Below are positions 1 to 64,000 of a stretch of DNA of 64,000 bases, in pieces. Below the pieces are notes generated by a model. It was not told where the DNA came from and searched no databases. It saw nothing but the letters and a program-made list of their open reading frames with translations. Positions within the stretch are counted from its first letter, which is position 1. Each line of letters opens with the position of its first letter. The translations under genes were made by a program, and so were the position numbers. Location: positions 682,001 to 746,000 of the forward strand of contig AP039690.1 of NCBI GenBank assembly GCA_051599415.1, written 5' to 3'. This stretch comes from Savitreella phatthalungensis. Its lineage: Eukaryota.

Positions 1-2
1 GG

Positions 3-509
3 TAGCAGATTGATGCCCCAGAATTGACTCGCAAGAAACACGTCCGTGCGGATGAAGCGATTGACATAGAGCGGTGTGATTTGACCTCCTTTCTCACCAT
101 CACGCTGGAAATAGACGCCGTGCACCATACCGTCCCCGTCAAACATGTGATAGTTTGCTCCAGGCTCTGGTGGAATAGCGCTATTGGGACCGTTGCGCAC
201 AAATTGGCCGTATGCGAGGAATTCGGGAATGGTGCCATGGACGAGATGACAGGGCTCTAGATGCATCTCGCGCATTTGTGGCCAATAATTGCCTGAGAGA
301 TATGGATGCTGTGAACGATGAGATTTTGAGCTGGAGCGCTGAACGCGTGCATCTTCCAGACGCGAGCCTACAGCGAGTTCTTCCATGTCGCTATCTGGCA
401 AGAGCTGTGGATCTGCAGAGGTGCTGCCTGTTGGATCTAGACAGTGTGCTAATGGTGCAGAGATATGTGGAGTGCTCGGAATGACGAGCTTCGGGTATTG
501 TTCTGTCAT
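3..509 (-). CDS. Carotenoid cleavage oxygenase (RPE65/CCD family, CarX/Cao-like), 5' part only; runs off the left edge
   Basis: Not in the ORF track because there is no stop in the window. Manual minus-strand translation from ATG 509: MTEQYPK...HPYLSGNYWP...GTIPEFLAYGQFVRNGPN...YHMFDGDGMVHGVYF...YVNRFIRTD, the diagnostic N-terminal CCD motifs (RNGPN, HxFDGDGM). In-frame stop upstream at 552-554. Confidence 0.9.
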   Translation of the reverse strand, partial: MTEQYPKLVIPSTPHISAPLAHCLDPTGSTSADPQLLPDSDMEELAVGSRLEDARVQRSSSKSHRSQHPYLSGNYWPQMREMHLEPCHLVHGTIPEFLAYGQFVRNGPNSAIPPEPGANYHMFDGDGMVHGVYFQRDGEKGGQITPLYVNRFIRTDVFLASQFWGINLL

Positions 510-2622
510 GCAGGACTCATCGTCAAGGTGTAGTCTGAGTGCTTGAAGAGACTAGAGACTGATTCGAAAGCTGGGCACTTGATGTGTCAGACAGTCATCA
601 CGGTGTACAAGCAGACATAGACTCTTTGGAGACCCTCTTGGACTTGGACTTGCTAGTGAAACGCGCGTCGACCTGTGATGCTGGATGGATATTGAGTATA
701 GTGGTTGATGATGTCTTCAGAACCAGAGGATGTGATGCTTGGAATTGTGAAACAGGGAGCTCTACTGCTCCGACTGTAATGCACCGACCCACTGACCTGT
801 TGGAGATTGGATGAAACGCAAATCAGAATGAGATTACACGTCTCTGGTTAGCTGACATGTGAATGCGATCCATCTGGCCTTTTGATATCAAAGATCATCT
901 GCTCTTCCTACGCACTCAGACTTGGATACTGACTGGTGTATAAGGTTAGGATTACAAAATTTGAAAAACACAGCCACAGACGTCATAACTCCAATTCAAG
1001 CTCGGAAAAAAATCTAACATTCACGTGCAAGTCTGCAGCAGCACTTAAAATTCCGGAGAAATGCACGCAGCAGGTCAACCCACAAACGCATAAATCGACA
1101 CAAGTAGAATCTGCGTGCCCTTCATAGAGCTTATGTGCATGACTGACTGATGTAGCGGTGTCAATGTGGCTGACCACGGCTGATCCCCATGCTGCACATA
1201 ACATATGATCGATGATGCAGACTAACGTGTTTGTACGCAAGTCTATGCAAGTATATACATGCGTTACTGTTCGTCGGTCCGCCTTCAGATGATTTCAATC
1301 ACAATGTCATCTATTGAGACTGCTTTTCCCCATGACTGCGCTTCCACTTGACTGCACGTAGAGGTTGATTGCTGTTTAATCGTTCTTTCCTGCAGCAGCA
1401 GCAACCTGACAGACTGTGGAGAGCTCCACGCTGACTCTCGTCGCGCTCTCTTAAATCATCAGTCAACGTATTAATCGGATGTCGTACGCATTCCACAATT
1501 TCCTCCTCGCTTGCCGCCAAACCAGCTCACTTTGCCATGCATCATGTCCTCAGCACAGTGCAAGCGCCGAAAGCACGCATTCCTGAATGTTTCTATTTCC
1601 AGCGCGCATTTCCATCAAGCGATTGAAGTGGATTACAGTTGATTACGCGTGATTACAAGTTGAAATAAGCTTTGTCACTTGGTAGCCTCGTTCAGGCGAT
1701 GAATCAACACTAAGAAGCTGTCGAAAACTACAAGAGTCTATGATCGCATGCTCAATTGACTCGCGTGCAAGTTCGCCATGAGCGGGTGGAGTGTCCGGTC
1801 ACACACGCATGACTCTATGTCAGATCAGCCACTGCATGGGCTGAATCGATCTGTAGTCATGTCCGGCGGCTATCCACACTATGAGATGGTCACTTGACCA
1901 GCACACAGCGCGCTTCTTTTCTTCTCAGCACACGCACGTTCATGCGTATCCGCATGGAACATGATCAGCTGAGCCGATAGAAAGAGCGCTGATCAAGTGT
2001 AGAGACCTGTGGGACAGCTGTGAGTGATGTATGCGAAGATGATCCTGCCGCCGGAGTTCTGATGAGTGATTGAAGGACTTTGAGTGACAGGACAGATGAC
2101 CTAAATGAGCCATCGAATGAACACTCAAATGATCTCCTTGCATATGTAAGAGCATATCGCTTACGGCATTACCAACTTTGGCTATTCTCGGGTCTGGCTG
2201 AGTCCTCAGAGTTTACATACCGCTGATTTCCTGCGACTAATGTCTCCACGGTGCCATGCTACCACCTTGACGTTTCAGTACGCAGGCACCACGAGTTACA
2301 CGAGCAGTATCTGAACACACTCGAGCGGGAAATCGCCCAGCCGTCACGGCGACAATGCTGCTTGCACATCACGCCATGGAAATGCTTTTTGCCTACTTAA
2401 AAGGAAAGACCACGCCTGCGACACAAATTCTCAAGACAAGGCTTTTCCCCGTCTCCGTCCTCACAATCATCCGCTCCACTGTCCTCACACACTCTTTTGG
2501 CAGATCGCGATCCAAGCTTTTAGTCATCTTCACGCCTTCACTTTCCATCGATTACATCTTCTCACAGTCCAACCCAAGTCACTCTCTCTTTACGCATCTG
2601 CCTTGAGCATCAATTCACTCCA

Positions 2623-4104
2623 ATGCTCATCTCCTTCATCAACCTCATTGGGTACGCATCAGCTACAGACCTCGTCATTCTCAAAGCAGCGTCCGGCATC
2701 GCTCTCGATGGCGCTGGCTTCAAGCTCAGAGACGAAGTCCGCCAGGCATCCATGAAGCTTGCTGTGGGTACAACACCTCAACAAGACACAAACACTTCCA
2801 GTCCAATGACGATCGGCACTCGTCCGCATCGCTCTGCGCTCTACTTGGATGTGAAGTACGAATCACAGAGCGGCAAGACTTTCAACGTCATGTTTGACAC
2901 CGGCAGTCCGATGTCCTGGAACGCAGGATATAACTCAAAAGTCAATCAGCTTCCGTCGCAGTTCTCTCCGGACACTACCTATGACATCGCTACGAGCAAC
3001 TCGACCGGAACGACTTTCGGTATCGCCTACGCTGATGGCGACTCTGTGCAAGGTCCAGTAATGACTGACGACCTGATCTTGTCAGACAGCACGCGTATTC
3101 CTGGCATCAGTGTGCTCACGACTTACGTGGCCAACAAACTGCCAGCTGCCGGTGGCTCAGAGATTCATGGCCTCCTCGCTGCAGGTCTTCCGAACAACGC
3201 GCGCAAGTACAACAATTTCTGGCAGGCCGCCACCGCGGCCAAGACATTCGCACAGAATACACTGCTCCTCTCTGTCGGCGGAGGGCTTGACAATTTCACC
3301 GCGAGCCTGACGTTCGGCGGGATGCCACAAAACTACCCGATCTCCTTCTTCGGCGATTTTCTACCTTGCTCAGCCAACAACTATGTCAAGTCACGTGATT
3401 GGACCTGGTCATTCGATGTTTCGGCCTACAAGATTGGCTCCGATGGCGAAGAACGGCCAATCAAGAGTGAATCGGTCGTCATTCCGTCCTACTACGTGGC
3501 TAATGAGACGGTTGGCGATGTCAATGTCGCTCGTCGTGACGTCGATCATGAATTTCAGAAGCGCGCTTGGGACCGCAAATACGTGACAAATGAACAACAA
3601 CCTGTGGCGACAGTGGATGCTGGAACAACCTTCGTGGTGGTCGACTTTGAGACTCTCCACGCTGTTCAGGCTGCTTGGGAAGGGTCAACCCTATTGCCGA
3701 CCGGCAACTTGCTAGGCGTTCCATGCGATCTACGTGGCGCGCCTGACGGGATCTACTGGAAAGCTACACAGACCGGAAAATGGGTGTCGCTGAAATTCGT
3801 GCTAGACAACGCTATTGTCGCTACCCGTGACGCCGTTGGCTACAACCAGCTTCCCGACGACTACTGTGTCCTTGTTCTGTTCGCTCAAGCCAATTTACAC
3901 CCTGGTCCGATCTTGGGACTTCCCTTCATCGCGCAGAACGATGTCATCTTCGATTACGACAACCTCCAGGTCGGACTGGCCAACAAGCTCGATCCAACAG
4001 TCGGACTTTCAGGTATCGCTCCCACTGCCACTCCCATGCCCTCGACGGGCTCTCAACAAGCTCCGGCGCAGACGTCTATCCCGACGCCAGCCGCAAGCGC
4101 CTAA
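2623..4104 (+). CDS. Secreted pepsin-like (A1) aspartic protease with S/T/P-rich tail
   Basis: Hydrophobic N-terminus; FDTGS (Asp codon 2896); flap YADG; second motif VDAGTT (Asp codon 3616); ILGLPF...VIFDYDNLQVGLA C-terminal A1 signature. Confidence 0.88.
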   Translation: MLISFINLIGYASATDLVILKAASGIALDGAGFKLRDEVRQASMKLAVGTTPQQDTNTSSPMTIGTRPHRSALYLDVKYESQSGKTFNVMFDTGSPMSWNAGYNSKVNQLPSQFSPDTTYDIATSNSTGTTFGIAYADGDSVQGPVMTDDLILSDSTRIPGISVLTTYVANKLPAAGGSEIHGLLAAGLPNNARKYNNFWQAATAAKTFAQNTLLLSVGGGLDNFTASLTFGGMPQNYPISFFGDFLPCSANNYVKSRDWTWSFDVSAYKIGSDGEERPIKSESVVIPSYYVANETVGDVNVARRDVDHEFQKRAWDRKYVTNEQQPVATVDAGTTFVVVDFETLHAVQAAWEGSTLLPTGNLLGVPCDLRGAPDGIYWKATQTGKWVSLKFVLDNAIVATRDAVGYNQLPDDYCVLVLFAQANLHPGPILGLPFIAQNDVIFDYDNLQVGLANKLDPTVGLSGIAPTATPMPSTGSQQAPAQTSIPTPAASA

Positions 4105-4143
4105 GTATACCCCTGACAATCCACTCGTCAATCACTCACACAG

Positions 4144-4158
4144 ACACACACACACACA
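4144..4158. repeat. (AC)n microsatellite
   Basis: acacacacacacaca just downstream of the protease stop codon. Confidence 0.8.
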
Positions 4159-4255
4159 ACTCTGCATGAAGCAAAGCGCTCTTACCATAGCGCTCGGTAG
4201 TCACCGTCTACTCTCCTTTAATTCAATTGCGATTCCTGATCAAAGAGCTCGTGTC

Positions 4256-5287
4256 CTAGGAACGTGTCTGTTTGTGTGCGTTACGAGACTCGCGATGCTG
4301 GACGAGTGAGTAGTACGCAATCCCTACCAACGCAATTGCCATTCCCACCAAAGATACCCCCTTCCCTGGAATACTCCCTCCCCTCCCTCCCCACACAGTC
4401 GCCACACTCCATCCAACCGCAACAATCACAAGCGTCTTTGCATGACCGAGGACGGTGGAGGTCAAGGGGGACGTCCTCTGCACGACCTGGAACTGCGATA
4501 CGTTGATAAGCACAGCCAGTGCGCCTGACATGATTGGCAAAGTGATCTTCGGTGGAACAGCGACCGGGATCCTGTCCACAAACGGACTAAGCGCCACCAG
4601 CATCACCGCTGACACTGGCGCCTGGCACGCTAGCAGCTGCATCGCCGACACACCCACCTTCTCACGGTAGTGCCCTATCCAGAGCGTGTACACGGCCGAC
4701 GCACACACCCCGCCTACCGCCAGCACGACCCCACCGACAGTCGTCGCCGTGCTGGTGTGCGCGGACGCGTCGGCGATCGTGGTCAAGGCGACGCCCGCGC
4801 ACACGGGCACGATGGCGATCGCGCGTGCTCGCGAGAGCGGGTGGCTGTAGAGGAGGGTGCCGATGGCAGCGGTTGCCGGGGTGACGAGGACGCGGAGCAG
4901 CTGGTAGGTCGGGACTGAGCACCGAGCGAGTGCGGCGTTCGGGAGGAGGACGTTGGCGCAGAACGCGATGGAGAGTGGGAGGACTGATCGGATGGATACT
5001 CGTCGGGGCTCAAACACCCCAAGCACCGAGCTCATCACCGTCAGCGTGACAAACGTGCAGAGAAAGTGGAACGCAGCAAACAGGACCTGCGCATCACGAA
5101 GGTCAGGCTGGCTGAAGACGGCCTTGTTGATGAAGACGATTCCGACAGTGCTGGCTGTGTTGATGAACATCCAGATGAGCGTGGTGATGCGGCCGTTCGG
5201 CGGTGGTGTAGGTTTTGGTAGTGGTGGCATCGGCGCTGTCAACTCGATCGCCACATCGCCCTTCTCAAGAGCGCTTGGTGTTGACAT
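4256..5287 (-). CDS. Nucleotide-sugar/triose-phosphate transporter family protein (SLC35E3-like)
   Basis: About 10 TM helices; IVFINK, YQLLRVLVTP, TSPLTSTVLGHAKT motifs. Start placed at ATG 5287 (MSTPSALEK) rather than the track's non-ATG start. Confidence 0.85.
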   Translation of the reverse strand: MSTPSALEKGDVAIELTAPMPPLPKPTPPPNGRITTLIWMFINTASTVGIVFINKAVFSQPDLRDAQVLFAAFHFLCTFVTLTVMSSVLGVFEPRRVSIRSVLPLSIAFCANVLLPNAALARCSVPTYQLLRVLVTPATAAIGTLLYSHPLSRARAIAIVPVCAGVALTTIADASAHTSTATTVGGVVLAVGGVCASAVYTLWIGHYREKVGVSAMQLLACQAPVSAVMLVALSPFVDRIPVAVPPKITLPIMSGALAVLINVSQFQVVQRTSPLTSTVLGHAKTLVIVAVGWSVATVWGGRGGSIPGKGVSLVGMAIALVGIAYYSLVQHRESRNAHKQTRS

Positions 5288-5523
5288 GGCGCAGGGTGTG
5301 TGAGATCGAGACGTTAGAAATGCTAGCTCACACAGTCGACGGAGGTGGTCGTGCCGCAGTCTTTCAACCACTCACTTTGACACGGATGATTGCGATCGCA
5401 GTCAACACGCACTCTCAACGTGGCACACAGTCACCTTTCTTATCATCATGGCTAGATCAGCATGACTTGGCGATGAGGTTTCGATGAGACTTTGCTATAC
5501 AGTTGTGTTACAGGTAGATCATC

Positions 5524-8154
5524 TCAGCCCGGCAATGTGTACTCGATCGTGATACCACCCTTGTCATCTTTGTCCTCCTTCTTGGCGGTATCAATGGATG
5601 GTAGGGCTTGGACGGTTGTGTGCTGGTGGTGCATAGTGCCTCGGACGTGTTGCTGACCTGCTGGTCCTGCGGAGTTGACGGCGTAGTCTCTGGCGATCCG
5701 CTTTCTAATCTGGAGGCCCTTGAAGAACTTTCGCCATCGAGCGAGGACGACTTGCTCGCGCTTCTGCAGGTCTTTTCGACGCTTCAGACGCTCTGCTTCC
5801 TTCCAGGCGGCCATCAGGGTCTCAACATGCTCTTCGGCCACGAGCACTCCTGAGATCTGCGGAAATGCTCCGCGACGTCGAAAGTCAAAGCCGACAACAG
5901 CTTCAGCGTGATCGATCTCGAGCTGCTTACAGATCCGTGCCATTCCACGGTATGGCAGGTGCGCGCCACCTTTGGGAATCATCGATGGCGTGAAGATGTC
6001 GACGTTGCCGTAGGAGTTCTTCGGGATGATACCGTCCTTGATCGGAGGCGGGATGATGTACTCCGTCTGATCGATAGAGTAGATTGGTTGCATCACGGGC
6101 GAGCCGGTTTCTTGCTCCTGCTGCTCGTACTCTCGACGACGGTTTGTTGTGACTGCTCTTGCCTTGACCCATTTTCGAGGCTGTTCACCTTGCTTCACAC
6201 GACGCCCTTCCTTATGGTAGTTCTCGACAGTCAGGCAAGCGAGCACATCCGTCCGCAGATACACGGTCTCCTTCACGACCTTGTTGCCTTTGCCATTGAT
6301 GAAGACGCCCTGCTTCTTTGCTCCTGGTTTGAGAGCCTCTTTCTCGCGCAGGTGCTTCTCTATCACGAAGACCGGGTGTGCCTTCATTGCTGCCAGAGTT
6401 TCGGGTATCTGCTTGGGGTCGGCTTTTGGCTTTGCTTTCGGCTTGAGCTGCTCGTCTTCTGCTAGTGCAAAATCGGAGTCGTCTAAGGGCTTGAACAAGT
6501 TCAGTAGCCGACCTATGTCATGTTGTGCAGCCTGGCCAGGAGATGCACGCAGAAAGCTCTGTGCCATCTTGCCCGCGCTCTTCACATAGCGTAACGTCAC
6601 ATCCTTGATAGTGCCGCTAGCCTCGTACGCCAGAACGAATCCCATCACGCGCTTGAGACGCTCGGCCTCGCGGCCGGACGGCTGGAACCTCTTGAGATCG
6701 TCCGCGTCCACAAAAACGCGCTCGAAGACGATCGCATCCACAGTGAGCCACCGCTCCGATGTGTGATCCAGAACCTCTGTCCAGAAGATTGGGTAAGATT
6801 TTCGATACACGTAGCATTCAGGGGCGCCTTCTTCCTGCACGTCTTTGACGTCATCCTCGATATCGATAAAGTCGTCTGAATCAAGGGAGGACAACGAACT
6901 GTCATCAGAGATGTCAATCGCTGCTGCTGCTTTGACAGGTTGATTCTGCTTCTGTTTGGTGGATGACTGAGTGCTTTCTTTCGCCTTTTGGAACAGTAGA
7001 GCGTCGTCGTCCGCAGCACTGTACTGCTCAGCGTTATTCCACTTGTAGCCGAGTGCCTGGACGGAGAAGACAAGTCTCGCGCGTAAATGATAGCTTCGAA
7101 TGAGCGCTGTGAAGAGCTGAGCACCAAGATCGACGGAACCTGCCATCAACTTTGCCGCGTGCAGGTACGCCTTGTAGTCTGAGAACTCTTCGTAGTGCTG
7201 CGGCGCGTCATGCAGGAGCTCCTGGACCTCGCGCTCCCGCCGGTAGCCGTACCGTCGCAGCCCCGGCTTCAGGATACTGAACTTGCGCCTGAACCACGTC
7301 TTTGCTTTTCCAAGCCACTCGATCAGCTGTGTGGATGACAGGGTCCGCTGGTTCTTGGACGCGTGGACGAGTGCTTTGTGGAGACTTGGGTTACTCTTCT
7401 TCAACTTGCTTTGGAGCACGCGCTGCAAGGATCGCCGATTGATCCAGTTGTTCCGCAAGGCGCCGTGGAACAGCAGACATGTGCAGGATAGGAAGTGTGC
7501 GCGGACACGCTCCTGAACCTGTCTTGCAGATACCTTCCGAGCGCCGGTCTTCGTGTAGTCGATTCGCTCAGCAGCGTCGATAGTCAGATCGACGTCTCCC
7601 GCATCGGCACTTGTATTTGCCATACTATCATCGTGAAGCTCGACATTCTCCCACATGGCATCATCCTCATCCTCATCTTCGTCGTCGTCGTCGTCGTCCG
7701 GAGCTGACTCATTCGGATGCTTGCCGTCTGACAAAGGAACATGTCGGACTGGTGTATTGGTTGCGGCCGTTTTCACAGGCGTTGTGGCCGGCGTAGAGTC
7801 TTTTGGCGGCGCACGATCGTCATCTGAGCTATCGGTGTCGTTGTCGGTCGATGAGTAATTGTCTGCCATGCGCTTGAGGACATCGTCTGCCAGATTGGAT
7901 GCTTCACGACGTATGAATGCAGAATCCTTGGAGGACTTCGACACAGCGGCAGCAGATGCTGATGTCCGAGTGTGAGTACTCTTTCGTGATGCAGTGCGGG
8001 ACTGTACAGGTGCTGGAACTTCCGGTGCTGCAACATCACCCTGAGACGTGGCTTTGACACGCTTGGCAGGTTGATGGCGACTCGACTGTCGTACTCTTTT
8101 AGTCTGCTGAGGTTTTTCAGTGGCAGGATGCCGCTTCCGCTTTGTCTGCGGCAT
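5524..8154 (-). CDS. RAD4: Rad4/XPC nucleotide-excision-repair damage sensor
   Basis: Transglutaminase-like region (GSVDLGAQLFTALIRS, YPIFWTEV, KDVTLRY) and BHD domains (HPVFVIEKHL, IPKNSYGNVDIF, AVVGFDF). Confidence 0.95.
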   Translation of the reverse strand: MPQTKRKRHPATEKPQQTKRVRQSSRHQPAKRVKATSQGDVAAPEVPAPVQSRTASRKSTHTRTSASAAAVSKSSKDSAFIRREASNLADDVLKRMADNYSSTDNDTDSSDDDRAPPKDSTPATTPVKTAATNTPVRHVPLSDGKHPNESAPDDDDDDEDEDEDDAMWENVELHDDSMANTSADAGDVDLTIDAAERIDYTKTGARKVSARQVQERVRAHFLSCTCLLFHGALRNNWINRRSLQRVLQSKLKKSNPSLHKALVHASKNQRTLSSTQLIEWLGKAKTWFRRKFSILKPGLRRYGYRREREVQELLHDAPQHYEEFSDYKAYLHAAKLMAGSVDLGAQLFTALIRSYHLRARLVFSVQALGYKWNNAEQYSAADDDALLFQKAKESTQSSTKQKQNQPVKAAAAIDISDDSSLSSLDSDDFIDIEDDVKDVQEEGAPECYVYRKSYPIFWTEVLDHTSERWLTVDAIVFERVFVDADDLKRFQPSGREAERLKRVMGFVLAYEASGTIKDVTLRYVKSAGKMAQSFLRASPGQAAQHDIGRLLNLFKPLDDSDFALAEDEQLKPKAKPKADPKQIPETLAAMKAHPVFVIEKHLREKEALKPGAKKQGVFINGKGNKVVKETVYLRTDVLACLTVENYHKEGRRVKQGEQPRKWVKARAVTTNRRREYEQQEQETGSPVMQPIYSIDQTEYIIPPPIKDGIIPKNSYGNVDIFTPSMIPKGGAHLPYRGMARICKQLEIDHAEAVVGFDFRRRGAFPQISGVLVAEEHVETLMAAWKEAERLKRRKDLQKREQVVLARWRKFFKGLQIRKRIARDYAVNSAGPAGQQHVRGTMHHQHTTVQALPSIDTAKKEDKDDKGGITIEYTLPG

Positions 8155-8571
8155 GATGAGAGCGTTCGCTATCCGGCAGACGCTATGAATGCGATGCCTT
8201 GCCTTGTTATAAGGATATCCACTGCCTAATTATTATGACGTACCTAAATAGGCGTTTATATTGTTTGATCGACCACATCCTCGGACACCGTTGAAATGAT
8301 CAGTCTAAGTTTGACAAGCTGGATATGCACACATGACAAAGTTGGGCAGATGCACAACCACTAGCATATGCAGCTGTGGATAGAAGGATGGACTACGTAG
8401 TCGGACAGACTGACTCTACAGATTGCTGCCATTGTGCAGGACGGGCACGTAGATCATCTGAGGGTCATGTAAATGTAATGTAATGTAAATAAGGTCTATG
8501 ATGAATAGGATATGAAGGGTTAGTCATATGCGTGAAGCTGCTTGATTCTTTTTTGGTTCAGGCTGAGTGGT

Positions 8572-9720
8572 TCACTTGCTGGCCTGCTTCTTGTTGTCTG
8601 GCTTGCGAGCGACGAAGAGGTACATGGGCGTGAAGAGCTTTTGCTGACCTCCTGCGACGAGAGCGTCTGCGGCCACTTCGAGGGCGTGTCCGACGTCCCG
8701 GGTTCCCTTTGGCGCGAGTCCGACCTTCTCGAGCAGTCCGATGCCGTTCTGGGTGATGAGTCTGCCTACTCTTGTCATGCGGAAGCAGGTGGCGATGTCC
8801 CAGAGCGTCTGGCAATTTGACAACTTGCCCTCGAGCGGGTAGTACCAGGGCACGAAGCCGTCGTCGTCAGCCAGGTCCTGGCTGTGCTCAATCTCGAATC
8901 CGACGGCCTTGAGTGCACGGACGGCCTCCTCGATCTTGACCATCTGCGGGATACCGTCACCAACTTCAATTCCGTAAGCAATCTCACGGTGCTTCTTATT
9001 CTCCGGGTCGTACTTGTCCGTCATCAACCACTCGTACACACCAAACACGCCGCCTGGCTTCAGCACTCGGAAGATCTCCCCGTACACACCCTCAAGCTTG
9101 GGTGCATGGACAGTGGCCTCGATCGCGTAGACGTTGTCGAACGTCGCGTCCTCGAACGGCATCTGCATGAAGTCGCCCTTGACAAAGTCGAGCTGCTTGC
9201 TGAGCCCGCGTCGCTCAGCGTACACCTTTGCACGTGTGATTTGGTAATCGTTGTTGTTGAGACCTGTGATGTGGGCGCCTGTGAACTCTGCAATCTCACG
9301 AGCAGGTCCGCCTACACCGCAGCCGACATCAAGCACCTTTGCTCCAGTTGGGATGTTCATCTTGTGGGCAAGGTAGTGCTCGTGGCGGGCGATCGCCTGG
9401 TAGAATGCCTCGCCCTTGTAGTAGCGAGCAAAGTGGAATGACTGTCCCCATCCGTATTCGTACAAGTCAGTCGCCAGGTTGTAGTATGCGTTCGTCAGAC
9501 CAGTGTAGTCTTCCAATCTGCCAGCCATGTTGTCGTCAGCATTGTCTCCAGCCTTGCGCTCGAAGAACTTGAGGTACGCATCTGCTTCTGCGGCGGCTGC
9601 ATCCTTGTTACGGTTGAAAATGGCGCCAATGCCGGTGCTGGCGGTGTTGTCCTTGCCATGGATAGCCTCAGAATGTTGCTTGTCGCGCGTCTGGATCAGC
9701 TGGCGGTTGTTCGACGACAT
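8572..9720 (-). CDS. ERG6: Sterol 24-C-methyltransferase
   Basis: YEYGWGQSFHFA, VLDVGCGVGGPAREI, IEATVHAP, LFTPMYLFVARKP. Confidence 0.98.
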   Translation of the reverse strand: MSSNNRQLIQTRDKQHSEAIHGKDNTASTGIGAIFNRNKDAAAAEADAYLKFFERKAGDNADDNMAGRLEDYTGLTNAYYNLATDLYEYGWGQSFHFARYYKGEAFYQAIARHEHYLAHKMNIPTGAKVLDVGCGVGGPAREIAEFTGAHITGLNNNDYQITRAKVYAERRGLSKQLDFVKGDFMQMPFEDATFDNVYAIEATVHAPKLEGVYGEIFRVLKPGGVFGVYEWLMTDKYDPENKKHREIAYGIEVGDGIPQMVKIEEAVRALKAVGFEIEHSQDLADDDGFVPWYYPLEGKLSNCQTLWDIATCFRMTRVGRLITQNGIGLLEKVGLAPKGTRDVGHALEVAADALVAGGQQKLFTPMYLFVARKPDNKKQASK

Positions 9721-9972
9721 GCTGAACGATCAAGAGGAGAGACAAGAAGAAGAAGACGGGCGTAGAAATGACCGGTCTCAAGTACCGCGTTTGAGGGATA
9801 TAGTCCTTGCGCTTGCGACAGCACTGGCGACTGTTAGAGACTGAGGATGCCGGCGGTGAGCTTGCTGTGTTTGTTGGTGTGCTTGCGCCTCTGTGGTCTT
9901 GCTTGCGCGCTTCACACAGCCAAGAGTTTACCCGCTTGCTTGCCTGTTGTTGCTGGAGCAGATGAAATTTTG

Positions 9973-9984
9973 AATCGTACGATT
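9973..9984. promoter_or_regulatory. Perfect palindrome AATCGTACGATT, candidate sterol-regulatory element of ERG6
   Basis: 12-bp palindrome about 255 bp upstream of the ERG6 ATG; resembles fungal SREBP-type ATCNNNNNAT and Upc2-type TCGTA cores. Confidence 0.55.
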
Positions 9985-10225
9985 TTTCGCGGAGACTTTT
10001 TCCTGGACTAGCACGTGACTGTCACACTTCCGGGACTCAAAAACACATGTATTGGGTCTGAGGATATACAGATCAGCATTGCAGGACAATCAAGCTCATG
10101 CACAGACAGATAAACACGAATGTCGCCACCTACTCTTCATGTTCGTGATCATTATAATGCATTAATGCTATGCTATAAGCGTGAAGAGAAGCCTTTTGGA
10201 TCTCGACATTTTCTCTCACTCGTTT

Positions 10226-12772
10226 TCATGTCCAGGTGGACGGGCCGAAATGCTGGCCTGGTTCGAGCTTGAGTCTTGCACAGCCGAGAGTGTCACAAGT
10301 GTCTGCTGTCAGCCATGTCAGGACCTCGACACGCCTGCCCGGATATACGATGGCTAGAAAGCCGATGACAAGGGCGACGGCGAGTCCCATGTCGAGTGCT
10401 GCCGATAGGACAAAGTTGTACTTGCCCCATGAATCTGGCCTCCGTCGTTTCCACAAATAGTTGCTGAGAAATCCACATAGAGCCCAGCTTGAAAAGTTCA
10501 GGCCTGTGCCAGGTGGTACCCATGTCATACTGCTCAACACGACAGGCAGATTGACCAGCCGCCATACTGAGTCCTTGGCTTCAAATCGGCGCTTCCCTGC
10601 AACCGCACGGACGACAAATGGTGCGATGAAACCCAGTGGGAAAGCGAGGACCAGCGGCCAGTAGATTGAGTCGCTTCCGAAGAGCCTGCGTGGGCCAATG
10701 AGTCCCCAGATGATGCTGCTGTTAAAATGCACGCGCGCAATCGGGCACGTCAAACCATTCGGCGCGTCCATTGTGCAGATCTTCGGAACATTCGCGAAGA
10801 GAAAGTTCATTGTGGCAACTTGAACAAGTGCTCCCAGACACGTAGCGTACAGCTGGACGCGAAAGAGCAGCCGGGGCTCTATTTTCATGTACGTGCCAAT
10901 CTTCATGTCGGCGGCAAAGCGAATGCCTTGCATGCCTGAGATGTAGCCGTAGGTGAGGAAGACCATGTTGGCGATCGGCTTGCCCTCGAAGAGAAAGCCG
11001 CACACTAATTGACAGAGCAGGGCTGTCGAGACGTTCTGATTCGAGACTGCCACTGTGATGCCCATTGGCACGAAGAAGATTGCGCAGATGCCAAGAGCAA
11101 GCAGGAGACCATAGAGAGGCAGACCCACGACGTCTGATAGAACGATGTAACAGGCGACTAGGAGGCATACAACGAAAGTGATGACGTACCACCATGTCGG
11201 TACCTCATCATAACGCCGCATCAGTCGAACGTGGACGTCGTGCGCCAAGTTTGAGAGCTCGTTTTGGCTCGCTCGCCATTGTCTGACCAGATCGGCACGG
11301 TAGTTGATGTAACAATGAGAGATTAGCGCGGCCAAGGATGCGAATGCGGCAAAGTACGAGACGACGTATGCAGCTGGGAAATAAAGCGGACTGTATGCTT
11401 GGTATTTGGCCAAGTCGAATGTGACGTCCTGGTTGATAATCCGGGAGACGTCGTAGTAGTGACCTGTGTTGTCGAAGACGTTGCTGTTGAGGAATGGCAA
11501 GAAGCCAGTGAACAGCGAATTTGAGAAATAGATGATAGGCGCCACCACCCACAGGCAGATAGCAATGCCGACAAGCGCGTTGACCTGCGCCCACCATGGT
11601 ACAAGGATGGGAGACCCCGTGAAGCTGATTTGTGCCCAGTCGAGTGTGATGGGTAAGATACCCATCCCAGATCGTGCGCCGAGCACGGTATTGACGACGA
11701 TATTTTTGGGGAAGATCCACGTGAAGATGGCAAAATAGCTCAGAGCGGGGACGAAGAAGGATGGGATGAAGGCCCATAGCATCGCTGTGACACAGACAAC
11801 GACAAAGAATCGCGTTCTTGAGGGTCCAACTGTCTTGTCCGATAGGTCGTCTGTCGGCACGCTGGCTGCATCAGAGTCATTCGTGATAGAGGGATGCAGA
11901 ACCTGAAATAAGGCGCAATTGACTAGCGTAGATGGCCAGACCATGCTGCTGGGATACACAAGCCAGCGACGAGCGAGTCCCGCGAAGGAATACCCAATGA
12001 CCTGCGTGGATAGCACAAACAGGATCTGGTAAGTGATTGTCGGAGACAAGTCATAGAACTTGATGCTCTCTGTGAGGACATCTGTAGCGAATGCAAATGC
12101 GAACGAGACGTTTGCAGCTGCAAAGACGCATGTGTGCTCTTTGACGTTCCATGGTTGACTTTTGTCATTGAGCTGGATACCTGCTATCCGCCACTCCGGA
12201 ACCAAACGTGTCCACGCGAGCCCAATCGGATGTGCGAGCAATTGAGCGAGCAAGGCTGTGATGGCTATTGAAGGGAAACGCATGGAGAAGAAGAGATTGA
12301 CGGCGCTGCCGGTGACGACGAAGAGGGTGCTGATGACCCACATGCGGCAGGTGTCGGCCTGAAGGGTGTGATCGTCACTGTTAGATACACATGCTCGAAC
12401 TTCAGCGTATGGGCTGTTGTCGAAGAATCCAATGTCATCGTCGTCATCGATCGAGACTGCATCCTCATCGCTCCCGAGAGAAAGGACCTCGTCATCGCTC
12501 GCCACCACCTCGGAATCTGCCCAGGTGGTATGAGTGGAAGGACGCCTAAGGGCATGAACTTCTGGTAATGAGGCATGCCTGCCTGGATTTGAGAACGATG
12601 CACGTGGTCGCGTCCGCTTTGAATGGAAGTTGATGATGCTGGTCGACTCGCGCAGGTCTGGTTGAGCTTGACCTTGAGACATTGACCTGGATCGCGATCG
12701 TCTCTGAAGAGCTCCGTACGACCTGACAGAATGGAGAGGATCCTGTACAGGCAGCAGCTGGGATGACTCCAT
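10226..12772 (-). CDS. OPT-family oligopeptide transporter (isp4/OPT-like)
   Basis: SPYAEVRA motif, WNVKEH, many TM segments, DMKIGTYMKIEPR, KYNFVLSAALD. Confidence 0.95.
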   Translation of the reverse strand: MESSQLLPVQDPLHSVRSYGALQRRSRSRSMSQGQAQPDLRESTSIINFHSKRTRPRASFSNPGRHASLPEVHALRRPSTHTTWADSEVVASDDEVLSLGSDEDAVSIDDDDDIGFFDNSPYAEVRACVSNSDDHTLQADTCRMWVISTLFVVTGSAVNLFFSMRFPSIAITALLAQLLAHPIGLAWTRLVPEWRIAGIQLNDKSQPWNVKEHTCVFAAANVSFAFAFATDVLTESIKFYDLSPTITYQILFVLSTQVIGYSFAGLARRWLVYPSSMVWPSTLVNCALFQVLHPSITNDSDAASVPTDDLSDKTVGPSRTRFFVVVCVTAMLWAFIPSFFVPALSYFAIFTWIFPKNIVVNTVLGARSGMGILPITLDWAQISFTGSPILVPWWAQVNALVGIAICLWVVAPIIYFSNSLFTGFLPFLNSNVFDNTGHYYDVSRIINQDVTFDLAKYQAYSPLYFPAAYVVSYFAAFASLAALISHCYINYRADLVRQWRASQNELSNLAHDVHVRLMRRYDEVPTWWYVITFVVCLLVACYIVLSDVVGLPLYGLLLALGICAIFFVPMGITVAVSNQNVSTALLCQLVCGFLFEGKPIANMVFLTYGYISGMQGIRFAADMKIGTYMKIEPRLLFRVQLYATCLGALVQVATMNFLFANVPKICTMDAPNGLTCPIARVHFNSSIIWGLIGPRRLFGSDSIYWPLVLAFPLGFIAPFVVRAVAGKRRFEAKDSVWRLVNLPVVLSSMTWVPPGTGLNFSSWALCGFLSNYLWKRRRPDSWGKYNFVLSAALDMGLAVALVIGFLAIVYPGRRVEVLTWLTADTCDTLGCARLKLEPGQHFGPSTWT

Positions 12773-13478
12773 GAGGGTCAGCTATGAGGCGGACTGCGCG
12801 ATGCTAAGAATGCATGACTTGAATTTCAAGCGAGTGACATGGTCAGTGCCAAAGCAGGACAGGGACCCTGAATGCCAGATGCGCGTGATTGATGATCTGA
12901 GAGTGTCTTTGTAATTGACTCTGAGCTTAGTATTGATGGAGAGTATAATGTATGCTGAGAAATGGAGGATATTGCTTCATGACTTCACTCCACTCGATCA
13001 TCTAGTCGTGCGTATGCAGTGGAGCAGTAGAGTCAATCAATGCATGGCTTGGAAAAAGCTGTCTGTGGAGTAATGCGCAGAGTGGAGGTTGCGGAGATTC
13101 GATGGGCATATCTTTTCAAGGTTAACTGGTCAAGTGTTGAGCAATTAGTTACTTCTGAATCATCCAACCGAGCCCATATTGAATTTGTAGAGTATGCTGA
13201 TCAGAGTGAAGCTTGGAAATGTTTCAACGATCGATATCAGATTAAGTTCTAAATTAAATCAATTTTATCCTCATATGCTCCGATATTGGTACCAGCAAGG
13301 AATATTGATCACTATCAAGCAGTTCACAGGATTGGCCTTGGAACTAGCTTGACTCTCCGTACAACCGCTTCATTCTTTGATTGTGGTTCTGCGCTGTGGC
13401 TACAGTATGGATATGCAAGACAAAGGGTAGGTGATTAGTGTAGATCATATGATATCAGCTGGGTATGATGATACCTCC

Positions 13479-13642
13479 TGTTACGCCAAAAGGTCTTCCA
13501 CCCACAAGTCATGATTCAGGCCCGCACGTGACCTCGTGCGCCACACAGTCTTTTCCATTAGCCACACCAAACCCTTTATAAGTAAAGGGTTCGTCACTCG
13601 TAGTGCATCATCATTCTCTGCACCCTCTCGTTCTACCTAACA
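13479..13642 (+). repeat. 5' LTR (164 bp)
   Basis: tgttacgcc...cctaaca; identical by eye to 19440-19603. Confidence 0.97.
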
Positions 13643-13645
13643 TAT

Positions 13646-13654
13646 TGGTAGCGC
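13646..13654 (+). other. Primer-binding site TGGTAGCGC (initiator tRNA-Met type)
   Basis: 3 nt after the LTR; complementary to the 3' end GCGCUACCA of S. cerevisiae-type tRNAi-Met, as in Ty1/Ty3. Confidence 0.75.
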
Positions 13655-13673
13655 TAGACGGCAGAGTCTGTGT

Positions 13674-16376
13674 ATGTCCTCACGACCCGATAGTCCTACG
13701 ACTCAACAACCAGTGACAGAAGATTCAGCTCAAAATCTTGAAGGTAGAAGTTCTGGTCGTGAATCGCGCACAGACCCTCCATCCTCAACTTCAGGTCGGG
13801 AGACCGAGAGCGGTGCCCAACGCAGCCGACGGGTTGCCTTACCCCTGGAAGACAGACCGAGTACTCGAGCCAATCAAAAAAGGATCGAGGAACTCAGGGC
13901 AGCTTGACGTGCTAAGGAAGCCCAGCAGAGGTTGGAGGCATCAGCCAAACGGGCTGGTACCTCTCAGGAACAAGACCCTTCATTCTCACAACTGCCGGGA
14001 ACATTTCCGAGAGAACCCGCTGCAACCACCTCACCAGTGTTGACCACGGAAGCCAATATGCCGTCCGGGGATACTGCACGTGAGGAACCAGCAGCAGCAA
14101 ACTTTGAACAGTCAGTTCTCGATGCTCTGAACACGCTCCGTCGCGAGGTCGAACGGGGACGTGATTCAACAGATGAGTTACGTGGAAACCTGTCGCAGTT
14201 ATCAAACAATTTTGGGCAATTTGCTCGACAAGTAGACAAACGATTCCGCCGTCTGGAGTCCAGTAGCCGCCCTGTGTCGCAGGAAATGCGACGAGAGGAT
14301 GAAGCACTGCCAGCACGGGACACAACTCCCCAAGTCCCGGAGGAACCTCGTAACAGGAGCCAAACTGAAAACATTGGCGCTCAAGCCCGACAACGTCAAA
14401 CCCCGAGAGCCGAGGCTTTCCCCGGTAATGCTGACCTCACTGGTCAAGACCAGGCATTCAACCAACCTTTCGACTACGGGGGCTCGGCCTTCTTCGCACA
14501 CAGTGTTTGCGATCCCCAAACTCCTAGATTCTCGGAACAACTACGTAGGGCTTCCGTTCCACGCGGAAACGACAGCAACTTACCGATTTTTGGGGGATTC
14601 AACCGTCTTAAAGCTAAGAGTCTCGGAACTCTTGAGACGGACAACCCGCAAAGGTATTTGCAACAATTGGAAGTCCTGAAATCCCAGCACTCCGACGAGA
14701 CCATACTACAAGCGCTTTGCGAGAATTTGAACGGTAACCCAGACACGGTCGTACGTGACTGGTATTACTCTATCATCACCTCGCAATCGCCTCGTGAGGT
14801 CAATCTCCGCTCACATCTCGGAGGATGGATGTCGATGATACACGCTTCTTTCCAAAAAACGCTCATTCAGAACGAAATGTTGCTCGACAAGATTTCCTTC
14901 ACTTGGACCGAGAGTATTATGAGTTTCGTGTCACGCCTTCGCTCTGCCTTGTCGGCCTGTGGCAGAGTGTCACCGGCAACGCAACGATACGAAATAGAAA
15001 AACGACTTCCTTTGGAATTTAGGTTCACTCCTTTTGCCGCCAACGATCTCGAAGGTTTCATTGCCGAACTGCGCTATCGAGAGGCGGCCGCCAAGAATAC
15101 GCATCAAAGTACTTTACGTCTATACTCAAGTTCGGAGAAGTTATCAGGAAACCGATTCGCGAGACAGAAAGAGAACTACCCCAAGATCTCGGACAAGACC
15201 ACTACAGACAAGACCATTACAAGAAAACCGGCAAAGCCTTGTCCAAGGTGCAAAACGTCTCATTTCTATTCGGAAAGCCAGTGTCCCGATGGGAAATGGT
15301 TCAAGCGCGAGAACCTCAAGACAATCACTAACTTCGTCTACGAGGATTCCGAAGACAATGAGTGGGACGAGGACGTTGAAGACCCTATTGACGTACTGGC
15401 AGTTGGGGACAGCCCTTTTCCGTCGCGGCCTACCAGCAAAAGGTCCAGCTCGCCGGCTTCCGAAGAACGAAATTCGAAGCGCGTTTTGGGAGATCTCGAC
15501 GCCATTAACATCAATTTGGTCGAAGCCCGAAGCGACGGAGTATTCGTCCATCAAACTTCAGTCGACGGAACAGCCAGATGCATAAAAGCCCGCCCGGTAG
15601 GCGGACCGCCTTCCGAATACAGCTACACTAAGGTCGGTCACTATCGAATTCAAGTGGCGAACAGCCCTGGAGGAACGCCTGCGTGGCTAGTACTGGACAG
15701 CGGATCTCCGATCTCACTGGTCGCAGCCGGATACCTGGAGAAAGTCTTCCCATCCGCGGTGCCGATGGAGAAGGAACAACATAAAAATCTCTTTGGCATC
15801 GCAGGAGATAAACTGCAATCCACGCACGGCACGCAACTGTCCCTATTCTGTCCTCTGAAGGATGGAGCCTGTGTTGAGATCCAAGGATATTTCCACATCG
15901 TGCCAGAGCTGTCAGCAGGTCTACTCATTGGCAATGACATAGCGACAGCCTATCTGATGAAGACAGACTCTGAAGACTCTACGGTACAGATAGGACCAAA
16001 CGGCCTCATCGCCGAGCTCAGTTTCAAACCAATGGCTAACACGACTTATGAGGTATCCTCTACCGAGGATCGTATCGTTCGACCAGGCCAAGAGGTTCGA
16101 ATCGCAACAGACATTGGTTCCTCGTCCAATGCGCACCGGGGTGAAGAACAAGTGTTCATCGGACAGAGCGTTATCAACAGCGAGTCAAGCTCCAAAGGAA
16201 TGGCCGTCGACGCCCTCCTTGCGCCCTGGCAGTCAAAGATTTGCTTCGCAAATGCCGGAAAGACACCTCTTCGAATTCGAAGAGGCCAGCGGGTTGGATG
16301 GTCCGAACCATTGGCGACTTACTATGTCTTTCAGGATTTTGGCCAGCGGATGGTCACGGGCAACACCACCCGCTAG
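13674..16376 (+). CDS. Gag-protease ORF with one in-frame TGA at 13905-13907
   Basis: Track ORFs 13674..13907 and 13932..16376 share a frame (...EELRAA*RAKEAQQRLEA...). Zn knuckle at 15240-15284; retropepsin LVLDSGS (Asp codon 15696) with LLIGND. Confidence 0.85.
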
Positions 16377-19300
16377 GTTCGGCCCAAAATAGCAGCATCT
16401 ACCACACGGTAGATTTGCCCGAGAATCCAGAACAGGTAAATCTGGATATCGACATCAATCCGGCGCTTCCCCAAGAGGAAATATCCAAACTGAAGTCAGT
16501 CCTACAACGCCACGCCGCTCTGTTCCGGAACGGATGGGGGCTCCTTAATGACGGAACCAAGATGAGTATCCGTCTCAAAAGCGACAGTGAGCCATGGGCG
16601 CAAACCCCATTCCGTCAGTCACCGCGGGCAAAGAAGAAAATCGACGAAGTCCTGGACGAAATGAAGCAGCAGGGTAGAATTGAACCCTCTACTTCACCCT
16701 GGGCCTCACCGGTGGTCGTGGTCTACAAAAAAGGACTTGGCAATGGACCTTCCCAGCCTCGAATGGTCATTGACTATCGGAAAGTCAATGAACTAGTTGA
16801 AAAGGACGAATATCCGTTACCGCGACAGGAAGACGTCCTTGAAGCTGTATCGGGAGCGAAATACATCAGCGCCTTTGATCTGCGGAAAGGCTTTTATCAA
16901 ATACCTATTGACGAAAGGTCTCGACCCCTTACGGCTTTCACGTCGCATCGAGGGTTAGAACAGATGACCGTGTCGATTATGGGGTACTGCAACTCTCCCG
17001 CCTTTTTCCAACGCCAGATGAACAGGATTCTAGCCCCATGGCTGTGGAAACATGCGGCAGCATACGTGGATGATCTGCTCATCTGGTCGGACAATATCGA
17101 CGACCACGTTCGACATCTGGACGAAGTTCTAGGAGCATTCGAGTCTAAAGGCTTAACGCTTTCCGGCCCAAAGGCACACGTGGGTTATTCCGAGGTGGAA
17201 GCATTAGGCCATCGAGTGGGCCGCCTAGGCCTGAGTACACAGGCTTCAAAGGTGGAGGCCATCCGTCGTATGAAGCGACCTAACACTGTTGAAGAACTTA
17301 CCGCCGCACTCGGCATATTCAACTACTACCGTCAATTTGTGCCCAGATTCGCGCAAACAGTAGCTCCGCTGTACGGTATGTTAAAGGCTGCGAACAATAA
17401 TCAGCGAGTCATCTTCAAAAGGCAAAAGAAGGACGGCGACGCGGTGCATTATGACAACCTTAAAAAGAGACCGGTGGTCTGGACTCCCGAGGGGATTATC
17501 GCTTTCGACACAATCAAAGAGCGCTTGTGCGACACTACTACTCTGGCCCCACCAGACTACACAAAAGAATTTCTCCTATACACGGACGCAAGCTACAACG
17601 GATATGGAGCAGCGTTGCATCAGGTTGACCAAAATAATGTGGAACGGCCTATCGTCTTCCTTTCCCGACGGCTGGACAAGCACGAGATGAATTACCCTCC
17701 TACAGAACTTGAATGTGGCGCTCTCATTTGGAGTCTAAAGAAACTACGCCATCTTCTGGAAGGATGCCCAGTGAAGGTGTTTACGGACCATCAAGCACTA
17801 CAGTGGTTAAAGAATCACAAAACCGGTTCAGCAAAGATGAACGACAGACTCGCTCGCTGGGCCCTAATGCTGGACGATTACGATCTCAACATTCAATACC
17901 GTCCTGGAAAGGAAAACGCCAATGCAGACGCTCTCAGCCGACTAGTCAACAACGTACAAGTCAATCTACAAAGCGACTGGACCGAGTACTACCATCGAGA
18001 CAGAGCGTTTGGAGCTCTGTTCGACAAACTTGAGAAAACGGCAACCACGGAACCATTCCAGAACTTCTTCCTTTCCGAAGGCAAACTTTACTTCGAGGAT
18101 AAAGACAACGGACAAGCAAGACTATGCGTACCCAGCAACTTACTGGCAACGATAATCAAGCACGCACACGAGCAGTTTGCTCATCAAGGTGTAGAAAAGC
18201 TCTATGACCGGGTTCGACACCACTACTACGCACGCAACTTGCTACAGCAAGTGCAGAAAACGTGCGCCGACTGTGCCTCCTGCAAAGAAAACAATCCGGT
18301 CCGACATGCCCAATGGGGTGTCCTTCAACCCATAACCGCAAACATTCCACTTCAGGTTGTCTCAATTGACTGGGTTACAGGCCTTCCGGAGTCCGGCGGT
18401 TATAACGCCTTCATGACAATAACGGACAAGTGTACTAAAGTTGTCACTATCATTCCGTGCCGCGATAATGACGGCGCCCCGGCAACAGCGCACAGGTTTT
18501 ATTCCGTCTATTATCGACGGTATGGGCTGCCCGAGCGAATCATCTCAGACAGGGATGTCCGATTCACCTCCAACTTCTGGAAAGCATTGTGCAAGCTACT
18601 CAACATAACCCGAAGCATGACAACTGCATACCACCCGGAAGCAGATGGACAAAGTGAAAGGACAAACCAAATTGTCGAGATCGCTCTTCGCCATTACGTG
18701 GACACCGACCAGGGTAATTGGGACATCCATTGTGCCGCAATAGAATTCGCCATCAACAGTGCTCGCCAGGCATCAACAGGGTACGCACCGTATCATCTAC
18801 TGTATGGCAGGCAGGTTAACGACGGCCTCCACTTGAGTACTGAACAACTCCGTGCCAGTCGTTCTGCGACGGTCCCACCACCGGGGACTTCGCCAAACGC
18901 AGACGAATTCTTTAAAAAGCAAGCTATGCTACGGATGGAAGCTCTCGACAATCTTGCCTACGCCATCATGCGTATGTCCCGCGTTTCTGCCGGCATTCAC
19001 AAAGAATTTGAAGTCGGGCAGGCGGTGATGCTCAATATCAAGGACTATCCCACAAAACGCTTCGTTGAGAGTCGAAAACTCGGACCCCAAAGGATTGGTC
19101 CTTTCAAAGTGCTTGAGAGAGTCGGAAAGCTAGCCTATCGACTGGATCTACCGAAGCAGATCCGCATTCATCCAGTCGTATCCGTCGCGAAACTAGAAGC
19201 CGCTACCGAGAACGTCAGGCTTCATAGGCGACCACACGACAATTCCTCCGATATCAAGCCCAAAACTATACGACTCGAAAGAAAAGGCTCGTACCTCATC

Positions 19301-19429
19301 AGGTGGCAGGGACTTCCCGAGTACGAATGCACATGGGAACCACGCGACACCATTGATGAGAAATTTCCTGACTTGGTGGCCTCATGGCGTTCTCGACGCC
19401 AAGCCGCCAGGGACGGCGCCTCGTCTTAA
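16241..19429 (+). CDS. Pol (RT, RNase H, integrase, chromodomain) in the -1 frame; probably entered at about 16337
   Basis: SPWASP, DYRKVN, YVDD, LYTDAS, DALSR, HHCC, SIDW/ISDRD/ERTN, GPFKV and chromodomain YLIRWQG...TWEP. The listed start is TTG, not ATG. Confidence 0.95.
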   Translation: MLRKCRKDTSSNSKRPAGWMVRTIGDLLCLSGFWPADGHGQHHPLGSAQNSSIYHTVDLPENPEQVNLDIDINPALPQEEISKLKSVLQRHAALFRNGWGLLNDGTKMSIRLKSDSEPWAQTPFRQSPRAKKKIDEVLDEMKQQGRIEPSTSPWASPVVVVYKKGLGNGPSQPRMVIDYRKVNELVEKDEYPLPRQEDVLEAVSGAKYISAFDLRKGFYQIPIDERSRPLTAFTSHRGLEQMTVSIMGYCNSPAFFQRQMNRILAPWLWKHAAAYVDDLLIWSDNIDDHVRHLDEVLGAFESKGLTLSGPKAHVGYSEVEALGHRVGRLGLSTQASKVEAIRRMKRPNTVEELTAALGIFNYYRQFVPRFAQTVAPLYGMLKAANNNQRVIFKRQKKDGDAVHYDNLKKRPVVWTPEGIIAFDTIKERLCDTTTLAPPDYTKEFLLYTDASYNGYGAALHQVDQNNVERPIVFLSRRLDKHEMNYPPTELECGALIWSLKKLRHLLEGCPVKVFTDHQALQWLKNHKTGSAKMNDRLARWALMLDDYDLNIQYRPGKENANADALSRLVNNVQVNLQSDWTEYYHRDRAFGALFDKLEKTATTEPFQNFFLSEGKLYFEDKDNGQARLCVPSNLLATIIKHAHEQFAHQGVEKLYDRVRHHYYARNLLQQVQKTCADCASCKENNPVRHAQWGVLQPITANIPLQVVSIDWVTGLPESGGYNAFMTITDKCTKVVTIIPCRDNDGAPATAHRFYSVYYRRYGLPERIISDRDVRFTSNFWKALCKLLNITRSMTTAYHPEADGQSERTNQIVEIALRHYVDTDQGNWDIHCAAIEFAINSARQASTGYAPYHLLYGRQVNDGLHLSTEQLRASRSATVPPPGTSPNADEFFKKQAMLRMEALDNLAYAIMRMSRVSAGIHKEFEVGQAVMLNIKDYPTKRFVESRKLGPQRIGPFKVLERVGKLAYRLDLPKQIRIHPVVSVAKLEAATENVRLHRRPHDNSSDIKPKTIRLERKGSYLIRWQGLPEYECTWEPRDTIDEKFPDLVASWRSRRQAARDGASS
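16334..16421 (+). other. Predicted -1 ribosomal frameshift signal: G_GAT_TTT plus three-stem pseudoknot
   Basis: Heptamer in the correct gag phase; S1 16345-16354/16365-16374; S2 16357-16363/16415-16421; S3 16397-16403/16408-16414. Confidence 0.75.
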
Positions 19430-19439
19430 CGGGGGCATA
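19430..19439 (+). other. Short polypurine tract (GGGGG)
   Basis: cgggggcata between the pol stop and the 3' LTR. Confidence 0.6.
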
Positions 19440-19603
19440 TGTTACGCCAAAAGGTCTTCCACCCACAAGTCATGATTCAGGCCCGCACGTGACCTCGTGC
19501 GCCACACAGTCTTTTCCATTAGCCACACCAAACCCTTTATAAGTAAAGGGTTCGTCACTCGTAGTGCATCATCATTCTCTGCACCCTCTCGTTCTACCTA
19601 ACA
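19440..19603 (+). repeat. 3' LTR (164 bp)
   Basis: Identical to the 5' LTR and followed by TSD CCTCC. Confidence 0.97.
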
Positions 19604-20264
19604 CCTCCTATCACTGCATCCATGGTCATTTGCCCACGACAAATTCAATCAGATGCATCGATATAGAATAGATTCTGGATTTATGCAATTCAAAGTAAAA
19701 TTGAGATAAAACACTTAACTGGAAATCTGATGGTAGCCTAGATTGACAGCCGATTTTGATCAGAACGTGAAGCCATGATTTATAGATAATTTAGATGTGC
19801 ATAAAATCATCATTTCCGGCAGCTGGATGTCTGAATCGTGGATCGACGTATGTACTGTATCTCTCAATGTTTGCATATTAACGATCCTGGTGAGCCGATC
19901 CAGATTGCGAGCAACGAAGATCTCTCCACACCCATCACATATGCTGATCTACCTCGCTGCTGCATACTTCCTCAACCACTAGTAACCCACTCGATCAAAT
20001 ACAGGAACAATGATTCCAATTCTGTGTATAGAGAGAAGCATCACAAACAACCTCGTGCACGACTTTCCCAAATCTTCAAAACTGGATAACCTCCAGGCAG
20101 CTAGAGAGTCAACAAGACATATTTCTAAAAGGAGCCCTTCGAAGAGAAAGAGTCAATCACTCTCTGTACACGACGCACTCGCTCAAGCACGCTCTCAAAA
20201 CTTGCTCCAGCAAAACTTCATTCTGCTTCTTGCTCATTTACTCATCCGGTAGAATCTGCCCAGC

Positions 20265-21863
20265 ATGAGCGACGTCACACGTGAGCTAGAGTCAGCCCTT
20301 CAAGACTCCATCAAGGGCTTTGCCTCACCGACGAGCACCACTGCAAATTCTCCCATCATTTCCTCATCCGAGCCTCAAACAATAGCAGATCTGTCAGAGC
20401 TCTCGGAAGTTCTCTCACATGAAGTGGTTGTATCAGAGGAAAATGCAGTCCAGGCAGAAGAACTCAAGACTCAGGGCAATGCACGACTGATAGCAAAGGA
20501 TTTCGTTGCCGCACAGGATCTCTACACTCAGGCGATTGACCTCAACCCAACAAAAGCAGTCTACTGGGCAAATCGCGCACAGGCAGAGATCTCGACAGAG
20601 CAGTATGGCAGTGCCATTGCAGACGCAACCATGGCCATCAAATTAGATCCTACATACGTCAAGGCATACTACCGCAGAGCAGTATCATATGTCTCTGTCA
20701 CCCGGCATTCAGACGCGCTCAAGGACTTCCGGAAGTGCACACAGCTGGCACCGAATGACAAATCCGCACGACTTCGGTGGCAGGAATGCAACAAGCTTGT
20801 ACGGAGACTGGCATTCGAGGCGGCGATCGAGGTCGGCGACGCTCCTTCTGCCGCCGAGGGTCTTGATCTCGCTCGGATGGACCTTGGTGACTATGACGGA
20901 GCAAGAATCGAGGACGAGGGCCGGATCACTCAGGAATTCATCGATGACATGACACAGCGATTCAAGGATGGGAAGCGTCTACACCTCAAGTACGTCTACC
21001 GAATCGTTCTTGCCGTCAAGGAGATCCTGACGACCGAGGCCACCATGACAGACGTGCATGTCGAGCAGGGGAAAGACCTGACAGTCTGCGGAGACACGCA
21101 CGGCCAGTACTACGACCTACTCAACATCTTCGACATGAACGGCTATCCATCAGAAGATCGGCCGTATCTGTTCAACGGCGACTTTGTCGACCGAGGATCT
21201 TGGTCTACGGAGGTCGCACTGACACTGTTCGCGTACAAATGGCTGATCCCAGGATCAATGCTTCTGAATCGGGGCAACCACGAGTCGATCGATCTCGGCA
21301 AGGTCTACGGGTTCGAGGGTGAGTGCAAGCACAAGTACAATGAGCGGGTATTCCACCTGTTCCAGGAGGCGTTCGGTCTGCTTCCCTTGGCGTGTCTGGT
21401 CGACGAGCGGTATCTCGTCCTTCACGGTGGTTTATTCTCGGACGACAAGGTCACGCTCGAAGACCTACGCAACATCAACCGGCACTCAAAGAAGCAGCCT
21501 GGTACGACAGGTCTGCTGATGGAGATGCTGTGGACAGACCCGCAGGACGCTCCAGGTCGTGGTGCGTCGAAGCGTGGCGTCGGTCTTCAGTTCGGCCCTG
21601 ATGTGACAAAGCGGTTCTGCGAAAACAACAACCTGAAGGCTATCATCAGGTCGCACGAGGTCAGGATGGACGGATACGAAATCCAGCACGACGGACGCTG
21701 TATCACCGTCTTCTCAGCAGCAGACTACTGCGACTCAGTCAAGAACAAAGGCGCCTTTGTCAAAATCGACCATCAAGGTCAACTCAACTTCACCCAGTAC
21801 GATGCCGCACCACATCCGCCAATCAAGCCAATGGCATACGCATCCCCAGTCAGCTTCATGTGA
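20265..21863 (+). CDS. PPT1: Ser/Thr protein phosphatase 5 (TPR + PPP)
   Basis: Three TPRs; GDTHGQ, GDFVDRG, RGNHE, RSHE; C-terminal KPMAYA. Confidence 0.97.
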   Translation: MSDVTRELESALQDSIKGFASPTSTTANSPIISSSEPQTIADLSELSEVLSHEVVVSEENAVQAEELKTQGNARLIAKDFVAAQDLYTQAIDLNPTKAVYWANRAQAEISTEQYGSAIADATMAIKLDPTYVKAYYRRAVSYVSVTRHSDALKDFRKCTQLAPNDKSARLRWQECNKLVRRLAFEAAIEVGDAPSAAEGLDLARMDLGDYDGARIEDEGRITQEFIDDMTQRFKDGKRLHLKYVYRIVLAVKEILTTEATMTDVHVEQGKDLTVCGDTHGQYYDLLNIFDMNGYPSEDRPYLFNGDFVDRGSWSTEVALTLFAYKWLIPGSMLLNRGNHESIDLGKVYGFEGECKHKYNERVFHLFQEAFGLLPLACLVDERYLVLHGGLFSDDKVTLEDLRNINRHSKKQPGTTGLLMEMLWTDPQDAPGRGASKRGVGLQFGPDVTKRFCENNNLKAIIRSHEVRMDGYEIQHDGRCITVFSAADYCDSVKNKGAFVKIDHQGQLNFTQYDAAPHPPIKPMAYASPVSFM

Positions 21864-22092
21864 TACACGCACCATTCGCACTTGCACTCACCCACAAAGC
21901 ACCGAAGGGCACCATTCACCAGCATTACAAACACAATTCGCACATCACAAACGATATCAAACGCATGTACTCACGCAATTAGCATTATACTCATGAGACA
22001 AAGAACATCCGATCGTGAAGACATGTAGTGCACTACATAGCTGGATTTGTTTGTTATTGTATTTTGTACAAGATCGGGAGTCTAATTAGAGG

Positions 22093-23115
22093 TCATGCAT
22101 CGATCGACCAGATTCTGACGTGTGCATCGTCGCCAGCGCTGTAGAGTAGATTGCCATCGTCTGACCACGTGAGATGGTTGATTTCGTGAACGCCGTGAGC
22201 GGCAAGTTGCTCTACGTAGACTTCCCACGTGTCAGGTGACTCGGTTGCACGGTACACTGCGATGATGCCGTCCTGGCCAGCTGTGGCGATCAAATTCGTA
22301 GCACTCCATGCGACAGTGTACACGTCACCCGTGTGGACGCGCGGCAGCACAGCCTCGCATGCCCACTCCTGCTCGAGGTCAGGCCTGATGATGGATGGCA
22401 GTGCATCCGGATCACGCTGTGGCGCAGTCAGTCGTCTCCACACGCGTACAGTCCCATCAGCGGATGCAGAGCACAGTCTAGTGGGTGCCACCCCATCGTC
22501 ACCGCCACCAGAAGCACGATCGAACGCGATCGACCACACAGTCCCCTCGTGCGATCGGAGGACAGCACAGCAGACCCAGTCGTCACCATCGTCGCGCCAA
22601 AGTCTGACAGTGTCATCGTAGGAGCCCGTGGCGAGGAGATCCTCGCGCGGGTGCCATGCAACGCACTTGACATCCTGAGAGTGCTCCTGCAGAACAGCCG
22701 CACACTCGGGATCCTCGTAGTTCGAAGCGTCCCAGATCCACACGCTCTTGTCGCGAGAACACGTAGCGAGGTACTGACCACCAGCAGACCACCCAACATC
22801 CTTCACCTCATTCTCGTGACCCTCGAGCAAGCCTGCACACTCCCACTCGTCCGTGTAGTCCCAGATGCCAGAAGTGCTATCGAACGAGGCGGTCGCTAGC
22901 ACAGGGTTCGTCTCAGGCGTTGTGGATGGGCGCCATGCACATGATCGGATACTCCGTTTGTGGTGACCTTCGACGGTGCCAGTGTGAGTGGTACCACGGT
23001 AGATCCGGACCGTTCGATCACTCGACGCAGTCGCAATCAGTGGACCCTGCACAGACACATGCCATACACGATCCCCGTGGCCTGTGAGTTGACCAACCTC
23101 ATGCAATCCGACCAT
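22093..23115 (-). CDS. CIA1: Cytosolic Fe-S assembly WD40 protein
   Basis: HKRSIRS, LEGHENEVK, LATCSRDKSVWIW, LQEHSQDVK, AHGVHEIN. Confidence 0.96.
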   Translation of the reverse strand: MVGLHEVGQLTGHGDRVWHVSVQGPLIATASSDRTVRIYRGTTHTGTVEGHHKRSIRSCAWRPSTTPETNPVLATASFDSTSGIWDYTDEWECAGLLEGHENEVKDVGWSAGGQYLATCSRDKSVWIWDASNYEDPECAAVLQEHSQDVKCVAWHPREDLLATGSYDDTVRLWRDDGDDWVCCAVLRSHEGTVWSIAFDRASGGGDDGVAPTRLCSASADGTVRVWRRLTAPQRDPDALPSIIRPDLEQEWACEAVLPRVHTGDVYTVAWSATNLIATAGQDGIIAVYRATESPDTWEVYVEQLAAHGVHEINHLTWSDDGNLLYSAGDDAHVRIWSIDA

Positions 23116-24423
23116 AGGATTCCCCAGTAATCAAGGAGAAGCGGGGAAGGGGTCGAAGAAGGAGGAACTTTAGGAGGGGAAGGAAGCAGTGAGTGACGTA
23201 CTGTGAGCTTGATACCTTTTTCCATTTTGTGCATGCGCATTTGCTTCATGAATGTGCATGTGCATACTTTGCTATAGTGAAGTCAGTCAGTAGAGTCAGT
23301 GAGACAGTCAGTGAGTCAATCGATCGATCGTTTGTGCATTCATTCGTTCGGAAGCTCCATCGATTGATTCATGCAGTCAATCGAAGATGAATTTGAAATT
23401 CTATTATCCATAAGATGCAGGAAATTCTGAACTCCTGTTTCGAGGAACCTACGTACACATACTACACCATAAGTATCAGCACCGCGTAGGGATTTAACAA
23501 CATGTTCGATCGATCGATCGTGCATATGTTGCACCACATGTATCACATCATCCAAATAATCAGATTCAGATTAAATGATTCAATATCAGCGATCTGCTCC
23601 AATATTATCACTCTGATCATCTAGCTCTGAATGAAGAATGAATTTACATTTCTAATCAATCAATCGCTCACGCAGTCATACACATATATCTATCTTAAAT
23701 TTATATCTTAACTCTTCATCAATTATCTTCAATCGATTATAATTGATCATATGAATTAATTATATTTGACTCCTCATAGGTTGTCTGCCGATCTCTTACT
23801 TCTGGAGTGATAGAACTCTAGAGTCCATTTCACTGCTCGAGCAGAATCTAAATTACCCTTTTGTCAAATCACAGTTGAAGTGATCAATCTCTCAGAAGTT
23901 GCAACTCCTATCTCCAAAATATTTCATCTCCAAAATATACAGTAGCCACAAGCACGGTCGGCGATCCAAAGCCCTTTAAGGCTAAGGATCTTTGTACATT
24001 CAGATCAACGCTGTTCGCGACATACTCAACGTCAGGTATCCATCCTATAACGTCTATCACGCTCAAAGATCAAGCTACAGAGCTCTCTCCTGTATCCTCT
24101 CGTCTCACAGGTGATCAAGGTCGACAAGTCTACCGCAGAAAGTCCATCTACCTTCTTCCCCGCTATCCGTTACAGGGTTTCATTGTCTCACACACCTCTT
24201 CTTTCACATAATCGTCTCCACAATCCCGCATCTCCTACCTCACACTTCCCATCTGCTACCTCACATCTCCCAGCAGGCGGCGCATCATATGTCTCAGGCA
24301 GGTCTCCCTTAGAGAGTCCATAGAGAGTCTCCCGACGTCCTTCACCGTTCAATTTCCTTTCCTTTCCTGTCCTTTTCCCTCCCTACATCCTCCCCAGACC
24401 TCTAGATCTCAATCCCCTCAGGA

Positions 24424-26865
24424 ATGCACCCTACAGGCAGGCCGCCGACCGCTGGTCAGCCTCCGGGCGCACAAAATGGTACTCCGTGGCAGCGCACACA
24501 TAGTTACTCTCACTCAGTCGGATCCGGACAGTTCAGAGACTCCAGCATGCGAAGTGCAGGCGCATCAGACAACTTTGCCGTTCCCTCATCTGCCATTTCC
24601 CCGAGCTCACCCTATCGGTCCTCACCCCGGAAGAGTCCGAGCATGGGTCTGGGAGGAGCCATGTCCCCGCGTCTCCAGCCCCTCACTCCGCGAGACCCAC
24701 ACCCACAGCCAACAAACAAACTACGCAGAGTGGCCGAGGTAGGCCTGCGGCCACGGAGAAACATGCAGCCGCCACTTCGTCGAGCGAAGCCCGAAGGAGG
24801 ATATCTTTCACCTTTACAGGCAGCCACCACGCATCTCACCCAGACCTACCGTATCTGCAACCCAAATTTTGACTATCAGACCTCCAGTAATCCACGGAGA
24901 GTCCTCACAAAGCCCTCCGAAGGCGTCAACAACGGTGGCTTCGACAATGAGGACTCCGACTATATTCTGTACGTCAACGACGTGCTTGGTATTGACGAAG
25001 GACATAAATACCTGATCCTCGATGTCCTAGGTCAGGGCACATTTGGCCAGGTTGTCAAGTGCCAGAATATGAAGACGCTCGAAGTCGTCGCTGTCAAGGT
25101 CATCAAGAACAAGACCGCCTACTTTAATCAGTCGATGATGGAGGTCACAATCCTTGACCTGCTCAACAACAAGCTTGACCAGAAGGATGAGCACCACATC
25201 CTTCGCCTCAAGGATACTTTTATTCATCGACACCATCTCTGCCTTGTCTTTGAGCTTCTCAGTGTCAATCTATATGAGCTCATCAAGCAGAATCACTTCA
25301 GGGGTCTTTCGATGAACCTCGTGCGCGTCTTTGCCACGCAGCTGCTCGACGCCATGATCATGCTCAATGAGGCCAAAATCATTCACTGCGATCTCAAGCC
25401 GGAGAACATTCTCCTCAAAAACCTCGAGACACCAAACATCAAGGTGATCGACTTTGGTTCAGCGTGTCACGAGCGGCAGACAGTGTATACCTATATCCAG
25501 TCGCGATTCTACCGATCACCAGAAGTCCTACTAGGTCTTCCATACTCTGCAGCGATCGACATCTGGTCTCTAGGCTGCATTGTTGCCGAGCTCTTCCTTG
25601 GCCTGCCACTGTTCCCTGGCAGCTCAGAGTACAATCAGATCACACGAATCGCCGAGATGATGGGCTTGCCACCTGCATGGATGCTCGAGATGGGCAAGCA
25701 GAGTGGCGAGTTCTTTGAGAAGAGTATTGAAGAAGATGCAGCCGGTCGAAAGCGATACCGCCTAAAGTCTCTCGAGCAGTACAGTCGCGAGCACGGCGTG
25801 ACGGAACAGCCAAGCAAGCGCTACTTCAATGAGACTACCTTGCACGATCTCGTCCTGCGGTATCCTCTTCCGAAGAAGAACATGTCTGAGAAGGACGCTA
25901 ACAAGGAAATTTACCAACGAACAGCCTTTATCGACTTTATTCGCGGACTCCTGAATTTAAATCCGCTCGAGCGCTGGTCGCCACAGCAGGCAAAGCAGCA
26001 TCCCTTCATCACGGGGCAACGCTATCAGGGGCCCTTCGTGCCACCCATGTTCAGGTCGGCCAAAAAGCCTTCTGCGGAAAATCCGCTGCCGCCTCCACCG
26101 TCTCACCGCAACCAGGCACCTCAACAGAAGGCAGCCGAGCAGCTCATCGCAAGTCAAGCTGCAGCGCATGAGAAGGCCGAAGCAGTCCGTCAGCAACAGG
26201 AGCAGGAGCAGCGTCAACAGCAGCAAGTCCAGCAGCAGATGTCCCCGACCTTCTCAGGTCAAACACCGATCCTTGCGAGCACACCTGAGAACCAGATCTA
26301 CGGTCAGCAGCCGCAGCAGAGCTTCATGTTTGGACAGCCTCCGTCAGGACAAATGTCGCCAGCAGATATCGGCCTTGGCCTTTCAGGCTTCCCATCCGGT
26401 CCGTCAAACATGCCATACATGTATCAAGGTGGCGCCGCTATTGCTGGAGCCGGCGCGCAAAGTTACGGAATGTCGCAAGGTGCGAGTATCGCGTCCGCCC
26501 TCCAGCAACCTCCACCGGCAGCCCAGCAGCAGCACACCTTCCAGCAGCGCCGTGCACGTGCAGGCACTTTGGGTAACATCGACTCTCCGGTGCACTTTGG
26601 CCGGCATGCGGCAGCGCTGAACCCGACGTTACGCAACAGCCCCATCTACGGATACTTCCCGGACGTCCGTCGAGGCGGGGATCCAGCTCAGCAGGCGTAC
26701 CTCGGCACCGGCCAAGGCTCAGGTGATGTACGGCGTGGATCGATCCACCCGCCACCACAAGCACAGCAGGGCGCAGATGGCAGCAGTGGCAGCAGCACGG
26801 GCACACACACGAGGCAGAACTCTGAGCAGTACGGCAGTCAGTACTTTCCACGCTGGCAAGGATGA
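24424..26865 (+). CDS. YAK1: DYRK-family kinase Yak1
   Basis: NPRRVLTKPS, DYILYVND, LGQGTFGQV, HCDLKPEN, YTYIQSRFYRSPE; Q-rich C-terminus. Confidence 0.96.
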   Translation: MHPTGRPPTAGQPPGAQNGTPWQRTHSYSHSVGSGQFRDSSMRSAGASDNFAVPSSAISPSSPYRSSPRKSPSMGLGGAMSPRLQPLTPRDPHPQPTNKLRRVAEVGLRPRRNMQPPLRRAKPEGGYLSPLQAATTHLTQTYRICNPNFDYQTSSNPRRVLTKPSEGVNNGGFDNEDSDYILYVNDVLGIDEGHKYLILDVLGQGTFGQVVKCQNMKTLEVVAVKVIKNKTAYFNQSMMEVTILDLLNNKLDQKDEHHILRLKDTFIHRHHLCLVFELLSVNLYELIKQNHFRGLSMNLVRVFATQLLDAMIMLNEAKIIHCDLKPENILLKNLETPNIKVIDFGSACHERQTVYTYIQSRFYRSPEVLLGLPYSAAIDIWSLGCIVAELFLGLPLFPGSSEYNQITRIAEMMGLPPAWMLEMGKQSGEFFEKSIEEDAAGRKRYRLKSLEQYSREHGVTEQPSKRYFNETTLHDLVLRYPLPKKNMSEKDANKEIYQRTAFIDFIRGLLNLNPLERWSPQQAKQHPFITGQRYQGPFVPPMFRSAKKPSAENPLPPPPSHRNQAPQQKAAEQLIASQAAAHEKAEAVRQQQEQEQRQQQQVQQQMSPTFSGQTPILASTPENQIYGQQPQQSFMFGQPPSGQMSPADIGLGLSGFPSGPSNMPYMYQGGAAIAGAGAQSYGMSQGASIASALQQPPPAAQQQHTFQQRRARAGTLGNIDSPVHFGRHAAALNPTLRNSPIYGYFPDVRRGGDPAQQAYLGTGQGSGDVRRGSIHPPPQAQQGADGSSGSSTGTHTRQNSEQYGSQYFPRWQG

Positions 26866-27010
26866 GATTGAGAAGCCCAGGAAGGAGTCTGCAGGACGCT
26901 CACCAGGTCCTCACGTTCATATACACGTACGTACGTACACACCACCCACACACGAGTACGGCAAGTAGAGCCATGAGATATGATACAAAATTGGGAATGA
27001 CTTAGATCCA

Positions 27011-27442
27011 TCATGCAGAAGTAAGTCTGTTGAATCCTTCTGTGCAGTACTGTGTCAGCGCATCGGCGCGCGTGTCCAGCGTCCTGACCGCACACCGCGG
27101 CGTCCCATGAAGAGCAAGAAGCAACTGTGGCTTCTCTGTGCCTCCTAGCATTGTCGCGAGCACTTTGTTATCCTTGACAGCGCTCGAGGGAAATTCTATC
27201 GACCTTACCACGAGCGTCGATCCGTCGTCTAGTCTGAACGAGTACTTGCCTTCCTTCTCGCTCACCGACTCAGCAGCCCACAACCCAGCTGTCAGAGCAG
27301 CCACCACCCGACACTTCCGTCGACTCGAACTCCCAGGCGCCGACCCAATCAAGCTACCACTCGCCGTAAACACTATCGCGCTCGTAACTTCCCCATTCAC
27401 AGCCTGATCGAGCAACTCTTCAATAGCATCAGAGTTCAGCAT
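27011..27442 (-). CDS. LAMTOR2: Roadblock-fold Ragulator subunit LAMTOR2/Lam2-like (143 aa)
   Basis: From ATG 27442, MLNSDAIEELLDQAVNGEVTSAIVFTASGSLIG...VVAALTAGLW...LLLAL...RADALTQY parallels LAMTOR2 (MLRPKALTQVLSQANTGGV...EGSLLA...AAIASNIW...KAQALVQY). Confidence 0.75.
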   Translation of the reverse strand: MLNSDAIEELLDQAVNGEVTSAIVFTASGSLIGSAPGSSSRRKCRVVAALTAGLWAAESVSEKEGKYSFRLDDGSTLVVRSIEFPSSAVKDNKVLATMLGGTEKPQLLLALHGTPRCAVRTLDTRADALTQYCTEGFNRLTSA

Positions 27443-27853
27443 CCGCTCTCTGGAAGCCCTTGTTGTCGTGTGACTTCTACCGCAATCAACCTTTATGACG
27501 GTGCACCGATAGCCTCGATAGTACGGATCATATTCTGCGTGTACAAGTCCGAGTAAATGCAGTCTCAGGGAAATGAAGATCAATCCACCTGACTGGTATA
27601 CTATATGTATATACTGTGATCGATCGTCAGTAGACACTATACATCAATCCTACAAGGACACCTACATCATCTCCCGTCTCTCTCCAGTGTCCTAACTCTT
27701 TACGGGACTTGTCACGAGTGAGGCAAGGTCATAGGCCTCTAGCAGGCTGACACAGTCGCCATTGATGCTTGCGACCAATCTCCAGGCGTGACGCACTTTC
27801 TCCATTTGTCTTCCCACCTCTACCACTAGAGCTACTGCTCCAGCGCCTCCGTG

Positions 27854-30800
27854 ATGGAGCACATCTTTACAGACCTCAGGTCCCGTCATGAGGAAGTTCG
27901 GACCCGAGCTGCTTCAGACCTGAGAGACTATGTATCAGCAACGGCGAGAGAACTCTCAGGAGAAGCCTTCACCCGCTTCAATAACGATATCAACAAGCGC
28001 ATCTTCGAACTCATCCACTCAAACGATATCTGCGACAAGCTAGGCGCCATCGCAGCCATCGACAAGCTGATCGACATCGATGGCGAAGAGGGCAACACGA
28101 AGATCACCCGATTCGCAAATTACCTCAGAATCGTTCTCCCTGGAAACGATGTGCAGGCGATGTCGATGGCTGCCAAGGCTCTAGGCAGGCTTGCAGTCTC
28201 TGGAGGCGTTCTCACGGTCGAATTTGTAGAGTTCGAGATCAAGCGAGCGCTCGAGTGGCTGCAGGGCGATCGAAACGAGAACAGGCGAATGGCGGCGGTG
28301 CTGATGCTGAAGGAGTTCGCCATCAATGCGCCCACACTAATCTATTCGTATGTCTCTCAGATACTCGATCTGCTCTGGACAGCACTCCGGGACCCGAAGG
28401 TCATCATCCGCAACGCCGCAGCAGACAACCTTGCCAGCTGTCTCGACATCATCCTCCAGCGAGAGACTTCCCTTCGTGTACAGTGGTACGTCCGCATCCT
28501 CGAAGAAGCAGACCACGGTCTCAAGAGCAGCAGCGCAGACGTCGTCCACGGCAGTCTCTTAGCGTATCGCGCACTCCTCCTCAAGGCAGGCATGTTCATG
28601 CACGAGAAGTACAGAGGCGCCTGCGAGCTCGTCCTAAGATACAAAGATCACCGCGACAATCTGATTCGCCGCACAGTCGTCGGACTCATTCCGACGCTTG
28701 CTTCTTACAATCCGAACGACTTCATCAACAGCTACCTTCAGAAGAGCATGGTCCATCTTCTTGCACAGCTGAAGAAGGACAGAGACAGGTCGTACTCGTT
28801 CATCGTCATCGGTGAGGTCGCAATTGCCGTCAAATCTGCCATCAACCCATATCTCGAAGCCATCCTCGCAAATGTACGCGAGGGTCTCTCAATCAAGCAG
28901 CGTGGCAGCACAAAGCGCGAAAACGAAGCTGCCATCTTCAAATGTGTCTCCCTCCTCGCCACAGCGGTAGGTCAAGCACTCCGGCCCCATATGCACGAGC
29001 TACTGGATATGATGTTCGCTTCGGGTCTCTCGGAGGCCCTAGCTCGAGCACTCGTTGACCTAGCCAACTACATCCCACCCTTGCTCGCATCCATTCAGGA
29101 GCGTCTTCTCAACCTCATCGCCCTCATCCTCAGCGGGAAACCATTCAGACCGCCTGGAAGTCCCCACAACCAGACTGCCAGCATCACAAGAGAGATGCGT
29201 GAGGCATATGCTGCGAGCGAGACTCGCGACGCCGAGCTCGTCACCCTCGCCTTGACAATCCTTGGCAGCTTCGACTTCACGAACCACGTCTTGAACGAAT
29301 TCGTCCGCGACTGCGTCATCACGTATCTCGAGGACGACAACGCTGAAGTACGTAAAGCAGCTGCGCTGACATCGTGTCAGCTCTTCGTACGCGATCCCAT
29401 CTGCTTCCAAACAAGCACATACGCCATCCAGCTTGTGGGCGAAGTGCTTGAGAAACTTCTGACCGTCGGTATTGCGGACCCCGACCACGCCATCCGCCAG
29501 ATCGTCCTCTCGTCCCTCGATGAGCGATTCGATCGCCATCTCGCCCAGGCAGAGAACGTCCGCAGTCTTTTCATCGCGCTCAACGACGAAGTCTTTGAGA
29601 TTCGTCAGATCACCATCACCATCATCGGGCGACTAACATACCATAATCCTGCGTATGTCATGCCATCTCTCCGCAAGACACTTATTCAGCTACTCACCGA
29701 GCTCGAATACTCCGGCGTCTCCCGCAACAAGGAAGAATCATCGCGACTTCTCGCCTTCCTCGTCGCAGCCGCCAGCAAGCTCATCAAGCCGTACGTCGAG
29801 CCCATGCTTCGTGTCCTTCTGCCGAAGGCGAAAGATCCGTCGCCGGGCGTGTCTTCCAGCGTCATGGCTGCCCTCGGTGAGCTCTCTGTTGTCGGCGGGG
29901 AAGATCTTGTCAAATATCTCAGACAGCTTATGCCGCTCATCATAGAGACGCTACAGGACCAGAGTTCCAGTGTAAAGCGAGACGCGGCACTCAAGACACT
30001 CGGTCAGCTCGCTCGGTCATCAGGTTACGTTATCGACCCGTACCTGGACTATCCGATTCTCCTCGACACTCTGATTGCCATCCTCAAGACTGAGCAGACC
30101 GGGTCGATCCGCAGGGAGACAGTCAAGTTGATCGGCATCCTCGGTGCGCTCGACCCGTATCGTCACCAACTCCTCAGCAGCGGTCCGGAAGACAACATGC
30201 CAGAGCAGAAGGCAGTCACGCAGGACGTATCACTCCTCCTAAACGGCATGAATCCGTCAGCTGAAGAGTACTACCCTACTGTTGTCATCACAACGCTCAT
30301 GTCCATCCTGAAAGATCCTTCCCTTTCAATCCACCACACAGCTGTCATCCAGGCGATCATGTACATCTTCAAAACGCTCGGCCTACGCTGCGTCCCTTTC
30401 CTATCACAAATCATTCCGGGCTTCCTGGCGGTCATGCGCACATCCACACCATCCATCCTCGAGTTTTATTTCCAGCAACTCGGCATTCTCATCTCCATCG
30501 TCAAGCAGCACATCCGCAATTTCCTTCCTGACGTTTTCCGCCTTATCAAAGAGTACTGGAATCCGACCTCGAACCTGCAGCTCACCATCCTCACTTTGAT
30601 CGAGTCCGTCGCTCGTGCGCTCGAAGGCGAGTTCAAGGCGTACCTGCCATCACTACTCCCACTCATGCTCAACATCTTCGACGTTGACACCACACCCGGC
30701 AGGGCACCGACTCACAAGGTCTTGCACGCATTCATCGTCTTTGGCTCAAACGTCGAGGAGTACATGCACCTTGTTCTGCCGGTCATTGTTCGGGTGTTTG

Positions 30801-33800
30801 AGCGACCAGATGCGCCAGTTGCACTGCGCAAGTCTGCCATTCAAGCTGTCTCCCAGCTATCGCGGAAAGTCAACTTCAGCGATCTCTCATCTCGGATCGT
30901 GCATCCGCTTGCGCGTGTGCTGGCCTCAGGGCCGAGCGAGCTTCGTGGATCAGCCATGGATTGCCTATGCGCACTGGTCTTCCAACTCGGGTACGACTAC
31001 GCCATCTTCATTCCGATGATCAACAAGTGTCTAATGCGGAACCGTATCCAGCACGCCAACTACGACCTCCTTGTCTCAAAGCTCCTGAAGGGCGAATCTC
31101 TCCCGCAAGACCTCAATCCAGACGACTCTTTCGGTGGTGTCCGTGAGAACGATGCCATGAGTGCAGATACAGCAGCCAAAAAGTTGCCCGTCAACCAGCA
31201 GCATCTGAAAAACGCTTGGGAGGCATCCCAGCGGTCGACACGAGACGATTGGCAAGAGTGGATTCGCAGGCTCTCCGTCGAGTTGCTGAACGAGTCGCCC
31301 TCTCACGCCCTCCGCGCCTGTGCTGGACTTGCAGGACTTTACTTTCCGCTCGCCAAAGAGTTGTTCAATGCAGCTTTCGTATCCTGCTGGACAGAGCTGT
31401 ACGAGCAGTACCAGGACGAACTCGTCAAGGCGATCGAGACCGCTCTGACATCACCAAACATCCCGCCAGAAATCCTTCAGACCCTGCTCAACCTCGCAGA
31501 GTTCATGGAGCACGACGACAAAGCCCTGCCAATTGATATACGCACCCTCGGCTCATACGCTACCAAATGTCATGCTTTCGCCAAAGCGCTCCACTACAAA
31601 GAGCTAGAATTCATCTCCGAGCCCACAACTGAGACGATTGAATCCCTCATTTCCATCAACAACCAGCTCCAGCAGCCAGATGCAGCTATCGGTATCCTCA
31701 CATACGCGCAGCAGCATCATGACCTCGAGCTCAAGGAGACCTGGTACGAGAAGCTCCAGCGATGGGAGGACGCACTCAACGCATACGAGCGGCGATCACC
31801 GGAAGAGCAGAGTACTTTCACCGTCACGATGGGTAAGATGAGATGTCTGCACGCGCTCGGCGAGTGGGAGCATCTATCCTCTCTCGCGCAGGACAAATGG
31901 CTGCACGCCGGCTCGGATGTCCGCCGTCACATTGCGCCGCTTGCGGCAGCTGCGGCCTGGGGTCTAGGTCAGTGGGAGCTCATGGACGACTACATTGGAA
32001 TCATGAAGAGTGATGCGCCAGACCGCGCCTTTTTCAAAGCCATTATCTCCCTACACCGCAACCAATTCCCCGATGCTCTCGTCCACATCACCAAAGCCCG
32101 TGATCTCCTCGACACGGAACTCACCGCGCTCGTCGGAGAGTCATATAACCGCGCCTACAGCGTTGTCGTCCGTGTCCAGATGCTCGCAGAACTCGAAGAG
32201 ATCATCGCGTACAAGCAGAGCAAGGACTCGCCAGACCGTCAAGCGACCATGCGCAAGACCTGGATGAAACGACTCAAAGGCTGTCAGCGCAACGTCGAGG
32301 TATGGCAACGCATGCTCAAAGTGCGTGCACTCGTCATCTCGCCAGAGGAGAACATGGAGATGTGGATCAAGTTCGCAAACCTGTGTCGCAAGAGCGGTCG
32401 TCTTGGTCTCGCTGAAAAGTCACTCAACTCACTCATCCCAGACGACATCTCAGCAGGCGACGTCACGCAGGCGCATCCAAAGGTCGTCTACGCTCATGTC
32501 AAATACCAATACGCGACACAGGACCCGCCCACCGCTCTCAACAACCTCCGCGAGTTCACTGCCCGCCTATCGACCGATCTCGGAATGCGTGTACGTGACA
32601 CTGAGCAAGTTTCAGCCATCCGGCAGGACTCGATCCAGACGGATGTCGCAGACTACTACAAGCTCCTGGCACGCTGCTATCACAAACAAGGCGAATGGCA
32701 AGTCGCGCTCGACCCAGATTGGACCGCCGGAAACGTTGATGAAGTCCTCCAATCCTACAACCTGGCAACCAACTTCGACAAGGACTGGTACAAGGCCTGG
32801 CATTCCTGGGCTCTCGCCAACTTCGATGTCATTCAGTTCCATGAGGCACAGGAAGGAGGTATTCCTCAGAACTTGGTTGCTCAACGAATCAAGCCTGCCG
32901 TACAAGCTTTCTTCAGATCGATCGCCCTCAGCTCAGGCAACTCACTCCAAGACACACTCAGACTACTCAGCCTCTGGTTCAAGTATGCAAACGAGCCTGA
33001 GATCAGCCAGGCCATCACAGAAGGCTTCACCACTGTCAGCATCGATACCTGGCTGGAAGTGATTCCACAGCTGATCGCTCGAATTCACGCGCCTGGTGCG
33101 AACGTGCGTCGATTGATCCACCAGCTGCTAGCCGATGTCGGTCGAGCGCATCCGCAGGCACTCATCTACTCTCTCACAGTTGCATCCAAATCGCAGAGCG
33201 TGCCCAGGCAGAAGGCTGCGCTCGACGTCATGGACAAGATGAAGGTCCACAGCGCAGTGCTAGTGGAACAAGCTCAACTTGTCTCCCACGAGCTCATTCG
33301 CGTCGCCATCCTCTGGCATGAACAATGGCACGAAGGTCTCGAAGAAGCGTCCCGGCTGTACTTTGGCGACCGCAACATCGAGGCCATGTTTGCCACGCTC
33401 GAGCCACTGCACGAGATGCTCGAGCGCGGGCCAGAGACGCTGCGAGAGACAAGCTTCAACCAAGCATTCGGCCGGGACCTTCAAGAAGCTAGATCCTGGT
33501 GTCAGAAGTACCGCAAGACCGGCGAACTCGCGGACCTCAACCAGGCTTGGGATCTCTACTACCAAGTGTTCCGCAAGATCAGTCGTCAGCTTCCACAGCT
33601 CACCACGCTCGAGCTTCAGTACGTCTCCCCAAAGCTCCTCGCAGCGCGCGACCTCGAGCTTGCAGTCCCTGGCACGTACCACTCCGGTCGTGAGGTGATC
33701 AAGATCGCCAGCTTCACCTCCACCTTCAACGTGATCACGTCCAAACAGCGTCCACGACGTCTCACAGTTCGGGGAAGTGACGGACATGAGTACCAGTATC

Positions 33801-35047
33801 TGCTCAAGGGCCACGAAGACATCCGTCAGGACGAGCGAGTCATGCAGCTATTTGGGCTTGTCAACACCCTCCTCTCCGTCGACTCGGAATCCTTCAAGCG
33901 CCATCTCAACATCCAAAGGTACCCGGTCATCCCGCTCTCCCCCAATAGTGGTCTCCTCGGCTGGGTACCCGACAGCGACACTCTCCACATCCTGATTCGA
34001 GACTACCGTGACTCCCGCAAGATCCTGCTCAACATCGAACACCGGCTGATGCTCCAAATGGCTCCGGATTACGATCACCTCACCCTCCTTCAGAAGGTCG
34101 AGGTCTTCGAGTACGCGCTCGACAACACCACAGGTCAAGACCTCTACCGTGTCCTCTGGCTCAAGTCGCGCAGTTCTGAGTCCTGGCTCGACAGGCGCAC
34201 CAACTACACGCGATCACTCGCGGTCATGTCCATGGCAGGCTACATCCTCGGTCTAGGTGACCGACATCCATCCAACCTCATGCTCGACCGATACACGGGC
34301 AAGGTAATTCACATCGATTTCGGCGACTGTTTCGAGGTGGCTATGCACCGTGAAAAGTTCCCGGAGAAGATTCCATTCCGGCTGACGCGGATGTTGGTCA
34401 ATGCGATGGAAGTATCCGGTATCGAAGGCTCCTTCCGCATCACCTGCGAGCATGTCATGCGCGTCCTCCGCGACAACAAGGAGTCCCTCATGGCCGTTCT
34501 AGAAGCGTTCGTGTACGACCCGCTCATCAACTGGCGTCTGATGACGACTGCGGCAAGTCCAGGAGAACCCATTAACGCGGCAGCCCAACAGCGTCGCACA
34601 TCCCTCACAGAAATCGAAGCAGACGCAGCAGATGGGGGTCAGCAAGCAGACGTAGCAGCAGACGCAGCCGCCACAGCAGACTCTACTACGGAGCCACCAA
34701 ATACGACTGACGAGGACCTGCCTGCGAGCGCGAGCGCCGCAGCGCGTCAGAATGGTAATGGAGGAGCTCCTATCACCACCACAACAACCGAGGAAGTGGC
34801 GCTGGCTGCTGCTCGACGCGGCCGCGCTGATGAGTCCGAGCAATTGCGTGAAGCCCAGCACAACCCGGAGGTCCTCAACCAAAGGGCAGTCAATGTCCTC
34901 AACCGCGTGTCCAACAAACTCACAGGCAGAGACTTCAGACCTGACCAGGAACTCGACGTGAAGATGCAAGTCGAGCGACTCATCCAGCAAGCTACCTCCC
35001 TCGAGAACCTCTGCCAGTGCTACATCGGCTGGTGTTCGTTCTGGTAA
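27854..35047 (+). CDS. TOR: Target of rapamycin kinase
   Basis: HEAT repeats, FAT, FRB ([17 protein letters not shown]), PI3K-like kinase ([15 protein letters not shown]), FATC (YIGWCSFW). A small upstream exon cannot be excluded. Confidence 0.99.
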
Positions 35048-35094
35048 GTAGGAGCTATCTTAACGTTTGTATGTACATATCGTATTCTTCTTTC

Positions 35095-36285
35095 CTATGC
35101 AAAGCACAACACCTGTTTCCCGCCAGTCGCAGACTCTTCCAGAGCCCTTTTGAAGATCTCGAGACTCTCCTCTTCAGACTGTGTCGCCACATCCCACCAA
35201 TGCAACTTGGGTTGCGGCGCAGCGAACTTGCCGTCCTTGACCAGTGTGAGTATATCGCGAAGCATGTCAATCTTGCCCTCCGGATTCTTAGCTGCCCATC
35301 TTGACACCCAGAAGCCGTGGAAGTGGATATCGCGGAAGATCAGTGGCGAAGCAGCAAGTTTGAGCGGCTGCTTCGACATCGCACCGTACGTTACATGATG
35401 TCCACCGTCCTCGAGCGTCTTGACGAGATTCATCCCGTTGATGCCAGACACACAGTTGAGTGCTAGCGACACCCCTCGCCCAGTCTCCTGATTCCGCCAC
35501 GCAGACTTGACATTCTCCTTGACAAAGTCGCGATCGCCGAGCTGAGTATCCGTGATGACGACATCTGCACCGAGCGCCTCAAGCTCCGCCTTTGTCTTCT
35601 CCCACCCAGGGCGCTCCCTGATCACGTTGATCGACCGGTACCCCCACAGGCGGGAGAATTGGACGGCGCATCTGCCAACAGCCGAGGACGCACCATTCTG
35701 AATCCACCAATCGCCTTTCCCGAGCGTACTGAAATCAAGCAGCATCCTGTACGCCGTGCACGGATTCACACCAACCACAGCCACCTGCACAGGATCCAAT
35801 CCGTCCGTCAACCCATCACCCATCACCTTAGACAACCCAATCAGCGAATCTCCTTTCACCACAGCGTGTGACCGCCATGTCCCGAACCCAGGACGTTTCA
35901 AGATACACCATTCGCCAAGGCGCCACTTCATGTCGAGGTGGTCTCGACCGGGCTTGATGATCTCGCACAGGGCTTCGTTGCCACCGACGGCGAGCGGCGG
36001 GTCTGCGTCCGAGAGGGAAGGATCAAAGTGGGGCCGGGTAGGGTAGACTCCTTCGATCTGGTTCAGGTCGGCAGGGTTGATAGGGGAGGCGAGAAAGCGG
36101 ACGAGGAATTCATCAGATCGGGGCTCACCAGTCTCGTACTCGTGAACTTTCAACACATCGCCAGGTGCACCATACCGGTCAAACACGATCGCCCGAGACG
36201 TGATACCTCGCCGTCGAAGAGAGGACGTGGTGGAGAGGGAGAGTGAGGAGCCTCGGGAGCGAAGGACTCTAGAGAGCAAGTGCAT
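35095..36285 (-). CDS. ETR1: Mitochondrial trans-2-enoyl-ACP reductase
   Basis: R/S/L-rich presequence; ASPINPADLNQIEGVYP, VNPCTAYRML, TYGAMSKQP, GFWVSRW. Confidence 0.95.
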   Translation of the reverse strand: MHLLSRVLRSRGSSLSLSTTSSLRRRGITSRAIVFDRYGAPGDVLKVHEYETGEPRSDEFLVRFLASPINPADLNQIEGVYPTRPHFDPSLSDADPPLAVGGNEALCEIIKPGRDHLDMKWRLGEWCILKRPGFGTWRSHAVVKGDSLIGLSKVMGDGLTDGLDPVQVAVVGVNPCTAYRMLLDFSTLGKGDWWIQNGASSAVGRCAVQFSRLWGYRSINVIRERPGWEKTKAELEALGADVVITDTQLGDRDFVKENVKSAWRNQETGRGVSLALNCVSGINGMNLVKTLEDGGHHVTYGAMSKQPLKLAASPLIFRDIHFHGFWVSRWAAKNPEGKIDMLRDILTLVKDGKFAAPQPKLHWWDVATQSEEESLEIFKRALEESATGGKQVLCFA

Positions 36286-36354
36286 AGAGGTAGAGATGAA
36301 GGATTGACGTAGTTTGTGGATTCCTGCATTTAACGTCAGGTATCGATTAATTTA

Positions 36355-36396
36355 AAGTCGAATTACCGAAACCTGGACACGTGTTATCATGGACAC
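36355..36396 (+). repeat. Left TIR
   Basis: aagtcgaattaccgaaacctggacacgtgttatcatggacac, with internal direct repeat TGGACAC twice. Confidence 0.95.
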
Positions 36397-36463
36397 GTAA
36401 TTTAGACGCGTCTTGACCTAGCACCTTGACCTTCAAGACACTGCTACTCGACCAATACCTGCT

Positions 36464-38242
36464 ATGAAGGACCAGGAGAAGGAGCTACGCATGCAGGCGG
36501 CTGTGGAGTACTACCTGGAGGGAAAGGAGGCAGGAGCTATCTCTATTTGCGAAGCAGCAGCAGAATTTGACGTATCCTCCAGTTCTTTGCACCTTCGCCT
36601 TTCCAATGGCAATAGGGGCTACCACACAGCAGCAGAAGATCGCCAGAGACTCACCAAGACACAGGAACAGGCTGTCCTTGACATAGTCAACAGCAGAGCA
36701 GCTGCAGGTTATCCTATGATGCCTGTAGAGGTGCAGGACCTAGCAGATCTTTTTTACAGATCTCGCGGAAACACAGACTGGCTCGGTGGAAGGTGGTTTG
36801 ACTCCTTCAAAAGGCGTCACCCTACTATTCAGACTACTCTGGCAAGGCGCATTGACCACGCGCGCCTGTACGCGGTGAATCCAGCTGCTGTGGACGCGTA
36901 TTGGCAGCGCCTAGGCAGCTACCTTACCCCGCACAGTGTGCAGCCTGAAGACGTATGGAACGCTGACAAATCTGGCCTCATGGTGGGACGCTCACAGACC
37001 ACACAGGTAGTGGTTCCTGTGGGAAAGGTCCGAGGAACTGCGAGCTACGCAGCAGACAACGGAAATCGCGAAACAATCACCTGCCTAGCCTGTATCTCTG
37101 CAGCAGGCGCGCATCTACCGCCAATCCTCATCTTCAAACGCACAGAGGCAAAGATCAAGGCATGGGCCAAGGCTAAGGAGGAAGGAACAAGGCCGCCAGA
37201 TGAGGCAGCATACCTAGGACCTCCAGGCAGCGTGGTACGATCATTTCACTCTTTGAACGGCTTCGCCACTTCAGAGATCATGTGCAGCTGGCTGCTGGAC
37301 ATCTTCCTGCCTGCTACTGCTAGCGAGCCACAGAGAACGCGCATCCTGGTGATAGATGGCGCAGGACCTCACATTACACACAGGTTTCTCTACCTATGCG
37401 CAAAAAACGATCTCAAACTGGTCTACCTGCCTGCTCACAGCTCCCACATCACACAGCCTCTTGACCTAGCTATATTCTCGCCTCTCAAGAGGAAATACAG
37501 CGAACAGGTGAAGGCCTTATCCTACAGGCAAGGTGGAAAGTCAATCACGCGCGTACAGTTTATCAAGGCCTTCTGTGCAGCCTTCAATGCAGCAATGACG
37601 CGCGAAAACATCCTTTCTGGCTTCAAGGCAGCAGGTATAAACCCCTACCACATGGACGCTATTTGCCGAGGGCTAGCGAAGCACCGATGCGAGGTACAGG
37701 GCGGCGTTGAGGACAGTAGCGCTGCTCTACGATCGCCTCTACAACCACTGCCTACTAACCTACTTGGCAGCACTCCTTTACCTCCAAAAAGAACGCGATC
37801 ACTGGTGCTGAAGGCAGGCAAAACGCAGCTAGACATCCTGGACAGCGCACTGCTAGATCGCACACAATTCGCCTCGCACTATGAGGAGCTGCACACACGC
37901 TTTGAGAGCGCCAGTGCTCGCTTGGAGGATGCCCTGGCCACCATAGAAACCCTCCAGGGCAGGCTCACTCGCACTGTGCACAGGGTAAATCCACAGGCGA
38001 TGTTTGCCTCGATGGACTGGCTATTAGGCCTGCTAGGCAGTGAGATCTCAGATGCGCGCTGGCAGTTCGTGCTAGACGAGGCTAAGAAGGCTAAGATTGA
38101 TCCAGAGGCTTGGCTACAGGCCAAGGGCGAGGCTGGCGTGCGTACAGCCCTAGCAGAGGTGCTACCATCGAGTACTGCGCAGTCTACAAGGAAGACCTCG
38201 GCGAAGAAGCGACAGAAACATAGTATTTTTTTGTGTCCATGA
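36464..38242 (+). CDS. pogo/Fot1 transposase (HTH psq + CENP-B HTH + DDE_1), DD35D
   Basis: WFDSFKRRHP; NADKSG; IDG...QPLD with 35 residues between the Asp residues; stop codon inside the right TIR. Confidence 0.95.
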   Translation: MKDQEKELRMQAAVEYYLEGKEAGAISICEAAAEFDVSSSSLHLRLSNGNRGYHTAAEDRQRLTKTQEQAVLDIVNSRAAAGYPMMPVEVQDLADLFYRSRGNTDWLGGRWFDSFKRRHPTIQTTLARRIDHARLYAVNPAAVDAYWQRLGSYLTPHSVQPEDVWNADKSGLMVGRSQTTQVVVPVGKVRGTASYAADNGNRETITCLACISAAGAHLPPILIFKRTEAKIKAWAKAKEEGTRPPDEAAYLGPPGSVVRSFHSLNGFATSEIMCSWLLDIFLPATASEPQRTRILVIDGAGPHITHRFLYLCAKNDLKLVYLPAHSSHITQPLDLAIFSPLKRKYSEQVKALSYRQGGKSITRVQFIKAFCAAFNAAMTRENILSGFKAAGINPYHMDAICRGLAKHRCEVQGGVEDSSAALRSPLQPLPTNLLGSTPLPPKRTRSLVLKAGKTQLDILDSALLDRTQFASHYEELHTRFESASARLEDALATIETLQGRLTRTVHRVNPQAMFASMDWLLGLLGSEISDARWQFVLDEAKKAKIDPEAWLQAKGEAGVRTALAEVLPSSTAQSTRKTSAKKRQKHSIFLCP

Positions 38243-38274
38243 TAACACGTGTCCAGGTTTCGGTAATTCGACTT
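38233..38274 (-). repeat. Right TIR
   Basis: Exact reverse complement of 36355-36396. Confidence 0.95.
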
Positions 38275-39422
38275 TAATTGTACAGACGAGAGGAGGATCA
38301 ATTTGGTGACATTTGTGGAGAGATTCCCGTGTCAACGAATTGCGAATTCGAATGCACAATCAATGAAACACATTTAACTGACATTCGATGAAAAATGATG
38401 AGAAGGCAGCAGCGCCAGAAGCAGCAAGTTGCTAATTACTGTCGCCTTCATGGACCTAAAATATCATGAGAATGCTGTCAAGGGCTGGAGACGACGATCT
38501 ACGTAGCAAGAGATTGGGCGAGTGATTGACTGACTTAGTGGACTCCGTTCAGAAGAGACAGGATAGTCTGAGCTAGTCCATGTAATTCTCTGCATTAGGT
38601 GAAAATAAAGATCAAGTCGATTTTCACCCCAAATAGAAATTGATAATTTAAACTCATAGTCTTCATGGTTTGGAGTACTCAGTATATGAAAAGGTCAGGC
38701 TCAGGCTCAGGCTTCAAGAAGAGGAAAGCTATACAACCAACTGATATACTGCTCATGATATATCCTGTACTGTGAACTTGCCCATCGCTGACAAACATGT
38801 GAGTTGTGTTCATGATTGACGTGCTATTCAGACTCTTTCAATCTCTCCATTCGATCCGAGATCTAAGCAACTAATCATCCTATTTGGGATTAAGTCTCTT
38901 TCTTACTCAACTGGCTAGCTATAGTCATGAATTTGTTACCGAGGAAAAGAGGTAATGCCGCGGCAATTGATTCCTCCAATCTGACACATGTGAAAGAAGA
39001 AAAAAGATCTCAAACTGCTTGTGCCAATCGATATACACGACTGCCACAAGGTTTAGGCTCGCTTACAAGAAATTTCCTTCCCTTGTGTTTCCTTTTTCAT
39101 ATTCAAAAGGAGATCTCTGTAACAAAAAGTGGACATAACAAGGGTAAACCTCCTTCCACATCCAAGGGTCAAATAGTAAATCAAGTTAGCTAAGTTAGCT
39201 CGGGAAGGAGAATCCCACCTGGAATACATCGAATAATCTCCATTCAGTAATATCCCCACAGGTATTCATTATACCCCTTCCAGCCTCTTTCAGCCAGGAC
39301 TCTAATGGCAACCCAGTCCAACAGCTCACCCGTCGATTCAAATCAATCTCAGACAGCACAACGACTGAATCTATACCCAGCCAGCACTCACCCTCAAACA
39401 TCCACACCAACATACACCTCCA

Positions 39423-39473
39423 ACACACACACACTCACAAACACACACTCACACACACACACACATACGCACA
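39423..39473. repeat. Imperfect (AC)n microsatellite
   Basis: acacacacacactcacaaacacacactcacacacacacacacatacgcaca. Confidence 0.85.
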
Positions 39474-40065
39474 GGGATACAACCACTCGCCCATTCAGTC
39501 ACTTAATCACATTCCCCAATACACCAAATATACCCACATTCATCATCCTCAAAGCACTTTAGATCACCCTCTGCTCAATCGCTCTTCGTCCACTAATCTA
39601 CCTCCCATCGGTCCTCCACGCACTTAGCAAATCCACAAACACCCCGGTTCTACACTCATCAACGCGCAATCACTCCAGACGCACGGATCACCCGCTTTCT
39701 TGTACTTGCGTGCATCCATCCACTCTACTCACTCCATCCACTTCACGCGCTCTCTGTCCGGCTCTTCAAGTATCAGATAGACAACCTCGTCTCGTGCTTG
39801 GAACCATCGTCTGACGCAGGCGCTCTCACGATCAATCACGATCAACCACTCCCTCTAGCGTGTCTTTGATCGATTCCGTCCTATCGCGCGACTAATATAA
39901 CCACGCGCACCTTACATTCACCTTTCCGTCAACGACACGCGTTCTCATCTCCTTACAACGGCAGGTCCCCAACATATCCATCTGCCAGACAGACGGATAA
40001 GCCACATATAGTCCACCCACTCACAAAACACACCTACTCACCTACACATACACAAACACTTACAG

Positions 40066-40488
40066 ATGTCTGTCGTCGCGAGCTCGCACACGGCAGTCAG
40101 CCACGACAACGCCACTAGCGCGATCGGTGGAAAATCATCTACGTTTCACTCTGCCGGAAGTGGCATGACTGGTGGTGTTGTTGGTAGCGGGGATGCTCGA
40201 TCTGTCGGTAGTGTGAGCAGTGCTCTTGAGAAGCAGGCTGCGATGTATGAGGCTGACATGGAGCGTCTGCGGGTGCCTGCACTCGAGTCCCAGCGCAAGT
40301 CGCTGAGCGAGCAGCAGGCCTCGGAGTTTGCAACCTTGGCAGTCTGCGCAAAGATAGAGCGCGCCTATGCCAGGAGACTTTCAAAGCAGGACGCAGACCT
40401 GCCATCACTAAGACCCAGGCAGCCCTCAGAGAAATCCATCCACACAGGATCAAACTCAACACCCACGCAACCTCATCCGACCTTGTGA
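40066..40488 (+). CDS. Small hypothetical protein, probably conserved in fungi
   Basis: ATG after a CA-rich leader; host-like codon use; helical core PALESQR...LAVCAKIERAYARRLSKQDA recalls uncharacterised ascomycete proteins (from memory, unverified). Confidence 0.65.
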   Translation: MSVVASSHTAVSHDNATSAIGGKSSTFHSAGSGMTGGVVGSGDARSVGSVSSALEKQAAMYEADMERLRVPALESQRKSLSEQQASEFATLAVCAKIERAYARRLSKQDADLPSLRPRQPSEKSIHTGSNSTPTQPHPTL

Positions 40489-40858
40489 TCGGGACATCCT
40501 CCCTTTTTTCATTTTCTTTCTGTCACTCTCACTATCTTCTTCCAGTCCTGAAGCAAGGTGCATATGGCCACAGAGACATGACTTCCTTCGCCTAGCAAGG
40601 GCATCCCTTCCACACTTTCATATAATCCAAAGAGACACATTCATTCACATCAGTCATTCATCCCGAATTCGACCCTGCTGATCAAGCTTGACCTTTGTGC
40701 TTTAATTTGCTGCATGATCGATATAGTGTGGGATTAACATGCATCATAATTCGTTTTTCTGAAAATAAAAGTCGTTGCAACGCGTTGCGTACGTACGTTG
40801 ATTCAATCGTGGATAAGAATCGTTCATAGGTGGGAGAGAGTGTGGGGGGTGGCAAAGC

Positions 40859-42597
40859 CTACCCATCGAGCCAGTCAAACTTGAAGTACTGGTGCATGAC
40901 CACCAAGAACCGATCAATGTCTGAGAGTATCTTCACATCTGAAGTCGGAGTCTCATAAATCTTCGCCTTGCCCTTGTCCTTGCTGTTTGTGCTTCCCATC
41001 TCGCCGAGGTCAGTCTGGTTAGCAAATTCTGGGGTACGGGAGTCAGGAACGTCTTCGATTCGAGTCTTCTTGTTAGGTCGGGTCGATGTCGTCTTTAAAC
41101 ACTGTTGGCCACCGGGAGAAGAGATTGGGGAGCTGCTTGTGTTGGGCACGTTCGTCTTAGCCTTCATCGACCTCTTCGTCTTGCTGGGAGAGACCTCCGG
41201 AGACGAGGTCGCCGATGCCTGTGCAGCCGGAGAGCTTAGCTTGTCAGAAGCTTTGCACGGTCCGAAGCAGAGACCATGCTGCAGTGAGCGACGCGAGGAA
41301 ACACCGTCGAGGTGTCTCTGCGACGCCGATAGTAATTCATCGTTCCCTGAGAGGTGAAAAAATCTTGTCAGCCTGGCTCTGCAGAGGTAGCGTGCGGTGG
41401 TAGGGCAAATGGTTCACGGCATTCGTGGCAGTGTTGCACCCTGGGTGCAGTCTTACAACAAACTGGACAGGCGATTGTCAGGCACATCGGACAAGCGCGG
41501 ACCTCGAGACATGCGCGGCAGAGCCTAGCTCCTTTGGGGAATCCGCGGTCGGTCGGGAGGTGGTCGTCGCACAGTACTCGAGGAAGACGGTCTGATGCGT
41601 CTGCCAGCTCCGCTCGGTCAGAGAGTCCAGCCTGGCACATCTCGTTGTCTTCGCACGGCCACGCATCAAGCAAGATCTGTTTGCCGTGTGTAGACGGAAG
41701 ACCCGAGAGAGCAGAGTCGAATGCATGAACCTTCTCATGCCAGGTCGACAGCTCATCGTACTCACGTCCTGATCCTATCAGTTCCACGTACACAGGGACA
41801 TAGGCTGCGCGGGTGACCGTACCTTCATCTGGCTCGCGCAGGGGTATGCCCTGTATACCGAGCACGTATAGCTTGCGCAGCGATGTCTTGCGTCCATTTC
41901 CCAGCACACTCCACTCCAGCATACAATCGACCAGCGCTTGTGCGTGCACCTTCTCGCAGAACCGGAGTGACAAAAGCTGCATCTTGCGCAGATCGTCGCC
42001 TGTGCGCCGGAGCAGATTGCATGCCGTCAGGCTGTCGACGCCAGTGCCATCCAGGCGGAGCTCGAGCAGGTTGGGGCCGACAGACAGATTTCCAACGATA
42101 TTTGTCCAATTGATTTTGCTGAAGTACGGCTGGTAGATCTGCTTGAGATCGACGTAATATCGGTATTTAGACTCATCGCGTGGCCATTCAAAGTTCTGTC
42201 TGCGGCGATCGTAACCAGGGTCGAACTGGCAGAACGTTCTGATGGGTGTCCTGGCGTCGACTGCAAGCTTCATATCGAGCAGCTGCTCGGTGAGATGGTC
42301 AGTCGAAGCGATTCGAGACTTATCCAGCGTGTCTCTATCAGCACACAAAGCGGCTGACTTCATGTATGCCATATCCTGGAGTATCGAGGTCGGTGGCGGA
42401 AGCTTTATAGTCCTCGGATCGAATGCCTTTGTTGCGTTGATGCGGGTCACGCGTGCAGACCGAACTACAGCGTTCATAGCTTGGCATGTCAGACGCAAGT
42501 TGAGCAGATCAATCACGCGGAGATGAGTCAAAACAGACTGCCATACTTCATCAGCGAGGCAAAGGGCAAGCTGCGGGAAGCCAGAATCAATCGTCAT
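40859..42597 (-). CDS. F-box protein with Cys-rich region; two exons (42597-41418, 41346-40859), about 555 aa
   Basis: F-box LADEVWQSVLTHLRVIDLLNLRLTCQ; LRR-like LRLDGT/LSLRFC; CxxC cluster. A 71-nt GTGAAC...GCTGAC...CAG intron joins track ORFs 41368..42597 and 40859..41167 in frame. Confidence 0.7.
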
Positions 42598-43060
42598 GAT
42601 TGTGGATTGTCCTCAAGACTAACAAGCGATTGTGAGCTGTAGCGGGCAGAGAGGAAGGTTTGTCGAAGTCTGATATGGATTCCTGGCCAGCCGTGCTGAC
42701 CATGAAGAGCAGGTCGTGTGACTGGCAGAGGATATCCTATGTTTATAGGTTGGACTCCGCATCGACGAGCTGTATATCCCATGCAGTTTGAGTTGCTCGA
42801 TTTGTATTTGATCGGTGGAGCTGATCACTTTCAGAAAAGATTGATTGTGACGTCGTTGACGGCCGGATACAGCACACCTGAAAAGTTAGACGACAAGGAG
42901 TCAAGAAAGTATAACTGCTCGAGCCAAGTCTCCCGGTGTTCACACGACCTAAGCTACACTTCTAACTCCTGTAATCATTCAGCGACTACAGAGACTATCA
43001 CAGCATCTCCGCAGGAGCATCTCAAGCGGAAGATCCTTTCCGATCGCCTACCAAACAGAC

Positions 43061-44194
43061 ATGGGCGATGCACTTCTCACAAAGCGTTTCGGGAAAGAGA
43101 CTATCAACTTCTTTGCTGGCTCGACGCTCAATCGATTCTCGTTCAAGCGTCAGGATCAGAAATTCTTGAAGGAGTGCTTTGATGAGAAGTCCGCACGATT
43201 TCTAGCATTCAAGGAGCTCGACCCTCTGGCTGACCAGCAAGGCAAACTTGTGTTACTGGAGCGTAAAGATGTTGCAGACATTGTTCAAGATGCGTATGCG
43301 CTGTCTGACGAGGAAAAGGTAAAGACCTGGTCTGCAGAAGACGACACGGTCACACTTGTTTTCCTTGGATGTGATGAATCTCGACCGACGTCCGTGGGCG
43401 GCGAACCATACTTCGCAATCGATGTCACACCCTTACCCCGCCAACGTGAGTCTGAGAAGAAAGCATTCATCGACAAGGTCACCTCGCAAGGCCACGATTT
43501 CAAGAATGTGCGTGTAGGAGTACGTATGGAGCAGCACGAGGCGGCGATGGTCGCTCTTGGGAGGTCGATGATCGATTGGAACAACCGCTATGGCTACTGT
43601 AGTGGCTGTGGCGGCCGGACGATGAGCGTCTGGGCTGGATACAAGCGGCAGTGCCCGGACAAAGATCGCGTATCAGGCGAGAGACAACCCTGTGTTTCAC
43701 GGAAGGGCCTTCACAATTACGCCTATCCTCGTACCGACACCACGGTCATCATGGGTATCCTGAGTGAGGACGGAAAAAAGATTCTGCTCGGCAGGCAGAA
43801 GAGCTGGCCTCCAGGCATGTATTCGTGTCTTGCTGGCTTCATGGAGCCAGGAGAGTCACTCGAGGAAGCAGTTCGAAGAGAAGTCTGGGAAGAGTCAGGT
43901 GTCAAGGTCGGTCGAGTACAGTACCACAGCAGTCAGCCTTGGCCTTTCCCGTCGACATTGATGGTCGGCTGTATCGGGCAGGTGGTCTCGTCTGAGGGAG
44001 AGAAGATCGACCTCGGCAATGACCCAGAATTGGAGAATGCACGGTGGTTCTCGAGGGAAGAGTTATCCAAAGCAGGAACGATGGGCAAGGAGTCAAAACC
44101 TGGTCAAGATCAGCCGGAGTATTCTACGCCGCCGGAAATGGCGATCGCCAAGCAGCTCATCAACTGTTTCGTCAGAGACGACTGGTCATTGTAG
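43061..44194 (+). CDS. NPY1: NADH pyrophosphatase (Nudix, NudC-like)
   Basis: CSGCG zinc ribbon, YPRTD, Nudix box GFMEPGESLEEAVRREVWEESG, SQPWPFP. Confidence 0.96.
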   Translation: MGDALLTKRFGKETINFFAGSTLNRFSFKRQDQKFLKECFDEKSARFLAFKELDPLADQQGKLVLLERKDVADIVQDAYALSDEEKVKTWSAEDDTVTLVFLGCDESRPTSVGGEPYFAIDVTPLPRQRESEKKAFIDKVTSQGHDFKNVRVGVRMEQHEAAMVALGRSMIDWNNRYGYCSGCGGRTMSVWAGYKRQCPDKDRVSGERQPCVSRKGLHNYAYPRTDTTVIMGILSEDGKKILLGRQKSWPPGMYSCLAGFMEPGESLEEAVRREVWEESGVKVGRVQYHSSQPWPFPSTLMVGCIGQVVSSEGEKIDLGNDPELENARWFSREELSKAGTMGKESKPGQDQPEYSTPPEMAIAKQLINCFVRDDWSL

Positions 44195-45040
44195 AAAGAG
44201 CAGGACATCGAGTTGTAGATGTAGATCTAGGCTGGCATCAGCGTAGTCATGGAAGGAGATCATAATCGCATGAACGATGCGTCATCAGAGAGAGCAAGGA
44301 TACGCGGTAATGATTGTGATCGCTGTAAACTTTGAGAATCCTTGTCTGAGCAATGGCACAATAATCATCTAGCAATGACGAGCAGCTCGACAGATGCTGT
44401 CTGAAGCCTTGCGGTACAAGTGAGGTCTAACACTAAATTGTCTAGTCCTGGCCATACGCTAACTGTTCCGTAGGTATGGGTCCAAGCCCAGCTAGAGGGT
44501 GTTATATGTTGCATCCGAGCCAGACAGACAACATGTGATGAATGCCTGAGCCAAGTTATGATCGATCATGTATGCAACATGATAGATACACTATATCCCC
44601 AGCTGTCAAATTCACTATAGTAAACAGTGAGGTACACGGAGGATGTACTATAAATTTAAGTATAGTCCTCTTTGAACTCGAATTAGATCGAGCACGGGGA
44701 TATCTTATACTATAGTATATACTATATAGGTAGCTCAATTGATTTTAAGGTTCGAGATCAATCTACCAAAAATTTGAGATAATCTATCGATCAAAATTAA
44801 ATCAATCGACCACAAGTTAGATAGCAACAATCATTGCAACAAACTGCACTACACGTTCGATCTTCTGCACATGCAGTACACAGTATACATAGTATATACT
44901 TTGTCTGACCTACTTTCAACCCTGCCACTAAGTACATCAGGTCCACTTGGTCCAACTCAATATACAGTCTTACATATCCTGGATTGACGAGACCACGCTG
45001 AGAGGAGAGGTATTGTCAGAAGGAGAGTAGATTTATCTCC

Positions 45041-48000
45041 ATGGAGGCTCTCGTCGCTTGCTTTGAGCGAAGTCTCTCTGCTCAGCTGGATGAACGGCGA
45101 GCTGCTGAAGGGGAGCTTCGAGCTGCAGAGGCACAGGACGGCTTTCTCGGCGCAGTGTTGACGATCGTCCAGTCCGCACCTTCACCTGCAATCCAGCAAG
45201 CTGCAGCTGTATACTTGAAGAACTTTGTCTCGCGCAAGTGGTCAGACATCGACCCACATGATTTCCGGCAGAGACTTGTCCCAGCTATCGTTGGCAGCCC
45301 ACTCAACACGCGTGCTCAGCTTACACGCGTCCTCAATCAGATACTCACAGCAGACTACCCACAGAACTGGCCAGACTTCTTACCAACCACGACACAGCTC
45401 CTCACCAGTTCCGCCATCAATGAAGTCTACGCAGGTCTCCTCTGTTTGCTTGAGCTCGCACGCGTTTTCCGATGGCGTTCTCGCGATCGACGTGACGGGC
45501 TGACCGATATCATCAGAGCCACATTTCCGACAATCTTGCACATTGCAGAGGGCGTACTGGCAGAGGAAAGCGCACTGGCCGGCGACATGCTCAGGCTTGT
45601 CCTCAAGATTTACAAGAGTGTCATTTGGCTAGAACTACCGCCGATCCTGCAGGACATGTCATCGATGGTGCCATGGGGACAGGTCCTCCTCCGCACAATT
45701 TCGAAACCGCCGCCGGCGGAATCCATGGCTGAAGAAGACCCAGAGATTCGTGCGGGTGACGTCTGGTGGCGGGCTAAAAAATGGGCATACTTCTGTTTGG
45801 ACCGCCTGTTTGTCAGATACGGTGACCCTTCACAGCTCTCCGGCGATTCTGCCAAGGAATATGCAGCTTTCAGCGAAACATTCGTCACACAGTTTGCACC
45901 GGAGATTCTCAAGTGCTACCTAAGCATTGTACAGGCATGGACCTCAGGATCATGGCTCTCCCCAAAAGCTCTGTACTACACCGGCAACTTCTTCGCCATT
46001 AGTGTGCGTCCAAAGACGACGTGGGCGTTGATCAAGGACAATGTCGATTTACTCATTGAACACTTCGTCTTTCCGCAGATGTGCCCCACTGCTGCCGACC
46101 TGGAGCTCTGGGATGAAGACCCACAGGAATACATTTCGAAGCGCATCGACGTCTATGAAGACTTCACATCACCTGACACAGCTGCCCTGAACTTTCTCCA
46201 GGCATGCTGCAAGCGGAAGAAGGCCAATTGCTACATGCGTGCGCTCGAGTTTGCCAACAAGAAGCTCGAAAGCGTGCGAAACCCGCAAACGCTTGAGGCC
46301 GCTATTCATAAGGAAGGTGCGCTGCGGATCATCGGCAGCCTGGCACACATCGTCATTCGGGATGATCATATCCGAGGAATGATGGACGGCTTTTTCCAAC
46401 AGCACGTCTTTTCAGATTTCACCTCACCGCACAGACTGTTGCGTGCACGAGCGTGCGAGCTCAGCAATCGCTTTGCCAACGTGCAATTCGGCGAGACAAG
46501 CATCGCAGCCATCTATCAGGGCGTTTCGCGGTGTCTCTCCGACACAGAATTGCCAGTTCGTGTCGAGGCAGCTTTAGCACTACAACCGCTCCTCGAGCAG
46601 GACTACGTCCACCATGCGCTGATGAGGGACATTCCACAAATCATGAAGGTTTTGCTTCAACTAGCAAACGAGGTCGATGTTGATAGTCTTGCGAACGTCA
46701 TGGAAGAATTTGTAGAGGTCTTCTCTACAGAGCTGACGCCTTATGCCGTCGAATTGGCCAGCTCATTGCGCGACACGTTCCTGCGCATCATGTCCGAGCA
46801 CGACGACACCGACGACAAGTCTCTCGCGGCACTCGGCATTCTCAACACTATCGGAACGCTCATCCTGTCGCTTGAAAACAGCGCAGAATCGTTGTTCAAG
46901 CTCGAGGATTGCGTCACGCCTGTCATCGAGTTTGTCGTCCGACATGCTTTGATCGATCTATACGCAGAGGCATTCGAGATTGTTGATAGCTGCACTTGGT
47001 CAGCCAAAGCGGTGTCTCCAACCATGTGGAACGTCTTTGGCATGCTCTACGAGGCCTTCCTTTCGACTGGCATTGACTATATTGAAGAGCTTCTGCCAGC
47101 ACTTCAGAATTATCTCTCCTTCGGCCGCGATCATATCGCCGAAAGCGAAGAGCACCAGCGAATGTTCTTCAACATCATCCACGCTGTCTTCGAAAACGAT
47201 CGTCTTGGCGTTCAGGATCGCAATTGTGTTGCTCGATTGGCCGTGTACTTTATTTTGAACCTACGCGGCAGCGTTGACGGCTATGTGGTCAAGCTGCTTG
47301 AGATCGCCGGAGCTCGTCTGAGCAGCGCGAACGAGCCGAAGAAGGGCGTGTACTTCCGTAATCTACTCCAAATCGTCGTCTCGGCAATCTACTACAATCC
47401 ACAGGCTGCGCTGTCGTGGCTCGATGCTCACGGCGCGCTGGAGCCATTCCTCAACTTGTGGCAAGCCAATATCACGAGCTTCAAGCGCGTGCCTGAGCTC
47501 AATCTGCAGGTCTCCTCGCTCGTGGCTGTAATGACACTGCCACAGGCGCCCGAGAGCGTTACACGCGCACTACCAGACCTTTCAGCCGCCCTGCTCACCG
47601 TGCTTGGGCAACTGCCACTGGCGATACAGAAGCGCAAGGACGCTCAAAACAGGCTACAATCCGAGGACCAGCTGTTGTGGACAGGCGACGCGCATGCGGA
47701 TGACGATGACGATGCCGACTGGGACGAACCTGGAGACGGTGACTTGCCGGCAGATGAAGAGGACGAGTACGTCAAATTCCTGAGCAGCGAAGCTAGGCGT
47801 ATTGCTGCCGAGAAAGGTAATGTCCCTGGGACGAATGATGGAGAGCATGGATCAGACGCATTCGATGGCGATTTTGGCGGCAACGGTCATACCAATGGAT
47901 CTAATGACGATGATGACGATGATGATGATGACGACGACGATGATGACGACGGTATGCTAGCGGAAGACGTCCTTGCCAGTGGACCTCTGAACGACGTCGA

Positions 48001-48145
48001 TGCATTCGCACTCGTCCACGCAACCTTTGCGACACTCCACGACACCGATCCAGCCAGGTACAACCTCCTGACTGGAAGCTGGAACGATAACCAGAGACAG
48101 CTTTTCCAGGGAGTGCTAACGCATGCGCAGGCGTCAAGGCAGTGA
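45041..48145 (+). CDS. NMD5: Importin-beta family karyopherin (importin-7/8, Nmd5/Sxm1)
   Basis: IBN_N (QQAAAVYLKN), WWRAKKW, LWDEDPQEY, LRARAC, LPVRVEAALAL; acidic tail with GAY repeats at about 47903-47950. Confidence 0.92.
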   Translation: MEALVACFERSLSAQLDERRAAEGELRAAEAQDGFLGAVLTIVQSAPSPAIQQAAAVYLKNFVSRKWSDIDPHDFRQRLVPAIVGSPLNTRAQLTRVLNQILTADYPQNWPDFLPTTTQLLTSSAINEVYAGLLCLLELARVFRWRSRDRRDGLTDIIRATFPTILHIAEGVLAEESALAGDMLRLVLKIYKSVIWLELPPILQDMSSMVPWGQVLLRTISKPPPAESMAEEDPEIRAGDVWWRAKKWAYFCLDRLFVRYGDPSQLSGDSAKEYAAFSETFVTQFAPEILKCYLSIVQAWTSGSWLSPKALYYTGNFFAISVRPKTTWALIKDNVDLLIEHFVFPQMCPTAADLELWDEDPQEYISKRIDVYEDFTSPDTAALNFLQACCKRKKANCYMRALEFANKKLESVRNPQTLEAAIHKEGALRIIGSLAHIVIRDDHIRGMMDGFFQQHVFSDFTSPHRLLRARACELSNRFANVQFGETSIAAIYQGVSRCLSDTELPVRVEAALALQPLLEQDYVHHALMRDIPQIMKVLLQLANEVDVDSLANVMEEFVEVFSTELTPYAVELASSLRDTFLRIMSEHDDTDDKSLAALGILNTIGTLILSLENSAESLFKLEDCVTPVIEFVVRHALIDLYAEAFEIVDSCTWSAKAVSPTMWNVFGMLYEAFLSTGIDYIEELLPALQNYLSFGRDHIAESEEHQRMFFNIIHAVFENDRLGVQDRNCVARLAVYFILNLRGSVDGYVVKLLEIAGARLSSANEPKKGVYFRNLLQIVVSAIYYNPQAALSWLDAHGALEPFLNLWQANITSFKRVPELNLQVSSLVAVMTLPQAPESVTRALPDLSAALLTVLGQLPLAIQKRKDAQNRLQSEDQLLWTGDAHADDDDDADWDEPGDGDLPADEEDEYVKFLSSEARRIAAEKGNVPGTNDGEHGSDAFDGDFGGNGHTNGSNDDDDDDDDDDDDDDDGMLAEDVLASGPLNDVDAFALVHATFATLHDTDPARYNLLTGSWNDNQRQLFQGVLTHAQASRQ

Positions 48146-48351
48146 CATCTAATATTCTGCGTACGCGACGTTACATGCATGCACTCATGCCCCGTGCTCC
48201 GAAGGTCGGCAGAGGGCAGCAGGCAGGATATGTCCAATAGGAAGATAGCATGAATGTCATTACGTCGTCGATGTTCAGAAGGTATCTATGTAGTGGGTCT
48301 GTATACAAAGGCTCTGTGCTTCGCCGAAGCATTCCGAGCTAGGAAGAATGG

Positions 48352-48948
48352 CTAGTTGAGCAGGTCGTGTATATTTGAACCTCTCCGAGGGGCTTCTTGT
48401 TTGATATCAGCATCAGACGCAATCTCGATTGCCCTATCCTCCTCCTTCACCTTTGTCGGTCCCGAACTCTCCTTGGCAGCAGCAGCAGCGGTAGCGGCGG
48501 CAGCTTCATCTTTCGCCTGCTGCTGAATACTCTCCTCTCGCTGAGCGAATCGAGATCTCGCCTGAGCCAACAACTCCTCCTGCTGTCTGAGCAACTCGTC
48601 CTGTGACAGTCCCGAGCTCTCGAACTTGTTGACCTTCCGCTCTCGCGCCTTCATCGCCTGCTTGTGCTCGTCCACAACCCCCTCGATCTGTGGAATGTAC
48701 GACGCAAATCCCAACTCCGTCAACGCAGTCAGCACGTGCTCAGCAGCGATCGTCTTCTTGCTCTCCTTCTCGCAAACCTCATTCGACTCGGACGACAGCA
48801 GGTGCACAAACTCGACGCACATCTCAATCACCAAGTCTCGAGCCTCTCGGCTGAAGCTCAAGTCCGGAAACCTCGGTATCAGCATCTCACCCACAAGCTT
48901 CTGAACCGTCGCCTTCGGTAGCGACAGCTCATCATCAGCGCCGTCCAT
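48352..48948 (-). CDS. NCB2: Negative cofactor 2 beta (Dr1)
   Basis: DELSLPKATVQK, CVEFVHLLSSESNE, KKTIAAEHV, SGLSQDELLRQQEEL. Confidence 0.96.
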   Translation of the reverse strand: MDGADDELSLPKATVQKLVGEMLIPRFPDLSFSREARDLVIEMCVEFVHLLSSESNEVCEKESKKTIAAEHVLTALTELGFASYIPQIEGVVDEHKQAMKARERKVNKFESSGLSQDELLRQQEELLAQARSRFAQREESIQQQAKDEAAAATAAAAAKESSGPTKVKEEDRAIEIASDADIKQEAPRRGSNIHDLLN

Positions 48949-49253
48949 GATCGTGTATATTTCGTACCTGCTTCGATGTATCAGACGCCGATGTAATAGA
49001 TTCCAGGGACTGACTGCGTTATGGAACTGACGTCCGATATCTGTACCTTTGAGTTGTCGTGCTCGACTGTTTGTTTTGCGCGCGTTCTCTACCTGTTCTG
49101 CACTAACACTGCATTAAATGATCAGCAGCTGTCAAGTCTACGAGGAAAACCTGGATGCAGGACTGAAGGCGCTTTCAAAGGACCATGATTCAAGTCAGAC
49201 AGAGACGGCCAAGGTTTTTGGACGTCCCCATGAGACCTAGCAATGGATGAAGA

Positions 49254-50972
49254 ATGACGGGCAACGCTGTACTAGTGCTTGACAATGGTGCAGACTCCAT
49301 CAAGGCTTGGCTAGGTGGAGCTGGAGCGAGCGGGCACGGTATTGACACAGCTTCGGGAGAAGCAGCATACCCTGTCAATGTGTACACGAACGCAGCAGCA
49401 CGATCTAAGGACGATCGACGTGTCCTGATTGGGCCTGAGATCGATGCTGCTGAGAAATCCACCCTGTTGGGCACGTTACAGTATCGAAGGCCGTTCGAAA
49501 AGGGCCATCTGGTGAGTTGGGAGGCAGAGCGCGCTATCTGGTGGGAGGTCCTGCAATCTATCGATGTCAGAGATCCCACAACGACAACGCTCGTCCTGGG
49601 AACACCACTCAAGGAGCTTTCAAACCTCCAGGCAAACACAGATGAGGTTGTCTTCGAGGAATTCAACTTTGATCGATTCTATCGCGCACCCTCCATGGCT
49701 CTATGCGCGTGGGGTCCACTCGGTGAGCGGTTTGGCGAGGATGCCGGAGACGGGTGTGTGGTTGGTACTGACGGGCGCGCGACTCTTGTGCCGGCTGAAG
49801 CGTGCGTAGTGCTGGATATTGGGTATACCGCGACGCTGTGCACGCCTGTCGTAGAAGGCGTAGCATACATCACGCATGCGCGAACGCTACCTGTCGGTGG
49901 ACGATTCCTGACCAACTGGCTCAAGGAGCAGATCTCCTTCAGACAGTACAACCTGATGGAGGAGTTTACGCTGGTCGACAGGTGCAAGCGTGCTGCCTGT
50001 TTTGTCACCGACGAGTTCAACAAGTGCATGGATCTTGCAAGAGTGCGTGACCCTTCGATCGTCGCCAACTACGCACTACCTGACTTCGCACGCAACCTGC
50101 CCGACAGATTACTTTCCCAGAGCGACATCGCAAACATGCGAACCAAGCCGGCTGCAGACGAGGATGATCTCCAGTATCTTACACTCACGAACGAGACGTT
50201 CCGAACACCAGAAATCCTGTTCAACCCTTCAGACATCCCTGGCTTGCGAGTTGGCGGCCTCGCTCAGCTGGTGAGGGAAGTGATCGATTGCGTCGATGAT
50301 GAAAGCACGAGGGCTGTGCTGTGGGAGAACGTGATTGTTGTCGGTGGCTCATCGCAATTCCGGGGTTTGAGAAGCCGGCTGGAGACAGAGCTTCGCGCAC
50401 TAGCTCCAGACGTATACACCGTCCGCGTACTGCAGCCTGACAACCCGACGACGTATGCGTGTGCATCGGCAGCAGCCATGGCGACGCACGCTCCGGACTA
50501 TCTCGCTGCACAGCAAGTCTCAAGAGCGGAATGGTTCGAGTCAGGTCGGAAGATCACAGCCGCTAAGTTTGATGCTGCCAGAGCGCGTGCGGTGCCTGGT
50601 GTCAGGGGCGGTGAAAGATCATCGGCATTTGATGGAACACCGGCACTCGACATGAGGGGCAGTGGGATCAATACACCGGATCCAGACGCGATCGATGGTG
50701 TCGGTACCGGTGGCGCGGAGTTGCCGTCGAGGACGGAGGGCAAGAGGAGTATGTATGTGGAGGAGGACGTGCCGGATACTCCGCGATCGTTCTCACCAGA
50801 TGCAACGCCGGAGCCGGAAGAGTCCACGACACCGGCATCCAAGCGTCGAGGCTCAAGCAAGCGCAAGCCGGCAAGACAACAATCACGCCGACGGAAAAGC
50901 CAGCCAAAAGCGGAGCCAGAGGATCGCGATCAGGGTGAGATTGAGGACGGAATGGACAAGACGGATCAGTGA
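49254..50972 (+). CDS. ARP6: Actin-related protein 6 (SWR1 complex)
   Basis: LVLDNGADSIKA, RRPFEKG, DEVVFEEF, GGRFLTNWLKEQISFRQYNLMEE, PEILFNPSDI. Confidence 0.92.
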   Translation: MTGNAVLVLDNGADSIKAWLGGAGASGHGIDTASGEAAYPVNVYTNAAARSKDDRRVLIGPEIDAAEKSTLLGTLQYRRPFEKGHLVSWEAERAIWWEVLQSIDVRDPTTTTLVLGTPLKELSNLQANTDEVVFEEFNFDRFYRAPSMALCAWGPLGERFGEDAGDGCVVGTDGRATLVPAEACVVLDIGYTATLCTPVVEGVAYITHARTLPVGGRFLTNWLKEQISFRQYNLMEEFTLVDRCKRAACFVTDEFNKCMDLARVRDPSIVANYALPDFARNLPDRLLSQSDIANMRTKPAADEDDLQYLTLTNETFRTPEILFNPSDIPGLRVGGLAQLVREVIDCVDDESTRAVLWENVIVVGGSSQFRGLRSRLETELRALAPDVYTVRVLQPDNPTTYACASAAAMATHAPDYLAAQQVSRAEWFESGRKITAAKFDAARARAVPGVRGGERSSAFDGTPALDMRGSGINTPDPDAIDGVGTGGAELPSRTEGKRSMYVEEDVPDTPRSFSPDATPEPEESTTPASKRRGSSKRKPARQQSRRRKSQPKAEPEDRDQGEIEDGMDKTDQ

Positions 50973-50988
50973 ATCAAATGCGTGGGGA

Positions 50989-52061
50989 TTAACAACAACT
51001 TGATCTTTCCGAATCGGATAACGTTCGTCCGATATCGGCATTCCCGCGATTCGACAGCTGGGAAAGACGCTGCTGCAACAGATGACGGCGTCTGCGGCGC
51101 TCTGCGCGCTCATCGTCTGGAATTTCTGGTGCAAAGCGGACTAATTGCTCGGCGATGGTATTGAATAGGTCGTCAACGCCACTCACGCCTGGATCATCGA
51201 CCTTGGATGAGATTTCGTGGCAAAAGTCACTGATATCTGGCGGTACTGTGGCGAATGTCAGTGCAGACTCGCTCGCCCATGTCCTCCGGGAGTACTGTGA
51301 TCTGAAAGTACCTCTATCACTGTCACCTCCGACATCCTCAAAACCAGACGACCAATGAGGCGCTGTATTCCGTGGCTCACTCAGCGCTGTACCTGCAGAC
51401 CATGGAGGTTGTTGTTGCAGTGGGTGAGTGAAAGTGCTTGGCAATGGCGGTGTTGGCATTCGTAAATGCTGTGATGCCCAAGCGTGCACGTCATCCTGGC
51501 GAACCTGCCGTTTGGAAGGGTCAGCGTCTACGAGGTCACGTTTTGTGCCGACGATGTGGATGAGGAGATTGTCCCTTTGACTATGCCGTTCGAGCTCGTC
51601 CATCCACGACTGAAGCACCTTGAAAGAGCTTGCCGAAGTCACATCGTAGCACAGCACAGCGCAATCAGCACCGCGGTAGTACATGGGTGCCATCGACCGA
51701 AATCGTTCTTGGCCAGCAGTATCCCAGATCTGAAGCCGGACGAGCGTGTCATCAACAATGATGCGCTAAGGAGACGGTCAGACCAGGAACAGCTCAAGTT
51801 GAATGGGGACTCATTACCTTTGCGAGGAAATTTGCACCGACAGTCGAAGGACATCCCTCGCCACTAAAGCGCGAGTGGACACAACGGACGACGAGAGAAG
51901 ACTTGCCAACGCTCTGCGCACCTAGAATGGAACAGCACGTGTCAGCAGAGTTGGTGTTTCAGAGAAGAAATAAGCTAGCAGGATAAGTTGGAGGATGTAC
52001 CTAGGACAACGACTTTACGATCGATTTGCCTCCCATGGATCTTGTCGAGTGTATTGGTCAT
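50989..52061 (-). CDS. Atypical Rab5/21/24-group GTPase; three exons (52061-52001, 51921-51818, 51765-50989), 313 aa
   Basis: Spliced: KVVVLGAQSVGKSS, PSTVGANF, WDTAGQERFRSMAPMYYRGA, GTKRD, HEISSK, terminal CC. Both introns GT...CTGAC...TAG. Confidence 0.88.
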
Positions 52062-53172
52062 CCTGAGATCTGGCAGAAGCGTGCACGGTTGCTTGTGATT
52101 GCTCTGCTTTGTCAGACTTTCATGTCATGCTCTCGAGCGTGATCCTCGTCATTGGTCGATCTGCTCGTTCTCGGAGGATTTCGAATAGACGCAACCCTTG
52201 CGTGCACGTTCAAGTTGTGCACAGATCAGATGACGGAGGTTTGATGGAGAGCTGTTGAGATAGAGAGAGAGAGAGCTTTATTGTGAATGACTGTGATTGA
52301 CTGTGAGCAACCACAAGGAACTCTAGTCGTGACAGAGAAAGCTCAGTGTAGCACTAGTACTATACTAGCTAGTACAATCGTGCGTGGGTAGGCTAGGTGA
52401 CTTGGGTCATACATACATAGATCACATGCCACATAATTGTCTAAGCAGGCTGTATGACCAATTTAAATGAATTGATCCAAATTTATCCACTTCTTCTTCT
52501 TCTTCTTCAATTACAACCTAATCTAGATTGTCGTCTATAAATAGTATCGCCTTCTCATTCGACATCCTGGAGTTATCCCCGTACAATTGAATTGAATTCT
52601 ATCCAGAAGTCCAGAAGCACGGAATTAGGCTTCTTCATATCTCCTCCCTGCGTATGAAGAGCAATTTATTCTCCGAAGAGTCCAAGGATCAAGGCTCATT
52701 CGAAGTGTACACGGTCTAGTATTGTACTATACAGCTCAGGAAGACGGCAGAGCTGATTCAATCCAGTTACTCTGAGCGCTCGACTTTCCCTTTGTGAAGA
52801 AGAGACAGCTGCAACCATGAACAGCTTAAGGCAGCTTAGTGTCATGCAGTGCGTGTGTAGTGCAGTGCACTGTAGACGTAGCACCCGATACATTCAGCCC
52901 AGAGAGCAAGCACTAGCAATATGGCACGTATGTAGAACACGTGAAATTTCAGCCACGAATTCAATTCTACATCGAACAATTCTACGGGATCAGAGTGTGG
53001 CGTCAGACCCACCCAATGACGCCAACGTGCAACTGTCCAGTCTCATCCTGTCAGTACACACTCACCAATACCAACAGACACGCGTACGCGCGCACCAACA
53101 TCTCCGTGGTACAAGAAAGCATTCTGTTGCTTCTCTCTAGGCCTAAAGCTTCAGCTCTAGATCACTCTCACA

Positions 53173-53668
53173 ATGTCTTGGCAGGCATACATCGACTCAT
53201 CACTTCTCGGCACCGGCAAGATTGACAAGGCCGGCATCTACTCCCGTGCAGGAGAGTAAGCCATTCCCAAAATCCATTCGCTCCCTGATCACTTGCTGAC
53301 TGATTCAAGCTCTACCTGGGCAAAATCCGCTGGCTTTGACGTACGCCATTCTCTGTTCCCGTGACTTAAACGAGTAACACTGTACTGACATGCTCAAGCT
53401 CTCTGCGGATGAATTGAAAGCGATCGCTCGGGGCTTTGACGACAACGGCGGTATTCAGGGATCAGGCATCAAGCTTCAGGGAGAGAAGTACCTGACGATC
53501 CGGGCAGAGGACCGGAGCATCTACGGGAAGAAGGGCAACAAGGGCGTCATCGCAGTCCGTACAAAGCAGGCCCTTGTTATTGGACACTACCCTGAATCCA
53601 CCCAGCCAGGTGAAGCTGCCAAGATTGTCGAGGCACTTGCAGACTACCTCATTCAAGCCTCCTACTAG
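53173..53668 (+). CDS. PFY1: Profilin; three exons (53173-53255, 53310-53340, 53399-53668), 127 aa
   Basis: MSWQAYIDSSLLGTGKIDKAGIYS...GEKYLTIRAEDRSIYGKKG...VEALADYLI; introns GTAAGC/GTACGC...CTGAC...AAG. Confidence 0.95.
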
Positions 53669-53935
53669 ACTATTACCCCCTTCTCATACACTCACGCACA
53701 CACAAATATCAACCAACAGAAACCTAAATCCTCAATAAACACGATAAGCAGCAGGGGTTCTTGCATGAAATGATCTTCTTCTGTACAATGCAGCGCTTGC
53801 CGTTGCCGTCTCTCTGGCTCGTTCTGCTGCTGCTGCTGTTTACTGTCTCCTGACGACTCAATAGGCGTGACATACAGTGACCGAAAACTCTGGTCGTGTC
53901 GTGTAGAACTTCTGAAGCTCCTTCTCTCTCTCTCT

Positions 53936-54523
53936 CTATACTGGACTTGGCTGGTAGCCTGCGATGCGATCGAGTACTTGAGCAATACCAGGAGCTCGTA
54001 GCTTTTAGATCATGTCAGTGACCTCGTGTTCATAAATCTAAGTAACTGAACTTACCGCCTGTCCGACAACTGGTAGACTCCGCAGAAAGCTAAGCACAAT
54101 AGGAAAGAAATCGCCGCTAGCCGTGTGTGTCAGTATAGATCCGCACAGCTTTCGCATGAGAGACGTACAACAAGTTAACAAAGCCGAAGAGCTCGACGAG
54201 GATGCCAATGATCGACCGCTTCATGAAGATCAGGAGGATACCGCCGAAGAAGCAGATTGTTCCTCTCAATTTGTGCTTTCTCGCAAAGAAGGCGATCGTC
54301 CGCTGATGTCCAATGATGAACGCAAGCCCACTGACAAACAGGATATTCCCCATCGCCAGCAACCCGCTATCAAACAGCAGCATCACGCCAAGCACCATAA
54401 AAGCCACACCGAACGCTGTCAACGCCACCCCGATCTCTACCCATCCTTGTCAGTACCTGTGACCTTGCGTACTCACAGTGGCAGATGCAGGCACTTACTC
54501 TGAGCATCTGTAAGCCAGACCAT
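53936..54523 (-). CDS. GOT1: Golgi transport protein Got1; four exons (54523-54499, 54436-54169, 54116-54056, 54001-53936)
   Basis: Spliced MVWLTDAQKIGVALT...LLAMGNILF...KLRGTICFFGG...NLFGDFFP...LRSLPVVG; introns with CTGAC branch points. Confidence 0.93.
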
Positions 54524-54775
54524 CTTTGTTCCTCACGCTGTCGACTGCGTGCTCTTCTCGTACCGCTCTAACTGCGAGCGTGTATGTATGTACTCACTTG
54601 TACGTGTGCTGTCAACAAAAACAAAATTTACGCCTTCCAGAGTCGACAATCCTGATTTCACATGCCAAGCCTTTTCCATCCTCATTAACCTCGAGTCAAG
54701 GATGCACAAAACACTTCTGTCACAAAGTCATCAAGACGCGTTCTTTAAACCTCATCACCACGCTCTCAGTGTGAG

Positions 54776-55825
54776 ATGTCTCCGAGTCTGAGTTTGGGAC
54801 TGCAGTGTCTGCTACAGACGTTTCTCTCACAGAGTGCTCTGACGACGTCGCGCGTTGTGGAAGTGCTCTCCCGTCTGCGGTCACTAGACCGTCTATCGCT
54901 ATCGATCCCGGCTGACGCAGACGACGACCTGGACACCCCCATCACCCCTAGCTACGTCGCCACACAGATCGGCAAGATCAACAGCGCGATCACATCGCTC
55001 GACTATGAGATCCGGCGATCGCGTCTAGAGACGCCTGACCCGAATCACCAGGACGCCCTACCGACGAGTGAGACGCTCTGGGTGTTTTGCAACGCGGTTG
55101 CCGATGGGATGACTGCGCTGGCGACGACACACACTGCTGACGAGGTTGGTTGGATTCGATTGTTGCTGAGGCGGATGCTGGTGGATAACAACACCGTCCG
55201 GAGGGAAGCTCTCGGGTGCACTACCAAAGAAGCCATCCTCCTTGCCGGCCACCCCGACACCGCCACCCACATCACCAAGGCCGGCGCAGAAAAGCTCCTA
55301 GGTCGTCTTGTGGATGAAGGCTGGCTCGATCGGTCTGACCGGGGTTGGGTGAGTTTGAGTGCGCGAGCGGTGGCTGAGTTGGGTGGGTATGTGGATGGGC
55401 GGTTTGGGTCGAGGGTGAGGGTGAGGCGACGACGGCGTGATGGGAGGTTGTTGTCGCTTGCGACAGTTGGGATGGAGGGCGATGCAGAGGAGGTTGTCAT
55501 GTACGATCTGCCACCGATCAAGTCGTGCTCGCTGTGCAGGCTCGCGTGCGCAAATGGGTACAGGTGCGCGGACGCGTACTGCTTGGGAAGGGCTCACGGC
55601 TCGTGCTTGAGGGAGTACTTGACCCCCCAGAATTCAGCGAGTACGAGCACGAGTGTGAAGAAGTGTCCACTGTGCGGCGAGCGCGATTGGAGCAACATCT
55701 CAGCACTAGGTGGCGTCGGAGAGCTCGCGATGATGTTGGAGCCAATGGAACTGCCTGAGGGAGCTTTGGAGGACGCCGAGTCCGCAGGCTCAGATGATGA
55801 AAATGAAGATGAGGATGATCAATGA
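54776..55825 (+). CDS. NSE1: Smc5/6 subunit Nse1 (tandem winged helix + NH-RING)
   Basis: INSAITSLDYEIR, AEKLLGRLVDEGWL...SLSARAVAEL, C-terminal CxxC...C...C...HxxC...CPLC. Confidence 0.88.
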   Translation: MSPSLSLGLQCLLQTFLSQSALTTSRVVEVLSRLRSLDRLSLSIPADADDDLDTPITPSYVATQIGKINSAITSLDYEIRRSRLETPDPNHQDALPTSETLWVFCNAVADGMTALATTHTADEVGWIRLLLRRMLVDNNTVRREALGCTTKEAILLAGHPDTATHITKAGAEKLLGRLVDEGWLDRSDRGWVSLSARAVAELGGYVDGRFGSRVRVRRRRRDGRLLSLATVGMEGDAEEVVMYDLPPIKSCSLCRLACANGYRCADAYCLGRAHGSCLREYLTPQNSASTSTSVKKCPLCGERDWSNISALGGVGELAMMLEPMELPEGALEDAESAGSDDENEDEDDQ

Positions 55826-55911
55826 TAACGAACACACACATAGGAACCCGGATTTACCCAATAGATATGAAAAGTCTACTATAGGATCTACGATAGTCGC
55901 TGTATACCGCC

Positions 55912-58900
55912 TTATCCGTACTCGACAATCTCACTCTGTTGCGCACGGCCGGAGGCATCGATGATCGCATCGATATTGTTGATCGAGACAGTTGCCGACG
56001 CGCCGGTACCTGTGAGCGGGCTTTGGTCCATGCCTGTGGCTGCGTCTTTGCGGGTGACGGCGCCAGCATTGCGAGTGGATCTGGCCGGAGTCGTGGAAGT
56101 TTCATCATTGGGCGGCTTGGCTGAGAGAGGTTGAGGCAAGTGTCCTGTGAGGGCTTGTTGGATGTTAGCCTGTCTGAGAGCATCGAGATCGCCAAGCTCC
56201 ATCCCGAATTCGACCTCATCCACGAGATCGTGCCAAAAGTCGTCGGCAATCTGATCGACATGTCGGTCGGCAAGTGCTCGTGCGCCAGGCGGGCAAGGAT
56301 GTGCAAAGTCAGGTCCAAAATTCAGCCGCACACTACCGCCATTGAAGCATGATATCGCAGGGTAGTATCCGAGAGTACCATCGTCCCGCTGAACTCGCTG
56401 CTGCATCGAGCCGCTTGCATTGGCATACGAATTTGGAGGCCAGAATGACCAGAGGTCTGTGAAGGCTGCATCAGAGCCAGCGCGCTTGCCATTGATGTAG
56501 ATCGTCAAAGAGCTTCCAGGAAGTGTAGGAACTTTTGCTAGAGCTTCCTGCGGTGTGGTGCCTGCCTCTCGATGAGCGACCGGATTCGGATTCAGGAGAT
56601 CGTCCATTTCCTTCGTAGCCACGTACTCCGGCTGCTCGAAGTAGAGCTGCTGGCGGTAGCGGATCGGGATTCTGTCCCGCACAACAGACCAGTCCATGGG
56701 TCTGTCGTTAATGACAGACATACCCGAGTTGGTCATTTGTGGAATACCAGAGCCAGGCCCAGCAACTTTGCCGCGGCTAGCACTGCCAGGGGTGCCGGCA
56801 CGTCCACCATCTTTGCGCTTCTTGTTGCCGGTATTGAAAGGCGGTGCGGGCACTTGGCTGGGTGCCGAGGGGAGAACGAGATGAAATCCGATGATGTCGC
56901 CTGTGCCGAAGGATGTCGCAAATGGTCGAGGTCGTGACAGATGAAGCTTCTCGCCTCCGCGATCACGAATGCCATAGGAGTATGCATCGAAGCCAACGGG
57001 CCCTTCGAGACTGGCTTCGCGACGAGCGACACCAAGGCGCACATGTCCTCCCTTGTCGCCGTTCCCGCGCAGTACTTTGACTTCCCAGTACCACGACCCT
57101 TCGCGCATGCAGATGTTCGCACGCGCCATCCGGAAGCCTTTGTCAGTAGTGGCCGAGAGACCGTCGCGAGAGGTATACATGTACGGACTCATGTCGTACC
57201 ACTCTACTCTTGGTCCGCAGGGCTCGACTTCAGTCTGCGTGTACATGATCGATGGAAGTGAGGTCTGAGCCCTGCACGGCGTGTACTTGAAGCCACGTTT
57301 GTTGAACGGGATCTCTGACATGGCAAAATACGGCCCATCGGCAAAGTCACCTTCGACCTGCGTCATCACTGGCTGTCGCGGTGCTGAATCGAAGTCTTGT
57401 GGCTTGTACGGTGGCGGTCTGATCCGAGGAGGTCGTGAAGGATCAATCAGGGGTGTCTCGATCTTTCGTGTCGACAGAGGCTTTTTCGTGATGCTTTTCT
57501 TGTCCGAGGGTCGCTCGAAAGGCTCAGGCTGAATCGGTTCTGCAGAGTCAACGATTGGAATACCCGGTGCGAACACAGGTGGCTCGCTGTCATCCTCCAC
57601 GACGACAGTCTCCCCGGCGACAGGCTCGCGCTTGACCTTGGGTGCGCGTTTGCGTGGTTGCTCGTCCGCATCCAGCTCTGGCGGTACGTCAAAGTCGCCT
57701 AGCTTACGCTTTCGGGGTTCAGTGTAGGTGCCAGGTCGGATGTTGAAAAGATTTGGGTCGTGCAGCCTCCACGGACTATTGGCGTTACGTTCAGACTCCT
57801 TGGCTGCCTGAAAGGTGTCTGTATCCTTGATCATCCATGTGCCAAAAGTCAAAGCCCAGATTGGTGTCACCTCTCGATCGAGGCAGATCGCGTGCCAATG
57901 GTCCGGATCATTGAGGTATGGTACAATGTCTCTCTTTCGATAAAACCAGCCATCACACTCGAGCTCCTGCTTGTGCTGAGCCGCAAATCGATCTTTCTCC
58001 CAGTCAGGATGGTCAGCCTGCAGTTGTTTGAGCATCAAATTAGCGAGCGCCGTGACAGCGGTGCTGTGCCATGTCGATGGTATACGCTCAAACTCTTCCG
58101 TATCATTGCTGGAACAATTTCGACATATGAAGCGGTAGTTCGTTACAAATGGCACGATTGGGCCAAGATCGACCTTTGTACATCGCCCGTGGAAGAAGTT
58201 CTTGCATGATGCACAGTAGAGATCGAGGTCGAGCAGGTTACGATCCTCTCCGCAATAGCAGTATCTGTTAAGCTGATTGACTGTTCTTTCAGCATTCCAT
58301 TCTAGATCAGCCATATTATAGGGGAGCTTGTCGCTGTGATCTGGAGGAGGACGATTATCTTTCGGTCGTCGTCTCGGTGCCGGCCTCGAAGGCCCATTTT
58401 CTACAGATGTGGCTTGAGTGGTAGCGTCCACGCTCGCCCCTCTGTCATGATTCAAGAGATCCTGAACGCTGGATCGGCGAGGTGCTTCCGCAACGCCAGC
58501 CGATGACGATGGTTGGGTGTTCGCTGGTTGCGCATGGAAGTGACCCTGATATGCTTGCTGAGGTGAAGGACTAGGCTGTTGTGGGTTTGGTTGAAACAGC
58601 GTGTGCGATTGACGAGGGTAGTGCTCTACGGATGGGTGCTGCTGTGGAGGATACTGCTGCGTTGCATGCCCTCCATATTGTTGCGCTTGATGCTGTATTG
58701 GCGGATAGTGTGGATGTCCCTGCTGGTTGGGTCCTCTATTAGGATGTGGCGGTGGGTAAGGCTGGTATCCAGCCGGTGGATATGATGCTGGCACGTACCC
58801 TGATGGATATTCATTGTGATTCTGCGGGTAGGGCGATGGCTGGGGGTATCCGTTCGGGCCAGCGCGCTGCTCGGGATAAGCATTGTGTGCAGATGAGTGG

Positions 58901-59046
58901 CTAGGAGGGTATTGGCCTTGTGGATGTGCATAAAATCCCGGCGGATACTGAGATTGAGCGTGCAAAACAGCTGCAGGAGGAATCCTCGGGGGAGGCCGTT
59001 CGTGACCTTGACCTTCATCTTGGCCTGGGCCCTGCGGATTGCTCAT
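55912..59046 (-). CDS. ASH2: Set1C/COMPASS subunit Ash2/Bre2 (PHD-like + winged helix + SPRY)
   Basis: YCYCG...CASCKNFFH...NYRFICRNC; FNKRGFKY; GFRMARAN; HVRLG; GFDAYSYGIRD; YYPAIS...NFGPDF. Confidence 0.93.
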   Translation of the reverse strand: MSNPQGPGQDEGQGHERPPPRIPPAAVLHAQSQYPPGFYAHPQGQYPPSHSSAHNAYPEQRAGPNGYPQPSPYPQNHNEYPSGYVPASYPPAGYQPYPPPHPNRGPNQQGHPHYPPIQHQAQQYGGHATQQYPPQQHPSVEHYPRQSHTLFQPNPQQPSPSPQQAYQGHFHAQPANTQPSSSAGVAEAPRRSSVQDLLNHDRGASVDATTQATSVENGPSRPAPRRRPKDNRPPPDHSDKLPYNMADLEWNAERTVNQLNRYCYCGEDRNLLDLDLYCASCKNFFHGRCTKVDLGPIVPFVTNYRFICRNCSSNDTEEFERIPSTWHSTAVTALANLMLKQLQADHPDWEKDRFAAQHKQELECDGWFYRKRDIVPYLNDPDHWHAICLDREVTPIWALTFGTWMIKDTDTFQAAKESERNANSPWRLHDPNLFNIRPGTYTEPRKRKLGDFDVPPELDADEQPRKRAPKVKREPVAGETVVVEDDSEPPVFAPGIPIVDSAEPIQPEPFERPSDKKSITKKPLSTRKIETPLIDPSRPPRIRPPPYKPQDFDSAPRQPVMTQVEGDFADGPYFAMSEIPFNKRGFKYTPCRAQTSLPSIMYTQTEVEPCGPRVEWYDMSPYMYTSRDGLSATTDKGFRMARANICMREGSWYWEVKVLRGNGDKGGHVRLGVARREASLEGPVGFDAYSYGIRDRGGEKLHLSRPRPFATSFGTGDIIGFHLVLPSAPSQVPAPPFNTGNKKRKDGGRAGTPGSASRGKVAGPGSGIPQMTNSGMSVINDRPMDWSVVRDRIPIRYRQQLYFEQPEYVATKEMDDLLNPNPVAHREAGTTPQEALAKVPTLPGSSLTIYINGKRAGSDAAFTDLWSFWPPNSYANASGSMQQRVQRDDGTLGYYPAISCFNGGSVRLNFGPDFAHPCPPGARALADRHVDQIADDFWHDLVDEVEFGMELGDLDALRQANIQQALTGHLPQPLSAKPPNDETSTTPARSTRNAGAVTRKDAATGMDQSPLTGTGASATVSINNIDAIIDASGRAQQSEIVEYG

Positions 59047-59583
59047 CGAAGACGCGCTTGTCTACCGGTGTAAAACAGGTTGAACCCTCAGCATATGCAC
59101 ACTCTGTTTTCTGACTAGGTGTAAGGCTTCTAGTGCAGAGCTCCTGATGACCCACGGATGATGACTCTCTTCATGAGGACTTGTCAGTGTGGAGGAGGAG
59201 AGGATATACTTGGTATAGAGTGTGCCGGAAGAGTGAATGGTGTCGCCTGCCTTGCTGCTTTGATTAACTGTCTCAGGATTCAGTGGAGCCGGCATATAGC
59301 CACACTCACGTTAAAGCACAGCCACAGCATTGTCTCAGTGCACGTGCTTCTGTTCGTGAAGAATCATCCCAGGCACGTGCATCGACTCGATCAAATTACA
59401 CAAAGCTCAAGCCCCGTATATATGCACATATACTCTTGTGTACCTGAAAGGTCACCACCATACAGTTGATTCACTCATCCTACAGTACCCGAACTCGAGT
59501 TGACAATCCACTTTAAGCCTGATAAGGTAGATTGGTAGGGTTAACGTCATCTGCTGCGCTCGATTGATCTAAACTTTTGAAGG

Positions 59584-61020
59584 ATGCCGAAGGCGCAGAA
59601 GCCGCCGAGGCACGAAGGCCTTGCTTCCCAGTATCTGCAGGAGCCTGGTGCAGAAGCTGCTGCTCGACAGACACGAAAGAGTCTCGCTCGACCTTCCACA
59701 AAATCCAAGCACGCTGAGCGGGAAGAAAAGGATGAGGAGTTTGTGGATGCCAAGATGTCAAGAAAGATCCTTGACCTCGCTCGCCAACAGCAGGAGGAGA
59801 TTGAGCATGAGGATGGGATGAAGGCTTCCCGTCGCGACATCGCCAACCTTGTCAACAATAACGGAAGCAGTGGCACCGCTGCAGTATCTCTCACAAAGGC
59901 TAGAGACACTCTGAACGACCCGCGGATCATGCCTGACGATGATAGCGGTGATGACGACGACAACAATGACGACCGGAACAATAACGATTATGACGATTCA
60001 GACGAGGGTGAATTTGGTGGATTTGGCAGTGGAGACGAGGAAGTCGAGGAGTTGATTGTGGATGAGGAGGATGAGGCAATCTTTGAGAAACTGATGCCGC
60101 AATCGGCCATGCCACGCCAGACGCTGGCTGAGATGATCCTCGAGCGGATAGAACAGCAACAGAAGACGTTGGATAACGATTCATCCCACATACTCGCTCC
60201 CACTCAACCGGCTCCTCCCCAGCTACCACCAAAGGTCGTCGAGGTCTACACGAAAGTCGGCGTCCTGCTGTCACGGTACCGCTCTGGCAAGCTGCCAAAA
60301 GCTTTCAAGATCATCCCATCCTTGCGCAATTGGCAGGATATCCTGTACTTGACGCGGCCGGACATGTGGTCTGCCGGTGCATGCTATGAAGCAACGCGGC
60401 TACTCGTGTCCAACTTGACTGCGGCGCAGTGCCAGCGATTCATGCGCGACATTTTGCTCCCTCGCGTCCGCGACGACATCGCAGCCAATAAGAAACTCAA
60501 CTACCACCTGTACATGTCGCTCAAGAAGGCGTTGTACAAGCCTGCTGCCTTCTTCAAGGGATTCCTCTTCCCGCTCGTCCAGTCTGGATCGTGCACACTC
60601 AAAGAAAGCGCGATCGTTGCATCTGTGCTGACGAAAGTGTCAGTGCCTGCGCTCCACTCAGCTGCCGCGTTGCTGAGGCTCGCGGAGATGGAGTTCTCAG
60701 GCCCGGCTGCGTTGTTCATCCGCGTGTTGCTGGACAAGAAGTACGCGCTGCCATTCAAGGTCGTTGACGGGTTGGTGCTGCACTTTTTGAGATGGCGAGC
60801 TCACGACAGACCGTTCGCAGTGCTTGAGCACCAGTCCCTCCTCGTCTTCGCTCAGCGGTACAAGCAGGACATGACAGTCGAGCAGAAGCAAGCCCTGCTC
60901 GACGTCGTTCGTCTCAAAGGACACGACAAGATTGGCCCGGAAGTCAAGCGTGAACTGACCCAGTCGATCAGCAGAGGCGACCCGCTTCCTCCAGAGATCG
61001 ACACCGAGATGCAGCTGTAG
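59584..61020 (+). CDS. ENP1: Bystin, 40S biogenesis factor
   Basis: SRKILDLARQQQEE, YRSGKLPKAFKIIP, KLNYHLY, LLDKKYALP, HQSLLVFAQRYK. Confidence 0.98.
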   Translation: MPKAQKPPRHEGLASQYLQEPGAEAAARQTRKSLARPSTKSKHAEREEKDEEFVDAKMSRKILDLARQQQEEIEHEDGMKASRRDIANLVNNNGSSGTAAVSLTKARDTLNDPRIMPDDDSGDDDDNNDDRNNNDYDDSDEGEFGGFGSGDEEVEELIVDEEDEAIFEKLMPQSAMPRQTLAEMILERIEQQQKTLDNDSSHILAPTQPAPPQLPPKVVEVYTKVGVLLSRYRSGKLPKAFKIIPSLRNWQDILYLTRPDMWSAGACYEATRLLVSNLTAAQCQRFMRDILLPRVRDDIAANKKLNYHLYMSLKKALYKPAAFFKGFLFPLVQSGSCTLKESAIVASVLTKVSVPALHSAAALLRLAEMEFSGPAALFIRVLLDKKYALPFKVVDGLVLHFLRWRAHDRPFAVLEHQSLLVFAQRYKQDMTVEQKQALLDVVRLKGHDKIGPEVKRELTQSISRGDPLPPEIDTEMQL

Positions 61021-61041
61021 ATAATGTCATCCATCGCCCGT

Positions 61042-61923
61042 CTACCCCGTCAAACGTGTTCTCACAGTCGCCGGGATCTGGTCTGGCGTCTTTGCTCCAT
61101 GCCGGAGAAGAATACTGTAGCATTGGCGTGTAGCTTCGTCTGGCTGTACTGCTGGAGACTCTAGCCCTGCGACGTCGATGAGCAGCGTCATTGCTCCTAC
61201 CGCTGCCTCACCCACATCCCTGCCCTCTCGCGCCAGCAGAGCATCCAAGCTTCCTGGCGCCAGCATCTCCACGGCCAGATGTATCAACAGCGTCTGCGGA
61301 CGCTCACCTTCCACGGGATCTCCTAGATCGATTGGACTTTCGAGCGCGAGCTCATGAAGCTCGCATAGTCCTAGGAGGATCGCGGGATCGTCGGCCTCGA
61401 GCGCTGCTAGGAGGTCGTCGACGAAGGTCGGTTCGTATGGTGTTGCTTCCGCTGCAACGACACCACGCGACACTGATGAGCCTGAGCCTCCTGCCGTCGC
61501 ACGTAGGACATCTAGCATCCGTGCTGTAGGCCAGCATGCGGGCGCGTTGTCGAGAACGAGCTCGCAGTACTGCAGACGTGCCTCATCCACCCACGTGGCT
61601 GTGCCGGTGGAGGAGAAGGTGTGGTCGATCCAGCCTGCAGCGGTCGACCACGCTTGCCACTGCGCGAGCTTGCGTGGGTTCGTGATCGACCACAGGCAGC
61701 GGGTGTACCATGGTGGTGAGGTTAAAACAGAGGGACCCGAGCAGGTGGATGCGCATTTGTAGAGGGCGTAGAGCCACAGGAGCTTCGACCGCGGTAGCTG
61801 TGAGAGGGCTTCCTGCTGCGAGCCGATGTATCGCGACAGTGAATCGAATGGGATGTCGCGCGTCTCTTGCTCGATCCGAGCTCGCCGCGCCGCGCGCGCT
61901 GGATCTTGGAAGAAGGTCATCAC
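61042..61923 (-). CDS. Divergent acyl-CoA-binding domain protein with ankyrin-like C-terminus
   Basis: LLWLYALYK...PP...KLAQWQAW...EARLQYCELV matches the ACBP pattern; TLLIHLAVE and LLRHGAK are ankyrin-like. Confidence 0.65.
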   Translation of the reverse strand: MMTFFQDPARAARRARIEQETRDIPFDSLSRYIGSQQEALSQLPRSKLLWLYALYKCASTCSGPSVLTSPPWYTRCLWSITNPRKLAQWQAWSTAAGWIDHTFSSTGTATWVDEARLQYCELVLDNAPACWPTARMLDVLRATAGGSGSSVSRGVVAAEATPYEPTFVDDLLAALEADDPAILLGLCELHELALESPIDLGDPVEGERPQTLLIHLAVEMLAPGSLDALLAREGRDVGEAAVGAMTLLIDVAGLESPAVQPDEATRQCYSILLRHGAKTPDQIPATVRTRLTG

Positions 61924-62368
61924 CCTTCCTACCTACCAGCCAGTTGTCCGGCTAAACGTTCTCCGCACATGCGCTTGTGCTCATGGGATTGACCATGGTT
62001 TGGTCGATTTTGCTTGGCGTCTGGTGCAGCGTGAACTAGAGTCGCCAAAATTTATGGAGCCGCAGCAACCAGGTGGCCGGGGCGACCTTGAACTCGACTG
62101 CGGAAATTGCTGAACTTCAAATTGAGAGGCAAATATTGCGAGTAGAGGCAAGCACAACTGGCGGGCGTTATGATGCAATCGTTACTATGAGAGGACGGCC
62201 TGTACGCCGTGATAGACAAATGCTGCAGACACTATAGCTGCGCTTGATCCTGCCAATTTGAGTGACATGGTTAATCCATCAAGAAGCAGACAGTAATGAA
62301 GTGGAAAGCTGTGGATGAGGTTGGGTACGTGAATCGTTCATCATAAAAAGCTCGAAGACTTAAGGAGC

Positions 62369-63852
62369 TCAGTGGCCGTCGAGACGCGGCATGCGCTCCA
62401 GGCTCTCGAGTAGGAGATCCAGCTCTCGGAAGTTTTCAGTCGTGTTGGCGTATTGACGATGCTGAGGCGTCTTGATGTGCTGCTGAAAGTCGGTAAATTT
62501 GGCTCTGCAGTTCTCGCAATATCCTTCACGATTGTCAACCACTTTGATGCGTTTCGAATCGGTAGGGTCGATGCTGTTGGTCAAGCCTGAAGCAGCTGCA
62601 ATCTCTTGCTGTTGTTTTTGAGCTGCCGCTGTAAGCGTTGGCTTCGTTGTTGAGCCAGTGGCTGTTGTAGCTGGCGGTATCATGGTCCTTGTCTTTGACG
62701 TCACCGCCTTCTTTTGCAAATTTGCGAGCATAGCAGAGTTGTTATTATTACCAACCACGGAGCCACTTAGGTGATGCGTGGCCGACCTGATGTTAGATTG
62801 GATGGCAGAGGTGATGGAGTGCATGCCCGATGCGTATGCAGTGCCGCCGTTGTTCATCGACATCGAACGCTCGAGGAATGGTACTCGTGTCGCTACGGGC
62901 GTGGATTCCCGTGCTTCCGCAACAATATCCCTGACAAAAGGACACCTGCCTGGTCGTGTCATTCGCCATTGCGGCCAATCGCCTTCTCTAGCATCTCGAA
63001 CGGGTGCCCACTCCCGGTGCATGATGGGGCGGAACTGCTCGGACATGTCTCGGACGAGGATGTAAGGTCCCTGAAACGGAATGACCTCATTTTGTCCGAG
63101 GTGACGATCACGCCAGAGAGTCGTCGACAGGGTCTGCGCTTTGTATTGAGCGGGATGTTGCTGCGCAAAAATGGACTTTAGGATGTCACGCAGCTTACGC
63201 AGCGGCCAGATGCGCATTTTGAAGATCTGTGCTTTTACGAGAATGTCCTGCATGTCACTGTGAGGAATAGGTCAGTAGCAATTCACAATTATGGCAGCAT
63301 GCACTGGGAGGCTTACCTGGCGTTTGCGACGTCGGGCATAGTAGGCACATCCCGTGTGGTAATGACGTGCGTAACCGTCCGATCGAAGAATGGAGATACT
63401 TGTCCACGGAGTCCCTCGACGCGTCTCCGATACTTATATGCTTCCTCTTCAGTGACAGCATCAAAGTAGAGACGCATTGTCGGGAGCGCTTTGCGGTACT
63501 GCTCGCACCATTGCGCGATAAGTTGTTCGTGTGACGCGCGAGCAGATGCCTCCTTACTCGCTGCTTTCTGTTGAGCCTCGTCATTTTGTGCTGTACGCTC
63601 GACAGACTGCGCTTGTGTAGATTGCTGGAGTGTTGCCTGTTGCTGACGCGCAGTACGAGCTGTAGTTAGGTCATTGAAGGTCTTTAATCTCTTCGGCTCG
63701 AGCTGAAGAGCTTCTTCGAGCTGAGCATCCCGTCTGACATCCTCTCTGTTGCTGAACAGGCGCTTTCGGATGTTCTCCTTGCCTGGCTGAATGGGTTGTG
63801 ACGGGACTGGGATGTTTGTAGACTTCTTGGTGAGGACCTGTCGACTGGCCAT
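62369..63852 (-). CDS. DBF4: Cdc7/Hsk1 regulatory subunit Dbf4/Dfp1; two exons (63852-63317, 63257-62369), about 474 aa
   Basis: Motif N (LYFD...FFDRTVTHVITTR...AQIFKMRIW), motif M (PYILVRDMSEQFRPIM), motif C (GYCENCRAKF...H...H); 59-nt GTAAGC...CTGAC...CAG intron. Confidence 0.93.
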
Positions 63853-63892
63853 GGCCGGTAGACTTTGTCCACCGATGCCAGAGGGTAGCGTC

Positions 63893-63972
63893 ACGCGAAT
63901 GACGCGTCCTCGACCTGTCTATGCCTCGTCAGAAGACCTCAGGAAGGTACCTTGTGCTGTGATTTTGACGCG
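63893..63972. promoter_or_regulatory. Cluster of MCB-like ACGCG(T) elements upstream of DBF4
   Basis: ACGCGA 63893, ACGCGT 63902, ACGCG 63968, all within 120 bp of the ATG. Confidence 0.5.
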
Positions 63973-64000
63973 GTCACGTCGAACGAGTATAGGTGAATTC

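Follow-up and report, generated by a model that had tools for sequence, protein, structure and literature searches.

The window analysed here, a stretch of 64,000 nucleotides of Savitreella phatthalungensis DNA, contains a retrotransposon whose second ORF (ORF2), encoding reverse transcriptase (RT), lies in the -1 frame relative to the first (ORF1) and overlaps its end. This arrangement raises the question of how the ORF2 products are made, and whether a -1 ribosomal frameshift at a G_GAU_UUU heptamer, stimulated by a three-stem RNA pseudoknot as proposed in the original prediction, would account for it.

Structure and copies of the element

The region from 13479 to 19603 is an intact, recently inserted Ty3/Gypsy chromovirus, for which the label 'fungal' is plausible. 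The element is intact and young, with LTRs that are 100% identical and a 5-bp target duplication. Its putative primer-binding site would match the 3' end of initiator tRNA-Met. The features of the element are as follows.

13474..13478 (+), target-site duplication CCTCC, 5' copy (3' copy at 19604-19608), read from the sequence
13479..13642 (+), 5' LTR of 164 nt, TG...CA, ends read, 100% identical to 19440-19603
13646..13654 (+), putative primer-binding site TGGTAGCGC, read from the sequence
13674..16376 (+), ORF1 (gag, protease, dUTPase-like), ATG at 13674, open from 13908 to the TAG at 16374-16376
15633..16037 (+), retropepsin (aspartic protease) with the motif LVLDSGS, AlphaFold2 model, pLDDT 86.3
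16029..16316 (+), dUTPase-fold domain, last folded domain of ORF1, assigned by fold match
16145..19429 (+), ORF2 in the -1 frame: RT, RNase H, integrase, SH3 and chromodomain
19440..19603 (+), 3' LTR, 100% identical to the 5' LTR

Sibling copies were found as contigs from two runs of one sample, spanning 13613-19603 and 13613-19469. These two contigs show 17 and 26 base differences from the window element, zero insertions or deletions, and zero differences across 15953-16715, a segment that includes the proposed frameshift region. The loose contig ends enter other flanks, so the element is inserted in at least one other place. All copies seen are ~99.6% identical, and of the 27 coding differences separating them, 14 leave the amino acid unchanged.

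ORFs and encoded domains

From stop to stop, ORF1 occupies 13908-16376, and ORF2, which is one base back, overlaps it by 232 nt. The ORF2 segment upstream of 16340 is probably untranslated; homology of ORF2 with its relatives starts at IDINP, about residue 100. Families for RT, RNase H, integrase and chromodomain were identified in ORF2, and no protease family was found there. Beyond gag, ORF1 ends in a C-terminal part that is, according to structural modelling, a retropepsin plus a dUTPase-like domain. The retropepsin model matched the Ddi1 RVP (Z 15.0, rmsd 2.4, 122 aligned) and retroviral proteases (Z about 10), and the dUTPase-fold domain matched FIV dUTPase (Z 9.8, rmsd 3.2, 90 aligned), its Pfam dUTPase match being weak (E 0.12). 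The AlphaFold2 model of the ORF1 C-terminal part is disordered from about residue 264. With these two domains in ORF1, the shift would be located at a pro/pol-type junction. Thus, the originally described -1 frame and overlap of pol stand, but the junction is not simply the end of gag: it lies between protease-dUTPase and RT, ORF1 being more than gag.

Conservation of the split in relatives

The top pol relatives, which are 54-57% identical where they align, are pol ORFs, about 1100 aa long in most cases, and have no protease family on record. A HMMER search with the C-terminal part of ORF1 gave 43 matches, including ORF1-like proteins, 556-872 aa in length, whose C-termini lie 18-104 aa past the protease/dUTPase-like match. 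Relatives at 25-57% protein identity are likewise split into ORF1 and ORF2, and protease and RT share one frame in 42 of the 45 metagenome relatives matched by both. The frame difference had also been conceived as a possible private indel of this copy, an explanation at odds with the identical LTRs, the indel-free sibling copies, the equally split closest protein relatives and the metagenome locus L078 described next.

In metagenome locus L078, the protease-encoding ORF1 and the RT-encoding ORF2 are in a -1 relation, and a canonical C_CCU_UUC is found in phase at a position matching the window site: the heptamer Phe precedes the pol motif HLSAE..LGIGD by 8 residues in L078 and HHPLGSA by 9 residues in the window. 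The proteins P0127 (or its cluster mate P0166) and P0007 form an ORF1/pol pair that only a -1 overlap fits; P0166 and P0007 are encoded on one 6028-nt contig, and the back-translated P0127/P0007 overlap contains an in-phase G_GCU_UUU. Phe is present within the last 4 residues of 9 of 21 ORF1-end proteins (binomial p 6.6e-4). This conserved Phe near ORF1 ends could, however, represent a dUTPase C-terminal motif rather than a slippery site.

The proposed shift site and mechanism

The features of the proposed cassette and of two further segments discussed below are as follows.

16256..16285 (+), rival cassette: C_GGA_AAG at 16256-62, 3-nt spacer and perfect 8-bp hairpin at 16266-16285
16284..16305 (+), upstream near-repeat of the spacer and stem 1 5' arm, GGCCAGCGG..GATGGTC
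16334..16340 (+), proposed shift site G_GAU_UUU, in phase, ORF1 codons CAG GAT TTT
16345..16374 (+), stem 1 hairpin, 9/10 pairs, 10-nt loop, -10.7 kcal/mol alone
16357..16363 (+), stem 2 5' arm CGGGCAA, within the stem 1 loop
16397..16414 (+), stem 3, perfect 7-bp hairpin ATCTACC-ACAC-GGTAGAT, 4-nt loop, -7.8 kcal/mol
16415..16421 (+), stem 2 3' arm TTGCCCG, exact complement of 16357-63

As predicted, the ORF1 codons show directly that GGATTTT (16334-16340) falls in X_XXY_YYZ phase. Four in-phase sites with homopolymeric YYY are present in the overlap (16232, 16247, 16256 and 16334), and G_GAU_UUU is the sole UUU site among them. It is located just 3' of the last folded domain of ORF1 in the AlphaFold2 model, and the ORF1 stop is 12 codons beyond it. 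The original prediction had also named GGAUUUU as the site that RCNMV (red clover necrotic mosaic virus) uses, and it is cited as such in a passage of PMC3561658. Passages of PMC4737148 describe GGAUUUU as the mutagenesis-tested shift site of pea enation mosaic virus (PEMV) RNA2, in which shifting requires the four U and depends moderately on P-site re-pairing, and a section of PMC5009743 lists dianthoviruses, umbraviruses, insect flaviviruses and mesoniviruses with G_GA in the X_XX position. We consider it quite likely that frameshifting takes place at 16334-16340, and the cassette is real and probably functional as a -1 frameshift.

In the proposed mechanism, most ribosomes would terminate at the ORF1 TAG (16374-76), and a minority would slip one base back on G_GAU_UUU, with tRNA-Phe in the A site re-pairing from UUU to UUU and tRNA-Asp in the P site from GAU to GGA, to yield a fusion product with the predicted transframe peptide ...FQDF-WPADG... 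The slip would be promoted by an RNA structure beginning 4 nt downstream with stem 1, which would most likely be locked as an H-type pseudoknot through pairing of its loop with 16415-21 (stem 2), on which the stem 3 hairpin would be stacked. As a whole, with RNA stimulation and the knot included, this proposal is tentative and falls somewhat short of an even chance.

Downstream RNA structure

All three stems occur exactly where they had been predicted, every base being confirmed. The spacer GGCC (16341-16344) is 4 nt long, shorter than the usual 5-9 nt. In stem 1, AGCGGATGGT (16345-54) pairs with ACCACCCGCT (16365-74) with one A.C mismatch and a pair probability of about 0.8; stem 3 has a pair probability of about 1.0 and abuts 16415. 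The stem 2 duplex was estimated at -10.8 kcal/mol, and the loop lengths of the knot (2, 1 and 40 nt) suit an H-type pseudoknot.

For 16341-16430 the minimum free energy (MFE) comes to -31.2 kcal/mol (z = -3.15, equalled by 1 of 200 shuffles); the MFE fold and the centroid fold are both of the nested type and include stems 1 and 3. In a crude pseudoknot search with our own routine, the energies of which include an arbitrary penalty of 8.1 kcal/mol, the pseudoknot scored -32.3 vs -31.2 kcal/mol for the nested fold, a gain of 1.1 kcal/mol; the nested energy was reached in 6 of 1000 shuffles and the pseudoknot energy in none of the 1000. Shuffling the downstream 56 nt 20000 times produced a loop complement of at least 7 nt 166 times and a perfect 7-bp hairpin 89 times, and never the two together. 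Among 380 90-nt windows of the element, the one at the proposed shift site comes 8th, whether ordered by z or by MFE; its structure is unusual, not unique, within the element.

Across the nested ensemble, 16392-95 and 16380-82 are the partners of the stem 2 3' arm (probability 0.74-0.95), and when 241 nt are folded, the stem 1 3' arm pairs with the upstream near-repeat at 16284-16305. In L078, the one diverged relative whose DNA could be compared, no notable structure was found in the 90 nt after the heptamer (z +1.36), where shuffles reached the nested energy in 291 of 300 cases and the pseudoknot energy in 249 of 300. The three-stem knot is thus plausible, being sterically compatible with an H-type fold and best in the pseudoknot search, but a nested fold competes with it and L078 has no counterpart. 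Given the site, whether stem 2 forms and matters appears evenly balanced.

Alternative explanations

It is possible, if less likely than not, that ribosomes shift at the same G_GAU_UUU and that the stimulator is purely nested, consisting of stem 1 and perhaps an extended stem 3 hairpin, the complementarity between the loop and 16415-21 being fortuitous. The nested MFE and centroid folds, the competing pairings of the stem 2 3' arm, the small energy difference between the two folds and the lack of a pseudoknot signal in L078 are all consistent with this explanation, as is the presence of such a downstream 7-nt complement for 85 of the 5698 native 10-mers of the element; pseudoknots are, moreover, described in PMC3203594 as replaceable by stem-loops as stimulators. 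However, stem 1 alone, with its mismatch, is weak, and the shuffles indicate that a GC-rich perfect 7-mer complement in its loop is rare, particularly together with stem 3.

A shift at another of the four in-phase sites, chiefly C_GGA_AAG at 16256-62 (G_UCA_AAG at 16232 is weaker), is unlikely. The hairpin at 16266-85 (-12.6 kcal/mol) exceeds stem 1 alone, and the 90-nt window from 16246 reaches -34.3 kcal/mol (z -3.66); nevertheless, a shift there would remove the conserved N.G..P..L..G...G terminus of the dUTPase-like domain from the fusion, eukaryotic ribosomes shift poorly on X_XXA_AAG, and both L078 and P0127/P0007 have an in-phase heptamer rich in U at the site corresponding to 16334. 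Since C_GGA_AAG and its hairpin lie inside a conserved protein motif, they may be coding by-products. More improbable still is the absence of programmed frameshifting, with the copies being dead or non-autonomous and carrying an old shared indel, or with pol made by internal initiation, splicing or transcriptional slippage. Copies that are ~99.6% identical would all inherit an indel of their common ancestor, and the window copy is not flawless, having an in-frame TGA at 13905-13907 where one sibling contig has C at 13905, which favours this explanation. Against it, both ORFs are long and open, about half of the coding differences (14/27) are synonymous, relatives at 25-57% identity keep the split, and two of them are in a -1 relation with in-phase U-rich heptamers. 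Furthermore, a four-T run is too short for efficient transcriptional slippage, and the only plausible start for ORF2 itself before the RT homology is a single Met codon, which is inside the overlap.

Comparison with known systems

As a three-stem knot, the proposed structure would share the topology of SARS-CoV three-stem pseudoknots and of IBV-type H-pseudoknots with their long stem 1, namely a slippery site, a short spacer, a stem 1 of about 10-11 bp, a loop-built stem 2 and, as in the SARS-CoV-type knot, an extra hairpin (stem 3) within the long connecting loop. The window element differs in its heptamer, its 4-nt spacer, the 22 unpaired nt between stems 1 and 3, and a stem 3 that directly abuts stem 2, and it resembles none of the Rfam families in sequence or by covariance model. 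In Rous sarcoma virus (Alpharetrovirus), the protease is upstream with gag and only RT-IN needs a -1 shift, so that, as in the window, the protease is in the gag frame and the shift precedes RT; this system is a retrovirus with another heptamer and stimulator and has no dUTPase at that position.

PEMV RNA2 and RCNMV use the identical non-canonical heptamer, with full A-site and partial P-site re-pairing. In passages of PMC5009743 and PMC4737148, however, viruses of this type are described as having a bulged stem-loop and a kilobase long-distance interaction, whereas the proposed partner in the window is local; in addition, the stop codon is 3 nt past the site in PEMV and 12 codons on in the window. 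Host and genetic element are unrelated, and the likeness is one of analogy, not membership.

According to passages of 10.1101/2022.12.06.519325, PMC3441728 and PMC5009743 (on a 2003 survey), -1 frameshifting is the predominant strategy of fungal chromoviruses, which resemble the window element in belonging to Ty3/Gypsy, carrying a chromodomain and having pol in frame -1. The architecture had been presented as unfamiliar for fungal LTR elements; because fungal Gypsy elements already mostly use -1 frameshifting, the novelty is narrower than claimed. In the Verticillium elements described in PMC3441728 the protease is in pol, whereas in the window the protease and dUTPase-like domain are in ORF1, placing the shift one or two domains further downstream. 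The chromoviruses of Postia placenta (PosPlaTy3-5), Phanerochaete and Tuber also have a dUTPase between protease and RT (PMC2864245; its passages give the domain order, and the word 'frameshift' does not occur in them). Compared with these, the dUTPase-like domain of the window element ends ORF1, with the frameshift site directly after it, and is shorter and diverged, being found by fold rather than by Pfam.

Organization of the element

A complete LTR retrotransposon spans positions 13479–19603 on the forward strand. Its two 164-nt LTRs are 100% identical, have TG...CA ends and are flanked by a 5-bp target-site duplication (CCTCC); together with the gene order PR-RT-RNaseH-IN, in which the protease was assigned by fold, and a C-terminal chromodomain, these features place the element among the Ty3/Gypsy chromoviruses. 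The named organisms with the closest pol relatives belong to Basidiomycota and Ascomycota; together with the importin-like neighbouring ORF and the many long ORFs described below, this makes a fungal host likely.

Coding features of the element
ORF1: 13908–16376, + strand, 822 codons, stop to stop
ORF2: 16145–19429, + strand, 1094 codons, one base back from ORF1 (−1 frame)
dUTPase-fold domain: 16029–16316, + strand, after the protease at the end of ORF1, assigned by fold match

In agreement with the original prediction, pol lies in the −1 frame and overlaps the end of the upstream ORF, the overlap read from the frames being 232 nt; ORF1 ends with a TAG codon at 16374–76. ORF2 has no plausible start of its own, and the closest pol proteins are homologous to it from the motif IDINP onwards, some 100 codons after the open frame begins. 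The Pfam families identified in ORF2 were RVT_1 (E 7.5e-27), RT_RNaseH (5.4e-35), Integrase_H2C2, rve, SH3_Tf2-1, and Chromo (1.6e-10). The Pfam search found no protease family in ORF2 and no significant family, gag included, in ORF1. A zinc-knuckle-like pattern (CX2CX3HX6C), which differs from the usual retroviral spacing of CX2CX4HX4C, is invariant in 14 aligned ORF1 relatives and is present in the window ORF1 (C395/C398/H402/C409 of protein P0123).

An ATG at 13674 opens a 77-codon frame, which is in the same frame as ORF1 and is broken only by a TGA codon at 13905–07. The sequence around this codon reads as one unbroken coiled-coil-like stretch, and a sibling contig from X2, one of two sequencing runs (X1 and X2) of one sample, has C at 13905, giving an Arg codon in place of TGA. 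Because the TGA is the only break and the sibling reads C, the copy in the window appears either to begin gag at a later Met or to carry an early stop codon in the N-terminal region of gag.

Protease and dUTPase-like domains at the end of ORF1

ORF1 contains the motif LVLDSGS. Its last 282 residues were modelled with AlphaFold2 on a 40-row alignment (mean pLDDT 86.3). In this model, residues 36–170 match retropepsins, including the RVP domain of Ddi1 (Z 15.0, rmsd 2.4, 122 aligned) and the proteases of XMRV, FIV, EIAV, and M-PMV (Z about 10), and residues 168–269 match dUTPases (FIV dUTPase, Z 9.8, rmsd 3.2, 90 aligned; human dUTPase, Z 9.0). The Pfam dUTPase match in ORF1 is weak (E 0.12, below the cut-off); a Pfam dUTPase domain is recorded in some pol relatives (P0018 and P0041). 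Because the two modelled domains match retropepsins and dUTPases, ORF1 is predicted to encode a gag-protease-dUTPase-like protein, not gag alone. The upstream ORF had originally been taken for gag, which holds insofar as it contains gag, but it carries the protease and the dUTPase-like domain as well, and the frame change is located at a pro/pol-type junction. Disorder sets in at about residue 264 of the model; since residues 268–270 correspond to the proposed shift site, the site would lie in a linker directly after the last folded domain of ORF1. In alpharetroviruses, the protease is likewise located upstream of the shift.

The frame break in sibling copies and relatives

A private indel, which the original prediction had raised as a possible cause of the frame break, was rejected because the sibling contigs contain none. 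These contigs, from the two runs, cover 13613–19603 with 17 differences and 13613–19469 with 26 differences; there are zero insertions or deletions, and no difference is located between 15953 and 16715, copies so alike not amounting to independent evidence. At both LTR borders, loose contig ends enter other flanking sequence, and at least one further insertion is therefore present. A third run with the same organism label shared almost none of the short sequence words of the element and yielded no copy, which does not count as absence. Among the coding differences between copies, 14 of 27 are synonymous, which exceeds the roughly one quarter to one third expected for random changes and suggests that both frames were under selection.

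The closest pol proteins in a collection of 5.8 billion proteins are 54–57% identical over the aligned part; they are pol-only ORFs, mostly of about 1100 aa, with no protease family recorded. An exhaustive HMMER search with the ORF1 C-terminus retrieved 43 proteins, including ORF1-like ones of 556–872 aa that stop 18–104 residues after the protease/dUTPase-like match. HMMER apart, homology searches with the ORF1 C-terminus and with the 14-sequence ORF1 alignment returned the window's own protein only. When all 43 × 120 ORF1/pol pairs were compared in both directions, requiring an overlap of at least 12 codons in which one nucleotide sequence could encode both proteins, one compatible pair (P0127 with P0007) was obtained, in a −1 relation. 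P0166, which clusters with P0127 and shares its tail, and P0007 are both encoded on a 6028-nt contig, and the back-translated P0127/P0007 overlap contains an in-phase G_GCU_UUU. An SGF motif in the −1 frame of the window and P0007 was considered as a sign of −1 translation upstream of the site and was rejected, because it is found in two sequences only and largely follows from the shared GGNUUUU.

A scan of metagenome contigs yielded 113 relatives, 80 of which were kept, all with 26–46% identity; none of the metagenome relatives encodes P0003–P0010 or P0032 at >50% identity, and the 9 pattern matches in a scan of viral contigs included no relatives. Protease and RT matches were found together at 45 metagenome loci, being in one frame at 42 (24 with a single ORF), in the +1 relation at two and in the −1 relation at one. 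In this last locus, L078, ORF1 spans 260–1381 and ORF2 spans 1102–2187, with a canonical in-phase C_CCU_UUC at 1276–82. The Phe of L078 is located 8 residues before the pol-frame motif HLSAE..LGIGD and that of the window 9 residues before the aligned HHPLGSA; the two proposed shift sites are taken as homologous. At 1270–1282, L078 contains tandem in-phase U-rich heptamers (G_UCU_UUC and C_CCU_UUC) encoding SFPF. The ORF1 proteins P0131 and P0135 have tails with PFRQ at the end, an indication that they share this site of L078.

Since relatives show the same split, two of them in a −1 relation with U-rich heptamers, the PR-dUTPase/RT split with a U-rich in-phase heptamer is best read as a lineage trait, not a lesion, these two relatives being the ones available at the nucleotide or near-nucleotide level. 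The position of the break differs among more distant relatives. In L006, a 670-aa upstream ORF is in a −1 relation to a 1533-aa ORF that runs into the RT match; in L001, a single reading frame contains the protease, a dUTPase-like motif and RT and is preceded, where the contig starts, by a short ORF that overlaps it; other distant relatives have a single ORF. The break is thus located between gag and PR in L006 (and in L001, by ORF layout only), between PR-dUTPase and RT in the window and L078, and nowhere in the single-ORF relatives. As judged from these sequences, the position of frameshifting in the gag-PR-(dUTPase)-RT array appears to be evolutionarily mobile. At 18 metagenome loci (L011, L024–L026, L030, L035–L038, L042, L043, L047, L052, L053, L064, L065, L073, and L075), the protease and RT are in the same frame with one or more in-frame stops between them; these may be either decayed copies or elements using stop-codon readthrough.

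The shift site

GGATTTT at 16334–40 is read in ORF1 as CAG GAT TTT, which gives G_GAU_UUU in X_XXY_YYZ phase as originally described, and the predicted transframe junction, FQDF-WPADG, agrees with the frames of ORF1 and ORF2. It is one of four in-phase heptamers with a homopolymeric YYY in the overlap, together with GTCAAAG (16232), CGCAAAT (16247), and CGGAAAG (16256), and none of the four is strictly canonical. G_GAU_UUU is a documented variant heptamer permitting tRNA re-pairing (PMC4737148, PMC5009743), and the same heptamer is known in plant and insect viruses. Mutation of the four U residues of GGAUUUU abolishes frameshifting in PEMV RNA2, and blocking of P-site re-pairing brings it down to 36–40% (PMC4737148); G_GA is listed as X_XX for dianthoviruses, umbraviruses, insect flaviviruses, and mesoniviruses (PMC5009743). 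GGAUUUU has also been proposed for totiviruses of a basidiomycete yeast (PMC3561658).

The main rival to this site is C_GGA_AAG at 16256–62, with a perfect palindromic hairpin of 8 bp located 3 nt downstream (16266–85, CCTCTTCG-AATT-CGAAGAGG, −12.6 kcal/mol). This heptamer, however, belongs to the coding sequence for a conserved motif (N.G..P..L..G...G) in the dUTPase-like domain, and a shift there would therefore truncate the domain in the fusion; in addition, AAG in the A site shifts poorly in eukaryotes. Among the 21 ORF1-like relatives of at least 500 aa, nine have a Phe within their last four residues (13% expected; binomial p 6.6e-4), one of the nine, P0152 (1382 aa), probably not being an ORF1. 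This excess fits shift sites on a UUU codon near the end of ORF1 but is counted as weak support, because the dUTPase C-terminal motif has a conserved Phe that could explain it instead. We consider it likely that the frameshift site is 16334–40 rather than another site in the overlap. The retroelement is real and intact, and G_GAU_UUU, where its protease-dUTPase part adjoins RT, is a probable site of programmed −1 frameshifting. Transcriptional slippage was rejected, as the run comprises only four T.

RNA structure downstream of the heptamer

An H-type pseudoknot of three stems had been proposed 3′ of the heptamer, and all of its pairings are present in the sequence exactly as described.

Proposed structural features 3′ of G_GAU_UUU
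Spacer GGCC: 16341–44, + strand, 4 nt between the heptamer and stem 1
Stem 1: 16345–54 with 16365–74, + strand, 9 of 10 pairs, one A.C mismatch
Stem 2: 16357–63 (loop heptamer) with 16415–21, + strand, exact complement
Stem 3: 16397–16414, + strand, perfect 7-bp hairpin abutting 16415

Only 4 nt separate the heptamer from the structure, or none if GGCC (16341–44) pairs with 16381–84; this is shorter than the about 5–9 nt expected for such a cassette and a point against the proposed structure. The 90 nt after the heptamer fold at −31.2 kcal/mol, compared with a shuffle mean of −22.1 (sd 2.9; z −3.15), one of 200 shuffles being as stable. Pseudoknots were searched by a crude routine of our own, in which each helix of at least 5 bp was held out, the rest was folded under constraint, and the helix energy and a fixed penalty (8.1 kcal/mol in all) were added, with crossing solutions only being considered; the best solution (−32.3 kcal/mol) consisted of exactly the three proposed stems. 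Among 1000 dinucleotide shuffles, the nested (non-pseudoknotted) energy was reached by 6, the pseudoknot energy by 0 and the better of both by 1. When the 56 nt 3′ of stem 1 were shuffled, a loop complement of at least 7 nt was found in 166 and a perfect 7-bp hairpin in 89 of 20000 sequences, and both in none; in the native element, 85 of 5698 10-mers have a comparable complement in the equivalent downstream stretch. When the element was divided into 380 overlapping segments of 90 nt, with 60 shuffles per segment, the one at 16336 came 8th by z (−3.0) and 8th by MFE; the segments that fold more strongly include 14701 (z −5.0) and 16246 (−34.3 kcal/mol, with z −3.7). Although it is unusual and in a suitable position, the structure after the heptamer is not the only one of its kind in the element RNA.

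The alternative to the three-stem pseudoknot is a plain hairpin stimulator. In the nested ensemble, the pair probability is about 0.8 for stem 1, about 1.0 for stem 3 and 0.03 for the arms of stem 2, the last value being low because the 3′ arm pairs with 16392–95 (stem 3 extended across a bulge) and 16380–82. The pseudoknot and the nested fold are 1.1 kcal/mol apart under an arbitrary 8.1 kcal/mol penalty, and energy therefore does not choose between them. The loops of the knot consist of 2 nt across the 7-bp stem 2, a 1-nt junction, and 40 nt (loop 3) across the 10-bp stem 1, lengths that can span the grooves according to groove-crossing rules; the geometry is favourable, and stem 3, a third helix within the long loop 3, is positioned for stacking on stem 2. 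Stem 1 by itself is modest (−10.7 kcal/mol, one mismatch), which, together with the weak heptamer, makes an additional element plausible. We regard the three-stem pseudoknot as a well-formed prediction that is statistically unusual and can be tested; the plain hairpin stimulator is about equally likely.

The sibling copies are identical across the knot region. In L078, the 90 nt 3′ of the heptamer gave z +1.36, and shuffles reached the nested energy in 291 of 300 cases and the pseudoknot energy in 249 of 300; as L078 is very distant (about 27–29% identity in RT) and has a canonical heptamer, its lack of structure counts against family-wide conservation, not against the window copy. A short direct near-repeat, GGCCAGCGG..GATGGTC, is present at 16284–16305 and 16341–16356. 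In a 241-nt fold, the upstream near-repeat takes the 3′ arm of stem 1, a pairing that a ribosome on the heptamer would probably displace. With two 5′ arms available to a single 3′ arm, the repeat could be a switch or the trace of a small duplication.

Comparison with known systems

The element is a further case of a well-known kind, with an ordinary recoding strategy for such elements. Fungal Tf1/sushi-type chromoviruses are described as using −1 frameshifting as their predominant gag-pol strategy (10.1101/2022.12.06.519325), and it has also been described in Verticillium Gypsy elements (PMC3441728); a 2003 survey, as summarised in PMC5009743, reported many LTR elements with a −1 arrangement and classical heptamers. 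Fungal chromoviruses with a dUTPase between protease and RT have been described (PMC2864245). Coronaviruses are known to have the three-stem topology. An Rfam search of 16200–16500 gave three chance-level matches (E 1.3–5) to unrelated families and no coronavirus frameshift element, and the likeness is therefore one of architecture only. The original prediction knew of no fungal LTR element with this architecture. A limited literature search, which covered the 2003 survey through its summary only, likewise revealed no three-stem knot described for such an element, but the −1 strategy itself is usual.

A more specific scenario, which we put forward tentatively and consider rather unlikely as a whole, is that in a chromovirus lineage, probably fungal, the −1 shift moved from the gag/protease boundary to the protease-dUTPase end, onto the Phe (UUU) codon at the dUTPase C-terminus, and that, in the element described here, the weak, non-canonical G_GAU_UUU was compensated by a coronavirus-like three-stem pseudoknot. 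If true, it would represent convergent evolution of the three-stem architecture in a cellular retroelement. A genuine knot would provide a natural and compact example of a three-stem frameshift stimulator in something other than an RNA virus, and assays of the element in fungi or yeast could address the trade-off between stimulator strength and a weak heptamer. The shift position decides which enzymes are produced in capsid-level and which in catalytic-level amounts. In practice, the result mainly helps annotation to be corrected, since genes of this type are split or mis-spliced by gene callers.

Other features of the window

No tRNA genes were found within the window by ARAGORN. Many long ORFs are present, and a neighbouring ORF (45002–48142) is similar to eukaryotic importins. 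In the LTR part 13524–13612, contigs of both X1 and X2 differ at 14 of 89 nt and then continue into unlike sequence; the matching segment resembles a diverged LTR that belongs to a related family and is located at another place in the genome.
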